DNA of 64,000 nucleotides from Kudoa neothunni (taxonomy: Eukaryota > Animalia > Cnidaria): positions 4,192,490 through 4,256,489 of the forward strand of contig OZ199840.1 of the NCBI GenBank assembly GCA_964304625.1, in the 5' to 3' direction. Made by a program: the position numbers and the translations under genes. The notes beneath the pieces were generated by a model that ran no database searches, was not told the DNA's origin, and saw only the letters and a list, made by a program, of their open reading frames with translations. Positions 1 to 64,000 of this stretch are shown here, piece after piece (position 1 is the first letter of the stretch; each line of letters starts with the position of its first letter).

Positions 1-239
1 CTCAACAATAATAGATATGGAGGTATATTTTTATACAGTCGATCTAATTTAAAACATTGATTAAAAAATTATCATTAATATTCAATCGAATTCTTTGATT
101 TTGTTAAGGTAATAAAATATTAGAATGAAATGCTGCAAGTACTAAATAAAACCAGTTTAAAATGAGACATACTAAGTCTGTTTTAATTTATTTAACTTTG
201 TTTGATTAAATTAATGAACAAATTGGTTTTTTATTTAGA

Positions 240-2194
240 AAACAACTTGCACTGAATTTGAGGCATTTGATCTGCGTGAACTTTTGACATCGTTGGCATT
301 TATTGTACAAGGCGTAACGTCAGGAAAACACTTAACATTAGCGAATCGGATATTGTGAACAAGGGAGAATGATATAATTTTGCAGCTTATTTAATTTTTA
401 AATTAATCATTCAAGGATAACGATGTCCTTCGAGAATTAACTATATTTTTTATTTTTTAAGAGACAATAACCACTCGAATACGGAATAGGGATAGTTCAA
501 TACGTACAATGTTCTATTGTACTTTATTCCTTAATTTACTATTTCGCCTATGTAATAACCAAGAGTTCATCATAATTGTATTGATACCCAATAAAGTATT
601 CTAATGTAATATTTTCTACATTTATTGCTTGCAAGATATAAATATATGATATCCGATCTGGTATATCCATTCCGTCCATACTTTAATTGTAAGCATTTAA
701 AGCATGAAGGTGTTTAATCTTGATGTTTTTTCTTCATTCGATTGAATTCATTAATTTAAAAAATTGCTTCGCACATCGGGTGCGTTGAAGATAAGTTAAA
801 AAATAATCCATCGTACCATTGAGTTAAAAAAATTCATAATTTCAATCTTTATTACATTCGTATGCTCTTTGCAATTTTTCTTTAAAGATGTGCATCCTTG
901 TAATCAGTTGGATCTAATGATTCCAGTGGAATAAATAAATAAAAAAAATATATGGAATTTTAATATGCTTTTCCCATAATTGTATGATATAATCACCTGA
1001 AAAAAGACCACAGTTCATTGATTCATAAACGGTTGTTCCATCATATCGAAGGAATTAGTAAACACTCATAGAAACACCGCATCAAATCAACATCTCAGAT
1101 GTGATTTTGTAGATTTCCTAGAAATATATTACCTTGAATAGCATCTTCCTTTTATTGGTATCACCTGTTCATCCACAAGTAACTTCCCTTCTGGCATGAT
1201 CTTGAATCAAGCAGATTTAAGACTTAAGTAGTCCAGGAATGGTATAATTTTCGAGCACCTATCAAAATCAGGAGCAGATTGTTGGGTAATTATTTTGTAC
1301 TTCTTATAAAATAAATAATGTTTGAAATCAGTTAAAATTCAACGTTTGAATATGCTATAGTAGCGAATAAAACTTAGAGCATTTTTCTAATGGCATCGAC
1401 ATCTAGATATTCTAACTATACAAATTTAGATAATTAATTCGATACACTTTTATATTTCGTCATTATCGAGTTTGAAACTATGATGAGATTGCTTGGAGTA
1501 TTTCATTTGTTAACACAAGATCTGTAAAGGCGACACATGAGTCACTTGAAGTAATCAATCGGAATAAAAAGTTCATTTGTTTTTTTAAAAGGCGCTTCGT
1601 ATTCCTAAAATATGCAAAACCAAACCACGTTGGTTTCAACATATCCCAGTTAAATTATGATTTTCGGTCTCTTTTGTTTTCATCGATAGACTCATTATGG
1701 TGTTTAGAGTAGCCATCGCATCTTTCTAAAATAACGAAATTTTAGCTGTATGGGAATTTCCCAAGTTTTAATAATATATAACAATTTCTTGATATATTTT
1801 TTCACTTGTCTCAGTAAAGCTTAATATATCGTACACCATAACTTCAACGCGTGTTGCTCAAATAATCATTAGTTTTCTGAATAGTTCCATACGATATTGA
1901 TGCATAATTTATTATTTGTTATGAAAATTTTGAAAAATGTTTAAAACTAATTTAGATGGTATATGTAAAGTGATTTCATGTATTTAATGTTATATGTTTG
2001 AAGCATGCTCCATGTGTGGATTAAAAGCTCAATACTTTCTTAGATATTAAAAAGGGAAATGTTCATACTTTAATTTACAAAAAATTATATATTTCTTGTG
2101 GTATACTCATTATGTAGTCTAATACAATTTATAAGGTCAATAGAAGATTGTATTTTAGTTTTTTGAATTCAAATGCACATCAGACTTGAAAGGG
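240..2194 (-). mobile_element. Decayed piggyBac transposon (transposase pseudogene, one terminus visible)
   Basis: Minus-strand fragments read KIIPFLD...LLVDEQVIPIKGR (~1140-1255), TGIIRSN (~905-930), a YN..M.G.D..D-like segment (~650-700) and a Cys-rich C-terminal remnant (~250-330), with many stops and shifts. A TTAA-CCCTTTC terminus lies on the minus strand (plus strand GAAAGGG-TTAA, 2188-2198). Confidence 0.7.
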
Positions 2195-2853
2195 TTAATT
2201 TTTTGTAACATAGTCATCTAAAAGGAGAATAAATCATTCATTAATTTTCTTATAATTTATTTTAATTATTGACACTATGCTCTATAATTATCTGATGGTC
2301 GATGTTAGGTAATAGTTTAATTGAAATGTATATTCAATAACTATCACCAACCCATATTTTGTGCTCATCAGTTAAGTAGGAACCTAATTCTTACATCTCA
2401 ACTAATTAATGAATTTAAACTGTTATTAGAATTTACTAATAACAGTTTAAATCTTTATATATGCTTATTTTAGTGGTGACGGTAACTGACACTTTTCTGT
2501 TCAGATTAAACTAATGTTATTTTTTAACATTTTTCAATTTAATTTCTTCAAAGTAACTTTTATTTTAAAAAATTTGTTTTACTTTTTATTATCAAAATAA
2601 AATAACATTAATTTAATATTTTTGGGGTATTTTTTATTATGGGACTTTGTAGTATAAACCATTTTACCTAATGAATACATTGATTAATTTCTATTAAAAT
2701 TGATATGGTAAAAATCAGTTTACCAGAAAATAATTTTCATTATTAATTATTAGTAATTTTTAATTCAATTTCCTTTTCACCCGAAAAGTTTGGATCATAG
2801 TATGTCATTCATACGTTCGAATTTAATCATTGATTACCGTAATACTATTAATC

Positions 2854-5800
2854 ATGATGAAGATTCAATTGCTTTGTTATTTTATTAGTATTCAATTACT
2901 TTTATATTATTTAATTAATTTTAGTCTATATTAAAGTACTATTTGTGAAAGCAAATCAGGCACCTCCTGCAGTACCTGTGCCAGAGGCTACATTAACGTA
3001 CCAAATTGTTTACGAAGAAAATGGTAAAAAATATTTGTTTAAACATAAACTTGGAGGCACAAAGTATGTAACTGGAAAAAAGTGTCGTATAATGATATCA
3101 AATGATGCAAAGACCATTGTCACAGCAGAGACCCCAGCTGCTTTCGAAGAAATCGCTAATTGTCCTGGATATGAAACTGGTCACGCGAATGAATGTATCA
3201 TCGATTGTAATAACGAAACTAGCAAAATAGAGTACAGTAAACTTTCACCGAGGACAAAATACATATATGTAAAAGATGGTGCAGATAAAAATGCCGTACA
3301 AGGGAGTAATCATATAAGAGGTGGAAATGTGTTTGGGTTGACAACACGTAATGAAACAGAAATAATTTTAATTAATTAAGGCATTAAATTTTAGCATTGT
3401 TGGTAAATCCCAGAATAACGATATCTATTGACACTGATAAGCTAAAACTCTTGGCAAAAACTTGTTCTCCAGTTAATTGTCCCATCTACTATAAAGATGC
3501 CATGTTCAATAATGGAGGGAAGGGAGGAACATGCGACGTGGATAACACAGGCGAAGCTTTGGAATTCGATTTATTGATCCCTCATTATGAGATGAGGTGT
3601 GAGAATTACCCCAGTTTTTTTTACCATATGCCAAACGCATACATGAAGACCAACATGGAAATTTACAAACCTCAATATTACGTTACCAAACAGACAGGAG
3701 ATAATAAAAAGTTATTAATTAAATTCACAGGTTCAATGCTATCGTCGGAAATATGCGTTTTCAGCATTAAAGATGGACAAGCTGCGGGCAATGATCAGCC
3801 ATTTGAGTCCAAATGTGGAAATACAGAAGGAAAATGCTACGCATTATGCAAGTACACTGAACTTACGGTAACTGCGGCAAAAGAAATCTACAAAGTTTTA
3901 ATTCAAACAAGACATCACGACCTCGCAAAAACTTCTGCCGATTTAGAAGGCTTTTTCCAGAACAAATTTGGTATTTATAGCGCGAATAATATAATTTTAT
4001 AATAGTTATTATTCTAGCGATTGCTGAGAGTGGAGCTGGATTGCTGTCGTTATACACAAAAGGTGGTGTAACTTTTGACGGAAGATTTTTAAAGACGGTT
4101 GGAATTGGAACTACCAAATTTGATACTTGCACACTTAAACATTATGCTGCTGACAAGATTAAACTAAGTGCGTCAACCAAAACAGGTTGCAGCCAGGACA
4201 CACGTGTTACAACCGGAGGAGTAAATAATTGCAAGACAGAATGCGAACAGGTGGTTATCGAAGGGTTATCTGCAGGAAAACCTTATATCATCGAAATTGA
4301 ATCAGACATAACCAATCCGACCTCTTTCAAGGAACAAATACTTATAAGGACTGGTATATATTTAACAATTCACGAGTTTTTAAACTAATAATTTGTAAAG
4401 AAAAAGCAGATAACGATAAAGCTTTCCAAACAACAGTCCTCAGTCAAACGGAGTCAACCACTACGCTAACAGCTATTGGAGGACAGGGCGAAACCGATAA
4501 GAAAAATGAGCCAAACTGTGAGTATTACATAAGTCCAACAGGGAAAAATACATTTTACGTTGCTACATGCACTGAAACAAACCCTTGTAGAGGAAGATGC
4601 AGAGAGTCAATAACCATAATTGATCTTGAGCCAAACACTTTCTATGATATTAAAGTTGTTGCTGACAAAGACTACAAAGAGCATATTTATACAAAAGTTT
4701 CAACAAGTATGCTTCTCATATGAATAATATATTATTTTAAGTTAGGTTTGGCAACCCTCACAATAACTTCAAAATATACCGAACAAGGTTTGGAATTGAA
4801 TGCACAACTATCCAAAAAAGTTCCAGAAGCAATTTGTCATTATACAATCCAAATTAAGAAAACCGGCAAGTTTGAAAATGTTTACACGTGTGAGGGACCT
4901 AAAGCATCAGCAGCTGTTCCACCAGCCCCAATAACTCTACCAACCACACCAACTGAATCTAAAACTAACAGTAATCCTGCAAGAATTAGTGTCATTCCAT
5001 ATCCTAACCAACAAATAAAAAGAACAGGATTAAAGCTTGCAAAAGTAGAGGAAACTGCAACGAAGAGCGTTGCAACAATTACTACTCTTTCTACCACAGC
5101 CCCAACGACGGAAACTCCTCAAAGCTCGGACACATGTGCATCACCTCCATTATGCAGTTCGATTGTCTTCAATGATTATGATGCAAAAGAAGAATATAAG
5201 GTGTTGGTTACTGCAACAGGAAAATCATCACCTATGGAAATAACTCTAATAGCCAGTAATTAACACTTTTATGATATAAATATTAGCATCATCGAATAGC
5301 TTCTCCAAAAGAAAATCCAGCCGAAAGCGAAAAAACAATATATATAACCATAACAAGGGATGGAGAGGTATTCAATATAGAAAATACACTTCCATCTAGT
5401 CTTGCTGAAAATTCGAAATGCAAGTGGGAATTACGTAATTCCAGTGCCAAGTCGATGGCCATAGTGAAACAATGTATGAGTCCGAGTGATGCTGGGTGCA
5501 GAACATTCCCAACATGCAAATCCTTTAGCATACGGGGGGTAAAAGATGGCAATAGTTATCATTTGACGGTCTACAACTCCAGAGATGTTTTGATTTACGG
5601 TACCGCTGTAATTGAACAAGGTAAAATTTTGTTTGCTTGATAATATTATAATTTATGAATTCTAGGTGCAAAGAGCAGCTCAAGGTTTGTTTAACAATTA
5701 AATGACCAGCTAATCTCTTATTTAGTTCTAAAACCCTTGTGATGTATGATTTCAAAAGTAACATATAATTTAAATAAAATGATTTTAGAATAATAGCGGT

Positions 5801-5864
5801 AGCAGTTGTTGGAGTTTTGATTGTAGGTGCAGTCGGTTTCACGATTTTCAAGAAGAAAAATTAG
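2854..5864 (+). CDS. Orphan type-I membrane/surface protein (~870 aa, 9 exons): signal peptide, ~7 Cys-containing FN3-like modules, Thr/Pro-rich insert, C-terminal TM helix, KKKN tail
   Basis: ATG 2854 (MMKIQLLCYFI|IYIKVLFVKA). GT-AG introns start at 2888, 3348, 3971, 4354, 4707, 5256, 5621 and ~5685, and splicing joins the ORF pieces in frame. FN3-like motif ITIIDLEPNTFYDIKVVA in exon 5. The last exon encodes IIAVAVVGVLIVGAVGFTIFKKKN*. Confidence 0.85.
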
Positions 5865-7199
5865 ACTTTACCACCTGAAGGAAACCTATTATAGATTAAT
5901 AGAATATTAACAATATTTTCATTTAACCTGATAGTATGTGATTGGTCATCATACAATTTTATTTATTCTTAACTGCTATTATTTGCATATTCATATTTTC
6001 TCAAAAATTCAACTTCAGATTATAGAATTTTATTTTATCTTTATCTTCTAAATTTACCTAATTATAAACTAATAAAGTACGAAAATTTCTCCAAAAAATG
6101 ACTTGATACAAAAATATTGTATATATTTTGTTTGTAAATGAAGGGGTTATAGTTATATTCATGGAATATAATTACTTTAAATAATGGAATTAAAATGAAA
6201 ACATTCAAACCACGCTACGTAGCAACAACTATATGTAAAAGTTTTTTAGAATTTTAAAAATAACCAGATGAGATTTAAGAATAACCTTCTTAATCTAAAA
6301 ATTTATCACAAATGTAAGAGAAAGAAAGAAATGTAAGTTAATACTGATTTATGAAGTATGGGGGAGATTTAATGTATATTTTTATTAAATTATGTTATAT
6401 ATAAATGATCAATTATAAAATAAAAACTATATAAAAAAAAGGATAATGCATAATACGCTCAAAATAATTTCGATATTTTGATACCAACAAATTTACGTTT
6501 TATTTTTATCTGCATGTCAAGTTTTCAGTATAACGACTAAGCTGGTGAGAAATTAAGCGGCAATTTGACAAAATTATCTTAATCAAGCACATAATGTCAT
6601 TTGTAGACATTTGAAAATGGGGTATATCGATTCACTTGACCCTAATTGCCATAATAATTATTCTACTCTAAGGTTGAAATTTCTATTAGGACTTTTACAA
6701 TTAATAACTGTATTAATAAATTACTGTATTTGGTAGCATCAAACAATAACATTTTTCTTAATCTAATTAGATTTTTTTTGAAAAATTCACATTTAGAATG
6801 AATTCTACATTTCTAAAAGAAGTGAACATCATAAGTTATAAGATTTTTCATATTTGAGATTCCTATATATGTAATAACCTTTTTAATAATTTTATATATT
6901 CAAAAATTCTTCATTCTATTTTTTATTAAGAATTTCCTTTTCATAAATGTTCGAGCTAAAAAATAACTTACATCATGTAAGCTTCCATATAATTCTACAG
7001 GCAGAGGGTTAACGATAGAAACAATTATTTGTTTATCGTTTGTTATATTATCGCAAATAATTGAATGTTATGTATCAAACAGTTTAATGAAGAGGAAAGT
7101 CGCTTTGTGCAAAAAAACTTTTCTGATTTGTCGCTCTTTGCAAATATTTTAAATCAAAACTTTCCAATGTTGTGTATGAGAATTTGTTTTGGCTTAACC

Positions 7200-7400
7200 C
7201 AGTGTTCCTCAACGTGGGTCACACGCCCCACCGGTGGAGCATAGAACTTTTTGAACGTTTAATGAACCGCTCTGGTGCGACTCGGAAAATCGTGAGTATA
7301 GGTGTGACATGGAAAATGGTGAGATAATTTGGCAGTATGACGTATTTTGAAGACATTATCTCGATTTTTAATATCTCTTCTTTGAATGACAATTAAAAAA
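7200..7400. mobile_element. hAT (Buster/Charlie-type) terminal remnant
   Basis: Begins with CAGTGTTCCTCAACGTGGGTC, a typical Buster-family TIR, followed by GC-rich subterminal sequence. No partner TIR nearby. Confidence 0.45.
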
Positions 7401-9400
7401 AATACAAAAAACAATGACTAATTATTATATATTAAGTAATAATAATAATATTTAACGTGTCCTTCACCCGAATAGGATCAGAATGGTTTGAATCTCAATC
7501 TTGTCTCATTTAGAATCATATATCCCCTTTTTTGCTTAAATCTAATATATCATAGATTAATTTTGTATTTGAGTTATTTTCGGTTCATTAGCCCCGTATA
7601 CACGAAAGTCTTTCCTAATGAAGGTTGGATTGCCACGAGTTTCACTTGGTGCTGATTTTGACGGAATGAAGAACTAAAGATGTTAGTTTTTAAGGTCCAT
7701 CGATAAATTAAGTTAGATCTAACCGAATAAATTTTAATTTTAATGCGAAAAGAAGTATATATTAATTACTTTCAGATTTTAATGTGATAAGGAGCTTTAT
7801 TCAATGTTATAAACAATTTAAATTAAAAAATCAATGCTTTTAAACATAAAGTTGGGTGTCATATCTTGTTTCATTATTCATTTGTTAAATTTTTTTCACA
7901 AAAATATATAAATACATATTTATATAATTAAATCTTTATCGTGCGAAAAGATATTTAAAAAGTCTCGATACTTATTGATCAGCTCATGTATAATACATTT
8001 ACTTCAGCGATAAAATATATATACTAAAATTCCAACTGTTATATCTCTTTGTAAAGCCTCAGCTTTAAATATTTTTAAGACATGGAATAGTTTCGATAAT
8101 GAGAAAGTGATACCCAAGCGCAAGATAATTGATCGAGGTAAACATATCGATTATATCAAGTCATTGTTTACAAATCAGATATAAAATAAATTTTCAATGC
8201 GTAGCAAAAACAACCCGAAATTTTTACATGGTAATGATACATACGAATAAGATTTTTATTGAATTTTTATTTTTCCTGTAATTTGATGATAATGACTTTA
8301 AACAAATTTTTTAACATTTAACCTCTCTAACTATTATAAATATTGATTTTTACTTAATATATTCATGCTGAAAACTAAAAATTTGGAAATGATAGGAATA
8401 AGTAAGTTTCGACAATCCGGCGGTCGATTCAAGCATTCAAATGAAATAACAACGAGGGATTTCAAAGTTTTTTCAGCGTTTTAGTAGTATCTGACCGTTA
8501 TGAGGTTTCTAGCACGTACCGTCGAAATGTTTTATACATGAATTCTCTGTTTGATGAGTAATTTTTTCAACCGCTACTCAATAAACGGATTCACTCTCCT
8601 CTCTCGAACAATCAGATTCAATGACAAATAGAAATTAAGTTCAACTATCAATATTCCTCAGAGTAAATTAAAAACTATTGGAGAAGTTTTCAACGATATA
8701 AATCTAGCATTTGTGAAAGCTAAAGCCTGGATCTAATGAATTGTGGACAACCGATTGGTTGAGTTTCCGTGGCATGGGCCCATTTCGAATTTACGTGAAT
8801 AATAAGTTGTCAGATTTTACATTATTAAAACTAAAGCAATACTTGAAATATTATCTAAAATAGGCTCAGTGCCCAACACAACGAAAAAATTAAATTAAAC
8901 GCAAAAAAACTCGTATCCAAAACCACTACAAGTATTATATATACTAATGGAATATAGACGATTATTTGCTAGAAGCTTTGGCTGCACGAAGTATACCTTT
9001 TTTAGCGTATCTCATGTTTCTCACATACTTTCTTTCCATCTAAAGCCAATAAGACTATTCTACAACAAAAACAAGCTCACTCCTTTGGTGGAAACTTTAG
9101 GTTGGAATTTAGGCTTTTTGATGCCATTTCTATGGTTCTTTTTTCCCTGATTATGAGAGGTATGATTCTTCGACTTAGCCATTACTTTCCACGCGTCGGA
9201 TACTATCGTGACAATTCGCAAAATGTACTACTCCACCAAATGACTGATTAAATTAATTAAATACTTTCAACTTAAGTCAAAAATTTAAGTTGATAACTCA
9301 TATCAAATGATACAACTTGATGTTTGGATTTAAAGTAATGTAGACATCACTTCAAGATTGTCGGCAATGTTCGCTACACGCTAATTACAACACTCCCAAG

Positions 9401-9935
9401 ATGCAGGACGATTTGCTTACAATGATTACCCAGAAATGGAACTGCAACAAATTGAACCTTAACGGTCTAAGAATGTCGAAAGTATCTTGACCTAGTGAAG
9501 GAGTTGATTAAATTAACGTAAACTAGGCCAAGTTCAACGTTATGGGTTTGGATAAACCTAAATACAACGGTATGTGCTCAAAGCGTGTTGTTGATGTGTC
9601 CTCGGACAAGAAAGCTGTTGTGATGACAATCAAGAAGAGAACCAGTAATTTTGTTGATGATCAGATTTTGTGGTTAATATTCGAATTGTTTTTAATTAGC
9701 CGAGCGAACACGCCATCTAGCCCCTTATGAGATCCGTCATAAAATGTCATGTGGAAGTAAAAGAATTTTAAATCGCATGAAGAACTATCTTATGAATGCT
9801 AACATTCCTCCCCACCACACGTGGAATGCTCTTAGAAGAGCTAGCACTCTCATCAGAGCCAACAACAAACGTCGCATTCACAAAACCTATAAGAAAAAAG
9901 GCCCAATCGTTCGAGAAGAATATAATTTCAATTAA
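9401..9935 (+). CDS. RPL28: 60S ribosomal protein L28 (eL28), 3 exons
   Basis: Spliced product MQDDLLTMITQKWNCNKLNLNGLRMSK|AKFNVMGLDKPKYNGMCSKRVVDVSSDKKAVVMTIKKRT|...ALRRASTLIRA matches eL28 motifs (N-terminal DL.W.I, YNG, A.RRAS.I.RS). Introns at ~9482-9526 and ~9644-9698. Confidence 0.88.
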
Positions 9936-10107
9936 CTCGGCTGTAATTCATTAGATAGCTAGTTGATAAGTGTTGGCTTGTTTTTTGTCGTTTTTCATTT
10001 ATTATATCTTACTGCATTTAATTTCATACTTAAAATCCTCGGAAATTATTAACTAATCAGTTATTAAATCCCTATGTCTTTGTTGGTTCTGTCTGCATTT
10101 AAGTCAT

Positions 10108-10576
10108 CGGGGCTGCCAAGGTTTGGGTTTTTATGTTCACCTTGGTATTTTTGTCCATTTTTTACAAAATCTCGGGGTTTTATTGGAAACCTGTAAATAT
10201 TGAATAAAACACCAATTTTTCTGTGTGCGACATTTATATTTTTAATATATATATCCTTTTCAGTTTGTATCATGCAGGGTTTGAACATTTTCGATGTTGA
10301 ACGGCAGCACATCATTAGAAAATATAAGTTTTATTTCAAAATATATCTTGAACTATGAAATAATTAATTTTGAGTATATTGATCTGCGTTAGACATTAAG
10401 TGTGAGTGAATGTTTGCGCCAAAAAGTTGCAATAATACGACGATAAATTTAATATCGAAAGAAGTAATTATATCATCGGAAGACTAGAAAATTCAATGGA
10501 TACGATTCTTTGTTCGTATTTTAAATTAGCGTTCTTCTCGACTTAGGGAGTTTTTAAAACCCCACTGGCAGCCCTG
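10108..10576. mobile_element. MITE with CAGGG(C/T)TGCCA-type TIRs (copy 1)
   Basis: Left end CGGGGCTGCCA, right end TGGCAGCCCTG. The internal 10380-10576 segment aligns by eye with 23325-23542. Confidence 0.65.
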
Positions 10577-12208
10577 TATTACGCTGTTCGATGAGTATTC
10601 AGTATTTACTAAAACATATTTGTTACAGAATAGTACTCTGGGTCATCCTTCGTTGACCCAATTTATTTTAGTATCTCTGAGATTAGGTATCTAACGAAAG
10701 AATGAATACAACTGCGTTATTAAGAGATTAAACAGGGGGATGTCGACAACTTTAAAAAGGTGGTCGTTATGCCGGATATTTTTTCTTTTTCTTACCATAT
10801 AAAGTAAATTTTCTGTAAGAGAAGAGTTTTTTCTTCTTTAATAATAGGCAATAAGATGCTGATAATTATGAATCTTGATAAAAAATAGCCCATTTTTGAC
10901 TTATATTGATCAATAAACTTGCATGGATGAAATTTATGTCATATTAACTCTATCAAATATACATATTAATTTTCGCAAACTGTATCACTATACACCGAGA
11001 CATCTTAGAATTTATAGAAATTGTGATGGTGCGAGAACAAGTAAAAATATCTCCATTTAGACCATCGCATCCAACAATGGGGAATAAGGGTTTGAGATGC
11101 GAGATCGGGCACAATTGAAAATATTTGAATCGTAAAAACTTAATGAATACATCGTTATTTTTTTTAGTCTAATCAGTTTTTATTCTTTTAAATATACTCC
11201 GGATATATCTTAAAAGACGCGTTTAATTCACAAAATTAATGAGTGAAACATTTCAATTACTGTAAACTCTTGTTATTGCGTAGTTCGTTATATTTTAGCA
11301 TATTTTTTGATAATTTTATCTTGATGATAAGGGAAATAATAATATATGAAGTCAGAATATCATTTATGATGTTTTAATTTATATAAGATGTAATAAAATT
11401 GGAAAAATTGATGTTGTTACTATCACGTAACTAAATTTGTTGATTTTAATCCTTTTAGTCTTGTAACTTCTTTACATTAAATTCCGAAAATGACTCTTGC
11501 GCGAACTAGTATTGAAGGTGAAATCAAAATAATCAAACATTATAATAGATGAACTGTTGCAGGTAGAATTGGAACCCTCGATCCTTAATTAAAAAGTAAA
11601 AAGCGGTGGTGTCATATCGCTCTGCTGCGGATTGCGAATATGTTAACTTTGGTTACAATCATTATATGCAATCTTTACATAAAATAGTCAGACTATTAAT
11701 AAATTAAAAGCTGAAAATAAATGTATTTTTTATCGACAAATTTTAAAATATTAAAATTACACTGGAACGATAAAACGAATTTATCTTAACATAATTCCTG
11801 GAGATAATTTTATATTACACGTGAGATTGATTTCCCCTTCGGTATTTTGAGTGAGCTATGCCTTATCGTATATAAAGATATACAGAAGTTATATTGAAAC
11901 GGTGTGAATTTCGTTTTCTCATCCAAAGAGAGGGGAGAGTCCGATTTGAATTGAGAAGAGCTGATTTAGAATTAAATCAGATATATTTTGATTAGATACA
12001 TTAAATTCCATATTATTTCAAACAAAGGAGAACTTATGGAAACTTAAGAATTATTCATAATTTTACAATCTAAAGTAAATAGGGAATATTAAAATTAATC
12101 TCATGAATTATTGAGTTAATCGTAATTGATAAAAAACAGTTATTAATAGATACGTCGGCTAATATTAATTCTACAAGAGCACTATTTCAAAAAGAAGTAT
12201 TTCTGAAT

Positions 12209-14481
12209 TTAGGAGAGTCTAGGAGAGCATTTTGAAGATGCGACGTTGGCATTTGATTGAACATTAATAAAATATCTTCCAGAAGGTAGATCATATGAAT
12301 ACACCGCAGAGTATTGAGTATCGAATACAAGATTTTGAGTAGGACAAACAATGGTTATGGGTAGGGTGAATCCAATGTCAATTTTATTGATGAGATATGT
12401 TTGACACACCGAAACATCCATATCATTCACACAATCAACAACACCAACAATCATTCGGCTACAGCGATAGACTGTATTTATTTGATATCTGCCGATGAAG
12501 ATTTGCAATTCGGGGTAGAATTCCCTTCCAGCTATCTCAAAACCGCGCCTTTCTCCGAGGGTTTCATGACACTGAGAGTTAGAAGGGGTGTTTTAATAAC
12601 TTTTGGATAATGTAAAAATTTACAGTAACTGAATCTATAAGAGGAATCTTTCGTGGAAATATGCCACTTACAACTATAGGCATAGAAAAATTGAACGCAA
12701 TTCTTTCTATAAATGCAGATTTCGCATCAATTTAGATTAAAAATCAATAAAATTACTAACCTATATTGATTAGAAGCCACACCGACAATGAAAGAAAAAG
12801 GTCTTGAGATTTCAGTTGAGAAACTTCAGAGATATTTAGCTAAAAATTAGTTATACGAGCATTAAAAGCTATAATAATAATAATTATTGAATCGTAAGAA
12901 AAAAAGTTATCAACAAATAAAAAGAAATAACTTACACTGTGGAATCTTAAGGTGTTGGTGGACAACGACAAGAATGTGTAGGGTTTATCGTAACACTCAA
13001 AGGCAACCTAAATTATAAATCATTCAACCCGAGAACGTAATTTAAAAAAATAATATTTTTTAGAATCAGTAATTCTGTACACGATTCAATGATAAACATT
13101 GCTCTTTGCAATCGATGTCGATTGAATTATTACAAACTTTTCGTATATACTAGAAAAGAAACGAGAAATTTATAGGTGTCTAATGGCTAAACAAGGGGTT
13201 ACCATAAGAGGCAGTCTTAATTTATCGTCAAAGCTTGACAATCGAATTAAAGAGCCGTACGTTATAGGACCTTCCTCGTTGATAAATTCCCCATTAACAC
13301 ATTGAACTAAATACTAATCGATAATTCCAAATCAACATATTTCTACCTTTATGTATATAAATGCCAGTGTATTTTGATGGGTGACAATCAACCGAGTTGT
13401 TATCGACATGGAGATACTTGGTACTAAGACTTTGGGAGCGGAACCTATTTGAAAGGACCACTAATGAACCTGAGAGTATGTTGCCTTGGATAGAAAACAT
13501 CTAATTATTGCATCTACATCAATATCATTAATATACAATCATTTAGTCGCGAAGATTTCGTTTTCTTTTTTGCCGGTTTAGAAATTACCTACAAAAGATT
13601 ATTTTAGCTAGATCGTTTATTTGTTTGTAGAAAAAATAAATACTTTTATAGGATTTGATTCAATTGGGCCAATCATGTGTTCGTTTTCTCCGAGAAATAT
13701 CTAGATTTGTGGTCAGAATCAAATGTGTGTGGTGTATTTTTTATTCACATTTGCTCTCAGTGCAATGAAGCGTCCAAATTCTAGTTCACTAATGTGCGAA
13801 GTAACTGCGGATGCAACTCCCTTTTTATCAAACCGAATAAACGTATGTTTTTAACCAGAGAAATTATTACACTTGTGTCAAAATCATACAATATTTCTGA
13901 TTGATTTTTATTGTTGTTATCCCGCCTTTTATTGTACTTTTTCTTAATTTTTCCAAAATTCTCCTCAAAGTCAGGTGAGGTGTGAGACAATTGGCCTGCT
14001 ATTCTATCCGCACTCTCATTACTTTGATTCGTGGGCGTAATGTTTGGATTTGGGCTGGATTTTTTGTTCTTATCACTTCCAACATTTTCGTTATTACCAG
14101 TGATTTGGAGTGTAACGTAACTGTCAGTCAGGGGAAGGATCGGAGTGTAATTATTTTGGCCAAGAGGCAAACCTCCCAACAACACCATTTTCGCAATTTC
14201 GATCTGTGGTGGGGGATTAAAAAATCTATACCAAAATCAGACCGAACTTTTCATTGACCATTTGATTTAAACCTTCTTTCTTGGCCGTATGATTTGACAG
14301 CACATGTCGAGTAGCTCATACATATTCTGTAGCTGTGGAAATTAGCTTCAAATCCATAATAACTGTCTATGAGGCACTGACATGAGTTGATGGATGGTCC
14401 AATATTAAAAAGTCTCAAATCTTTCTCAGCCTCTCTGCATACTCTCATATAACCACTTTCATCCCACCCAATAGATTCCAT
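12209..14481 (-). CDS. RBPJ: CSL / RBPJ / Su(H) / LAG-1 transcription factor (Notch effector), highly divergent, ~11 exons
   Basis: Spliced motifs appear in the canonical order: AVKSYGQERR|FFNPPPQI (KSYGNEKRFFCPPP); IK|VISKPAKKK; NILSGSLVVLSNRFRSQSLSTKYLHVD (FNRLRSQTVSTRYLHVE); ITYGSLIRL...LP; YIRKV; FEIAGREFYPELQIFIG...TVYRC (IPT domain). All junctions are GT-AG. Confidence 0.93.
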
Positions 14482-17219
14482 TGTTATTGAGTACCAATGA
14501 AATAACTCAGATTGTCAGTGTGATCTCTCCCAATCAAAAAAAGGACTTAGAGTACTGATTAATGGTTACTAGGTTGACACCAAGCTCATTTTTATTTGTT
14601 TAAAAAAATAATTAGATATTACATCCAAGAAAGAGGTATTGCAAAAAATATGTATAAAATCGGCCATTCAATATAGATTGATTTGTGTATGATGACTGAT
14701 AGTCAGAAACAACCACTTTATTAAACTGTTTAGGTTGATTTGAAGATTACCTCAGTTTCACGAGATCACATGGGTTGGGAATTGGTGAGAAATTCGCTTG
14801 TAATGTTAATCCTGGCTATTCCCCGTAATCTTTTCAAGCATCGTAAATCTACTGGCATACAACGTCGATAATGGCTGACCAATCCACTTCACGACTCCAC
14901 GTTGTTAATTTTTAATCAGCCAGTTGTTATTAATTCATTTTGGATCCAAAATTAATCACAACACATTAAAACAGTTCATAATGTTGATAGATAAATACAA
15001 CGACGTTGATTCATTCAAAAAAATGACAGAACGCGTAAAGATGTTATGTTCCAGTTGAATTTTTTCTTATAAAAATATAAATCATTTTGGCTGAAACAGA
15101 AAATTAAAATAAATTTTAAATTGTCGGCGATAATTTTAATCAGTCCGGGAAACGTATAAATTTTCGGTGCGAAATTTAGCGTATAAGTTTGGGAAATGGC
15201 TTTTGACATGGATTCTAATATCGGGGTGAGTGTGATTTTGACTGTAGATAATTATTTCAGGTTACTAAGAGAGGTAGCTATGCGTTTAAAATTATTAAAT
15301 ATAGTTGATTTTAGGGAAAAAAACTTTATAGTTTAATTGTAAATGAGAATTTCATGGGATTAAACATGTACAGTAATGCGCATGCGTTTGATGTAGATGC
15401 AATTTAGGATTTAAATTATTTCTTTTTTGGTTTATAGTTGATTAATTTGGAATAAAACAATATTTCCTTCTGATCATAAAGAATAAAGTGAAATCTAATG
15501 TTACTATATGTGGAATTAGTTTTTAGTCAAATAACGCCAAAAAATTAGCGACTTGTTAGTAATAAAGGCATTGAGCAAAACATATGTATATATACTAATT
15601 CTTTCCCAATTTCTTCTTGAAAATAACGTATTTTAAACGTTACATTAAGGCCCCGATATGGCGTTCCTATTTGGGACCAAAGTTAAATTACGAATTAGAA
15701 AAACCTTAAGTAGAGAGTATATTATTGATCATTAGCGACGATTATAGAAATACTGGATATAATGTGATAGGTTAATTACAACGTATAACTGAATTTTGTC
15801 GAACACCAAGTTATTCAATACCTCACTCTCATTATTGGGAGTTTAAAAATGCGAGTATTGAGCAGTGTTGATACTCGAAAATTCCCCGAATTACTCAATA
15901 TTATTATATTGAAGGGATAATCTTAATTTTTTGTATAGAATCTTAAAATGGTGTACATTTACTATATATGTATACTGGCGCTAATCGTCCAGTTTTGTTT
16001 GGGATAGGGAATATTCTACATTGAAAGTCGGCAAACAATTCAAGGATTACATTAATCCTTTAAAATAACCTATAGAAGTGTACATGTATAGATTACATAC
16101 ATTATAGAATAAAAACCTTAAAATATAATAGTTACTTGTAAAAATAAAAATGTTTATACATAACATTTGCAAATCGCACAATAAAATAAAAATAGCATAT
16201 GATGTATTAACAACAAAATGTTACCGATCTCTAATTTTTATTTTTTATGTGTAAAATTAGCCATTTTAAAAAAGTGTTAATCGGAATAATGTTTCATTTG
16301 GAATTTTTATTTAAAGTTTTATTTAGAATAAAATCAAATGATTGATCATATTATCATTATTAATATTCAATAATGAAATTCTAATGATAAAATGATTATA
16401 ATTTTTTTCTTAATGTAAATAATTTGACTCTAAAAATATATAAACTAAGAAATAATTTATTTATTTTTAATATAAGTTTAAATGTTCATAGTTGATGTAA
16501 GAATAATGATAGAGTAGACAATTTATAATAAAACATGTAAAGCTTATATGGATGGTTGAGTCATATAATTTTTAAACGAAAAATCATTAAAAAATGTTAT
16601 TAAGACATAACTATAACTTAAAACATGATATACTAGAAATAAAAGGGGTTTTTATTGAGTTTTGGAAATTTAACGAAGATTTCATGCGTGCCGATCATTC
16701 TGTAATCGGAATTTGATAACAGAAATAAAAGTTATCATAATTAGCTTATTATTTCTTTTATTATGAACAATTGTGAAAGAATAGGAAAAAAATGAAATGC
16801 AAATGGGTGTTTTTTCGATACCGAGTCTTATCTTATTATCTGATCTAGAACTCGTTTTCTCCAATCTTATTGAACATTTTCTGACCTAAATTTACCTAAC
16901 ATTAAAAATTAACATGTATTTTGAAATAATTCAATTAAAATATTTAATAAAAAATATGGGTTCAGTTAAGGAAATCCCTGGCTTAATTTCGTCTCTGTGA
17001 CTTAATACGTATAATCCTCGATATGGTAGTTAAAAAATTGCGTTTTTAAGAGAAAACATCTCGATATTCAAACTTTTGATGTAAACATAAATTAATAATC
17101 GGAAACTTCTTGTTATTTAATTTTTAAACGCTCATTCACAATGCAATACATTTCTCTAGGCACCATAAATTGAAATTTTGGTCACGTAACCAACGCCAAT
17201 TTTGTTCTCCTCAGATTTT

Positions 17220-18090
17220 GTCATGTCTAATTAACACGCGTAGCTGGATTCATACATACAGTATGGTTTTGAAGTAATCGCTGGAAAAGCTATATTGTGT
17301 GATATGTTCAAAAGTCCTTGAAAATGGCTCAATGAGACCTTCAATACTAAAACTTAATTTCACATCAGAGAAGAAACCAATGTTTGCAGCGCCGTATTAC
17401 GTAGCGCAACGTATCGCTAAGGCAAGCAATCTCACGACATTAATGAGATACTAATTATACCTTGTGCCTTAGACATGATTGAGTTTGTATGTGGAATAGA
17501 GACAAAACAGAAAATTCAAGCTATTCCGCTCCCTACTTGCACTGTTAAACGACGATTTTGTGAAAGATCTTAAGATATTTGGGAGCAAGTTGTTGAACAG
17601 TTCATATCCAGTCCTGTAAAAATGTTCTTACAATGATGTATCAAATTTTTCAGATTCATTTCCCCTTCTCATTCAGTGTACCTTCCAGGTGCTATTTCCT
17701 TTTGTATCTACATATTTTTGAAAATCAGGGTTTTCAACATTAATGATGCTATGAGAATAGCACTGCCATCAACAACTCCTCGAATAAACAAATTGCTTCA
17801 ATAAGTCAACATTTTTCCCACCAATAATGACCCTAATTTTTCTCTATATGGTTTCGTTATTTTTAAAAATTAAAGGACCGGGGTTTTTTTAACAAAACCC
17901 ATGTATATATGGATAGAAACAGATTGCATAATTAATTAAATTTTTTTTTTCATATTCTCTTTTTTACATACGTGCCTTTTCATCATTTTAAGTTAGTACG
18001 TTCTACATTTCATTTATATCCTAAATCTGCGTCTAATTTTTTGATGTTAGCTTTAAACCGAGCGTTAATGGTTAATGTTGAGGAATATTA
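17220..18090 (+). mobile_element. Internally deleted hAT/Buster (ZBED5/SCAND3-like) transposase relic
   Basis: Fragments read SMRPS.LK; KQSHDINEILIIPCALDM; KIQAIPLPTCTVKRRF; then jump directly to a dimerisation-domain-like VLFPFVSTY..GFSTL and PRINKLL. A degenerate right TIR GTTGAGGAATATTA lies at 18077-18090. Confidence 0.75.
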
Positions 18091-19622
18091 AACTTAGAGG
18101 GTAAATGGCGCATAACAGGTTGTGAGCCCCCAATTTAACACACAAGAGTCGTTACATTTACAGTTTTTTTCCAATAGAAAGAAGGTTTATCAATTTCTAT
18201 AAAAGAACGGACTATTGTTTTTATTTATTTTAAATTTAATTAAGATAACTATTTAATAATGGGAATTTATTAAATATTCTAACCTTAGTTATTTATTTCT
18301 AATTAATATCCAACTGTGAACGAAAGCAAAAGATTAAGGCTTGATAGGACTAAGGCAATTAGCATTTGAATGACATTAGAGCAATAATAACTATGTTTAC
18401 GCACTCGAATCTTATTCACAACGTGGGGGTAAAAATTTTATAGAAAAAGATTATTTTGGAAAAAATTAATAATACCACCAGTTAAAAATCTGTATAATTA
18501 GATATGCAAGGAATCCGATATGTATTGTGTATATAATCGGTTAGTAGAAAAAAAAGTAGTAAACCATACAAAGGAAGTAAACCGTAGCAATTAGAGGGGC
18601 CAAAACTCTCAACGAAAATATGAATGAATTCATAATTTTTTTGGCTCGTTTTTTCATCAGGCTGGGTCTTCCAGGCAACCTTTCGTATACAATATCACAA
18701 GAATTATTGGTACCCCTGTTGTTTGCTAGATTTATATCAAATCAATCACAGGCATGCATTCTTACGACTAGTTTGAGCGGCATTTCCGAACGTCAGCTCT
18801 CCTAAAGGATCCATGTAAGTGTTCAAGTGATTAATATGTGTCCTAACTTCAAGCGGTCGTTACACTTGGCGATTTTCCTCTTTATTTCTTAGTACAACAG
18901 CTGTCATGAATATAGTAGTTGTTTAAACAATAAAACTATCAAAGAAACACGTGAAAAATCTACATCTATTGTGAATTTCCATAGATACTAAATAGGGACT
19001 AACTTATATAATCGAGTATAGTTCAAATTATTTTCAAAATATTTTTTTTGTTTTCAATCATTAACCGTATATAAAAATATTTTTATTTATTAATAAAGAA
19101 TAATTACTCAGTTTCATCTTAACCCAATAGATTCCAACAAGAAGAGGCATTTTATGGTAATAAACTTAAATTAAAGTAAGTGAAATATGCTTTCATCTAT
19201 ATTAGCAATCCACGAGCATCCTCTGAATATAGAATTTTTTGAAAACAAGTAGACAATTAATGATAAATTGATTCTCGGCAATAAAACTAATAGAATGTTA
19301 AAATTAAAATTTAATAAGAAAGCCTGCCGAAACTTAGATTTATTCAAAAACGTAAACTAAAACATACTTAAAGCACAATATAATGAATACATAAATCCTT
19401 TCGTTGTAGTTAATTAATTAATCAATCACAATTCGAATGTAAAGAATAAGCTTAATACATTTATTTTTGAATATTTAAAATTATACTATTTCACAATAGA
19501 CCAAGAAAACCGAAAAATCAGTAAAAATAACGGCCAAAATTAAGTATAAACTATGTGTAGATGTCTGAAGTATTAGTCAAATCAATAAAAGGTTGGATAG
19601 GATGAAGTAAATGCACCAACTA

Positions 19623-21850
19623 CTACAACTCATTGACTTCATTAACATGGGAGAAACTATTGGAATCGGGAAGCAATTTTTGGAAAAGACTCTTTACATA
19701 AGAAGGTTTTTTTTGTGTGGAGGGAGGATCCTAGTAATTAATAACTTTAGCAAATTTGTAATATAAAGATAACAATCACTTTTTTGGGTTGATTCACCAC
19801 ATTCTCTTTTTGTTTGACATGATAAGGTTTGGTATCGATTTTTTTCTTGTCACCTTTGTTCACGTTGTCCAAGTCGATAACCACAACTTCAATGTGCATC
19901 TCTTGATGTAGTCTTCTATGTAGTTCACCTGATTTATATTCTTCAACAAATTTTTTCACCCTGGTCAGATCACTAAATCAAAGTTCACAACAGCTGAGCT
20001 GAGCTGATTCAGGAAAATAATATTTTACTTTAAATCTTCAAATGTTCCAAAATAATATATGTGTTTAAAGTCATCGAAAGCAACAAAAGGGACATCTTCT
20101 AAAGTGCGCCGTACATGGGATAGAGCATGATTAAACTTATCGGCATTGGCAATAACCATATTGTAACCTAAGAGGGTATATTTTGTAAGAACGGGAAACA
20201 ACAATAAATCAGCTACCAGCAAAATGATCTTTTAATTCTTCTAATTTACTGACATAACGTGGGAGTTGTGTTTTGGCGTTTTCTCGGTAGAAGAGCACCA
20301 CAAGAGGTTTATGATCGCCTATTATTGTGTCTGCATTCTGAAAGTTTATTTCCCTCACAACAGGATGGCACACTCTATTCAACCACGAATCCAGCGCAAT
20401 TTCTGAATGCATTTGACTGCTGTCAAACGGTTCAACTCTATCGTATGGCTAATAGGTTCACATAAAAAATGTTATTTAACATGTGGATGAGCACCGAGAA
20501 AATCTACCATGCTAGTGATGAAAGTAATTTCAGAATTCCCGGCCCTAGAAAATAAATATTAAAGAGCTACTTATATTAATACTATAAGTGAAAAAATAAT
20601 ACGTTTCCATGACATAGAATTTTGCGTGATCGATATATTTTTCCGCAAGCTAACACAAAATGATTGATTGACAACTGATAGTTGGTGAATACTTTTTCGA
20701 ATAAAGCATATTCGGGCGTATTTTTCGACGAAACTTTCATATGAACGTTCAACTCCTTTAAACAAAACACATAGAGACATAACCTGTGATTCAACTGGCA
20801 AATTTTACATTTTTATTTATCTTGTTAATGTCTGTTATAGGAATGGGTCCTATAACTGATATTTCTTTAATGAAATCTAACAGTGGAACAACATCTCGCG
20901 AGCCGTGATATTCTCGTTTGATATACTAACAAAATTTAATGTAATTAGTCGAAAAAATCCAGCAGAAAATGTTAATATAAATGATTGATGTATCTGAGAG
21001 ACTTATATTAATAGAATCGAATGAAAATTAATATTGAGAACTCTAATAGATTGAGCGAAATAAATATTTACTGATTTTAACATATTTAATCGTTTGTTGG
21101 TAGTTTAGACTAAAGTTGATTATATTTAAAAACTGAGAGCGTGCGTGTTGATCGAAGGAAAATATTTAACTATGATAGATCTCGAAAAATAAACTCTCTA
21201 TGTGATCGATAGATGGAGTTTCATGAGATTAGAATTCGGGGCGACGCGCGCGTTGAAATGGTGGATTAAATTTAATTTTAACGGATACGGTTCAATCACA
21301 CAACAATCATTCAAACCCGCTCGCGCATGGCAGCGCCAACTTTAAATAATGAAATCCATACTTGACCCTTTCTGAAAATGAGAATAGCTGGAAAATGTTC
21401 AACGCCGTATTGCGTAAGAATTTTCGGATTCACAGTACCGTCAATACGTGCCAAAGCTACTTTATCCTACAGAAGCAATTAGATCCGCAATTAAGGCGAA
21501 AAATAAAAATGGACCTTCAATTCGGTTTGTTGGACCTTAGAATCCACATTCGCATAGATTGGTTCCAACATTTGACTGTATGGGCACCTTTGGGCAATAA
21601 TTTAAATTAATCACAACAATAATTACCATCTGGCATAAAAGTTTAACAACACGACGTCCTTTTTTTCTTAAAATCATTTAATTCGACACACAAACAATTG
21701 ATATACTCAATGTTTCGGCAATATTCAACGAATTCACCTCATGAACTTCCGGTGAAATGAACCGAAAAGCCAACATAAAAAGAAGATAAATACGCTGGAG
21801 AAAATTAAAAATTAATCATATGAACAGTTTAAAACAATACCACGTACCAT
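19623..21850 (-). CDS. ERP44: ERp44-like thioredoxin-family ER protein
   Basis: M|RIYLLFMLAFRFISPEVH signal peptide; VVLLNFYARW|CPYSQMLEPIY; KVALARIDG; YIKREYHGSRD; HPVVREINFQNA; DDFKHIYYF; SGELHRRLH; C-terminus KSLFQKLLPDSNSFSHVNEVNEL*, compared with ERp44 SSFQKLAPSEYRYTLLRDRDEL. Confidence 0.92.
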
Positions 21851-23022
21851 AGTTGCTGTGTTCTTATCAACTGCAGAACCAACAATAGTATGCGCACGCA
21901 TTGCAAGTATTATACTAAATTGGACGTCGTTTAACACCGGTCCCAATGTGTATATGACGTCATCAACTTGATATGATTTTTTGAGTTTATTTCTTAAGTG
22001 GAAATGTGCCAATATTCAATCATTTCGTTTCTGCTGTAAGATGGTTAATCCAATTGACATGTTAAATTTAATCTTCAAATGGAATGCGCATGCTGAGATT
22101 ACCATTATGATTCCCTTAACTCACATTAATCCAATAATAATCGAATACAATCATTTAATATTGGTAATAATTATTTTTTTAAACCACTACATGCAAAAAG
22201 TGTTAGATAAAAATTTATCTAATCTTAATAGCGTTCTTATCTATTCACCCCTTAAGGAGAACCAGAAGCCCTATAAACCCCATCTACAGGTTAAATCGAA
22301 TATGTAGATGTTAAAATTAGTTGGTTGAGGCTAAACTTCACATAAAATTTTAAAAATCCAACATCCAGTGGTATATACTATTAGCCCTCTATTGATCATA
22401 AAAATTATGTTCGCCTAAAGTAAAAAATATTGTGGGGTAAAAATACCCCATTAACTGCCTTTCGCTTAAAATAGGAAACATTTTTAAAATTTTCAAAATT
22501 AAAATTTAACAAATCACCAGCCGATCGATAGGATTAATTTAAAAACCGCGATAAAATGATATATTTCTTGTGAACGCATGCGCGCCGATGCATTTTTTTT
22601 CGGTGAGTGGATCAAGTCAGATGATGTTGAGATGATGGACATTAATACTGATGCTCTTAATCCTCTAGGTAAAATGGGATAGATTTCTAACCTATGTGAT
22701 TATTGCGAACAATATTATATCGTATTAATAGAACATAAGTCCTATCGATTTTTTAATATTCTATCTTTGTAAAGGCTTACAGATAAACAAATTAAAGTTT
22801 GTTTTGCCTCATATCAAATAGGTTAATATAGAAACACTCTCTAACTCTAAATAAAATTGGGATAGAAATTCAACCCATATTTTTCTTTTATAAGATTATT
22901 TAAAATATCGATATATATTATGTTTAAAATTTTAAGAAAATTCTATCGAGTAATTATTATTCGATAAATAACCAAAAACCATACGAACGGTACTTGCGAG
23001 CATGCGCAGAGGCGATATCAGA

Positions 23023-23542
23023 CAGGGGTGTGGTTTTTTTAATTTTTATAAAATCTTGAGGTTTTAATGAAATCCCGTAAACATTGGATAATAACGCAAA
23101 TTTTTTCATGTACGACATTCATATTTATATTTTAATAACGGATCCTATTCAGATTATATCATGCAGCGTTTAAACATTTGCGATATCGAATGGGAGCACT
23201 TTGGATCGTTTAACGTGATATGATTACATAATTACTCAGTAAAAATTGTCGCATATTATTAGAAAATTTAAACGTAATTTCAGAATATATTTTCAACTAC
23301 GAAGGGATAAATTGTGAGTGTGTTGATCTACAGTAGACATTAAGTATGAGTGAGAGTTCGTGCCAAAATGTTGCAATCATACGATGATAAATTTAAATTT
23401 AATGTCTGAAGATGTAATTAATGACTCGGTAGAAGGTTAAAAACTTTAATAAATACGATTTTATTTTTTTGTTGTACTTTAAAGTAATGTTTTTCTCGAC
23501 CGTCCATCCTTGGGGTCTTTTTAAACTCCGTTGGCAACCCTG
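23023..23542. mobile_element. MITE with CAGGG(C/T)TGCCA-type TIR (copy 2)
   Basis: Right end TGGCAACCCTG (23532-23542). About 200 bp align with 10380-10576, and the left part resembles 10160-10220. Confidence 0.6.
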
Positions 23543-23769
23543 ACTATATTACAATTTGAGTCGCCGAATGATGCCATATGACATCATGTAGTTATGTATA
23601 ATACTTTCTAAGTTAAAGATAATGTATTCCATTTTAATTTTATATCTAGAAATAATATATAATGAGAAATATTTTTTCTCAATTTTAATTTTTTTTGGGT
23701 CGAAAGGGTTAATATTAAATGATAATAGATATAATTTTGTTTGAAAACCTATAGACCTTATCGAACTGA

Positions 23770-24300
23770 AAGTAATCGTGGGATTACTACATATATATGG
23801 TCAATTACCATCAATCAAACAAAGAGTAGTTCCATTCTATGGGATGAAATTCACGATAGGACCGTTGGTTTGTGCAACTATGAGCCGTGAAAAGTTAAAC
23901 GTAATTTTTGCTTATATTCGTCAAAACGAATATAGGAATAGGAATAATGTAGATGAGCAATTATATCCTAGGAACGTAGTGTGTCATTTCTAATGTATGT
24001 GCGAAGGAACCATCAAAGTACATACGACTTGAAATTTTTCAGGATATACGATAGCTCATCTTGCCATGCTTCTAATAAAATTCCTTATTTTAGGAAAATT
24101 AAAGAAGACAAGAGAATAATCTAGCTTTTAACATAGCGATAAAATTCACGGAAAATGCTTTAAAAGTTGGCAGAAATATCATTTTTGATAATTGTTTTCC
24201 AACTTGGCAACTTGCATTATATCTTTAAAGGCGTAAAACTTCAATGCTTAGAACTTTTCTTATGCGCAAAGCTTTCGATCAACTGGAATTCTTACAAAAT
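23770..24300 (+). pseudogene. Decayed piggyBac transposase fragment
   Basis: PLVCATMSREKL...YIR; VDEQLYP; a KEPSKY-like segment; GRNIIFDNCF. Interrupted by stops, shifts and deletions. Confidence 0.7.
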
Positions 24301-24699
24301 ATAGGGTTTCTCATTTAAATTCGTCATTTTTTAATTCTAATTTTAACCATAAATTTATTACCACAATGTTTCTTTAATGAATCTGCGTTATTTCAGTTAA
24401 ACTCGTTAATCGTATTTAATGTGTCTTGGAAATAGATGTACAGATGAGTTATCAGATTCTAATAACGAAGGAAACTGTTGTAGTTCTGATTCTGATATCA
24501 TTGAAACCAAAATAAATCCATCAAGGAATAAAAACAAGAAATAATCAAATGGATAGAGTTGGATTACATTATTTCTTTGACAATTTTTAAGAAATGGTTC
24601 TAGAGAAATTTGGCGTCAATGTATCTCTCAGTATCGTTTATAGAGTTACTTGTGAATTCCATTATAATTTAAGATAATTAGTTAAAGTTACGGGGAAAA

Positions 24700-25325
24700 A
24701 TTGTAGCGATACATTAAATAAAAGGAAGTATTATATAAAAACGTTTGGCCAGCTAGAAACCAAACGGAGATACGTAAGTATAATCTTTCTTGACGAAGTC
24801 GGATTTCCAGTAGTCAATAGACCTAAAAGAGAAAGATCACTGAGGGATAAATCAGCGTATTTATTTATCAACACCGCCATAAGCAGAAATATTCCTGTTG
24901 TTCCCACCATAAACAAAAATGGCATTATCTACAAAAAAATTCATGACAAGGCGGTGACAGAAGAAAATTTCAAACTGTGCCAAAAGGAATCAAAAGATGA
25001 ATATATTTAAACGGAAATTAAAGAACTTATTTTCATGACGGATAATTAACGCATTATTCCTTATAAAGGTCCCCAGGAAACGATCAATTCTAAAAACGTT
25101 GATATCCAATAATTACCACCTTACTCGCCATTTTCAACCTCAGTAGAAAATGTATTTTCAATATGAGAGAATCTTGCCATAAGAAAACATTGTACAAATG
25201 AAACAGGATTGAAAAAAGCCATTCTGAATGGTTTAACGGAATGAAACCATCTCATTGCGATGGATTCTACAGGAAAATTATGGGATATATTACTCGATCG
25301 TTCCAGAGGAAGATTTTTGTAAAAT
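24700..25325 (+). pseudogene. Decayed Tc1/IS630-superfamily DDE transposase
   Basis: IIFLDEVGF (first catalytic D), FMTDN (second D) and LPPYSPFSTSVENVFS (LPPYSP.LNPIE motif with the E). Contains in-frame stops. Confidence 0.8.
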
Positions 25326-26730
25326 AAATGTATATTGTTGATAATAACGAGTGTGATAATATAAATGATGAATTTAAAAAGTGACGAATTTAAATATGAA
25401 ACCCTCTAAATACAGAGGAGTTTGCTCTTCCTTGTTTGGATTTTACAACCTATTCACCCATGTATCTTATATATCTAACAAGGACAAAATTGTTATTTCA
25501 GTTTCGTCTTAACATGGCGCGATAGATTTGACTTCTGACGTTCGTATTAAAGGAATAACGGGTAACGTGGAGTTCAGGCGCACCGCCCCGCAATCCTTCG
25601 CATATTAGCTGCGGATTAGGGCTAAAAATGGTGATAACAATCTTTTTTCGGGATTTAAAAAATGTTGATGCCAGCAAAACCAAGAAATTTTTATTGACTG
25701 AATGGTGTTAAACAAAAAATACTGTTTGGAGTTGCTTCAATTTATTGGATTACCAAGAAAACCAAATTATTATTATAACAATGAGATGCAGTTAGTTGTA
25801 AGAAAACGATTAATTGATAGGCATTCTTTCCATTATAAAAACTGTGGAAAGTATAGTTCCAGGGATTGGAAAAAATTAATTGGTCAAAAATTAATGACAA
25901 TTAATATAATTTTAATTAATATTCTTTCCTATTATAATTGTTTTTATCCTTGAATCTATTCATTTGTATTTTGAATTTTGCAGCATGTCTATAATAATTT
26001 ATAATTTGCCGATTTCCATGTTTGTTTCAATTGTAATAAACATCTATTTGTCTTAGCTCTCTAAAAAACATTTTATAAATAAACGATGTCTCTCTTAATC
26101 ATAGAGCAAGTTTATGTTGCATTTTATACTTCATCTGGATTTGATAATGCATCTTCGTGTATAGTACTAAATTCACATGTCCAAGTTCTGATTAGTGGTA
26201 ACGACTAATTCTTAATCTTCTAACAACTAAAATGATTTTTTAATGTAATGTAAATATTGATCAACATCGACTCCAATTAATATTTTAAACAACAATTTCT
26301 AACATTTATTTCTATTTCTTCTAAGTTAATACTTGAATACGAATTTTTTGATTTATTTATCGATTTATGCAACTTTAAAAATATTAAATATCCCCCTATC
26401 ACATTTATAAGGTCAATATCGACGAAATATTTTTTAGAAAAATCTAGATTTTAGAAACAAAAGTTTGAATCATCTCTTTAAATTCACACATTTGGGATAT
26501 TTTGTCTACTGTTACCATTATTATTATATCACGGTTTTATTATGGTATTGGGTATCATTTATTATTTTTCCATATTTTTTATCTCTATTTTATGTTTACT
26601 CTTTCTATAATAGATAATAATGTGAGACGAAAACAATAAAGATCCTTATTAATAAATATTGAGCATAGTAAAAATATTTTCTGAACATATTTATTCTTCT
26701 AAATAAAATATAAATGACTAATCTTTTATC

Positions 26731-27700
26731 AACCCTTTGAACCCCACTGTTGCTAAATGGCAACGTTTTAATTTTATGAATGTTTAACCATTTAATTACA
26801 TTTTTTAAATATATCTTTATTATAATAATATAGTTAATGTTTATTTGATTTTATAAAGATGAATTATAAAAACTTGTATGCTTTATATCAATAGCAATAC
26901 AGATGAATATCAAACTCTACGGCAAATATAAAAATGGCTAAAAGTATCCTGCAATTGAACTTGGAATTTTGAGGTTCCAATAAAATTTAAAAATATACAC
27001 ATATACTATTAAATAAGTTTATTCTAAAAATGAATCTAAAGAGAAAATATGTTTTGATATGTATACTATAGAGACATTAATCCTTGTTGCCATTTGGCAA
27101 CGTTCGACCCTCGATTTAAATGTTTATACTCCTTGAATTGGATTCTGACTAGATTGGGCGAGAGTGGGAATAGGAACAAACAGAACAGACTTTTAAAAAA
27201 TCATATTATTACCAGGTGGGGACAAATCAGACGTTGGACTGGAATAGGATTCCATTTTATATAGTAAATATGATGGTATTGTATCCGAACACAGTTCTAG
27301 TGATGAGGAGGAAGACGATTACCGTTTAAATTAGACAATGAACGCGAAAAATTTATTAACTAATGATATTGAAGCAACTGATATTTTTGAACAAGCTGAA
27401 TATATTATATTTGAATGTTTCATTTATTTCAACCGATTCTATAATGATAGATCATTTGAACATATTTGCATTAAGTGTCATGTTCATTTGTACCTCAATA
27501 AAAAAACAGAAACTGCTTTTTGGATTATCAAAATCATAATAGATAATTTAATATTTCATTTCTGATGGTGGAAGAGTAATTTTTTGGTTAAAAACAAAGT
27601 AACATAAAAACGACCACACACACACTCCTGCATATTGAAATAAGCCGCGTCCCAATGTTGCCATTTGGCACCGTGTGTGTATCTTTCCAATTTTTGAAAT
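26731..27700 (+). mobile_element. Non-autonomous piggyBac deletion derivative
   Basis: Starts AACCCTTTGAACCCC. Carries three copies of a palindromic subterminal motif TGTTGC(C/T)A(A/T)(A/T)TGGCA(A/C)C (~26749, ~27086, ~27656). Retains an acidic N-terminal remnant (SDEEEDD, ~27300) and a Cys-rich C-terminal remnant (CIKCHVHL...NCFLDY, ~27470-27530) but no catalytic core. Right end not defined. Confidence 0.65.
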
Positions 27701-30422
27701 AACTGCTCCAATTTTTGGATATTTTATATAAAATTATTTAAAATGAAACATAATGAGCAAAAAAAATTTACGTTAATAAGGTGTGTTATACAATATGACG
27801 CATTTCGTTATTGTATTAGTTCAATGTTAGGATTCATACAATATATTTTTGTTTTTAGGGGAAAAATATTTTTAGTTGTATTAAGCAAATAATGACTATA
27901 TGGAAACTAAAGTTATTAGCATTTTTTGTTTCGATTTTTAATATTAAATACTAATAGAGTTGATAAATAATGACCTAGTTGCAATTATTTCTAGGCTGAC
28001 TGTTTCCCAGGTACCCGATAATCCCCTCCCGGGACTGGCTATTCTCATGAAAACGAATTACTTCTCTATTATAAAAGATATTTTCAATCTGACTTCTTGC
28101 TTAAATTTAACTATTTTTAAACTAATTTTTGATGCAAAAATAATTTGAAAATTTAAAGAGCAAAAATTCAACATTTTGTCAGCTCTGTTCATATTATTCA
28201 ATAAATACACTCACATTGTTTGAGTCTAATATTACATACTATAAACGTTTAGTTGAAATAAAATGCAAATATATCTAATGGCTGGTAGAAACCTTTAGTT
28301 TAATACGTCTAAACGCACCCAATTTAAATTAGAGTAAGTCATCTCCAATCATTTAGGAAACATGTACATTTCTATCTAAAAATTTTTTTAATATAAATTA
28401 AAAAAGAGGTCGTTAATTAATGGATATTAACTGGATCTGAATTATTCCACATCAACATAAATCACTTTTCGTATGTATCTATAGGATTGCACCGTAATTT
28501 CGGGGAATTTTCGTTGTTTTTCCCTACATATATATTTACTTTAGTTAGAAGCACGGGGAAGGATTTCATGTTGCCAATCCTTGAATACGGAACCTATAGT
28601 TTAAATTTAAGAGTAAACCTATACGTCCTAATTTAAACTCATTTACCAATTTTGAACATGTGTGGCGATAATAAATGTTTCTGCATTAATTTCTCTAGTA
28701 ATATCTCAATGGGTAGATTTATAAAATTAAAAGTTTCGAATGATTGCACATTATTTAAATATCACAGCAACATTTGGCTAATGGAATAAGACATGACTAA
28801 TTTTTTTTTCAATAATATAACAACGAATTCCTAAATCCTTGTTGGTCACCAAACACATTTGATTTTTGAAGGAAGAATTAAACCTTATGTTGATTTCCTT
28901 CATTTTTGATAATTTATTTTCTTTGAACTATTTAAAATAGTGACCTATCTAGGATTAATGTCGCGATGAACAAGATCAATCATTGCATATTTATTTTATC
29001 AGTTATTAAACAACATCAAATAAATGTGGAGCGATTCCAATGGGATATTCGTGCTCGTTGCTTCATTTAATTTAGGTTGAAATTTTTTTTTCCAGCTTTT
29101 AAAGTAAACATCTCTGATATGAATGGATCCGAGAGATTAGTCTATTCCTTGTTATATAAACTTTTGAGAATTGTCATCTTACATGTATGGTAGTGAGTTA
29201 AATTGATTGATTTTACTTCAAGAAAGGCGTAATCATCATTAGGTGTAATGTATGTATTCAAGACCAAAAATTCGTGGATGATGATTTTTGAGTGCCTTTG
29301 CTTTGACTTTTGTAGAACGAACCGACGAAGAAATGTAGTAAGTATAATAAACAAGGTTGGAGTTAAAATAACGGTTGATTCGTCCTTGAGCAATTTGAAT
29401 TGTTCTGAAAAATTTCATTTTAAGATTGCAAATATTTGCTCGCGGATACTGAGGAATATGTAATTTTAATAGTTCAGAAAAATCAATTTTCACTCCAATG
29501 AAGAATTGATCAACTTATCCATTAGCTATGGTTGTTAAGCTGTGCGCCCCATAAAATTTTTCAATAAAAGGTATAGGTTTGAGCAAATCAATTTAAAAGC
29601 GCTTCATAGGAAGCAATAATGGCATCACGTTTCAGACTTATTCCATGTAATTGGTATTTTATATCTTACAAGAGCTTAAATTTCTCTTCTCTAATTGAAT
29701 GTAATATATAAACTTGTTATACAGATGTCGGATATTTCATAGTTCTTAAAAACTAATAAATAACTCACGAAATAGAGAGCCCCACTATCAAATAGAATCC
29801 ACGAGCATATTCAGACATGGTGGGTGACACAAAATTTCACAAACAGAAAAGTTTCTATTTATTATTAAATGTTTTTAAATTTTATTTAAATTGTAATGTT
29901 TGTATTACATTATATAAGACTAAAAATTGTGTGTGCTTACTGGGCAGTGTAAACAGGGAAGATAAAATGTGGAATTCTTGTTCTTTAAATTTTTAAACAA
30001 TCTTTGTATAGAAAATTAGATTAATAATAGCTTAATTCAAATAAGAAATTAGAGTTGAAATATCTTTTATAACGGAGGAGATATTCGTTACCATGAGAAT
30101 AGCCATTGTCTTTTAAACTTGAAATGTTTATTATAAAAAACAAACAAAAAAATATGCACAGAATATTCAAAACAATCAGTATTACATTTTTAAATACACT
30201 CTAAATATTAGAATCTAAACATCAGAGTATCATTAAGGATGATCGTAGTACATTATATTTTTATGTTTTTAATTTAATTATACTATACATTCTTGTATTA
30301 ACATTTGGGGTGCAATTGTGAAATAACCTATAGAAATAGATCAACAAAAATTGGTATCTAGTGAAAATTATAAATATAACATTCTTTTTAATTATAGTTT
30401 GAATTTGCAAAAACAACCAAAA

Positions 30423-31864
30423 TCATTGGCTTGGTGTTTGTTGGTCATCCTGAGTGTTTCCAAGTGAATCACTTTTTGTGTATGTACCGTCATCAGGATC
30501 CATTTGTTCCCAGCAAATAGTTTTGCAAGCATCGAATGATTTAAAATTATTAGCATTTCCATTGAGTCCCCCAAACATGAATGGCAAACATTTAAAGTTA
30601 TCTTCGGAACTATCAAAATACCATCTTTTAACATTTAAATTTCCATTAATATTATCATCTTTGCTGAATTCACCAGCTTTTGGCATATAACAAACAGGTT
30701 CTCTTTCTATAGCTTCATCTTCTGCAGGTTTATCTATTTAATTTTCAGTAAAAATTTTGCATGTTTAGTAATTTACCCCATCCACAGTAACTTTCACAAA
30801 TTTCAGCTGAAGGAAAATTATTTTTTGTTCGGTTAAACGCACCAGGCCAGCTTTCAAAGCGTGAACAACCTTTGTTGCTATGGTTGTAATAGAATCTTAT
30901 TGTTGGTTTATGTGAGCCACTCGCTGGTTTTTCGAACTGATCAGGTTGCACTCTACTACATGCAGGTATTTTTTGTTTCCTTTTAGCAACCGTATCAGCG
31001 ATTGTATCATCATGCTCATTTGCTATTGAAACATCATTTAAGTACAGAAAATGTTAATTACGGAAACATTTTTTAATGCATTCATTAATGGTGTCGAATG
31101 CCCCTCTTATCTTTTTTTAGTATCTATCAATCCTGCTGCTGCATACACGCATTGCTTCTCATCAATTAATGCGATAGCTTTGATTTCGGCTTCTTCCTTT
31201 TGAAGATCTGGTTTCAAGTGGCAGTCATGGTAATTTGGAATAGCATATTTATTTTTATCATTTTCGTTACTTAAATTCCCGCTATCTAGTTCGCCATATT
31301 CCAGATCTTCGTGTAATAATGTTATTATTAATAAATATTTTAGTATAACATACTATAACAGAATATTTTGCATTCTTCTTCGGTATCGTATCGGTTTCTA
31401 TTTCCTCCGCAACCTGAGTATTCGAAACTTTCACAAGCAGCAGTGGATTTATTCCATGACCATTTTTGTGTGATCTGAGCTTTACAAAGCCCTTTCTCCT
31501 TAGCCTTGTCTTGGCACCCATTAATTTTATCAGAAATCGGATTTTCAACTAAGCTAAATTAGTGTATTACATCAATAGAGAATTTACGATGTCTTTCGCA
31601 TTCTATTTCCGTTCTAAAGTTGTTAAAGTTGCCCCTTGTTCCTCTGTATTGGAAAGTTTCGCATTTAGCTGTTTGATTATTAATATACCATCTTGTGAGT
31701 TCGTTGTTTATATCTTCACCTTGTTTAAATTCACCCACATCCCTTTCATAGAAAGGAAGTGCTCGTTCTGTATAGGAATTATTTAGAGTGAACGAAACAT
31801 GTGTACCCGATTTTATGTTAAAATAATAGACATTTACAACCACAAATGTTAATAAATATAACAT
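30423..31864 (-). CDS. Secreted multi-Kunitz (BPTI-type) protein with five domains; one apparent frameshift
   Basis: Signal-like N-terminus MLYLLTFVVVNVYYF. D1 RWYINNQTAKCETFQYRGTRGNFNNF; D2 GCQDKAKEKGLCKAQITQKWSWNKSTAACESFEYSGCGGNRNRYDTEEECKIFC; D3 degenerate (CHLKPD...GAFDTINECIKKC); D4 RFYYNHSNKGCSRF...NNFPSAEICESYC; D5 RWYFDSS...CLPFMFGGLNGNANNFKSFDACKTIC. One domain per exon, phase-1 introns. The 3' end could instead splice to ~30330. Confidence 0.88.
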
Positions 31865-33356
31865 TTTATTCAGTTACAATAAATACTATTCACAGATACT
31901 AATATTTTATTGGGAACTTCGTTAAATAAATAATACACCGATGTATTATTTATGTAGCCAATCAATAGTATTATTCATTGACCGTAATACGAGGTATATT
32001 GCATAAATAGTTGTTATTACGTTGAAGATTTTAATTCGTTTATATTCTATAGAAGAAGATATACAAAAATTGAATTAAGCCTAGAAAATATATAAAAATA
32101 AAGGTTACATTGAAATCTCATTGTTGAGCATAAATATGTGTGCATTTCCGCCCACAGATGAAACTTTAATTTAAAATAATTCGAATAAAATATCATTTAT
32201 TCTAAAAAACATAGGTTACTTCCTGGCTTTATTCACGTTTTAACATGGTAAATATTCAGTATAATTAAAAACGCTATTGTTATTCCAAATATTAATATAA
32301 GCCTAGGATAAATTTATTAATCAAAATTGTTAGTTTCTGACTTAAAAAAGAAAGTTATCCATATGTTTTTCGAATTAATCCAATATTTTTGTATAAAATC
32401 GAAGACAAGTATCCTTAGAAAATAATAAATTCGCATGTCAAGACGTTATTAACTTGAAATATTTTATTAAGAAAAAATAAAATTTGTAAAGATACATATA
32501 CCTAAGAATGATATAATGAAAATGTTTAAATTAATATGTAATAAATAATTACGTGGATTTATTACAGACAGTGCAAGAAAACAAGTCAAATAATATAGAT
32601 GACAACTGCCAACATGGCATGAGCGGTAGCTCTAATAGGAAATGTGGAAGAAGATTAATCATTGATGAATCTTCAATTTAACTCCATTATTATCCAATAA
32701 AATCTACAGGAAACGATATATATTTATTTGTTGTTTTGTTTTATTTAAGGGTGTCTCTAGAAAAGGTTTTAGAGTGTATTGGGAAACCATTCATTATGGA
32801 ACAAATCAATCTAAATCGTCTACCTATTCAATAATATAAAACTTTTTTGGCCGACTGTTAACATGGATTTAGAATTTCATTTTAATACTTAAGTAAACTT
32901 AGTTAAGATTTAAAATAAATATTAATAGCTCCAACCGAGAATCGTACTCGGTATGAACGGAAAGTCGTAAAAACAATAAAAATGTTAAGCTACATTAAAT
33001 ATGTCACAATGGTGAATAATCGGCAAGATCTCTTACTCCCCATTACACATGTAAATAGTTAGAAGCCATGTCCATGTGCTTATAATTTTTCGGCAGAATG
33101 TATGCCACACTGAAACAATTTATATACACACGAAATATTATTTATGTGGCTTAAAGAGCATAAACAATAGCGCAATTCAGAAATGACGATGCATCCAATG
33201 TTTTATAAATAAATACAGGCAGTAAATTGTTAGAAAATATGGGTTTATTGAACAAAATAAATTATTCGAATCATACACAATTAAAATTAATTACAACAAG
33301 TATAATAAAATATAACAAACATAGTAAATGAGTGAATGCGGCAGAATCGAAATGTC

Positions 33357-36300
33357 TTATGCCTTTTGGGGAGTAATTGGTGGCCAAATCGACTCCACAT
33401 TTTGTTGCAATGTTTCAGGTAGTAAACGGACGTATTTATCCAAAAGAACTATATTAATTCGCATTATAAATGAAAAACAGACATCTATATACAATTAGGT
33501 GATTTCTTCCAAGTTTTTAATAGTGTCTTTTTACAGTGGATATCACCATTGACAAACAAATCAATTATTTCACAAACGGTTACGTTGTAGCTAATCATTT
33601 ATCAAAGTATTTAAATTTCACCAAAAAAGATACATTTGATCAGAGGTATTCAAATTTTTTGGATTGTACAAAAGGAAATCATTGAACTGTTTCAAGCTGC
33701 TAAAAAGTGTGCCATCGAGGAAAAACATGGTGAAAGTTTTGTAAAATTCGAAAGAGTCCGTTTTCATGGCGATTTTGGATAATTTAGGAAGAGACCAAGC
33801 GTGCGGTCCATACGTGACTTTTGTTGTAGCCATTATAGCATCTGCTGAGACGTCGTAAATTGGAGGCTCCTTTTTGGATATTTCAAATCGACAGAACGAA
33901 TCAAATTGGATAAGTTTTTTCGGGTTGATGGCACAAACATCTAGACGTGTATTATTCCCACATAAAAACTCCATGAAACAACTGAAATTACCATTTACAT
34001 AAAGTTTGGAAGCTTCATGGAGGGATACAAACAAAATCCATGGAGGTAGTCGTTTTGATAACACACTCGAGGGATGAATATACACATCGGCTGAAGTCAG
34101 TCCACACTATTTTCCAATTAATAATCAAGTTGTTATTTATGATAGCAGTTCGGAAACTGCACAAATTTAAAAACAAAGATAAGCATAATTTAGAAAAATT
34201 ATAAAATTAATTTATAATATGTATCGAGTATTTTCCTACTTGATATGGATGCCTTATGTGACCATTTTCATTGATTTTAGGCATTTTTCTAATAAAAAGA
34301 TAAAAAACAATGTCGAATAACGAAAATTACTTAGCGATATGATCTGGGAACCCACAAAGAACAACAGCAACAATAATCTCGATTTGTGAGGAGGTTGGAG
34401 GTGGGATTTGAGAGACTGCATCTATCTCGCAGTCATAACGATGTTTCACTAAGTATTATATGAATATACAAAACTACTGATCTTATAAGCAATAATCAAT
34501 TACAGATCTTTTTCAACTGATCAACCAAATTACAAACTTCCGTCAACGACTTGTAGTTGATTCGATGTATGTTGCAATAGTTTTCTCGATCTTCCACGCT
34601 ATCATAATGAAGGCTGGCCCCAATCATTTTGATCAAAAATAAAAAGTCACCAAGCACATATTCCTTTCCGTGCTAGAGAATATAAAATTTGATTGTTTTC
34701 TCTGTATGATTACCTTGGAGATCCATTTGAGTCGGTTGGTAAATGATTCATTTTCGTTGTTTTCAGTTGACGGCAATACCAAATCCTATAAATTATAAAC
34801 TCGCATTACACACAACACACTTTAATATAGAAATTTATAAACAACAAATTACTCTAACCGACAATGAGGCAATCAATATTATCACATAGAAAACTATGTG
34901 AATACTGCATTGCTCTTTCTTACAATATTCCATAGCTTTAAGTAACATTTTAGAATAACGAGGAGATATAGGTAATCTGGACATTTCTTTTCCAAGTTCG
35001 GTTGGGACACCGCACAACGATAATGAACTGTCTATATTTTATATGGAACTCATTAATTTAAATCAACAAATCAACCAACCATTTCTATCAACAACTTTTT
35101 TCATCTCAAGAGCTCCTATAGCAACTAACAGGGTTTCAGCGTTTTTTATGGAATCTTTAGAAGGTGGCGTGGGGGAAAGGAAAGTCTTCGACTCGAGCAA
35201 TACCAAGACACTACGTTCGAGTAATTTTTTTTAAATATGACACAAAAAATACAGAGATACTTTCATTTGAAGTATAACCGATTCTAAAGGTTGTCTAAGA
35301 ATGTCGGGTTCAGTGAAATCAGGCATGTCATACTGATAAACAGCGGAAGAGTATAGTCTAAATAACAACAGTTTAAATTTAATGAGAATAATGAGAATCT
35401 TGAAAATATTAAAATAAGCACCTGTAACAATGTCCAGGCCCGACTCTACCAGCACGACCAGTTCTTTGTTCAGCAGAGGCCTTTGAGCACCAACACACAC
35501 TACGAATTTAAAATTAAAATTGAACCATTTAAATCTTATTAATTGAAAGTAATCTACTCAAAAGTAGTGGCTGAAGATTGACTATCGTATAACCGTTGTT
35601 TCACTTTTCCAGTATCAACGACGAATTTGATATTCGGTATAGTGATTGAGGTTTCAGCCACATTAGTGGCAACAATACAATGACGTACGTTCTCGGGCGG
35701 AGATTGAAATACTAGTTTTTGTTTTTCTGTCGATAGATTGGCATACAAAGGGTAAACAATCATTGGGTATGATGGGTTTGTATTGTCACCACTGTTATCA
35801 TCATTCTCAGAAAACTCGTTTGATGAGCAGTCAGAAATATTATCAGAACAGTCAATTTTATCGCGAGTATCATCCGTAGTATCGCTAGAAGATTCCTCGA
35901 AGGTCATTTTACTATCGAATTAATTAATATTATCTTTGTATTGTATTTTGTGATAGATTGAATCACTTTTTGAGAGACTTCGTACGATATTTGGAATGAT
36001 TAAATGTTGAGGTGTTTTCTGAGAAGCGAGTCCGTAACCAATTGCACAACAAAGTGACCTCTCGATGGCTAGTTACAAACACCAAAATACTACCGCGAGG
36101 ATGGTTATTCTTGTGTATACTACACACCTAACTCAAATTATAGCCGACTTAAACATACCAAAATAACCAACTCGTTTGAATGCAGCCGTCATGTAATCGG
36201 AGGGAGTTTTCCTCGAAAAGTGGACACTTACAGGATATTGTCGAGAGGAAATCTAAAAACACACCAGTTTTATTATAAATAAGCAAATCAACTAGCTACT

Positions 36301-37886
36301 TACTTTGATAACAGGAGGAACTTTTGAAGGGAAAAGTAACGCGTTACTTTCAAACTGTTCCAGTTGTAATGTTGCTGACATAATAATCAATTTAAGTGGG
36401 TTGAATTGCTAAGAAAAATAAATTAAAATGAATCTTTAAAAACATAATGTTCAATGTCAACCCATACCTTGTTTCGAACCACCACAATACGTGAAAGTAA
36501 CCCTAAAAGTATATCGGTATGAAGACTACGCTCGTGGGCTTCATCAATTATAATAACCGAATAGTTGGAAAGCAGAAAATCCTAATAGTTAAAATAAGCA
36601 TTTGGGGAAATATTGAGTGTGTTACGCTTTCGATTTCTTTTATTAGAACACCATCAGTCATAAATTTGATACGAGTGTTTGCTAGACGTGATTCATTACT
36701 TTTGTCAAGTCATTGACAGAATACCTGATACAGTCCCCATCGTGTCGAATCTTGTAGCTACATTCACTAGATAACAACTTAGACAAATTAACATGTTGAA
36801 TTAAATCGTACTCTTTTTTAAATCCAAGCTCAACACCTACACGCTCACTCATAGCTATTGCAGCTACACGCCTCGGCTCCGTGATGCCTATCATACCCTG
36901 CATGTATCTAACGTGAGCAGATTAAATAAAGACGATTCCAAATAAAGTGTACGAACTTTTTTTTGTTTTTTTCTATTAGAATATCCTGCTTCGTACAGAA
37001 ATTGAGGCAGTTGGGTGGTTTTACCGCTGCCCGTCTCGCCAGATATTATTACCACCTCGTTATTGGATATCTCCTCCATGATCATCTGCTCCTCTCCCAA
37101 TATTGGTAGTTGTAGACGAATTTTCTGTGATCAAGCTCAATTTAAACCAACTTAAACACATTTAGTCTCACCTGGATTTCGGGATCTCTTTTAACTAACA
37201 CATAAGATGGTTTCTGAACCTGCGATTTTTCAACAGAATTCACAGGCTTTATTATGGAGATCTTTTGGTGAAGAGAAGTTTCATTAGCCTTGATAAATGC
37301 CCCTTCCTGCTCAATCAACTTCTCATTAGAACAATCCATATCTACATTGGTTTCCCTCAGCTGTCTTTTCATCGTTCTTGGCCTCTCTGCCAGTTTCAGC
37401 GGATCTGCTGCTTTCCTCATCCTCTACATCGCCTTGAACTTGATTCTTGTAAATTAACTATGTGATATGTTCTTTTTGTGGTAAACAACATCAGACTTTC
37501 TTTTTCGTGTTGGTTTCTTAATCGCTTCAGTGGTTGTGGACATTAGGGGGAATTTTTCTTCCTCAAAATTATCACTATCAATATTACTGTTGGTGAGTAG
37601 GTTAGATTTGGGTTTTTGGCCGATATGAATAGTGGATGTATAACATGCAAGCTGCTCAGAAGGAATTTGATTACTCTTTAGTTGTTCATACAACTGAGCC
37701 CGCTCTTTCTTTTGATTTTTTCTTTTCTTAATATTTTCAAGTTTTCTCCTTTTTTTGTTTTGTTTGTTTTTCTTCGATGTACTGTTCATATTTAGTTTTT
37801 ACGCATTTCTTGGCATTTAATGTTGATTTTTTGGTTGCAGGTTCGTGAAGTAACTTGTTTGTATCTTCAAGTAAGTGACCCAGCAT
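33357..37886 (-). CDS. DHX37: DEAH-box RNA helicase DHX37 (Dhr1/kurz), multi-exon
   Basis: [38 protein letters not shown]; [16 protein letters not shown]; DEAHERS; [31 protein letters not shown]; QRTGRAGR; C-terminal [16 protein letters not shown]. Start is uncertain (ATG 37789, or ATG 37886 with a 1-nt shift). Confidence 0.95.
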
Positions 37887-38558
37887 GAGGTTGGGCCCTT
37901 CTTTCTCCTTTCTTCCTTGGTTCGACCCCCAAAGCTCTTCATTTCTCCCCACGTGCTATTCTTTGAAGATGCGTTATGAAACTTGTCCGAAGTTAAAGTA
38001 TGTAATAAGTAGTTTTATTTTTGAGAAGCATTAGATTTTTGAATGGGCGAAGGGGAATTATTCCTGTAATTGGTCTAAATTCGATTTTTAATACTCAGAT
38101 TCGTATAGATATTAAAGGTTTAATTTTTTAATTATTTAATAATTTTTTAAATATCTGTATGTATTTAAAAATTTAATGAAATCATTTTATTTAAGGTAAA
38201 ATAATTATTCTCTCAACCCGATCATTTACGACGGTTGGCGAAAGAACGTACACCCTCTCCCCATTCTTTTAACTGGTGGTTTTAAGAAAATTATAATTTC
38301 TTTAATTAGATTTTATTCTTTAAAACGTTAATATTATTTGTAGGATATTTGAAAACGATTTATTAGATTAAATGAGTTTTTATTTGGTTTCCTAGGCGCG
38401 AATCCAAATTTTTATAATAAAACAATATATAAATCGGCAACTATTATAATAAAAAAGAGAAAAAGAAATTTATTGTAAATTGGTAATCAAATCATTCTAA
38501 TTAAAAGTACTGTCTAGATTTAAAATTAGTCAGTGAACATTGAATAAGGAAGATGGAA

Positions 38559-40387
38559 TTATTTGTCCAAATGGTTACAATAATCAATAAATTTCCCCAC
38601 ATCGAACTTCTTGCAGTATCCCTCGTAAGACATGTAACGTAGGGTTCCGTAGATGGGACGTTCCCTCCAAGGTCTATCATGCACAGCAATAAGCGAATAA
38701 AGACAACCTAGGTTTGAAAAAATATAGATTTATTTTTACCACGATTATAATAGTATTTGGTTTACCGACAATATGTTCAGGATCAAATCCTCCAAGGTAA
38801 TATTTACTAGACAGCCTGCATAAACGATATCATGAGCTTGTTTTGGAGTACTAGTCCATTCGATAGGTTTTTTAGCCCAATAGTATCTTAGGAAACGATT
38901 GATTTTTTCCAGTTTCAATTAGCTTTTTTCTTTTAAATGTAATTTTTAAAGAAAAGAACAAATTAAATACTGTGATAGCATTCCAAAGAGGGTCACGAGT
39001 AGCGCACTGCTCAAGCTGGTCTATGGAATAGATATACTTTCTTGGGTCTTCACGATGTTTGTCTAACGATTTAATGGCCCAATTAGGGCCCCAGTAATGG
39101 GTATCCACTGTGTTGTCAGAGTAATTAAAAAAATTGTCAGCTAGCTCCCCCTCCTGGTCATTGTGTCCTCCACGAAAGCTCCAACAACTGCTGGAAGTTC
39201 ATCTCGATAAGGTAACACTTGAAGCACCACTCTCTGAATCGCCAATATGCCTTCACGCATTTTTAAGGTCAAATAAAAACATAAATAAAAAAGTGTTGTT
39301 ACCAAAATTGATCCAGGGAGAGAGTTCATATTCGTTTAGGCTGCATGGATCATTTCTATCGCTTTCGTAGTTTTTAAGTTTGTATTTCAAAAACGATTCC
39401 AAACACTTAACTGCAAAGCTATATCCTCCTCTAATGGATTCCCATTTAATTTCGTATTTCTTTATATTGTCAATGTATTCTGTTTCCAAATGAACACATT
39501 GGTTTTCGACTGTATCCCGCTAAAACAAGGCATATTCCCCGAAACTATACACATATTTACATTATAATCATTTTTATTGTTGTGTAAATGTCTAACAACG
39601 GGAGGGAATTCAGTCAAAAAGGTTGGTAATAGAGCTTTTGCTTTGGCACGATATGTTCGAGCGTTATATTCAACTTTATCGGAAGCTTTCCAATAAGGAA
39701 TAACGTTATGGGCATCAACCTTTATTAGATTTTTTTGTTTACATTCTTTACAATAATAAAAACCTGATAAACTGATATGCGTTTATCTATTGAAGATAGC
39801 AACCCTTGCAAGGTTTCTTCATATTCAGAAGTTGGCATACAATCGATAACAATATTAGACACTTTTTGTTTTTTGTCTTCAGACACCTTACAATGCTTTA
39901 TTAATTTCTCCACGTAATCACCACTATCAACATAGAATGGGATGTTTAATTGCATAAGCTCCTATGAAACAGTGTAATATCATCGGTTGATACCATATTT
40001 GACATACACATTGTATCTCCCTTAGGGCATCACATATAAATGGAATATGACGGAAGTGATATCTCTTACAGCTTACGTTAATCGAAGTAAACACTCCAAA
40101 CTTCATTTGGAATTTGTTTGCGATCTCTTGTGAATATATCATTGCCCAATTATCTATTTTAATAGGTATGAAAATTTCCTTATTAGTAACCCCCTACCTT
40201 GAACCCTGAAATCACGATACATGCAATAGAGGACCATTCCTTGAACGGTTGCTTCTCCCTGTCTTAACAGCCTAATTCGAGAGGTGTTGCATTTGAAATT
40301 GGAGTTGAGTGTGATGAATTTTTGCCGTTTGGCAGCATATTCGTCTTCGCTGGCTTTTGAAGAATTCTCATTTCTACGTTCACGCAT
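38559..40387 (-). CDS. Class II CPD photolyase; frameshifted in this assembly (possible pseudogene)
   Basis: [12 protein letters not shown]|DNWAMIYSQ; [19 protein letters not shown]; YESDRNDP; LSPWINFG; RRELADNF (after a shift); TRDPLWNA; [12 protein letters not shown]; [20 protein letters not shown]...KKFDV. Three or four indels between 38820 and 39151. Confidence 0.9.
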
Positions 40388-41773
40388 AATTATAAGTATT
40401 CAAAATATTGAACTATAGCTATATTATTCTTAAATCAGTTTTATGATCGACCGAATCCGCCTATTAGCCGATTTCTCAATACTCTGTAGGCAGTTAATAA
40501 GGAGGATTTAAAAACCACATCTTTCATTCATCAATAAATTGAATAACAACATTGATTTCTGTATGGGATCACGATGTGCTGATGTGTAGGAGCATCTTCA
40601 ATCTTTTGGGCTTTTTTTGGTCTTCTAAGCAACACTAATTTAGACTGTCTGGGAGTATAATTGAGTTGTAGTGACCTTTGAATTTTATTTCTTCTTTTTT
40701 ATTTGACCCAAATTTATCAAATCTATCCTAAAAATTTCTGAGGAAAAATTAAACGACTTCATTATTAATTCCTTTTCTTTCTTAAAAAGTTACGCTTTGG
40801 GAAGAATTTATCATATTTATCACACGTGTCTTGGTTTGACCTAACTACACAAATTTTCACATTTATCGATGAATGAATCATCAGAATTAATTGGCACTCA
40901 ATTATTTTTATGAACGTGGTGGTTAGATTCTTTCAAGTTAACATGATCTGATACACCAGTATCAATACTAGGATTATTATCACTTCATTGCATAATTGGA
41001 TACTCGGGGTAAAAATTAAGATTTTTATGATTGCGCACGTACATACAATAAAAATTTGTTCAATTTCTACACTTTATAATTATTCAAGTACATTTTAATT
41101 TAGGAAATCAATATGTTAAATCGAACATCTTTTATATATTTAAAAAAAACCTGACGTCCAAATGAGTCCTCGTCAAATTTCAATAGAGGAAGTTTGTCAT
41201 TAAAATTATTAGGTCACTCTAAAAATAGAAGAAATCTACTTTACCATCGATACACATGTCTCAAAATACTAATAGAAACTTAAATCCTGCATATTATTGA
41301 ACAAATGAGAAAACTGGGTGACCACTTCATGGTAAAAAAATGGACCCGATATACATAGAGGGTAAATAATTTCTTTAACAAAAACTATAACAGAAAAGCT
41401 TTCTTAGTCCATCTTATCAAAAGATAACTTTTACCATCGTCTATTATAAACCAAAGCTTTATTATAACACATTTCGAAACTACTAATTTATAATACTGAT
41501 ATATCCTAGTGGCGTAGAAACGAAAAAGTATTTAATCGCTACATTATTTGAATCGTCTTTCACAGTTAAATGCAAAAATTTGAAAATAACAACATTCTCT
41601 AAACCCATCATCAGCAGCTATCAATTTGTGTTGTTACGCTATTTAAAATCAAAGTCCGAGTGTAAAAGCTTAATAGTTAATATTTTACCAATGAATAATG
41701 ATGTTTTGCCGGCCCCAATTTGTGGCTTATAGCTCGTCTAGTGAGCTATTTACAATTCTTCTATGTATTGAGG

Positions 41774-42778
41774 ATGTTTCGTGGTAGTTGTGAACCGGAC
41801 AAAAATAGGAATGCATTTCATGCGACTTTTCTTGCATTTGGATGCCTGAGTGCTTTGTTCAATTTTGGCATATTTCTGTTGGTCTGTTATTTCCTCAAAA
41901 GACATAAACACTTCCGTACTCCCTGCAATATAATACTATGGGGAATATTTCTCTCGAATTCACTGGTGAATTTGGTGGCTTTTCCTATCAGAGGAGTTGG
42001 AGCGTATTGTAATGTACACACTTTTGCTTCCTGCCAATTTTCGATAGCTATAACAAGATTCTCAGGGAATATTTCCTCTGGATTGCTACTGATGTTGACT
42101 ATTGAACGCTGCACTAAAATAGCGTTCAATCGAAATTATCGCAAGTTGTTCTCCAGAAAAAGAACCAAAATTGGAATATTGTGTACGTATGTTGGTAGTT
42201 TCGTGTTGTCTTGTTTGGCCGAGCTGAATTGGCACTCTATACTAAATTTTCCTGGAAATGTTATCTATAGAAAATGTTTTTACACGATGTTATTCCCCGA
42301 TTCATATGGAATATTTGTGGAACTTTGCCTTCAAGTAGCCCCTCTCATGGTCACGTTTATCTTACATGGGTTTCTTTTTTTCTACGTGAGGAAAAATCTG
42401 ATAGATTTTTCGTCAACACCCAATTATGCTAGGGATAGCCTAATCACCAATACAAGTAGACATCTTCGAGGAAGAAAGACTCGTGTTGAAATTAAATTAG
42501 CAATCAGCGCTTTTATGCTGTGTGGTGTGTATGCGATCTTTGTATTCCCAATAGTGGTGGTGGATTTAATACAAATGTTTGAGGGAGCACTTCATTATTC
42601 AACTAGGACTGTTATTCCTGACTTGGCGCTACAGTTTGCTATTGGTATGGTCATATTGTATCCTTCGATCGAGGGATTAGTACTACTGTTTACCAACCCT
42701 TCTGTATTCAAATATGTGTATGCTTTTGTACTCCAGCAGCAACCATACGAGTCAACTACCTCTTACTCGCAAACCTAA
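41774..42778 (+). CDS. Orphan class A (rhodopsin-like) GPCR, single exon
   Basis: Seven hydrophobic segments; RTPCNIIL in ICL1/TM2; Cys at the top of TM3 (ASCQF) and in ECL2 (RKCF); ERC at the DRY position; Pro in TM5 and TM6. The ORF is open from 41720 and the first in-frame ATG is 41774. Confidence 0.88.
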   Translation: MFRGSCEPDKNRNAFHATFLAFGCLSALFNFGIFLLVCYFLKRHKHFRTPCNIILWGIFLSNSLVNLVAFPIRGVGAYCNVHTFASCQFSIAITRFSGNISSGLLLMLTIERCTKIAFNRNYRKLFSRKRTKIGILCTYVGSFVLSCLAELNWHSILNFPGNVIYRKCFYTMLFPDSYGIFVELCLQVAPLMVTFILHGFLFFYVRKNLIDFSSTPNYARDSLITNTSRHLRGRKTRVEIKLAISAFMLCGVYAIFVFPIVVVDLIQMFEGALHYSTRTVIPDLALQFAIGMVILYPSIEGLVLLFTNPSVFKYVYAFVLQQQPYESTTSYSQT

Positions 42779-43199
42779 TAGACTTGTAGATTGTTGTAGT
42801 CATTTTTATGTTTATTGGCAACCAATTTTTATCCAGTTTTTTGCCTTAATATAGTTTTTGTTCGTGTTTCATATCTTGGGTTCAACCAATCTAATAGAGG
42901 GTTCAATATGGTGAGAGTTTTATATTTATCCAAATAAGCTTTTGCCATTCGACGTATCATTCTGATAAATCTAATTGTTATGCCAAGCATTAATTAAAAA
43001 TCGTAAAGATAACTTGTTGCCACATCGACACTTTAACTATGATTTTAATATAAATCTAGACGATAATTCCCGAAAAGTGGAAGTAGTTCTGTTACAAAAG
43101 AAAACTTGCTCGGTAATAAAAAATTCAACAAATTATAGAGTTAAATTTACTAATAGAATATTAGGATCTAATTTTTATTCAAGCTAATTTTGTGTGGAG

Positions 43200-44608
43200 A
43201 TGGGAGATAATGATACAGCGCAAAATTCCAATTACCTGGGTCATATAGGACTGGGTGATTTTTGACCTGGTAAAGTATATTAATTTTTCAGTTAGGCTGC
43301 GCTTCGTTTGGAGATGTTTATCAGCGCAAAATGACACAAAGTCAATGCGACACAATGATAGAAATGTCTTACAATAATGGAATAAGATTTTTTGATACTG
43401 CTCCATGGTATGGAGGGGGATTATCGGAGGAGAGATTGGGAAATGTATCTAGTTGATCGCGTTACTATTATTTTAATTAGTTAATTTAAGGCAATTAAAC
43501 AAGTTGGAATTCCTCGAGAAAAGATTTTCTTATCAACAAAAGTTTGTCGTTACATATCAGGCCCCATGTTTGATTATTCCAGTGAGAAAATTGGCCAAAG
43601 TCTCGAAAAAAGTTTACAGCTACTCCAAACTGACTATGTGGATCTCTTAATTGCTCATGATGTAGAATTTTCTGAGGATTCTCATTTCATTTCATCTCAA
43701 GTACTACCCTATCTACAACAGGTAAAATCCACCAAAAACTCAACCTTACTTTATTAGTATTTAACTTAAAACATTATTTAGTTAAAAAATAGAAACATAA
43801 CAAAGAATATTGGTATAAGCGGATATAATTTGGAATTTTTAAAAAGCGTGGTGGAAAGCAGCTCAATCCCTATCGACTACGTAATGACTTACGCGAGATA
43901 CACAGTCATTGACACATCTCTAAAAAATTATTACGGCATTTTTCAAGTGAGTTACTTCTCAACCGATAAATAATCTTATGTATGAGTTATAATCATTGTT
44001 AACATATTTAATATGTTTATTATAATCAAAAATTAGTATTTTGTTGGTTTTTAATGGATTTAAATAAAAAAACTTTATAAAAACAAGATCAGCCAGAAAT
44101 ATGTCATGGAATACATAAATTAATTTTTTATTTTCTAGAAATTCAAAGTCAAAATAATTTTAGCATCATTAACAGGCATGGGATTATTGACCGAACAAGG
44201 CCCTCCTCCCTGGCACCCAGCTCCCAAGCATCTCAAAGAGATTTGTCTTAAAATCTCTAATTATTGTAAAGTAAGATCAAAAAAATACAAAGTGTGAATC
44301 GAATAAATAATTTTTAGCATTCCAATCAAGATATTTCTGATATTTGTTATAGTTACGTGTTTGGCACATCCTTTGGAATCGTCGATTATTTCCTCCTTGG
44401 AACCTCAACACCCCAAGAACTTACCGCCACATTGCACGCCTTAAACGCCTCAATACTCGAGCCAGATTACTATTCTAAAGAGTTAAAATACATAGTAGAT
44501 CAGTATTTTACATATTTTGTGATTAGTCTTACTTTTATTAGAATTTTGGATGGAAAACAAGATTACAATTGGGAGAACTTGGAACTAGTCAAATATAAAA
44601 AATCATGA
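43200..44608 (+). CDS. Aldo-keto reductase, L-galactose / D-arabinose dehydrogenase-like subfamily
   Basis: IGLG|CASFGDVY; FFDTAPWYGGGLSEERLG; IPREKIFLSTKVCRY; FDYS; LQTDYVDLLIAHDVEF; MGLLTEQGPPPWHPA. The catalytic D/Y/K/H tetrad is present. Confidence 0.9.
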
Positions 44609-45356
44609 AAAGGTCTGTTTAAGACTAAATGTTTAATAGGGAGACATTAATTTTTCTAAGATGTCCAATAAAAATTTGTTGTTTATTATAATAGATTTTT
44701 TCTCTATCTTCGCTTACAAATACCTTCTTGCTTTCCCTATCTATTTACAAATATGAGTATAAACACGAATCCTCTCACGTAGAAATGATTTTTTTCATTT
44801 CATTTCACTTCAATTACAATATATATACAGAGTTACTTATTACAACACAAATAATTAAACTATTAAAACAAAACATTGTCATTGTGGACAGTTGATTTTC
44901 TATAGATAATACAATATTAATTATATATTAATAAATAAAAAAATTTAATTTATATAGTTCAAAAAATTAAGTTTTAATAATATGATTAGAACTATTATCA
45001 CAGATATTAAAAAATGATTATGCTCCCAGAACAGAAAGATTTTAATATCATATTTTGAAGATAATTATCAGTTCGTCTAAATACGTGGCTGAAAAATGTT
45101 GTTTATATATTTTAATATAATAAAAAAAGCGTTCATCTAAATTATTACATATTTTGAAAATAGATCCGTAAAGATTTATAATTTTTTAAGTTCATTAATT
45201 TTTACTATTGTAATATTTCATGTTTGTATTATATTTTTTAACAATGTTAGAATAAACTATCATTTTTTTAATAAAAACATATCCTAATAATTTTGAAGTT
45301 AATAATAAAATATGTTTAATCTCTTTTAATGCAAACCTACAATAAATATAATGTGG

Positions 45357-45872
45357 TAGCGCTTCCAAACTCAAATCGGACTCGAAAGTCCTTTCGATAA
45401 GAAAACAAAGTCCACTTGTTCACTATATATTTTCTATTATAAAAAAGACGCAACTCACTCCAAATGTTGTAGGTAATTAATCATACCTGTAATATAGAAC
45501 TAGCTCAAAGAATTAAGTAAAAATAATTAATTTTATGATTTAAGTGTAATTTTCATATTAAAATATTTGTCAAGGAAAATATTATTTCCTTATATTATAT
45601 TGTATTTATAGTCAAGCTAATTTGTAAGTTAATTAAACGATAAAAAAATTTCATTCATTAATTTGTTGAATTCAACACGTTTCTTAGAATATTTCTGCAT
45701 CATATTAAAAAAATGAAAACTGACTAAACTAGGAACAATAAAAATTTATTTATTATGATTTACACCTTGGAAAATCGATAATTGACTTAAAAAAATTTTC
45801 AAAAATTATGTCAAATTGTGATCCAATGTCGCACCCACTAATTTTTTGGGGATTCCAAGTTAGGAGACGCTG
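45357..45872. mobile_element. Possible hAT-type MITE remnant
   Basis: Left TAGCGCTTCCAAACT and right AGTTAGGAGACGCTG resemble Buster-type TIRs. No TSD match. Confidence 0.3.
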
Positions 45873-46984
45873 CGATATGTAATAAAAAAAATTTACGTTT
45901 GGTTTTGGAGGCCAAAAAATGAATATAAACTATAAACCACTTTAAAATAATGCAAATGTGATTGATAGCTGAAAAATATTTCCTTTAAATTATGTTTACA
46001 TTTAACGCTAACAATAATTTGTCTGTTAACTTTATTACTAAGTATTTCGTTTAACTTATTTTCCTATAATACATTCATGTTCAACCAAATTATGATATTA
46101 AATTTATTTCAGATATTTTCTATTATAATCAAATATGAAAAGAGTATATTTAAAAAATTAAGCAGACTATTTGTTTAGCTGATAATTATTAATCAAGACA
46201 TTAGAAATAAATTAAGAAATGAAACTTCACATAATTCCTGCATCATTTGAATGAGAAAATGATTATATTTTTAATTAAAATTGTAAAATTATCTATTTAT
46301 GGAATCATAATGGATCCTTAATTTTAAAATTATAAAAACTTTTTCGTGCGCATGCGTTTTAGATAAAATAGCTAAATGGAGAACGGCGATACTTACTCAT
46401 CAGAATTGATTTTTAAAGTGTTTTAGCGCTGCATAATTTTAGTTAGATCGTAAATTAGGTCCCTGATAACGAATACAAACCACCGGTATTTAAAAGCTTG
46501 AAACAGATGTGTAATCAGGCCAAAATTGAATCCGACTCCAATAACCAATACTGTGAACTACGTGAAAATCATAACTAGTCATTTAATTACTAATTAGATG
46601 AGTCAATACGAGATGTTCGTGCTTTTAGACGAGATATGAAAGTTTGCGATTTGTCGGGACGAAAAGTGTGACCTCTTTTTTTGGGGTAGGTTTGTATTTT
46701 TTATTAATACTTCACTTTTAGCCATTATATCTGGACCCCAACACCAACCTATACTACAGAGACACAGAAGAATATCGTCAACTACAACGCCTGGATTCAT
46801 TGCTTGTGAATAGTTATTTGGCTATGAGATCGGTGGACGATGATTACAACATATAAATCTCATATTAGATAGATATATATATTTTTGTGCGTTTAAAGAA
46901 AATCGAAAAAATTATAAACTGTAATAAATAACTATATATGCCGAGTGAGGGTGGGTTGAGTTTTAACAATAAACACAGACCAAA

Positions 46985-48473
46985 CTAATAAAGACCATAT
47001 TCCTTGAGACTGTTTTTGATTATTGTGTCTGTGACGGCTCCAAATACAAACTTCACACTTTCTGTGTCTGTAGCGCATGTAAAATGAACATAAATTTCTC
47101 GGCGTGGATCTTTTGATCTGGATGTGAATTTGTTTTTAACATATTCGGATGCTTGTTCGTAGATATTTGCACCTAAAAAATAATGTTGGTGGTTTAAAAA
47201 TTTAACATTCTGACAAAAAAAAAATAAACACGGAAGAATAATGTAGGGGAATTTATTAGTTGTCGAATTACCTGTGTATTCTGGAAAACACAATGTCAAT
47301 GGATATTTATTTATTTTCTCTGCGAATATATCTCGTTTGTTTAAAAACAGTATAACCGATGTTTCTTTGAACCATGGACTTTTACACGTGGATTCGAATA
47401 GATTTAAACTTTCAGTCATTCGATTCTTGAAATAGAAACTTATATCGCAACAACGTGGTCTCAATTACGGTTGTTTCGTCCTCCAACAGCATCATGTTGT
47501 AGTCGGACAGCGATGCTACAAAGATGAGTCCTGTGACTCCCTCAAAACAATGGATCCATTTGCGTCTTTCCGAACGTTGGCCACCCACGTCATACATCCT
47601 AAACGATGAATTTCAGTTGCAGATTTAAAAAATATATTCGTATTTACTTGAATGTGTATTCTTTGGTGAGAAAAACACTTTCCACAATACCGCTTGTTTT
47701 GACTCTCGCCAGCAGTACATCATTTTCTGTGGGTACATAATCTTCCGCACTTACTCGTTCCATTGAGTACAGAAATCTAAAGGCAGTACAATATATGAAG
47801 TAGCTTAATAGTCTGATTTTGTAAATAATTACTCTTTTGTACTTTGGTTAACCTGATGGGTTTCCACCTCATCTGCCATACTAATCAAAATTTTGTCGGA
47901 CCATAAAATTCTAATTTGGTCCCACATTGGGGCGTTTATTTGGCCGAGTTTTTCGTTGTTTTCCAGCATTTGAGTTAATGTCGTTATTGCCTTAGTGAAT
48001 ATTTAGTACATTAGGATGTAGCACAACAAATTAAGTGTCACTGTGGAAACATCTGTATTGGATGGGGAATATTTGTGGGAGGCACACACCTCCAATAGTG
48101 CCTTCAAAAATTTCCAAATATTCTCATAGATAACATTTTTAAATTTGATAAGTTCCTCTTTGGTATAACCATTGTTGTGTATAATTCTAGTAGAAAGAGA
48201 TGTGATTATCGGCTAGGAATTCTCATATAATAACTTCATTTGTTTTGCGATTGTGCTTTTGCCGGATTCTCCAGCGCCTATTTGAGTGAAAATAAAATCC
48301 AAATTGTTGACATTAAAATAACACAAAATTCAATTACCAAGTAATAAAAGCTTAATTTCGAGAACCTTGTCGGCAGCATCCATTTTTAGTTGCTTCTCAA
48401 TCTCTAAATTTTTCTTTTTGGCCAGCTTCTTCTCGAATCCTTCACTGGTGTTGCTTGACGATATACATCCCAT
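46985..48473 (-). CDS. Heterotrimeric G protein alpha subunit, Gi/o-like
   Basis: MGCISS (myristoylation/palmitoylation); IKLLLLG|[14 protein letters not shown]|IIH; [14 protein letters not shown]; [20 protein letters not shown]; ILFLNKRD; HFTCATDT; ends [10 protein letters not shown]. Confidence 0.95.
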
Positions 48474-48613
48474 GCCTTGGTTTAAATTTAGCAGTTCGTC
48501 CTTTAATACTATTATAGATACCGATTATTCATTTGACGACCTCTTGGTGACAAAACTGTTACGCTGCTTTTCAATTGGGCTAGCATTTGTTTGGCTAAAA
48601 TAATAATGCTCGG

Positions 48614-48634
48614 TCTCTCTCTCTCTCTCTCTCT
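48614..48634. repeat. (TC)10 / (GA)10 microsatellite upstream of the G-alpha start codon
   Basis: Read directly; ~140 bp 5' of the G-alpha ATG. Confidence 0.9.
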
Positions 48635-49333
48635 AATTGTATGTATTCTTCTTAATAACCCTTACTGATCAGCTATACTATTAGACTTGTTCCATTTTTA
48701 TTAAATTTCTTTGGTTGTGTTTTTATGGTCTTAAATTTATTCCTGCATTCCAACAAAAACCCTCAACTTATAAATATACAATTCTCTATATCATTATAAA
48801 TCAAAATTTTTAAAAGATATTAAATATCGATTACTATGCTGAACCATCTTATCTAAGTTACTCATTAGATTTTTACGCTGTAGATTTTGATATTGTTATA
48901 ATCTTAATAATCTAATCTATGATAAGTTAGTTTTAAATCTATTGCGTCAAAAATACAACTCATTCAGTACATTATTTATACAAAAATAATTTGGGCATTT
49001 AAATTTCATATTTTATATTCTCTTAGATTTCTTTCAATTTCCACACCTATTATTTACATATAGGACGGTGGCAGGACTAATTTTATTTTTAATGAATATA
49101 TAAAAATTCAATTTGGAAAATTTTAGTATTATATAAAGCACTGGGATGTATTATATGGTCCAATTAGAATATATCTCAACAATTTTTATCTCAAAAATTA
49201 TAATTTTATCTTATTTAAGTGATAAAGGGTTTGTTTGAGTCTAATTGACTCAGTGATATTTTATTCGATATTATAAACAGGCTGTTATCAATCAATAACA
49301 CTAAATGTAGAACATAGACAAATTGGAGTTAAG

Positions 49334-52300
49334 TTAGCTGGAAATAGTTTCGAATGGTGACACATGGACTGCTGGAGATCTCTTAGAGTCAACTATTAGC
49401 TGCTCTATCATATATGCTACATTATAGAGAAGTTGTTCATCCCACCAAGTGGATTGGAGTTGTATTCCAATAGGTAGATTGTTATCATCCACACCAACAA
49501 ACAGAGTGATGGCTGGGTTACCGGCGAAACTTGGAATAGAGGAGTACCTAATTGAACCACAAAACCACAAAATAATGAACAATATTGTATTGGTGGACAT
49601 TACTGCAAAAGTTGGTGAGTGTTTTCCTCATCCAATACACCATTAGATTCATCATTTTCGAGAATTTTTGTCGCTAGCACTCCTGTACCTAATATTTGAT
49701 TAATTTTGTAATTACTCGTATAATTTGGAGAAAAAACCAAAACTTACAAGGAGTGATAAATATATCACAATTCTCAAACATATCTTTGACGATGTATTGC
49801 GCTCGTGTTCTTTGGCGTTGAGCCTATCGCATCATTCAATAAGAGTGGTCATGAACCAATCACATCAGTTATTCTACTTGTTTGTATTCTCCTTCGGTTA
49901 TATTCCTCCCCAAAGTGAAAATTACGCTAGCGTATGAACAGTCCTATAATTTTCAATATTTAACATGTAAATACGAGTGTAATCTCTACAAGTTTAGCAT
50001 TTAGTGCGCCCTTTCCAAAATTTTTGACTACTGAATGTGCACCATCTCGAATGAAAAATGTTTTACATGCAGCATTGATTTCCTATAGTATTAGAGACAA
50101 TTAATTTATATAATGCCATTGGATCAGTTGAAATCAACTTTAATTTTCATTATTATCTTAAAATAACGGAAATTTTCATATTTTGTAGTTAAATTTATTT
50201 ATTGAGATTATTAATGATTAGCTTCAATATCTTGTCAGCAATATATTTATATGATTGTTTTGTAATAGAAAAAATTTGTTGCAAGTAAAATAATGTAATT
50301 TATCCAAAGTTAAGTATACATTTATTTCCGGCACACAATAGTTGACAACTTTAAAACCGTTAGATCTGAACCAGTCCATGACCTTATCAATAGCCTTGAT
50401 AACTGACGGATATTTCGCAGTCTACATTAAATCTATCATTCAAAAATAATTGAAATTAAGTGACCTGAGTTAATAACGCATCATATCCAATTTTAACAGT
50501 ATCAACCAACTTGAAGACGTCGTTTATAAGAGATGGGACCACCACTGGAGGCTGATGGAGACTGTAAGGATCCTCATCATCCGGACCAGCCATAATTGCT
50601 ACAAAATTTTATTAATTAAAGCACCAGTTCTAATTACAATAGAGAATAGCACTGTCCCGAACACAATTAGTTATCGGCCCTATTGAAAATATCAACACAC
50701 GTATGTCGAACCTAATTGAACCTGTGACTACAGACGAATGATTTACGTATAATGTGCCCCCATTAGTAATTCTTGACTTGGTACCTACAATAATATACAA
50801 TTAAAAGTTGTACTGATAAGTTATAGTCATTACATTTTAGGCCCACCATGCCAGTGAGAGAGGGTGGAATTCTAATCGAACCATAGCCATCGTTCCCAAC
50901 TGAAAATGGAACTAACCCTATAAATATGAATAGCACGTGTAACTAAATTGTAATAAAGGAAACGATTCACAAATATACCGCAAGCAACTACAGCAGCTGA
51001 TCCATTACTACTTCCACCACAGTAAAAACTTTTGTTAAAAGGATTCAATGTTGCGCCGTGCTTCCTATCTTTGAGTAGTCATGAGATTTTCGATATATTT
51101 GCTTACTTTGAAGGGTTAAAGCCAATAACACTCAAACAGCCATATGTCATGTTGGTTATTCCCATAAATATGGCTCCATAACTTTGCAGCTTTTTGATAA
51201 TATTGCTAGTTTGAGTGGAAGGTTTACTCGGCAAATGTGCCACTCCATACAAAGTGGTATAACCCTCCTTGAAAAGACATGTTTAGTTTGGTTAAGTCAT
51301 ACTAACATTGGCTTTTACCACGAGAAAATGATCTTTGGCGAAAAATGGGATTCCATCAATAGGCGAAATCGCCTGACCATTCTTGATTCTTTTGGTGGAT
51401 TGTTCAGCAGCCTAAACAAATGAAAAACTAATTATTACTGTATTAATCTAATCGTAATTTGTTGAAACTAACATGTCCAAATTTTAATCTCTTCAATAAA
51501 ATAAAATTAAAAAAAGGCAGGAATATAATATTTTGACTGTAAAATTTAATACCTAACCTCCTAAATAAAACGACGTAGTTTTACATCCCTCAGTCGTTTA
51601 ATCTTCTATTTTCTATATCAAATCTAGGTTGGGAGTAAATATTTTTATATCGCATTTTATTTCGTGTCATATTGTTATCTATAGAATAAAGTGGGGGCAT
51701 TATTTATTTTCAACAATTTAATGCCCAACCACTCTCAAAACAACGTTGTAAAATTGAGATATTTTTACACTTCATATTTTTGTTGTTGAAGTTATTTAGG
51801 ATAAAAATATTTTTGAGAAATTCTAAACGTTTTCATCTCTTATTTATTCCTTTAGTCAACAAATATCATTGTTTTACGCCTCATTACACCGTCGCCTGAG
51901 TAACATGGTCAAAAGGGGCTCGAGTGAGCACAGTGATAGTTGTTCTCATACCGATTCTTCCGAGTGTGACTATTCATTTATCCATGAATTGTCATCAGAT
52001 AGAGCATACAGAATCTAGCCTTTATATTCATTTAGATCCATTAACAGATAAAAATGAAGCGCTATAGACTAACAAACTTTAACCACTAGAACGGCTGCTG
52101 AAAACACCTTGAATGGCCATGCTGATGTTTTGCTATTCATAACGTAAAATGTAAACGAAATTGCTGATACGTTTCGTGCTTGATTTAACCCTCCCTTAAC
52201 GAAGAGGATGCATTATGCACACTCTTCGTCATCACCATTAATTTTTGGAGCTCCGTCTTCTGAGGGTTAATCCGTACATGTATGAAATTATTTTCAAGTA

Positions 52301-54386
52301 TATGAATCAGTGTGAAAGGAAATTTTTTAAAGTTTCTTGTATCGAATTAGACAAAATAGAATTAGATTTTTTTCTTTGATTGTTTGTTACTCATAAAAAT
52401 TTATGTAGAAAATCATTCATCAGTTAAGAGATTGTTTGAGTTGAAAGATCAATTTACCATGATCTGTTTTCATTCAATAGATTCAGGTAGATAAATTAAG
52501 GTTTTCACTTCAACAATATAGAGACAAGAAAAACTATAGATAATTTCTGCTACATCGTGAGTTATGGAACGTTTGAGTTTACTCACATATTCGTAGCTTT
52601 CGTCCCTTGGAGGAACTATGAATAAGTGAGAAACATGTTGCGATTAGAGGTTGACATAAGTTAACCTCTAATGTGTATCAAGCAAACCTTTAAAATATGG
52701 TTTGATGTTCTTTTATTAACTGATCCAAAGTTAGCACATGTTTACAACGTGATTTTTTATTTGGCAAAACGATCTCACATTGCAAAACAACCGTATATCT
52801 ATGCGAAAATATTTTTTTAAAGCGAGTAGAAACATTCGAATATTATGGTCGAAATTTAGTTTGAGCTACTCTCTTCACGTAATTAGATGATTAGATGATG
52901 AATTGTTGAAAATACTTAACCATCGTTTGAACGATGCGCTTAAAAAAGAGAGAAATTCTACCATATTCCAAAAAACAAAATAATTCCACTTAATTCATCA
53001 CTTTTTGTATTTAAAAATGAATTTATAATGCTAAGGTATTTTCTCAGAAAAAATAAACCAGTCCATATACTGTGTTCCTCGTCAACAAACACCAAGACGT
53101 CGATGAAAACATCATATAAGCTTTTAATCAGGGTTTGGCGGATCAGAGTATTTATAAATCCTTTAGCTTAAATGAATTTTTCATAAAAAAATTGAAAATT
53201 TTCGAGGTAAATATATATTTTGACATATAAAACCATACATTTTTATTGCAGTGCGAGAAAAATATAACGAACCTTCGACATTTTTATGAGGAAATTTGAT
53301 ATTTCAAAATGAGAATGCACTTTAAATACATAAATCACATAGTCCGTATATTTTGCATATTATAAGTTAAAGTGCTTATTAAAAAATGTAACATTTCTTG
53401 TTTAACCTTAAGGAATGAAAAATTAAGAAAGAAATAATAAGATAGAATTAACTGTGATTAATAAAATTGAAATAAACTACTTTTTTATTATAATTAAAAA
53501 TATTATGTATATCTTAGCATAAAGACAAATCGAATTAATTAAGGTTGGAAAACGATCTTACAACTTATAGTAGACCGACTATTATTATCTATTAAAATCA
53601 AAATTTAGATTTAACTTATTAAAAATCAGCATAGTTTAAATATTATTATTAAATTTCATGCGAATTTATATACATCTAGAATTTTGTCGTCGTGCATCTC
53701 TAGAATAGCATTGAGTTCTTTGATCCTTGGTGAGCTGGCAAGCGTTATTATATTTTTACAAACTTGAGTAGGGTCCGTCTTATTTGATCTTTAATTTTAT
53801 TAAAATACGCCAAATGAGGTTGATTGAAGCTAAATCACCTATAGGCGTTGTAGAAATCGCCAAGATTCAGGTAGGGACCAGTGTCGCAACTAAACTCGAG
53901 ATCATTTTATCTAACCATTTAAAATTGAAACTATTAAAATGTACTTAATTTCAAATAATTTTTCAATCTGTTCAAAATTAGGCGGCGATTTGGGACATTC
54001 GTCTTTATGCTGATAGAATTCTTCAACATTTGTTGTAGGTTCGTCATAGATTGTGTATGCCATTAGGTCGGTAAGACCGATGGAACTAAAATATGAAAAT
54101 GTGATGGAATTGTATCGATTCTACTGTTTTATCCTCTTTATAATAAGCGAAGATAATGGGAACTAGATTTATTATGAAAAGTAAGATGAGTAGAAACTTG
54201 CCGCTGCTTACTATTGAGGCGAGTTTTGAGTATATGAGCGCTCGTCTACCATTGCAACGTGAAACAATCTATTCGAAATATTTTAATACAAACAGTTGCA
54301 TAGCTGACGACAACCGCTTCATAGTTTTTTAGGTTGGTTTTAGAAGATTTATTTAGTTTAGCCGCTTCCTTGATATAGCAACTCAT
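49334..54386 (-). CDS. Amidase-signature enzyme, FAAH-like (plant/Dictyostelium-type N-terminus), multi-exon with one 2.3-kb intron
   Basis: IDGIPFFAKD (catalytic Lys); CGGSSNGSAAVVACG; SVGNDGYGSIRIP (Ser nucleophile); FAGNPAITLFVG...LPIGIQLQSTWWDEQLL. N-terminal exons at 53670-54386 read TNLKNYEAVV|IVSRCNGRRALIYSKL...IYDEPT...TDPTQVC...LNAI. The start codon is inferred. Confidence 0.85.
52189..53300 (+). mobile_element. Decayed piggyBac inside the large amidase intron
   Basis: Transposase-like fragments EKHVAIRG and SSKPLKYGLMF...TDPK (~52625-52730), and RF...FHF-like sequence (~52475-52510). A TTAA-CCCTC...GAGGG-TTAA mini inverted repeat lies at 52185-52270. Confidence 0.6.
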
Positions 54387-55184
54387 TTATAGTCACAAAT
54401 TAATCTGCTGTGAAGGATTTTTGTTAGTGGACTCCGAATACACTCGTAACCAATTTTCCAACCTCATATAACAGATATAACTTTATTATATCCAATAGAC
54501 TACATAGCCGAATTCACCTCACCTTTTTATATTGTATAGATTTGAGTTTCTATAATTGAGGAATTATAGCGTGTGTAAATATTTGCTTGCATGCTTAGAG
54601 AATTGTTAATTATGTGTGAATGAACCTTAAATGACATTAATATTAAAACATTTTGCACTTACAGGTTGCGTATGATTTAAAATTATAATTTTATAAGGCT
54701 CATATCAAAATTCTCTAAGCAGAAATGGATCTACTCTTAAGCTCATACATCCATTTTTAAACAATAATCTCTCTATATTTAAGTACATTTACGAGGGTTG
54801 ATTTTTATTTTGGTAATGTTCATAATCTCTTAATCCAACATTTAAGCCGATAATAGCTACATAATAATTTACAATTTTGATTCTAACTGTTAAGTTAATT
54901 CTAATTATCGGTTATAGCTATCCAATTGTTTACAAAAACATAAATGAATTAATAATCCAATCAATAATTTTATTACATTTGAGATATAGTATCTCTTGAT
55001 CAAATTACAGGTCAACCGCGCGCATCCGCTGTCGTTCCTATCAGATTGTAAGCTAAACAACAAAAATTTAATTTTTAAATATAAATATATTATTTTAATT
55101 ATTTTTCTATTGTTTCTGATAGAAGGCACATTGCATGATATCCATTTGAATATTTGTAGTAATTCTTTACATTATCCCAATTAA

Positions 55185-57704
55185 CCTTCCGAACGCCTCG
55201 AAATCCACTACACACTTGATGCTTTTTGGGGGTCTATTAGACCCCATGTTTTTACTGACTCATTAAAGGCGATAGTTTTTTTAAAGCTCGTGTGTAAATT
55301 TGGAAAAAATTCTATCGAGGAATTTAGACACTATTGTAAAAATATTAAATGGCGACAATGTACGAGGGGAATTAACGCATCACGATAGAATTAATTCTTG
55401 CAGGGTTACCTCGCTCCAATCTCGTGTGATAATAAAAGTTTCTCATTCACCAAATAAATTGATTTCAGGGGATTTGATTGTTTAATCAATATTATAACAT
55501 TTATAAACCTGAATGATTTAATAGAAAATTTATCAAATATTCTAATAAGCATTCTCAATTACATACATATATATATATTTTTACAGCATTCCGTTAAATA
55601 AATATCGTATTATTATTCATAAGAAGTAAAACAGTCATCATAAATTAATGAAGTCGATATAATTAATAAATGATTCGAGCGAATTCGAATGACCCTACAT
55701 GCAACTTAAATTTTAATTGAGAGAAATCTCAAATTACTTGAGATGAAATGATAGAAAACCATCATCAAATCATATTAATTTCTATTATCTGCTGAGCACT
55801 CAATGCAAACAAACTGAGAGTGTTTCTCACAACAAAATCTTAAACAAAAAATGGACGAATTCTCAGTTTTTCGGTCATTGTTCCTTAAAACAGCTCACAC
55901 CTTTTTCGGCAATTTGGCATTGGAATAGGATAATTTTTTGGTAACAGTTGAGTTTTAATTGGCACATTATTTTCTAGCGCAAATAGTTTGACAAATTCAT
56001 CCGCAAGTTTAACCAGAAACTGTTCTCTCCTGATTTTGTTGTCATTAAATACGGCTTTGTAAAGATAAAATGAATTTATTGGGCTGATATCTAAAATATT
56101 AAAAAAAACGGTTGGTCAGCGTTTTGAGTATCTTTTGACACTAGTCGAAGCGAGAATTCGGTCGACAGTATCAACACCATCTTTATTTTTATTGTAATAT
56201 GTAATGACTTCAGGTTTATTGCATTCATCAGAAGTCACATTTGTATTTAATGAGGAGATAACCAAAAGTATAACTGACTTATTTTTTTTGGGACGTAAGA
56301 CACCAACATTTTTTCTCCATGGAAAAGAAAAAGTGAACTATAAAGTTCCCTAGATTTATTTGCCTTAAATATTTCAGGAAGTCACTTTTGTTTGGTCTGA
56401 TTATTCCAATCACAGTCATACCAAGGTTTAATAGTTTATTGGCGAGGAAAAGTGACGTGAAATAATTATCAGCGACAATATTTCTATCACTGTCTTTTAA
56501 ATACGACACAAGGTCTAACATTATGTTTTCATCTAAACATTTTGATCTTTGATTATTTTGTTTTCCAAGATAAATTGAGATATTGTGACAAAAGTTCGTT
56601 GGTGGGTCAACAAGAAAGAAAAATTTGATTCCATACACAGCCGGTTTAGAAGGCATGTATTGCTTGAAAGGGCATTCCCCCCTGAAAGCAATCAGATGCT
56701 CATCAACGGTTAAATTAGAATTAGAAACAAGACTAATAGGAAGAATTTCTTTCCACTTATAAAATATTTCCTGTGTTTGATAAAATATATCGGTTGGTTT
56801 TCTTTCGGCTCTGCATGTATAATCGTCGAAATGGAGTGCTTTTTTAATTTCAGTGAATCTTCTCAAAGGCATGATACTTATAAATATTTCCCTACCTTTA
56901 TCCTTACTCCAAAGTGTTTTTAAAGACTCTACTTTTGATTTAAATATTGCCATACATATCAACACATCTATGTAGACGCGGAATTCCACATTTGATAACT
57001 GTTTCCAAGATCGACTATAGTGATATGAACTAAATTTATTTGTATTCATAAATGGTCTCATAAATGCCATCACCGACAAATATATCTGAGCAATCAGAAA
57101 ATACTTTTATTCTATGTGTTGCATAAGCAGTAACACCCGGGGCTTTGCTTAAATATCTTCTTAGCACACTTTCAATGTTTTCAGGACTTCAGTATTCCAT
57201 ACTACACCATTTTTTCGGAGTATACATCGAGGGATTCGATATCATTACCATCAAATTCGAAAGAATTGGACAATGTATCGCTATACTGTTGCACATCAAC
57301 GGATTCGCTGCAGTAACTTTCACAACTATTAGAGTATATATCGTCAGACGCACTCAATCTACAGGCGTACGCTTCGATATTCCCTACAGATCATTTTGGT
57401 TGTTTTTTCTCTTAATTTATTCGATAGAATCTGTTTTAATTTTAGTATGATGTATATAATAATTTTTACAGTTGTTTAAGCCAATAAAAACGCGGGGTCT
57501 AATATACCCTAAAAAGCACAAAGTGTAAAAAGATTATTTATTTCCCTTATAACTTTAATATTTTTATAAAATAAATGATTATAATATGTATATGTTCGTT
57601 TTAAGGGAATATAACGGATATGAATCTTATCTGATTCCAATAAGTATATAAAAGTAGTAACACAAAATGCTTTGGGGTCAAATAGACCCAAAACGCTCGG
57701 AAGG
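55185..57704 (-). mobile_element. Full-length piggyBac transposon (2520 bp), TIRs and TTAA TSDs intact, transposase frameshifted
   Basis: TTAA-CCTTCCGAACG (55181-55195) and CGCTCGGAAGG-TTAA (57694-57708). Subterminal palindromes GGGGTC..(A/T)AGACCC at ~55228, ~57493 and ~57674. Transposase motifs LTVDEHL, KQYMPSKPAVYGIK, VADNYF, GVDTVD and a C-terminal Cys-rich domain (~55800-55920). Confidence 0.95.
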
Positions 57705-58657
57705 TTAATCTTTTCGGATGCATCAAGGAAACGACTGTTGGCAGCGTATATACTGTTCAGGTGTCATCAGATTTGACTATACTTAATTCTTTCTTATCGC
57801 TATGAGCGGCGGGGCAGAATATATTTTAAACCTTTATATGTAATGAATTTTTTACATTACCATTTAAAATTTTCGTAGTAATTTATATTTTCATATTTAA
57901 AAGAATACATTTCATTGCAATGCGAGAAAAAATATAACGAACGTTTGACATTGTATATGAAGGAATTATTTGTTTATCATTTTTTATACATAAATTTACC
58001 ATGTTTTATTGATCTTGGATTTAAAATTTTATACACTTAAGTAACGGTTCGAGATCGTAATGAACAATAATTAAACATTTCCATTCGTTACAATAAGACT
58101 AATATCATATAATCAGTAAAAATATGTAAGGAATTTGTGTGGGAATATTTTAACCTTTATTTTGTTTTTACACATTTTATTTGTAAAGTGTGATAATATC
58201 TAATTAACTTAGTTTACATTGCTATTAAGCTTATTTATGTGCTACGAAGATCGATTTTAACAAATATGGAAATTATAAAAATAATTTCTAAAAAAACAAT
58301 GTAACTTTATCACAAATTTCCCTCGCAGTCAGATTCGGAAGGTTCTTGGGTCAGTCATTGCCGACCCCTGATATATAGCTTGAGAAAAAAAGTTGTTGGG
58401 TTAAAAAAATTAATGCAGCGCACTAATTTTAGACCTAAAATTTAACACCCCAATGGCCTATACCATTAATGAAAATGTCGCTAATAGTCATACAAAGCAA
58501 TAAATACAGTTAACCATATTTACTCAATATCAATTTAAACGTTAGACCAGTGGTTCTTAACCTTTGTTCCTTGAGGACCTCTAATGCGTTCAATGCGCTT
58601 ATCAGGGGTCCCATCATGTTTTAATGCATAATCCAACCATGCATATAAATATTTTAA

Positions 58658-58822
58658 CTCTTTCGTTTCCATTGTTCACTTTGGTGAACAGATTAAAAAA
58701 GATTTAAAATCATTGGTAAATTATTCATTTACAAAAAAATAAGAATTCAAATCGTGTATAATTTTAATATTAATTTTATTTAAAAAATTTTCAATAAAAA
58801 GAAAAATTTTGGATCGAAGGGG
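58658..58822. mobile_element. piggyBac-type MITE nested in the hAT element
   Basis: TTAA-CTCTTTCGTTTCC ... GGATCGAAGGGG-TTAA, with an internal palindrome TGTTCAC..GTGAACA. A similar right end occurs at 23695-23712. Confidence 0.6.
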
Positions 58823-59542
58823 TTAACCTAAATTATTTATCCAATATACTCAAGTTTATTAGAATATTTGTTACGTAAATTAATTATGTAATGGTTTTGT
58901 TTTAAAATACGTATTAAAAATTTTTAATCACCGAAATGAATTATTTTTGATGTTTAAATTAAAAATTAACAACTATGAAATCATTCCTAGTAATTATTTT
59001 AGAAAACATTAAAACTCTAATCAAGTATAGGCAACGACGCATAATATTTTAAAAAAATTTAATGAAATCTGTTGAATTATTATATATCCACATTTAAATG
59101 TTTAAAAATAAAATCCACACAAATTTGCAAGTGAAATATGCTTTTATAATAATCTAAATATATTTTCTATATAAAATATCTATTTATGTTGATTATTTTC
59201 TTTATTTTTTTTGTTAAAATAAAGAGTTAACAAAGGGAGGATAATTATATAATTAATAGAATGTGACATTAATGCAAAACAGCTATTTTAATATAAATAA
59301 TAGACATTAAAATAATATTTAATGAGATTTTTGTAGTTCTCATTTATCAATAAGTTCACAGAATTCTTACAAAGTAATTTTAAGAGAAACTCGCACCTCG
59401 CATATAAGCGACTTTGTGGGTTTATTGTTATGGTAACCAGCACTGAATCCTAGCTTCGCAATACGAGACAGTCGTAAAAGGGGTAATCATTCTAATCGCA
59501 TAGACTGCAACAATAATAAATATTTTTTGAAACTTTTAGTCT

Positions 59543-60195
59543 TCATGAAATAACCGACTTAATAACTTTTGTATTTATAGAGTTTTTTACAAAATACATT
59601 ATAACACAAGGAAATATTAAAATAAATATAAAATATTTCCAGGAAAAGATTCCCACTATTTTAATCTGCGGTTCTCTTTCTTTGAAGATAGTTGATTTTT
59701 GATCCATAACAGGATGTAAATCATATAGACCTTGACTTGCAAAGCTTTGACTAAGAGTTCTTAGGGCATCCTTAATTTTATACATTGACAATTTGACGAT
59801 TGATTATTCCTTTTGACACATATCATCGGAGATACTGGTACATGGTCCGCTATTGAATTAGAACAAAGTCTTTCCGGTTACGACATTTCTAACAAACAAA
59901 ACCGTGAATGAAGGAGAGACTTTATTAGTGATCTATCTAAAAGATTCTACCGAGGGTTGAATGTTCTTTATATTTAAAACGTATTTTTTACTAAAACATA
60001 ATTATTCTACTATTAAGATCAAATTTTTGAACTCCTGAATGACTTGATATAATTGAATCATTACAACCGATAATTTTAAATTTCTCGTCAACATCCCTTT
60101 GGATCCTTGACATGGTCAAATTTACTACGCAATGTCGAATCAAAAGGGTGTTTCCGGACCCTACTAGAATTGCTACGCAATACAAAATTACTTCG
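59543..60195 (-). pseudogene. Spliced orphan membrane-protein gene fragment with one in-frame stop
   Basis: Introns 60010-59937 and 59881-59850 join three segments in one frame: a hydrophobic N-terminal stretch, a Cys-containing middle and a C-terminal TM helix (IVGIFSWKYFIFILIFPCVIMYFV). TAA at 59806-59804. Confidence 0.45.
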
Positions 60196-60790
60196 TAACT
60201 TCATATTAATTTTGTCATTCATAAATGTTTTACACGTATGTTACGAGATAATAATGTAATTATTACTTGGCAGTATCCAAATTTATAAACAATTAAAAAA
60301 TGAACGAGATATTGGGCTACTACGCAACACCGAGGCACGACTGTATAATGATTGTACGATGATGATAAAATTGGATTTAGAGTTTATTGAAATCACTCAC
60401 GGACCTCCAGGTTAAGAATCGCTGCTTTAGACTACGTAAACACACAATAAAAACCCTTTTAATAATTTATGTGCTTTATAGCTACAAAAAATTGAGGTTC
60501 ACCTAATACAGCCCTCATTTTAAGCAAGCTTAACCACCTCCTGATATACATAAATATATTTAATAAACATGATTACGGATGTTGCTTAACAACTCTGACT
60601 AATAAAAATAAATAAGTCACTGTAGTAAAGTTAATTACAGATTATAGAAAAATCTAGGTGGATGAAATAGCGAATATATTTCCAGAGTGACTAATCCATC
60701 ACTTCTATCGAGAACATTGGCGGGCTGTTTTCATAAAAAATAACGATTTAACAAAATGCTCATACGGCATATTAATAAATTAAAGCTAAT

Positions 60791-62184
60791 CTAACGTTTA
60801 CATAACAATATAGGCACATTTAGAGCAACCGAAAATTCGGTGCAAATGTAAAAGAAATAGCTTATCCAGTTTACAAATGCAATCACCTAAAAATGAACCA
60901 CAAGCATTAGCCAATATACCCTCAACAAGTGGAACACATACCAACATCCCATGAAGTAGCATAGTTTCGCTGAAAGGACAACCAATGTAGATATTGATAA
61001 CCAAGGCCATTGGGAACATCAACGAAATATCAACAGGGATGTAGATTGATTTTGTGACGATACAAACCTATTCGCAGTATAATTTACTAAAACCTCCCAG
61101 TAACAATGTAATTACCAATATTTTTAAGCATAATTTTGAAAATACAAAACCATAAAAAATATTTAAAACATAAAAGCTATTGGTGACAAGATTGGATGGG
61201 GAATATCTGTAGATGTAATAGGCGGTAAATAGTACAATTAGAGGAGATATTCCAGGAGATATGACACTCGAGTTTGCAACAGTTGAACCATTTTTACCGC
61301 TTCCATTGTTACATATACGATCAAACATAACCACAATAGCATACACAAGGTTGGCTATCACAGGAACAAAGAAGAAATACAACACAGGAACACCAAAAAC
61401 CTACAGATTATATTTATATTTATTATTGGATATAATCGGTAATTTTAGAACAGCAAAAGTATCACGTTAACAACAAATAATTACATTAAAATGATACACA
61501 TTTGGTCTGGTAAATGCGGGTATCAAACACATTAAAATAACCGAAAATTGAGCCTCAGTTACACTCAATCTAAACAGAATCATTCAACTCAAAATCATTT
61601 TAAAGATACAGCGTGAAAAACATCGATCCAGTTACAAATGTTTGCCAATGAAATACAAACGAACATGTGAGCACAATAATCGACCACAAAAATAAAATAT
61701 CCTCATATGGACGTGGTAACATAGCGAATGCTGCCATCAAATTCACAAGTATAGTGGATAATGCGTCGCATCCATGATCAAAAACTTCACCCAATGGACT
61801 GGACATGTTAATTCTACGAGCATGTTTTCCATCAATCGCATCCAGTGTTTGATACACAAACAAACTCACCGACATCCAAACCAACAGATAGGTTGGTGTC
61901 TAAAATTGTTGTGAAATAAATAAATAACCCTACCAACCAATTTCAACAATAATTCATACTGCTTTGGTTGAATCGAAATCAACAGCACACAATGTACACA
62001 ATATTGGAATGACATTGTTGAGCAATCCGATCAAAGTGATCATATTCGGTGCTATCCAATTTGGAATCAACTCAACGCACCAATTCCAAAATTTCCCCAA
62101 ATATGGATCCATAAGTGATGTTCCCACGTATTTGTATTGATGATATTTGAGATTCTGTTTTTGTAGTGTGGTGAGTTTTAACAT
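60791..62184 (-). CDS. Choline/ethanolamine phosphotransferase (CDP-alcohol phosphatidyltransferase, CEPT1/CHPT1 family)
   Basis: FWNWCVELIPNWIAPNMITLIGL; YQTLDAIDGKHARRINMSSPLGEVFDHGCDA (CDP-alcohol phosphotransferase motif); HWQTFVTGSM; SVTEAQF. The final exon end is uncertain (60791, or splice to ~60705). Confidence 0.93.
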
Positions 62185-63559
62185 TCGCCAAGTGTTTGCT
62201 TAATAAGGTGATAGGTAGGGGTCAAACCAAAATATAAACCCGTACACATGCGTAATACGCCTTCTCGAAGATTGATTATCGTCCGGTTTCTCAGATAGTT
62301 AACACTTTGAAAAATTCACTACAATTTTATGCTAGGATGTTTTAAAAAATTTTTTTACGATTAGAATAGTTTATACAGTCTCGATATCGGAGTGAATCGG
62401 CAAATAAATGATATGACTAGTTAATTCATTGTTTTTTGTTTATACTCATGAAATAATTTAAAGTGATTCTGCTGATGATGCGTTTTAAAATTTGTAACGA
62501 AAAACACGAAATTTACGATGATATGATGAGTCCTATAGGTGGAATAGAAGCATTTAATGTTTTGTTATACCTGCTACTGAGAATTACATGTCCCCTTATT
62601 TGTTCCAGTTATGATTAATTAAATTTGCGATGAATTTTTTTTGAAAGCGAAATTTTGATAAAGTGCATTAATGGAGATAAAAGAAAATATAAAATGTTAA
62701 TTGGCATCGACTCCACAGCTTGCTTTCTTTGACAGATTATCGGTGATAGTTGTTAATCCTTAATAATAAACAATTCCTTTTTGAGCCTCAAAAATTCAAA
62801 AGTAGTGACTTTTTATGTGACTTTTGTTGGCGGCATACAAAAAATATGGTAGTAAAATTGCCGAGTAAATGATTTTAAAATTATTCGATGTACGGATGAT
62901 ATCGGAAAACTGTGATATTCCAAATCTACTATATAATTCTATTAAATGATAATTTGTGGCTTAATTTTAGTGCTACTTTATCGTTTATTTGCATATTTGG
63001 CAGTTATGTGTGTATGTGTGTATGTATAAAATTGTATTGATATGTGAAGTGAAGTATCTAGTTCTTTGGTGGTATATGAGAATGGGGGTTTGTTTTTAAT
63101 AATTTTCTAGTTTAATGTGGAGGTTATTGATGAATTTATAGGGATAATGTATATCGTAATGAATGAAATTTGTTTATTGTTTTGTTTTATTCAAATTTTT
63201 AAGGCGTAAAATATGCAAATTCCTATTCCAAAATAGCTAGTATTGTAGCTAATTTTAAATCTTGATGTTGCTTACAATTACAACCGATAGAAATCCTTAG
63301 TGAACTTTACACGTAAATTAGAGGATTATTCATGTAAGTCATTGCGGGTGTTAAATCTATGAGAGTAAGGGTCTAAAAATGACTGTATTAGAGGGATTAG
63401 AATTTGTTGGAATGAAAGAATGCGTTTATAAGAAATACACGTTGAACGTTACCACTGATTAACTAATGAAAGTAAGAGAAAATAAAAGAATAAAGTGATG
63501 TTTCTAAGATCAAGATTGCATTTGCGTTTATTTTGAGAGATAATTCCCATAAAAATTTG

Positions 63560-63635
63560 CTGATTGCACGAATGGATGGCATTTGGATCGCAACGCGGGG
63601 GGTCACAGGTTCTAGCCCCAGCCTGGTCAACCCAT
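63560..63635 (+). repeat. Possible tRNA-derived SINE head
   Basis: A-box-like TGCACGAATGG and B-box-like GGTTCTAGCCC at Pol III promoter spacing, but no complete cloverleaf. Confidence 0.3.
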
Positions 63636-64000
63636 TATTTCTGTACATCGATTTTCTCTTACTTAATCAAAAAATGGTGAGATTATGATGTTGTTAATTT
63701 ATTAACTTGTTTAGTAATATTATTTTTGTTTATTAACATAGAATAAGAAGAACAGTTTATGTCTATTTATACGTTGGGTAAAAGCGATATTTAGTTTATA
63801 TATGGGTTAATGGATTCACGATTATTAATGGACGTGATGCATGTGCAGTTAGTGTTCATTTTAGTTGAAGAATGAGCTTAGATATTTTTGATTGTATGTG
63901 AGAGGGATATTAGGCAATAAAATCCAACAAACACCGCACAAACAATGCGATCGAAGCATAAAGAGGTAGATTTTGTAAGAGAATTGTTGCTCTTAGACGA

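Follow-up and report, generated by a model that had tools for sequence, protein, structure and literature searches.

On the minus strand of a 64,000 nt window of the Kudoa neothunni genome (contig C3:4192490-4256489 of a 40.3 Mb assembly in four contigs, 31% GC) lies a gene of the CSL (RBPJ/Su(H)/LAG-1) family, running from position 14481 to 12209 of the window in 11 exons (Table 1). All of these exons are open and together make up 1581 nt in frame, corresponding to 526 codons and a stop, and each of the ten introns, 40-170 nt in length, is bounded by GT and AG. A library-wide search with exon 5 returned seven proteins, comprising six canonical CSLs and one myxozoan-like fragment (P0001) that is 73% identical to the query. 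The contig from which this fragment derives, L008 (2938 bp, 22% GC), belongs to the Logan assembly of SRR31175926 and carries an orthologous CSL gene, which spans the last part of exon 2 and exons 3-11 and shares its intron positions with that of Kudoa. Myxozoans are fish parasites and reduced relatives of jellyfish; the tiny introns, the AT-rich relative in a Logan assembly and the reduced Notch pathway described below all fit a member of this group.

Table 1. Exons of the Kudoa neothunni CSL gene and codons at the positions of the RAM-binding groove (coordinates in the window; groove positions numbered as in mouse RBPJ)
Feature	Position	Strand	Codon	Content
Exon 1	14273..14481	-		ATG at 14481; N-terminal part of the N-terminal domain (NTD) to KSYGQER(R)
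Exon 2	13871..14225	-		FFNPPPQIEI, then a poorly conserved NTD stretch to LYDFDTS
Exon 3	13644..13700	-		IFLGENEHMIGPIESNPIK; collinear with canonical HEIGTFISEHIK; orthologous exon in L008
Exon 4	13537..13588	-		DNA-contact motif VISKPAKKK; 8/9 identical to canonical VISKPSKKK
Exon 5	13347..13484	-		Start of the beta-trefoil, with NRFRSQSLSTKYLHV
Exon 6	13203..13306	-		Beta-hairpin and strands lining the RAM/corepressor groove
Exon 7	13081..13149	-		YIRKV..., pairing with canonical I/K-IRKV directly after LPRL
Exon 8	12936..13007	-		VAFEC...LSLSTNTLRFHS; contains the Q333 position, where L008 has I-K-F
Exon 9	12761..12839	-		End of the beta-trefoil, ...SVWLLINI; orthologous exon of L008 ...SIWLVINI
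Exon 10	12624..12706	-		Linker strand, ERIAFNFSMPIVVSGIFPRKIPLIDSVT; donor GTAAAT
Exon 11	12209..12571	-		C-terminal TIG/RHR-C domain and stop codon
E260	13289-13287	-	GAA	E
F261	13286-13284	-	TTT	F
V263	13280-13278	-	AAC	N
K275	13244-13242	-	CGA	R
A284	13217-13215	-	AGA	R
Q333	12947-12945 or 12944-12942	-		R (first position, one-residue gap) or F (second position, gapless)

Exon 1 is open from its first ATG to a GTTTAA donor, and its KSYG.E.R motif falls within a local alignment to P0004, a canonical, LAG-1-like CSL of which residues 778-1240 served as a full CSL query; the FFNPPP of exon 2 likewise pairs with the FFCPPP of canonical CSLs. For exon 2 the GTAATA donor at 13870 was picked on the grounds that L008 splices at the same place, and a second in-frame donor at 13855 may be used instead. 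The extent of exon 10 was set by comparison with L008 (IPLITSVT) and with the canonical PVPVVESL, while the likeness of exon 9 to the canonical ASWTIIST is one judged by eye only. A language-model feature search with exon 6 pointed, weakly, to beta-trefoil segments of the MIR/IP3R type.

Two exons match known CSLs individually. Exon 5 was paired by phmmer with LAG-1, RBPJ and Su(H) chains in the PDB (E values from 3e-5 to 1e-3), and exon 11 with the Pfam model TIG_SUH (PF20144; 29.5 bits, the cut-off being 24) as well as, weakly, with Su(H)/RBPJ in the PDB (16-17 bits). Neither exon 6 nor exon 8 alone found a CSL match in the PDB (phmmer) or Pfam, and both were assigned through their collinearity with exons 5 and 11 and through the sequence anchors described below. 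In an unbiased BLOSUM62 local alignment, exons 1-6, 8 and 11 are collinear with P0004, the blocks of the NTD following one another in the same order with 8/16 (the KSYG block), 6/8 and 8/9 identities. The gene thus shares with the canonical metazoan CSLs (mouse RBPJ, Drosophila Su(H) and C. elegans LAG-1; PDB 3IAG, 5E24 and 1TTU) the order NTD, beta-trefoil domain (BTD) and TIG/RHR-C. Local alignments recover an N-terminal Rel-like DNA-binding domain with motifs of the KSYGNEKRFFCPPP and VISKPSKKK types, and the PDB match of exon 5 a beta-trefoil with the DNA-contact motif N-R-x-R-S-Q..S-T. The canonical patterns KSYG.E.RFF.PPP, VISKP.KKK and NR.RSQ..ST.YLHV are kept and, as had been claimed in an earlier, sequence-only reading of the locus, the DNA-contact motifs are retained, in the forms KSYGQERRFF, VISKPAKKK and NRFRSQSLST.

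Matching the Pfam BTD and LAG1-DNAbind models to single exons gave no hit, the control for LAG1-DNAbind being uninformative; since Pfam thereby missed the BTD and NTD of CSL itself, family searches, which were run exon by exon, are insensitive in this genome. The gene is the sole match to TIG_SUH genome-wide, a protein query with exon 5 against the genome finds exon 5 itself only, and P0004:778-1240 matches exon 5 of this gene only, such that the check for a second, canonical paralogue suggested by the sequence-only reading found none. Its conserved blocks differ from those of canonical CSLs in being only around 40% identical to them, canonical CSLs being described as extremely similar between species in the accessible text of one study (PMC9604145). 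Judged by its sequence, the gene is nevertheless CSL, a real single-copy animal orthologue, which like its canonical counterparts is found in an animal with Notch and presenilin.

In animals, canonical Notch signalling is regarded as converging obligatorily on CSL in the nucleus, and the RAM-binding groove of CSL, which captures the Phi-W-Phi-P peptide of RAM and of RAM-like corepressors, is among the most conserved surfaces of the protein. Groove residues are numbered here through PDB chain 3iag_C (mouse RBPJ 53-474, the residue number being the chain index plus 52), whose sequence around indices 140-284 was taken from PDB alignments. Because mafft --addfragments put several short exons in the wrong place, the comparison was made in gapless blocks between anchors. 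The pairs DGYIHYG/EGPITYG and LPRLIIRKV/LPLM+YIRKV set a register of 35 residues that needs no gap, with 20 residues between the G and the P in both mouse RBPJ and the Kudoa CSL, and mouse EEFTV to LPRLIIRKV pairs without gaps with Kudoa GEFIN...LPLM-YIRKV. The minus-strand peptides quoted in the sequence-only reading lie exactly where it had located them, and its gapless alignment to CSL agrees both with these anchors and with the BLOSUM62 local alignment to P0004, which reproduces the anchored register.

The positions E260, F261, V263, K275, A284 and Q333 form the BTD surface set with which the Kovall laboratory has examined RAM-like binding (PMC9825171, PMC6352735). Kudoa, differing in this from canonical CSLs, keeps only E260 and F261 of the six, the set reading E, F, N, R, R and R or F. 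The codons TTT, AAC and AGA bear out the retained F261 and the replacements of V263 by Asn and A284 by Arg that had been read from the letters. The claim that Q333 is not conserved and its register ambiguous also stands, as this strand has one residue fewer in Kudoa, Gln occurs in neither register and the residue is Arg or Phe depending on the gap. Placing the gap before the strand, which yields Arg, preserves the hydrophobic-polar-Phe pattern.

Experiments on mouse RBPJ have found F261A and A284V to abolish L3MBTL3 binding and to lower SHARP binding by approximately 45- to 50-fold, and V263A and Q333A to give significantly lower RAM binding; A284R is listed among the BTD mutants tested (PMC9825171, PMC6352735). 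In line with the earlier reading, Kudoa thus has bulky or polar residues at sites where even these changes abolish or strongly lower RAM-like binding. Given the size of its side chain, and given that a far smaller replacement, A284V, already has such effects, the Arg found in Kudoa in place of A284 is expected to interfere with canonical docking; to describe the groove as 'occluded' is similarly to argue from side-chain size.

It is improbable that the groove is functionally normal, its substitutions being tolerated in a divergent protein or its register being off by one residue. The protein is indeed divergent throughout: three canonical CSLs share 60 invariant BTD positions, of which Kudoa retains 34 (57%) and L008 31. 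The hairpin 250-265 is flexible in apo RBPJ (PMC9825171), and neither exon 6 nor exon 8 has a significant database match alone. However, the register is held in place by the equally spaced anchors, by an equal exon length in L008 and by the unbiased local alignment, A284V, a milder change than that in Kudoa, already abolishes binding or cuts it approximately 50-fold in mouse (PMC9825171, PMC6352735), and L008 lacks F261. Set against the 57% retained across the BTD, retention of two of the six groove sites is not unusual, so the pocket is not exceptionally diverged in Kudoa alone; the weight of the argument lies instead on the variability between species and the nature of the substitutions.

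Aligning orthologues, as the sequence-only reading had advised, revealed yet another set of residues in the relative: the groove sites of L008 are M, N, I, N, Q and K, F261 being replaced by Asn, and in this comparison of two species in all, which rests on L008 as the one relative, none of the six is identical to that of Kudoa. Across the aligned BTD blocks 70 of 104 residues (67%) are identical, and the gapless exons 4-8 range from 54 to 73% in protein identity. The probability of all six pre-specified sites differing is approximately 0.001 against the BTD-wide background and approximately 0.007 against exon-specific backgrounds. With dN at 0.24 and synonymous sites saturated in the aligned blocks, the CSL gene is under purifying selection and the pocket is not, and the presence of other residues at all six sites of L008 argues for relaxed constraint rather than for one odd allele.

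These figures bear equally on the suggestion that the CSL gene is decaying or unexpressed, with the odd residues reflecting pseudogene drift, and they leave it very little probability. The failure of the Pfam BTD and LAG1-DNAbind models to recognise the exons would be in keeping with decay, but the reading frame runs unbroken through all 11 exons, the introns between them have GT-AG boundaries, the DNA-contact motifs are almost complete, and the L008 orthologue is 67% identical, with the same intron positions, despite the saturated synonymous divergence. The DNA-contact motifs kept in the NTD and BTD, taken with the purifying selection, indicate that the Kudoa CSL is most likely still a sequence-specific DNA-binding transcription factor.

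A Notch gene is present around G000:C1 11.084-11.088 Mb, encoding one LNR, a transmembrane (TM) segment and ankyrin repeats (ANK) behind a tiny ectodomain. The LNR (G000:C1:11087543-11087650; 46.6-48.6 bits in Pfam) is followed on the same strand by an exon with a transmembrane helix and a 180-residue juxtamembrane stretch and, further along, by ankyrin repeats (Ank_4 and Ank_2, E 1e-7) and a Q/N/P-rich tail; the ANK exon drew only generic ankyrin matches from the PDB. A second LNR match, on contig C3 (21.6 bits), was dismissed for want of gene context. Word-index protein searches with the TM-RAM exon or the LNR exon detected no Notch of a related species, the corresponding search with the exon-5 ORF of CSL returning P0001 only.

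The juxtamembrane stretch contains three Trp residues, in RSNYWPN, FSGWKPENY and GNWSS. The first of these motifs lies six residues past the TM and resembles RAM at -3, where the residue is small, and at -1, where it is aromatic, with its Pro one position early; the second, at residue 149 of the exon, has the W-x-P-E-x-aromatic arrangement of WFPEGF without small or hydrophobic residues before the Trp. Inspection of Notch for a WxP motif, proposed in the sequence-only reading, therefore had a divided outcome: the receptor was found, but YWPN and GWKPE are both non-canonical relative to Phi-W-Phi-P, neither combining a small residue at -3, a hydrophobic one at -1 and Pro at +2. In the mouse RAM tetrapeptide, position 3 tolerates substitution (M65A), whereas positions 1, 2 and 4 do not (PMC9825171).

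Presenilin was also found in the genome. For Mastermind, a Pfam search of the genome, of low sensitivity, gave no MamL-1 match even at an E value of 10, and exon-by-exon searches, insensitive here, gave no match to DSL or to the Hairy_orange domain of Hes/Hey. The five bHLH genes are, by eye, of the ARNT, Max, Myc/Mnt, Mad and USF types, none being Hes-like, and no WRPW motif lies near any of them. As the same Pfam route missed the BTD and NTD of CSL, the absence of MAML, DSL and Hes is weak evidence when taken alone; the negative outcome of the search for Mastermind and Hes recommended at the outset does fit the accessible text of a recent inventory, in which myxozoans lack MAML, Hes/Hey, SMRT, CIR and further components and keep Notch, CSL and gamma-secretase (Lovy et al. 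2025, EvoDevo, PMC12166595). The same text has the WXP motif as apparently lost in some myxozoans and the Notch ectodomain as reduced, and recounts that signalling through CSL is reported in Hydra with an altered WXF motif.

One way of reconciling these observations is a co-evolved pair, in which Notch would still dock on the beta-trefoil, the peptide (YWPN or GWKPENY) and the groove both having changed; Arg at the A284 and Q333 positions could, for example, stack on the Trp through cation-pi contacts. Such a pair would account for the retention of Notch, presenilin and CSL, all intact, for Trp motifs at the location of RAM, one of them resembling WFPEGF, and for the conservation of E260 and F261 in Kudoa, and the Hydra case, as given in the available part of Lovy et al. 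2025 (PMC12166595), would be a precedent. It is nonetheless rather unlikely. A groove in which six of six sites, including F261, differ between relatives is not what would be expected if the interface were maintained, short of the Notch peptide differing in each species as well, neither Trp motif has the full combination of RAM features, and Mastermind, the partner in the ternary complex, was not found in the Pfam search or, so far as the accessible text of Lovy et al. 2025 goes, in other myxozoans. The co-evolved RAM offered as an alternative in the sequence-only reading is accordingly disfavoured by the lack of groove conservation between the two relatives.

The favoured reading, a joint erosion of the high-affinity RAM-BTD tether that would leave CSL mainly as a Notch-independent DNA-binding regulator, is given an even chance of being correct. 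Its starting point is a beta-trefoil groove that has lost the canonical set of residues and is variable within the lineage, from which loss of RAM binding may be inferred. The erosion would have taken place in a clade also without Mastermind, Hes/Hey and the known corepressors, and CSL would then act largely without canonical Notch docking, in the manner of fungal CSLs, while any miniature Notch signalling might proceed through a weak, ANK-only contact, a lineage-specific contact or a CSL-independent route. Weighing against erosion are the retained Notch and presenilin, the Trp motifs RSNYWPN and FSGWKPENY, which might serve as a rewired RAM, the tolerance of substitution at position 3 in the mouse tetrapeptide (M65A, PMC9825171), and the E260 and F261 kept in Kudoa.

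The candidate Notch-independent CSL of the sequence-only reading consequently survives in part. The divergent groove, the single copy and the DNA motifs speak for it; the retention of presenilin and of a Notch with TM, ANK and Trp motifs speaks against. Indeed, a retained Notch (LNR, TM and ANK) and presenilin imply that some Notch output exists, which might still use CSL. Notch independence is thus plausible though unproven, and the evidence suggests that the coupling between Notch and CSL in Kudoa neothunni is no more than loose, or absent. The stronger version, by which the Kudoa lineage has kept both proteins yet uncoupled them functionally, with CSL a stand-alone regulator and a miniature Notch working without it, is more doubtful than erosion of the tether, though it would be a better bet than the co-evolved pair. 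Erosion of the groove is best regarded as a clear, testable hypothesis rather than a demonstrated uncoupling.

An animal CSL unresponsive to the Notch intracellular domain has been reported in the form of vertebrate RBPJL, which binds the same DNA site as RBPJ; it is an extra paralogue beside the canonical protein, and its groove is used for Ptf1a. The case of Kudoa differs in that the divergent CSL is the only one in the genome. Another comparison is with the fungal CSLs (classes F1 and F2, such as Cbf11 and Cbf12 of fission yeast), in which DNA-binding residues are conserved and pocket residues generally are not (PMC1973085), as in Kudoa, and which are active without a Mastermind or Hes axis. 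Fungi, however, have no Notch, whereas Kudoa is an animal with a secondarily reduced pathway that has kept the receptor. Within the Myxozoa, the pathway content of Kudoa agrees with the inventory in the accessible text of Lovy et al. 2025 (PMC12166595), which gives CSL as present or absent without treating the RAM-binding groove, and whose main text, as far as available, does not name Kudoa.

In the literature that could be searched, the CSL groove of myxozoans, or of any other reduced animal, was not seen to have been analysed. That myxozoans have CSL and Notch and have lost MAML and Hes is already published; what would be new is the divergence of the groove and its variability between species, the value of which is limited for now by its derivation from the sequences of two species. 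It bears on the question, raised in the accessible text of Lovy et al. 2025 (PMC12166595), of whether myxozoan Notch signalling is canonical. A lineage that keeps Notch and CSL while the groove between them drifts would be a natural experiment on which parts of the pathway become dispensable after the loss of Mastermind, Hes and the corepressors. If the stronger version, a functional uncoupling, is true, the link between Notch and CSL would have been secondarily dissolved inside the animals, and the timing of that event would be traceable across the Myxozoa.

The Kudoa genome holds a Notch-type gene of reduced build, a miniature receptor in which a few cysteine-rich modules accompany a single intact LNR, no NOD or NODP being recognisable, the transmembrane helix and juxtamembrane stretch share one exon, and the ANK repeats are followed by a long terminal tail rich in Q, N, P and S. 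The N-terminal exon may lie at L005:194-3. A second, marginal LNR match (G000:C3:8541946-8542011; 4931-5011 in slice L006), scores 21.6 bits; the open frame that holds it has 27 residues, neither a transmembrane helix nor ANK repeats lie close by, and the match, which was dismissed, is probably a chance similarity.

Coordinates of Notch-pathway and bHLH features (L004, the slice G000:C1:11078001-11088000, is numbered internally)
Feature	Location	Strand	Remarks
Miniature Notch gene	L004 about 9999-6170	minus	
Intact LNR	L004 9710-9408	minus	
Transmembrane helix and juxtamembrane stretch	L004 9183-8341	minus	single exon
ANK repeats	L004 8359-7773 and 7136 onward	minus	after transmembrane exon
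Presenilin gene	G000:C1:12121296-12122996	minus	split into six or more matching pieces; lowest E-value 7e-17
bHLH matches	G000:C2:5742407, C3:9449348, C1:3847048, C1:14239914, C1:4800736		slices L009-L013

Sequence searches with the 35-residue groove exon of CSL (window 13203-13307) returned no match, and a protein-language-model search placed it adjoining MIR/IP3-receptor segments, which are likewise beta-trefoil folds. The last CSL intron spans 52 nt in the window (12572-12623) and 33 nt in the orthologous gene of a relative (Logan contig L008, 1133-1165), the two giving similar peptides when translated; as the latter is in frame and free of stops, its retention would add 11 residues. The frame of the relative's last exon shifts inside the TIG domain (L008 about 1273-1300), for which an additional short intron, a genuine frameshift and a mistake in the assembly are all possible causes.

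The entire genome yielded only five bHLH matches; judged by eye, they resemble ARNT/bHLH-PAS, Max, Myc/Mnt, Mad and USF types, and none is Hes-like. The presence of a presenilin gene means that the catalytic subunit of gamma-secretase has been retained.
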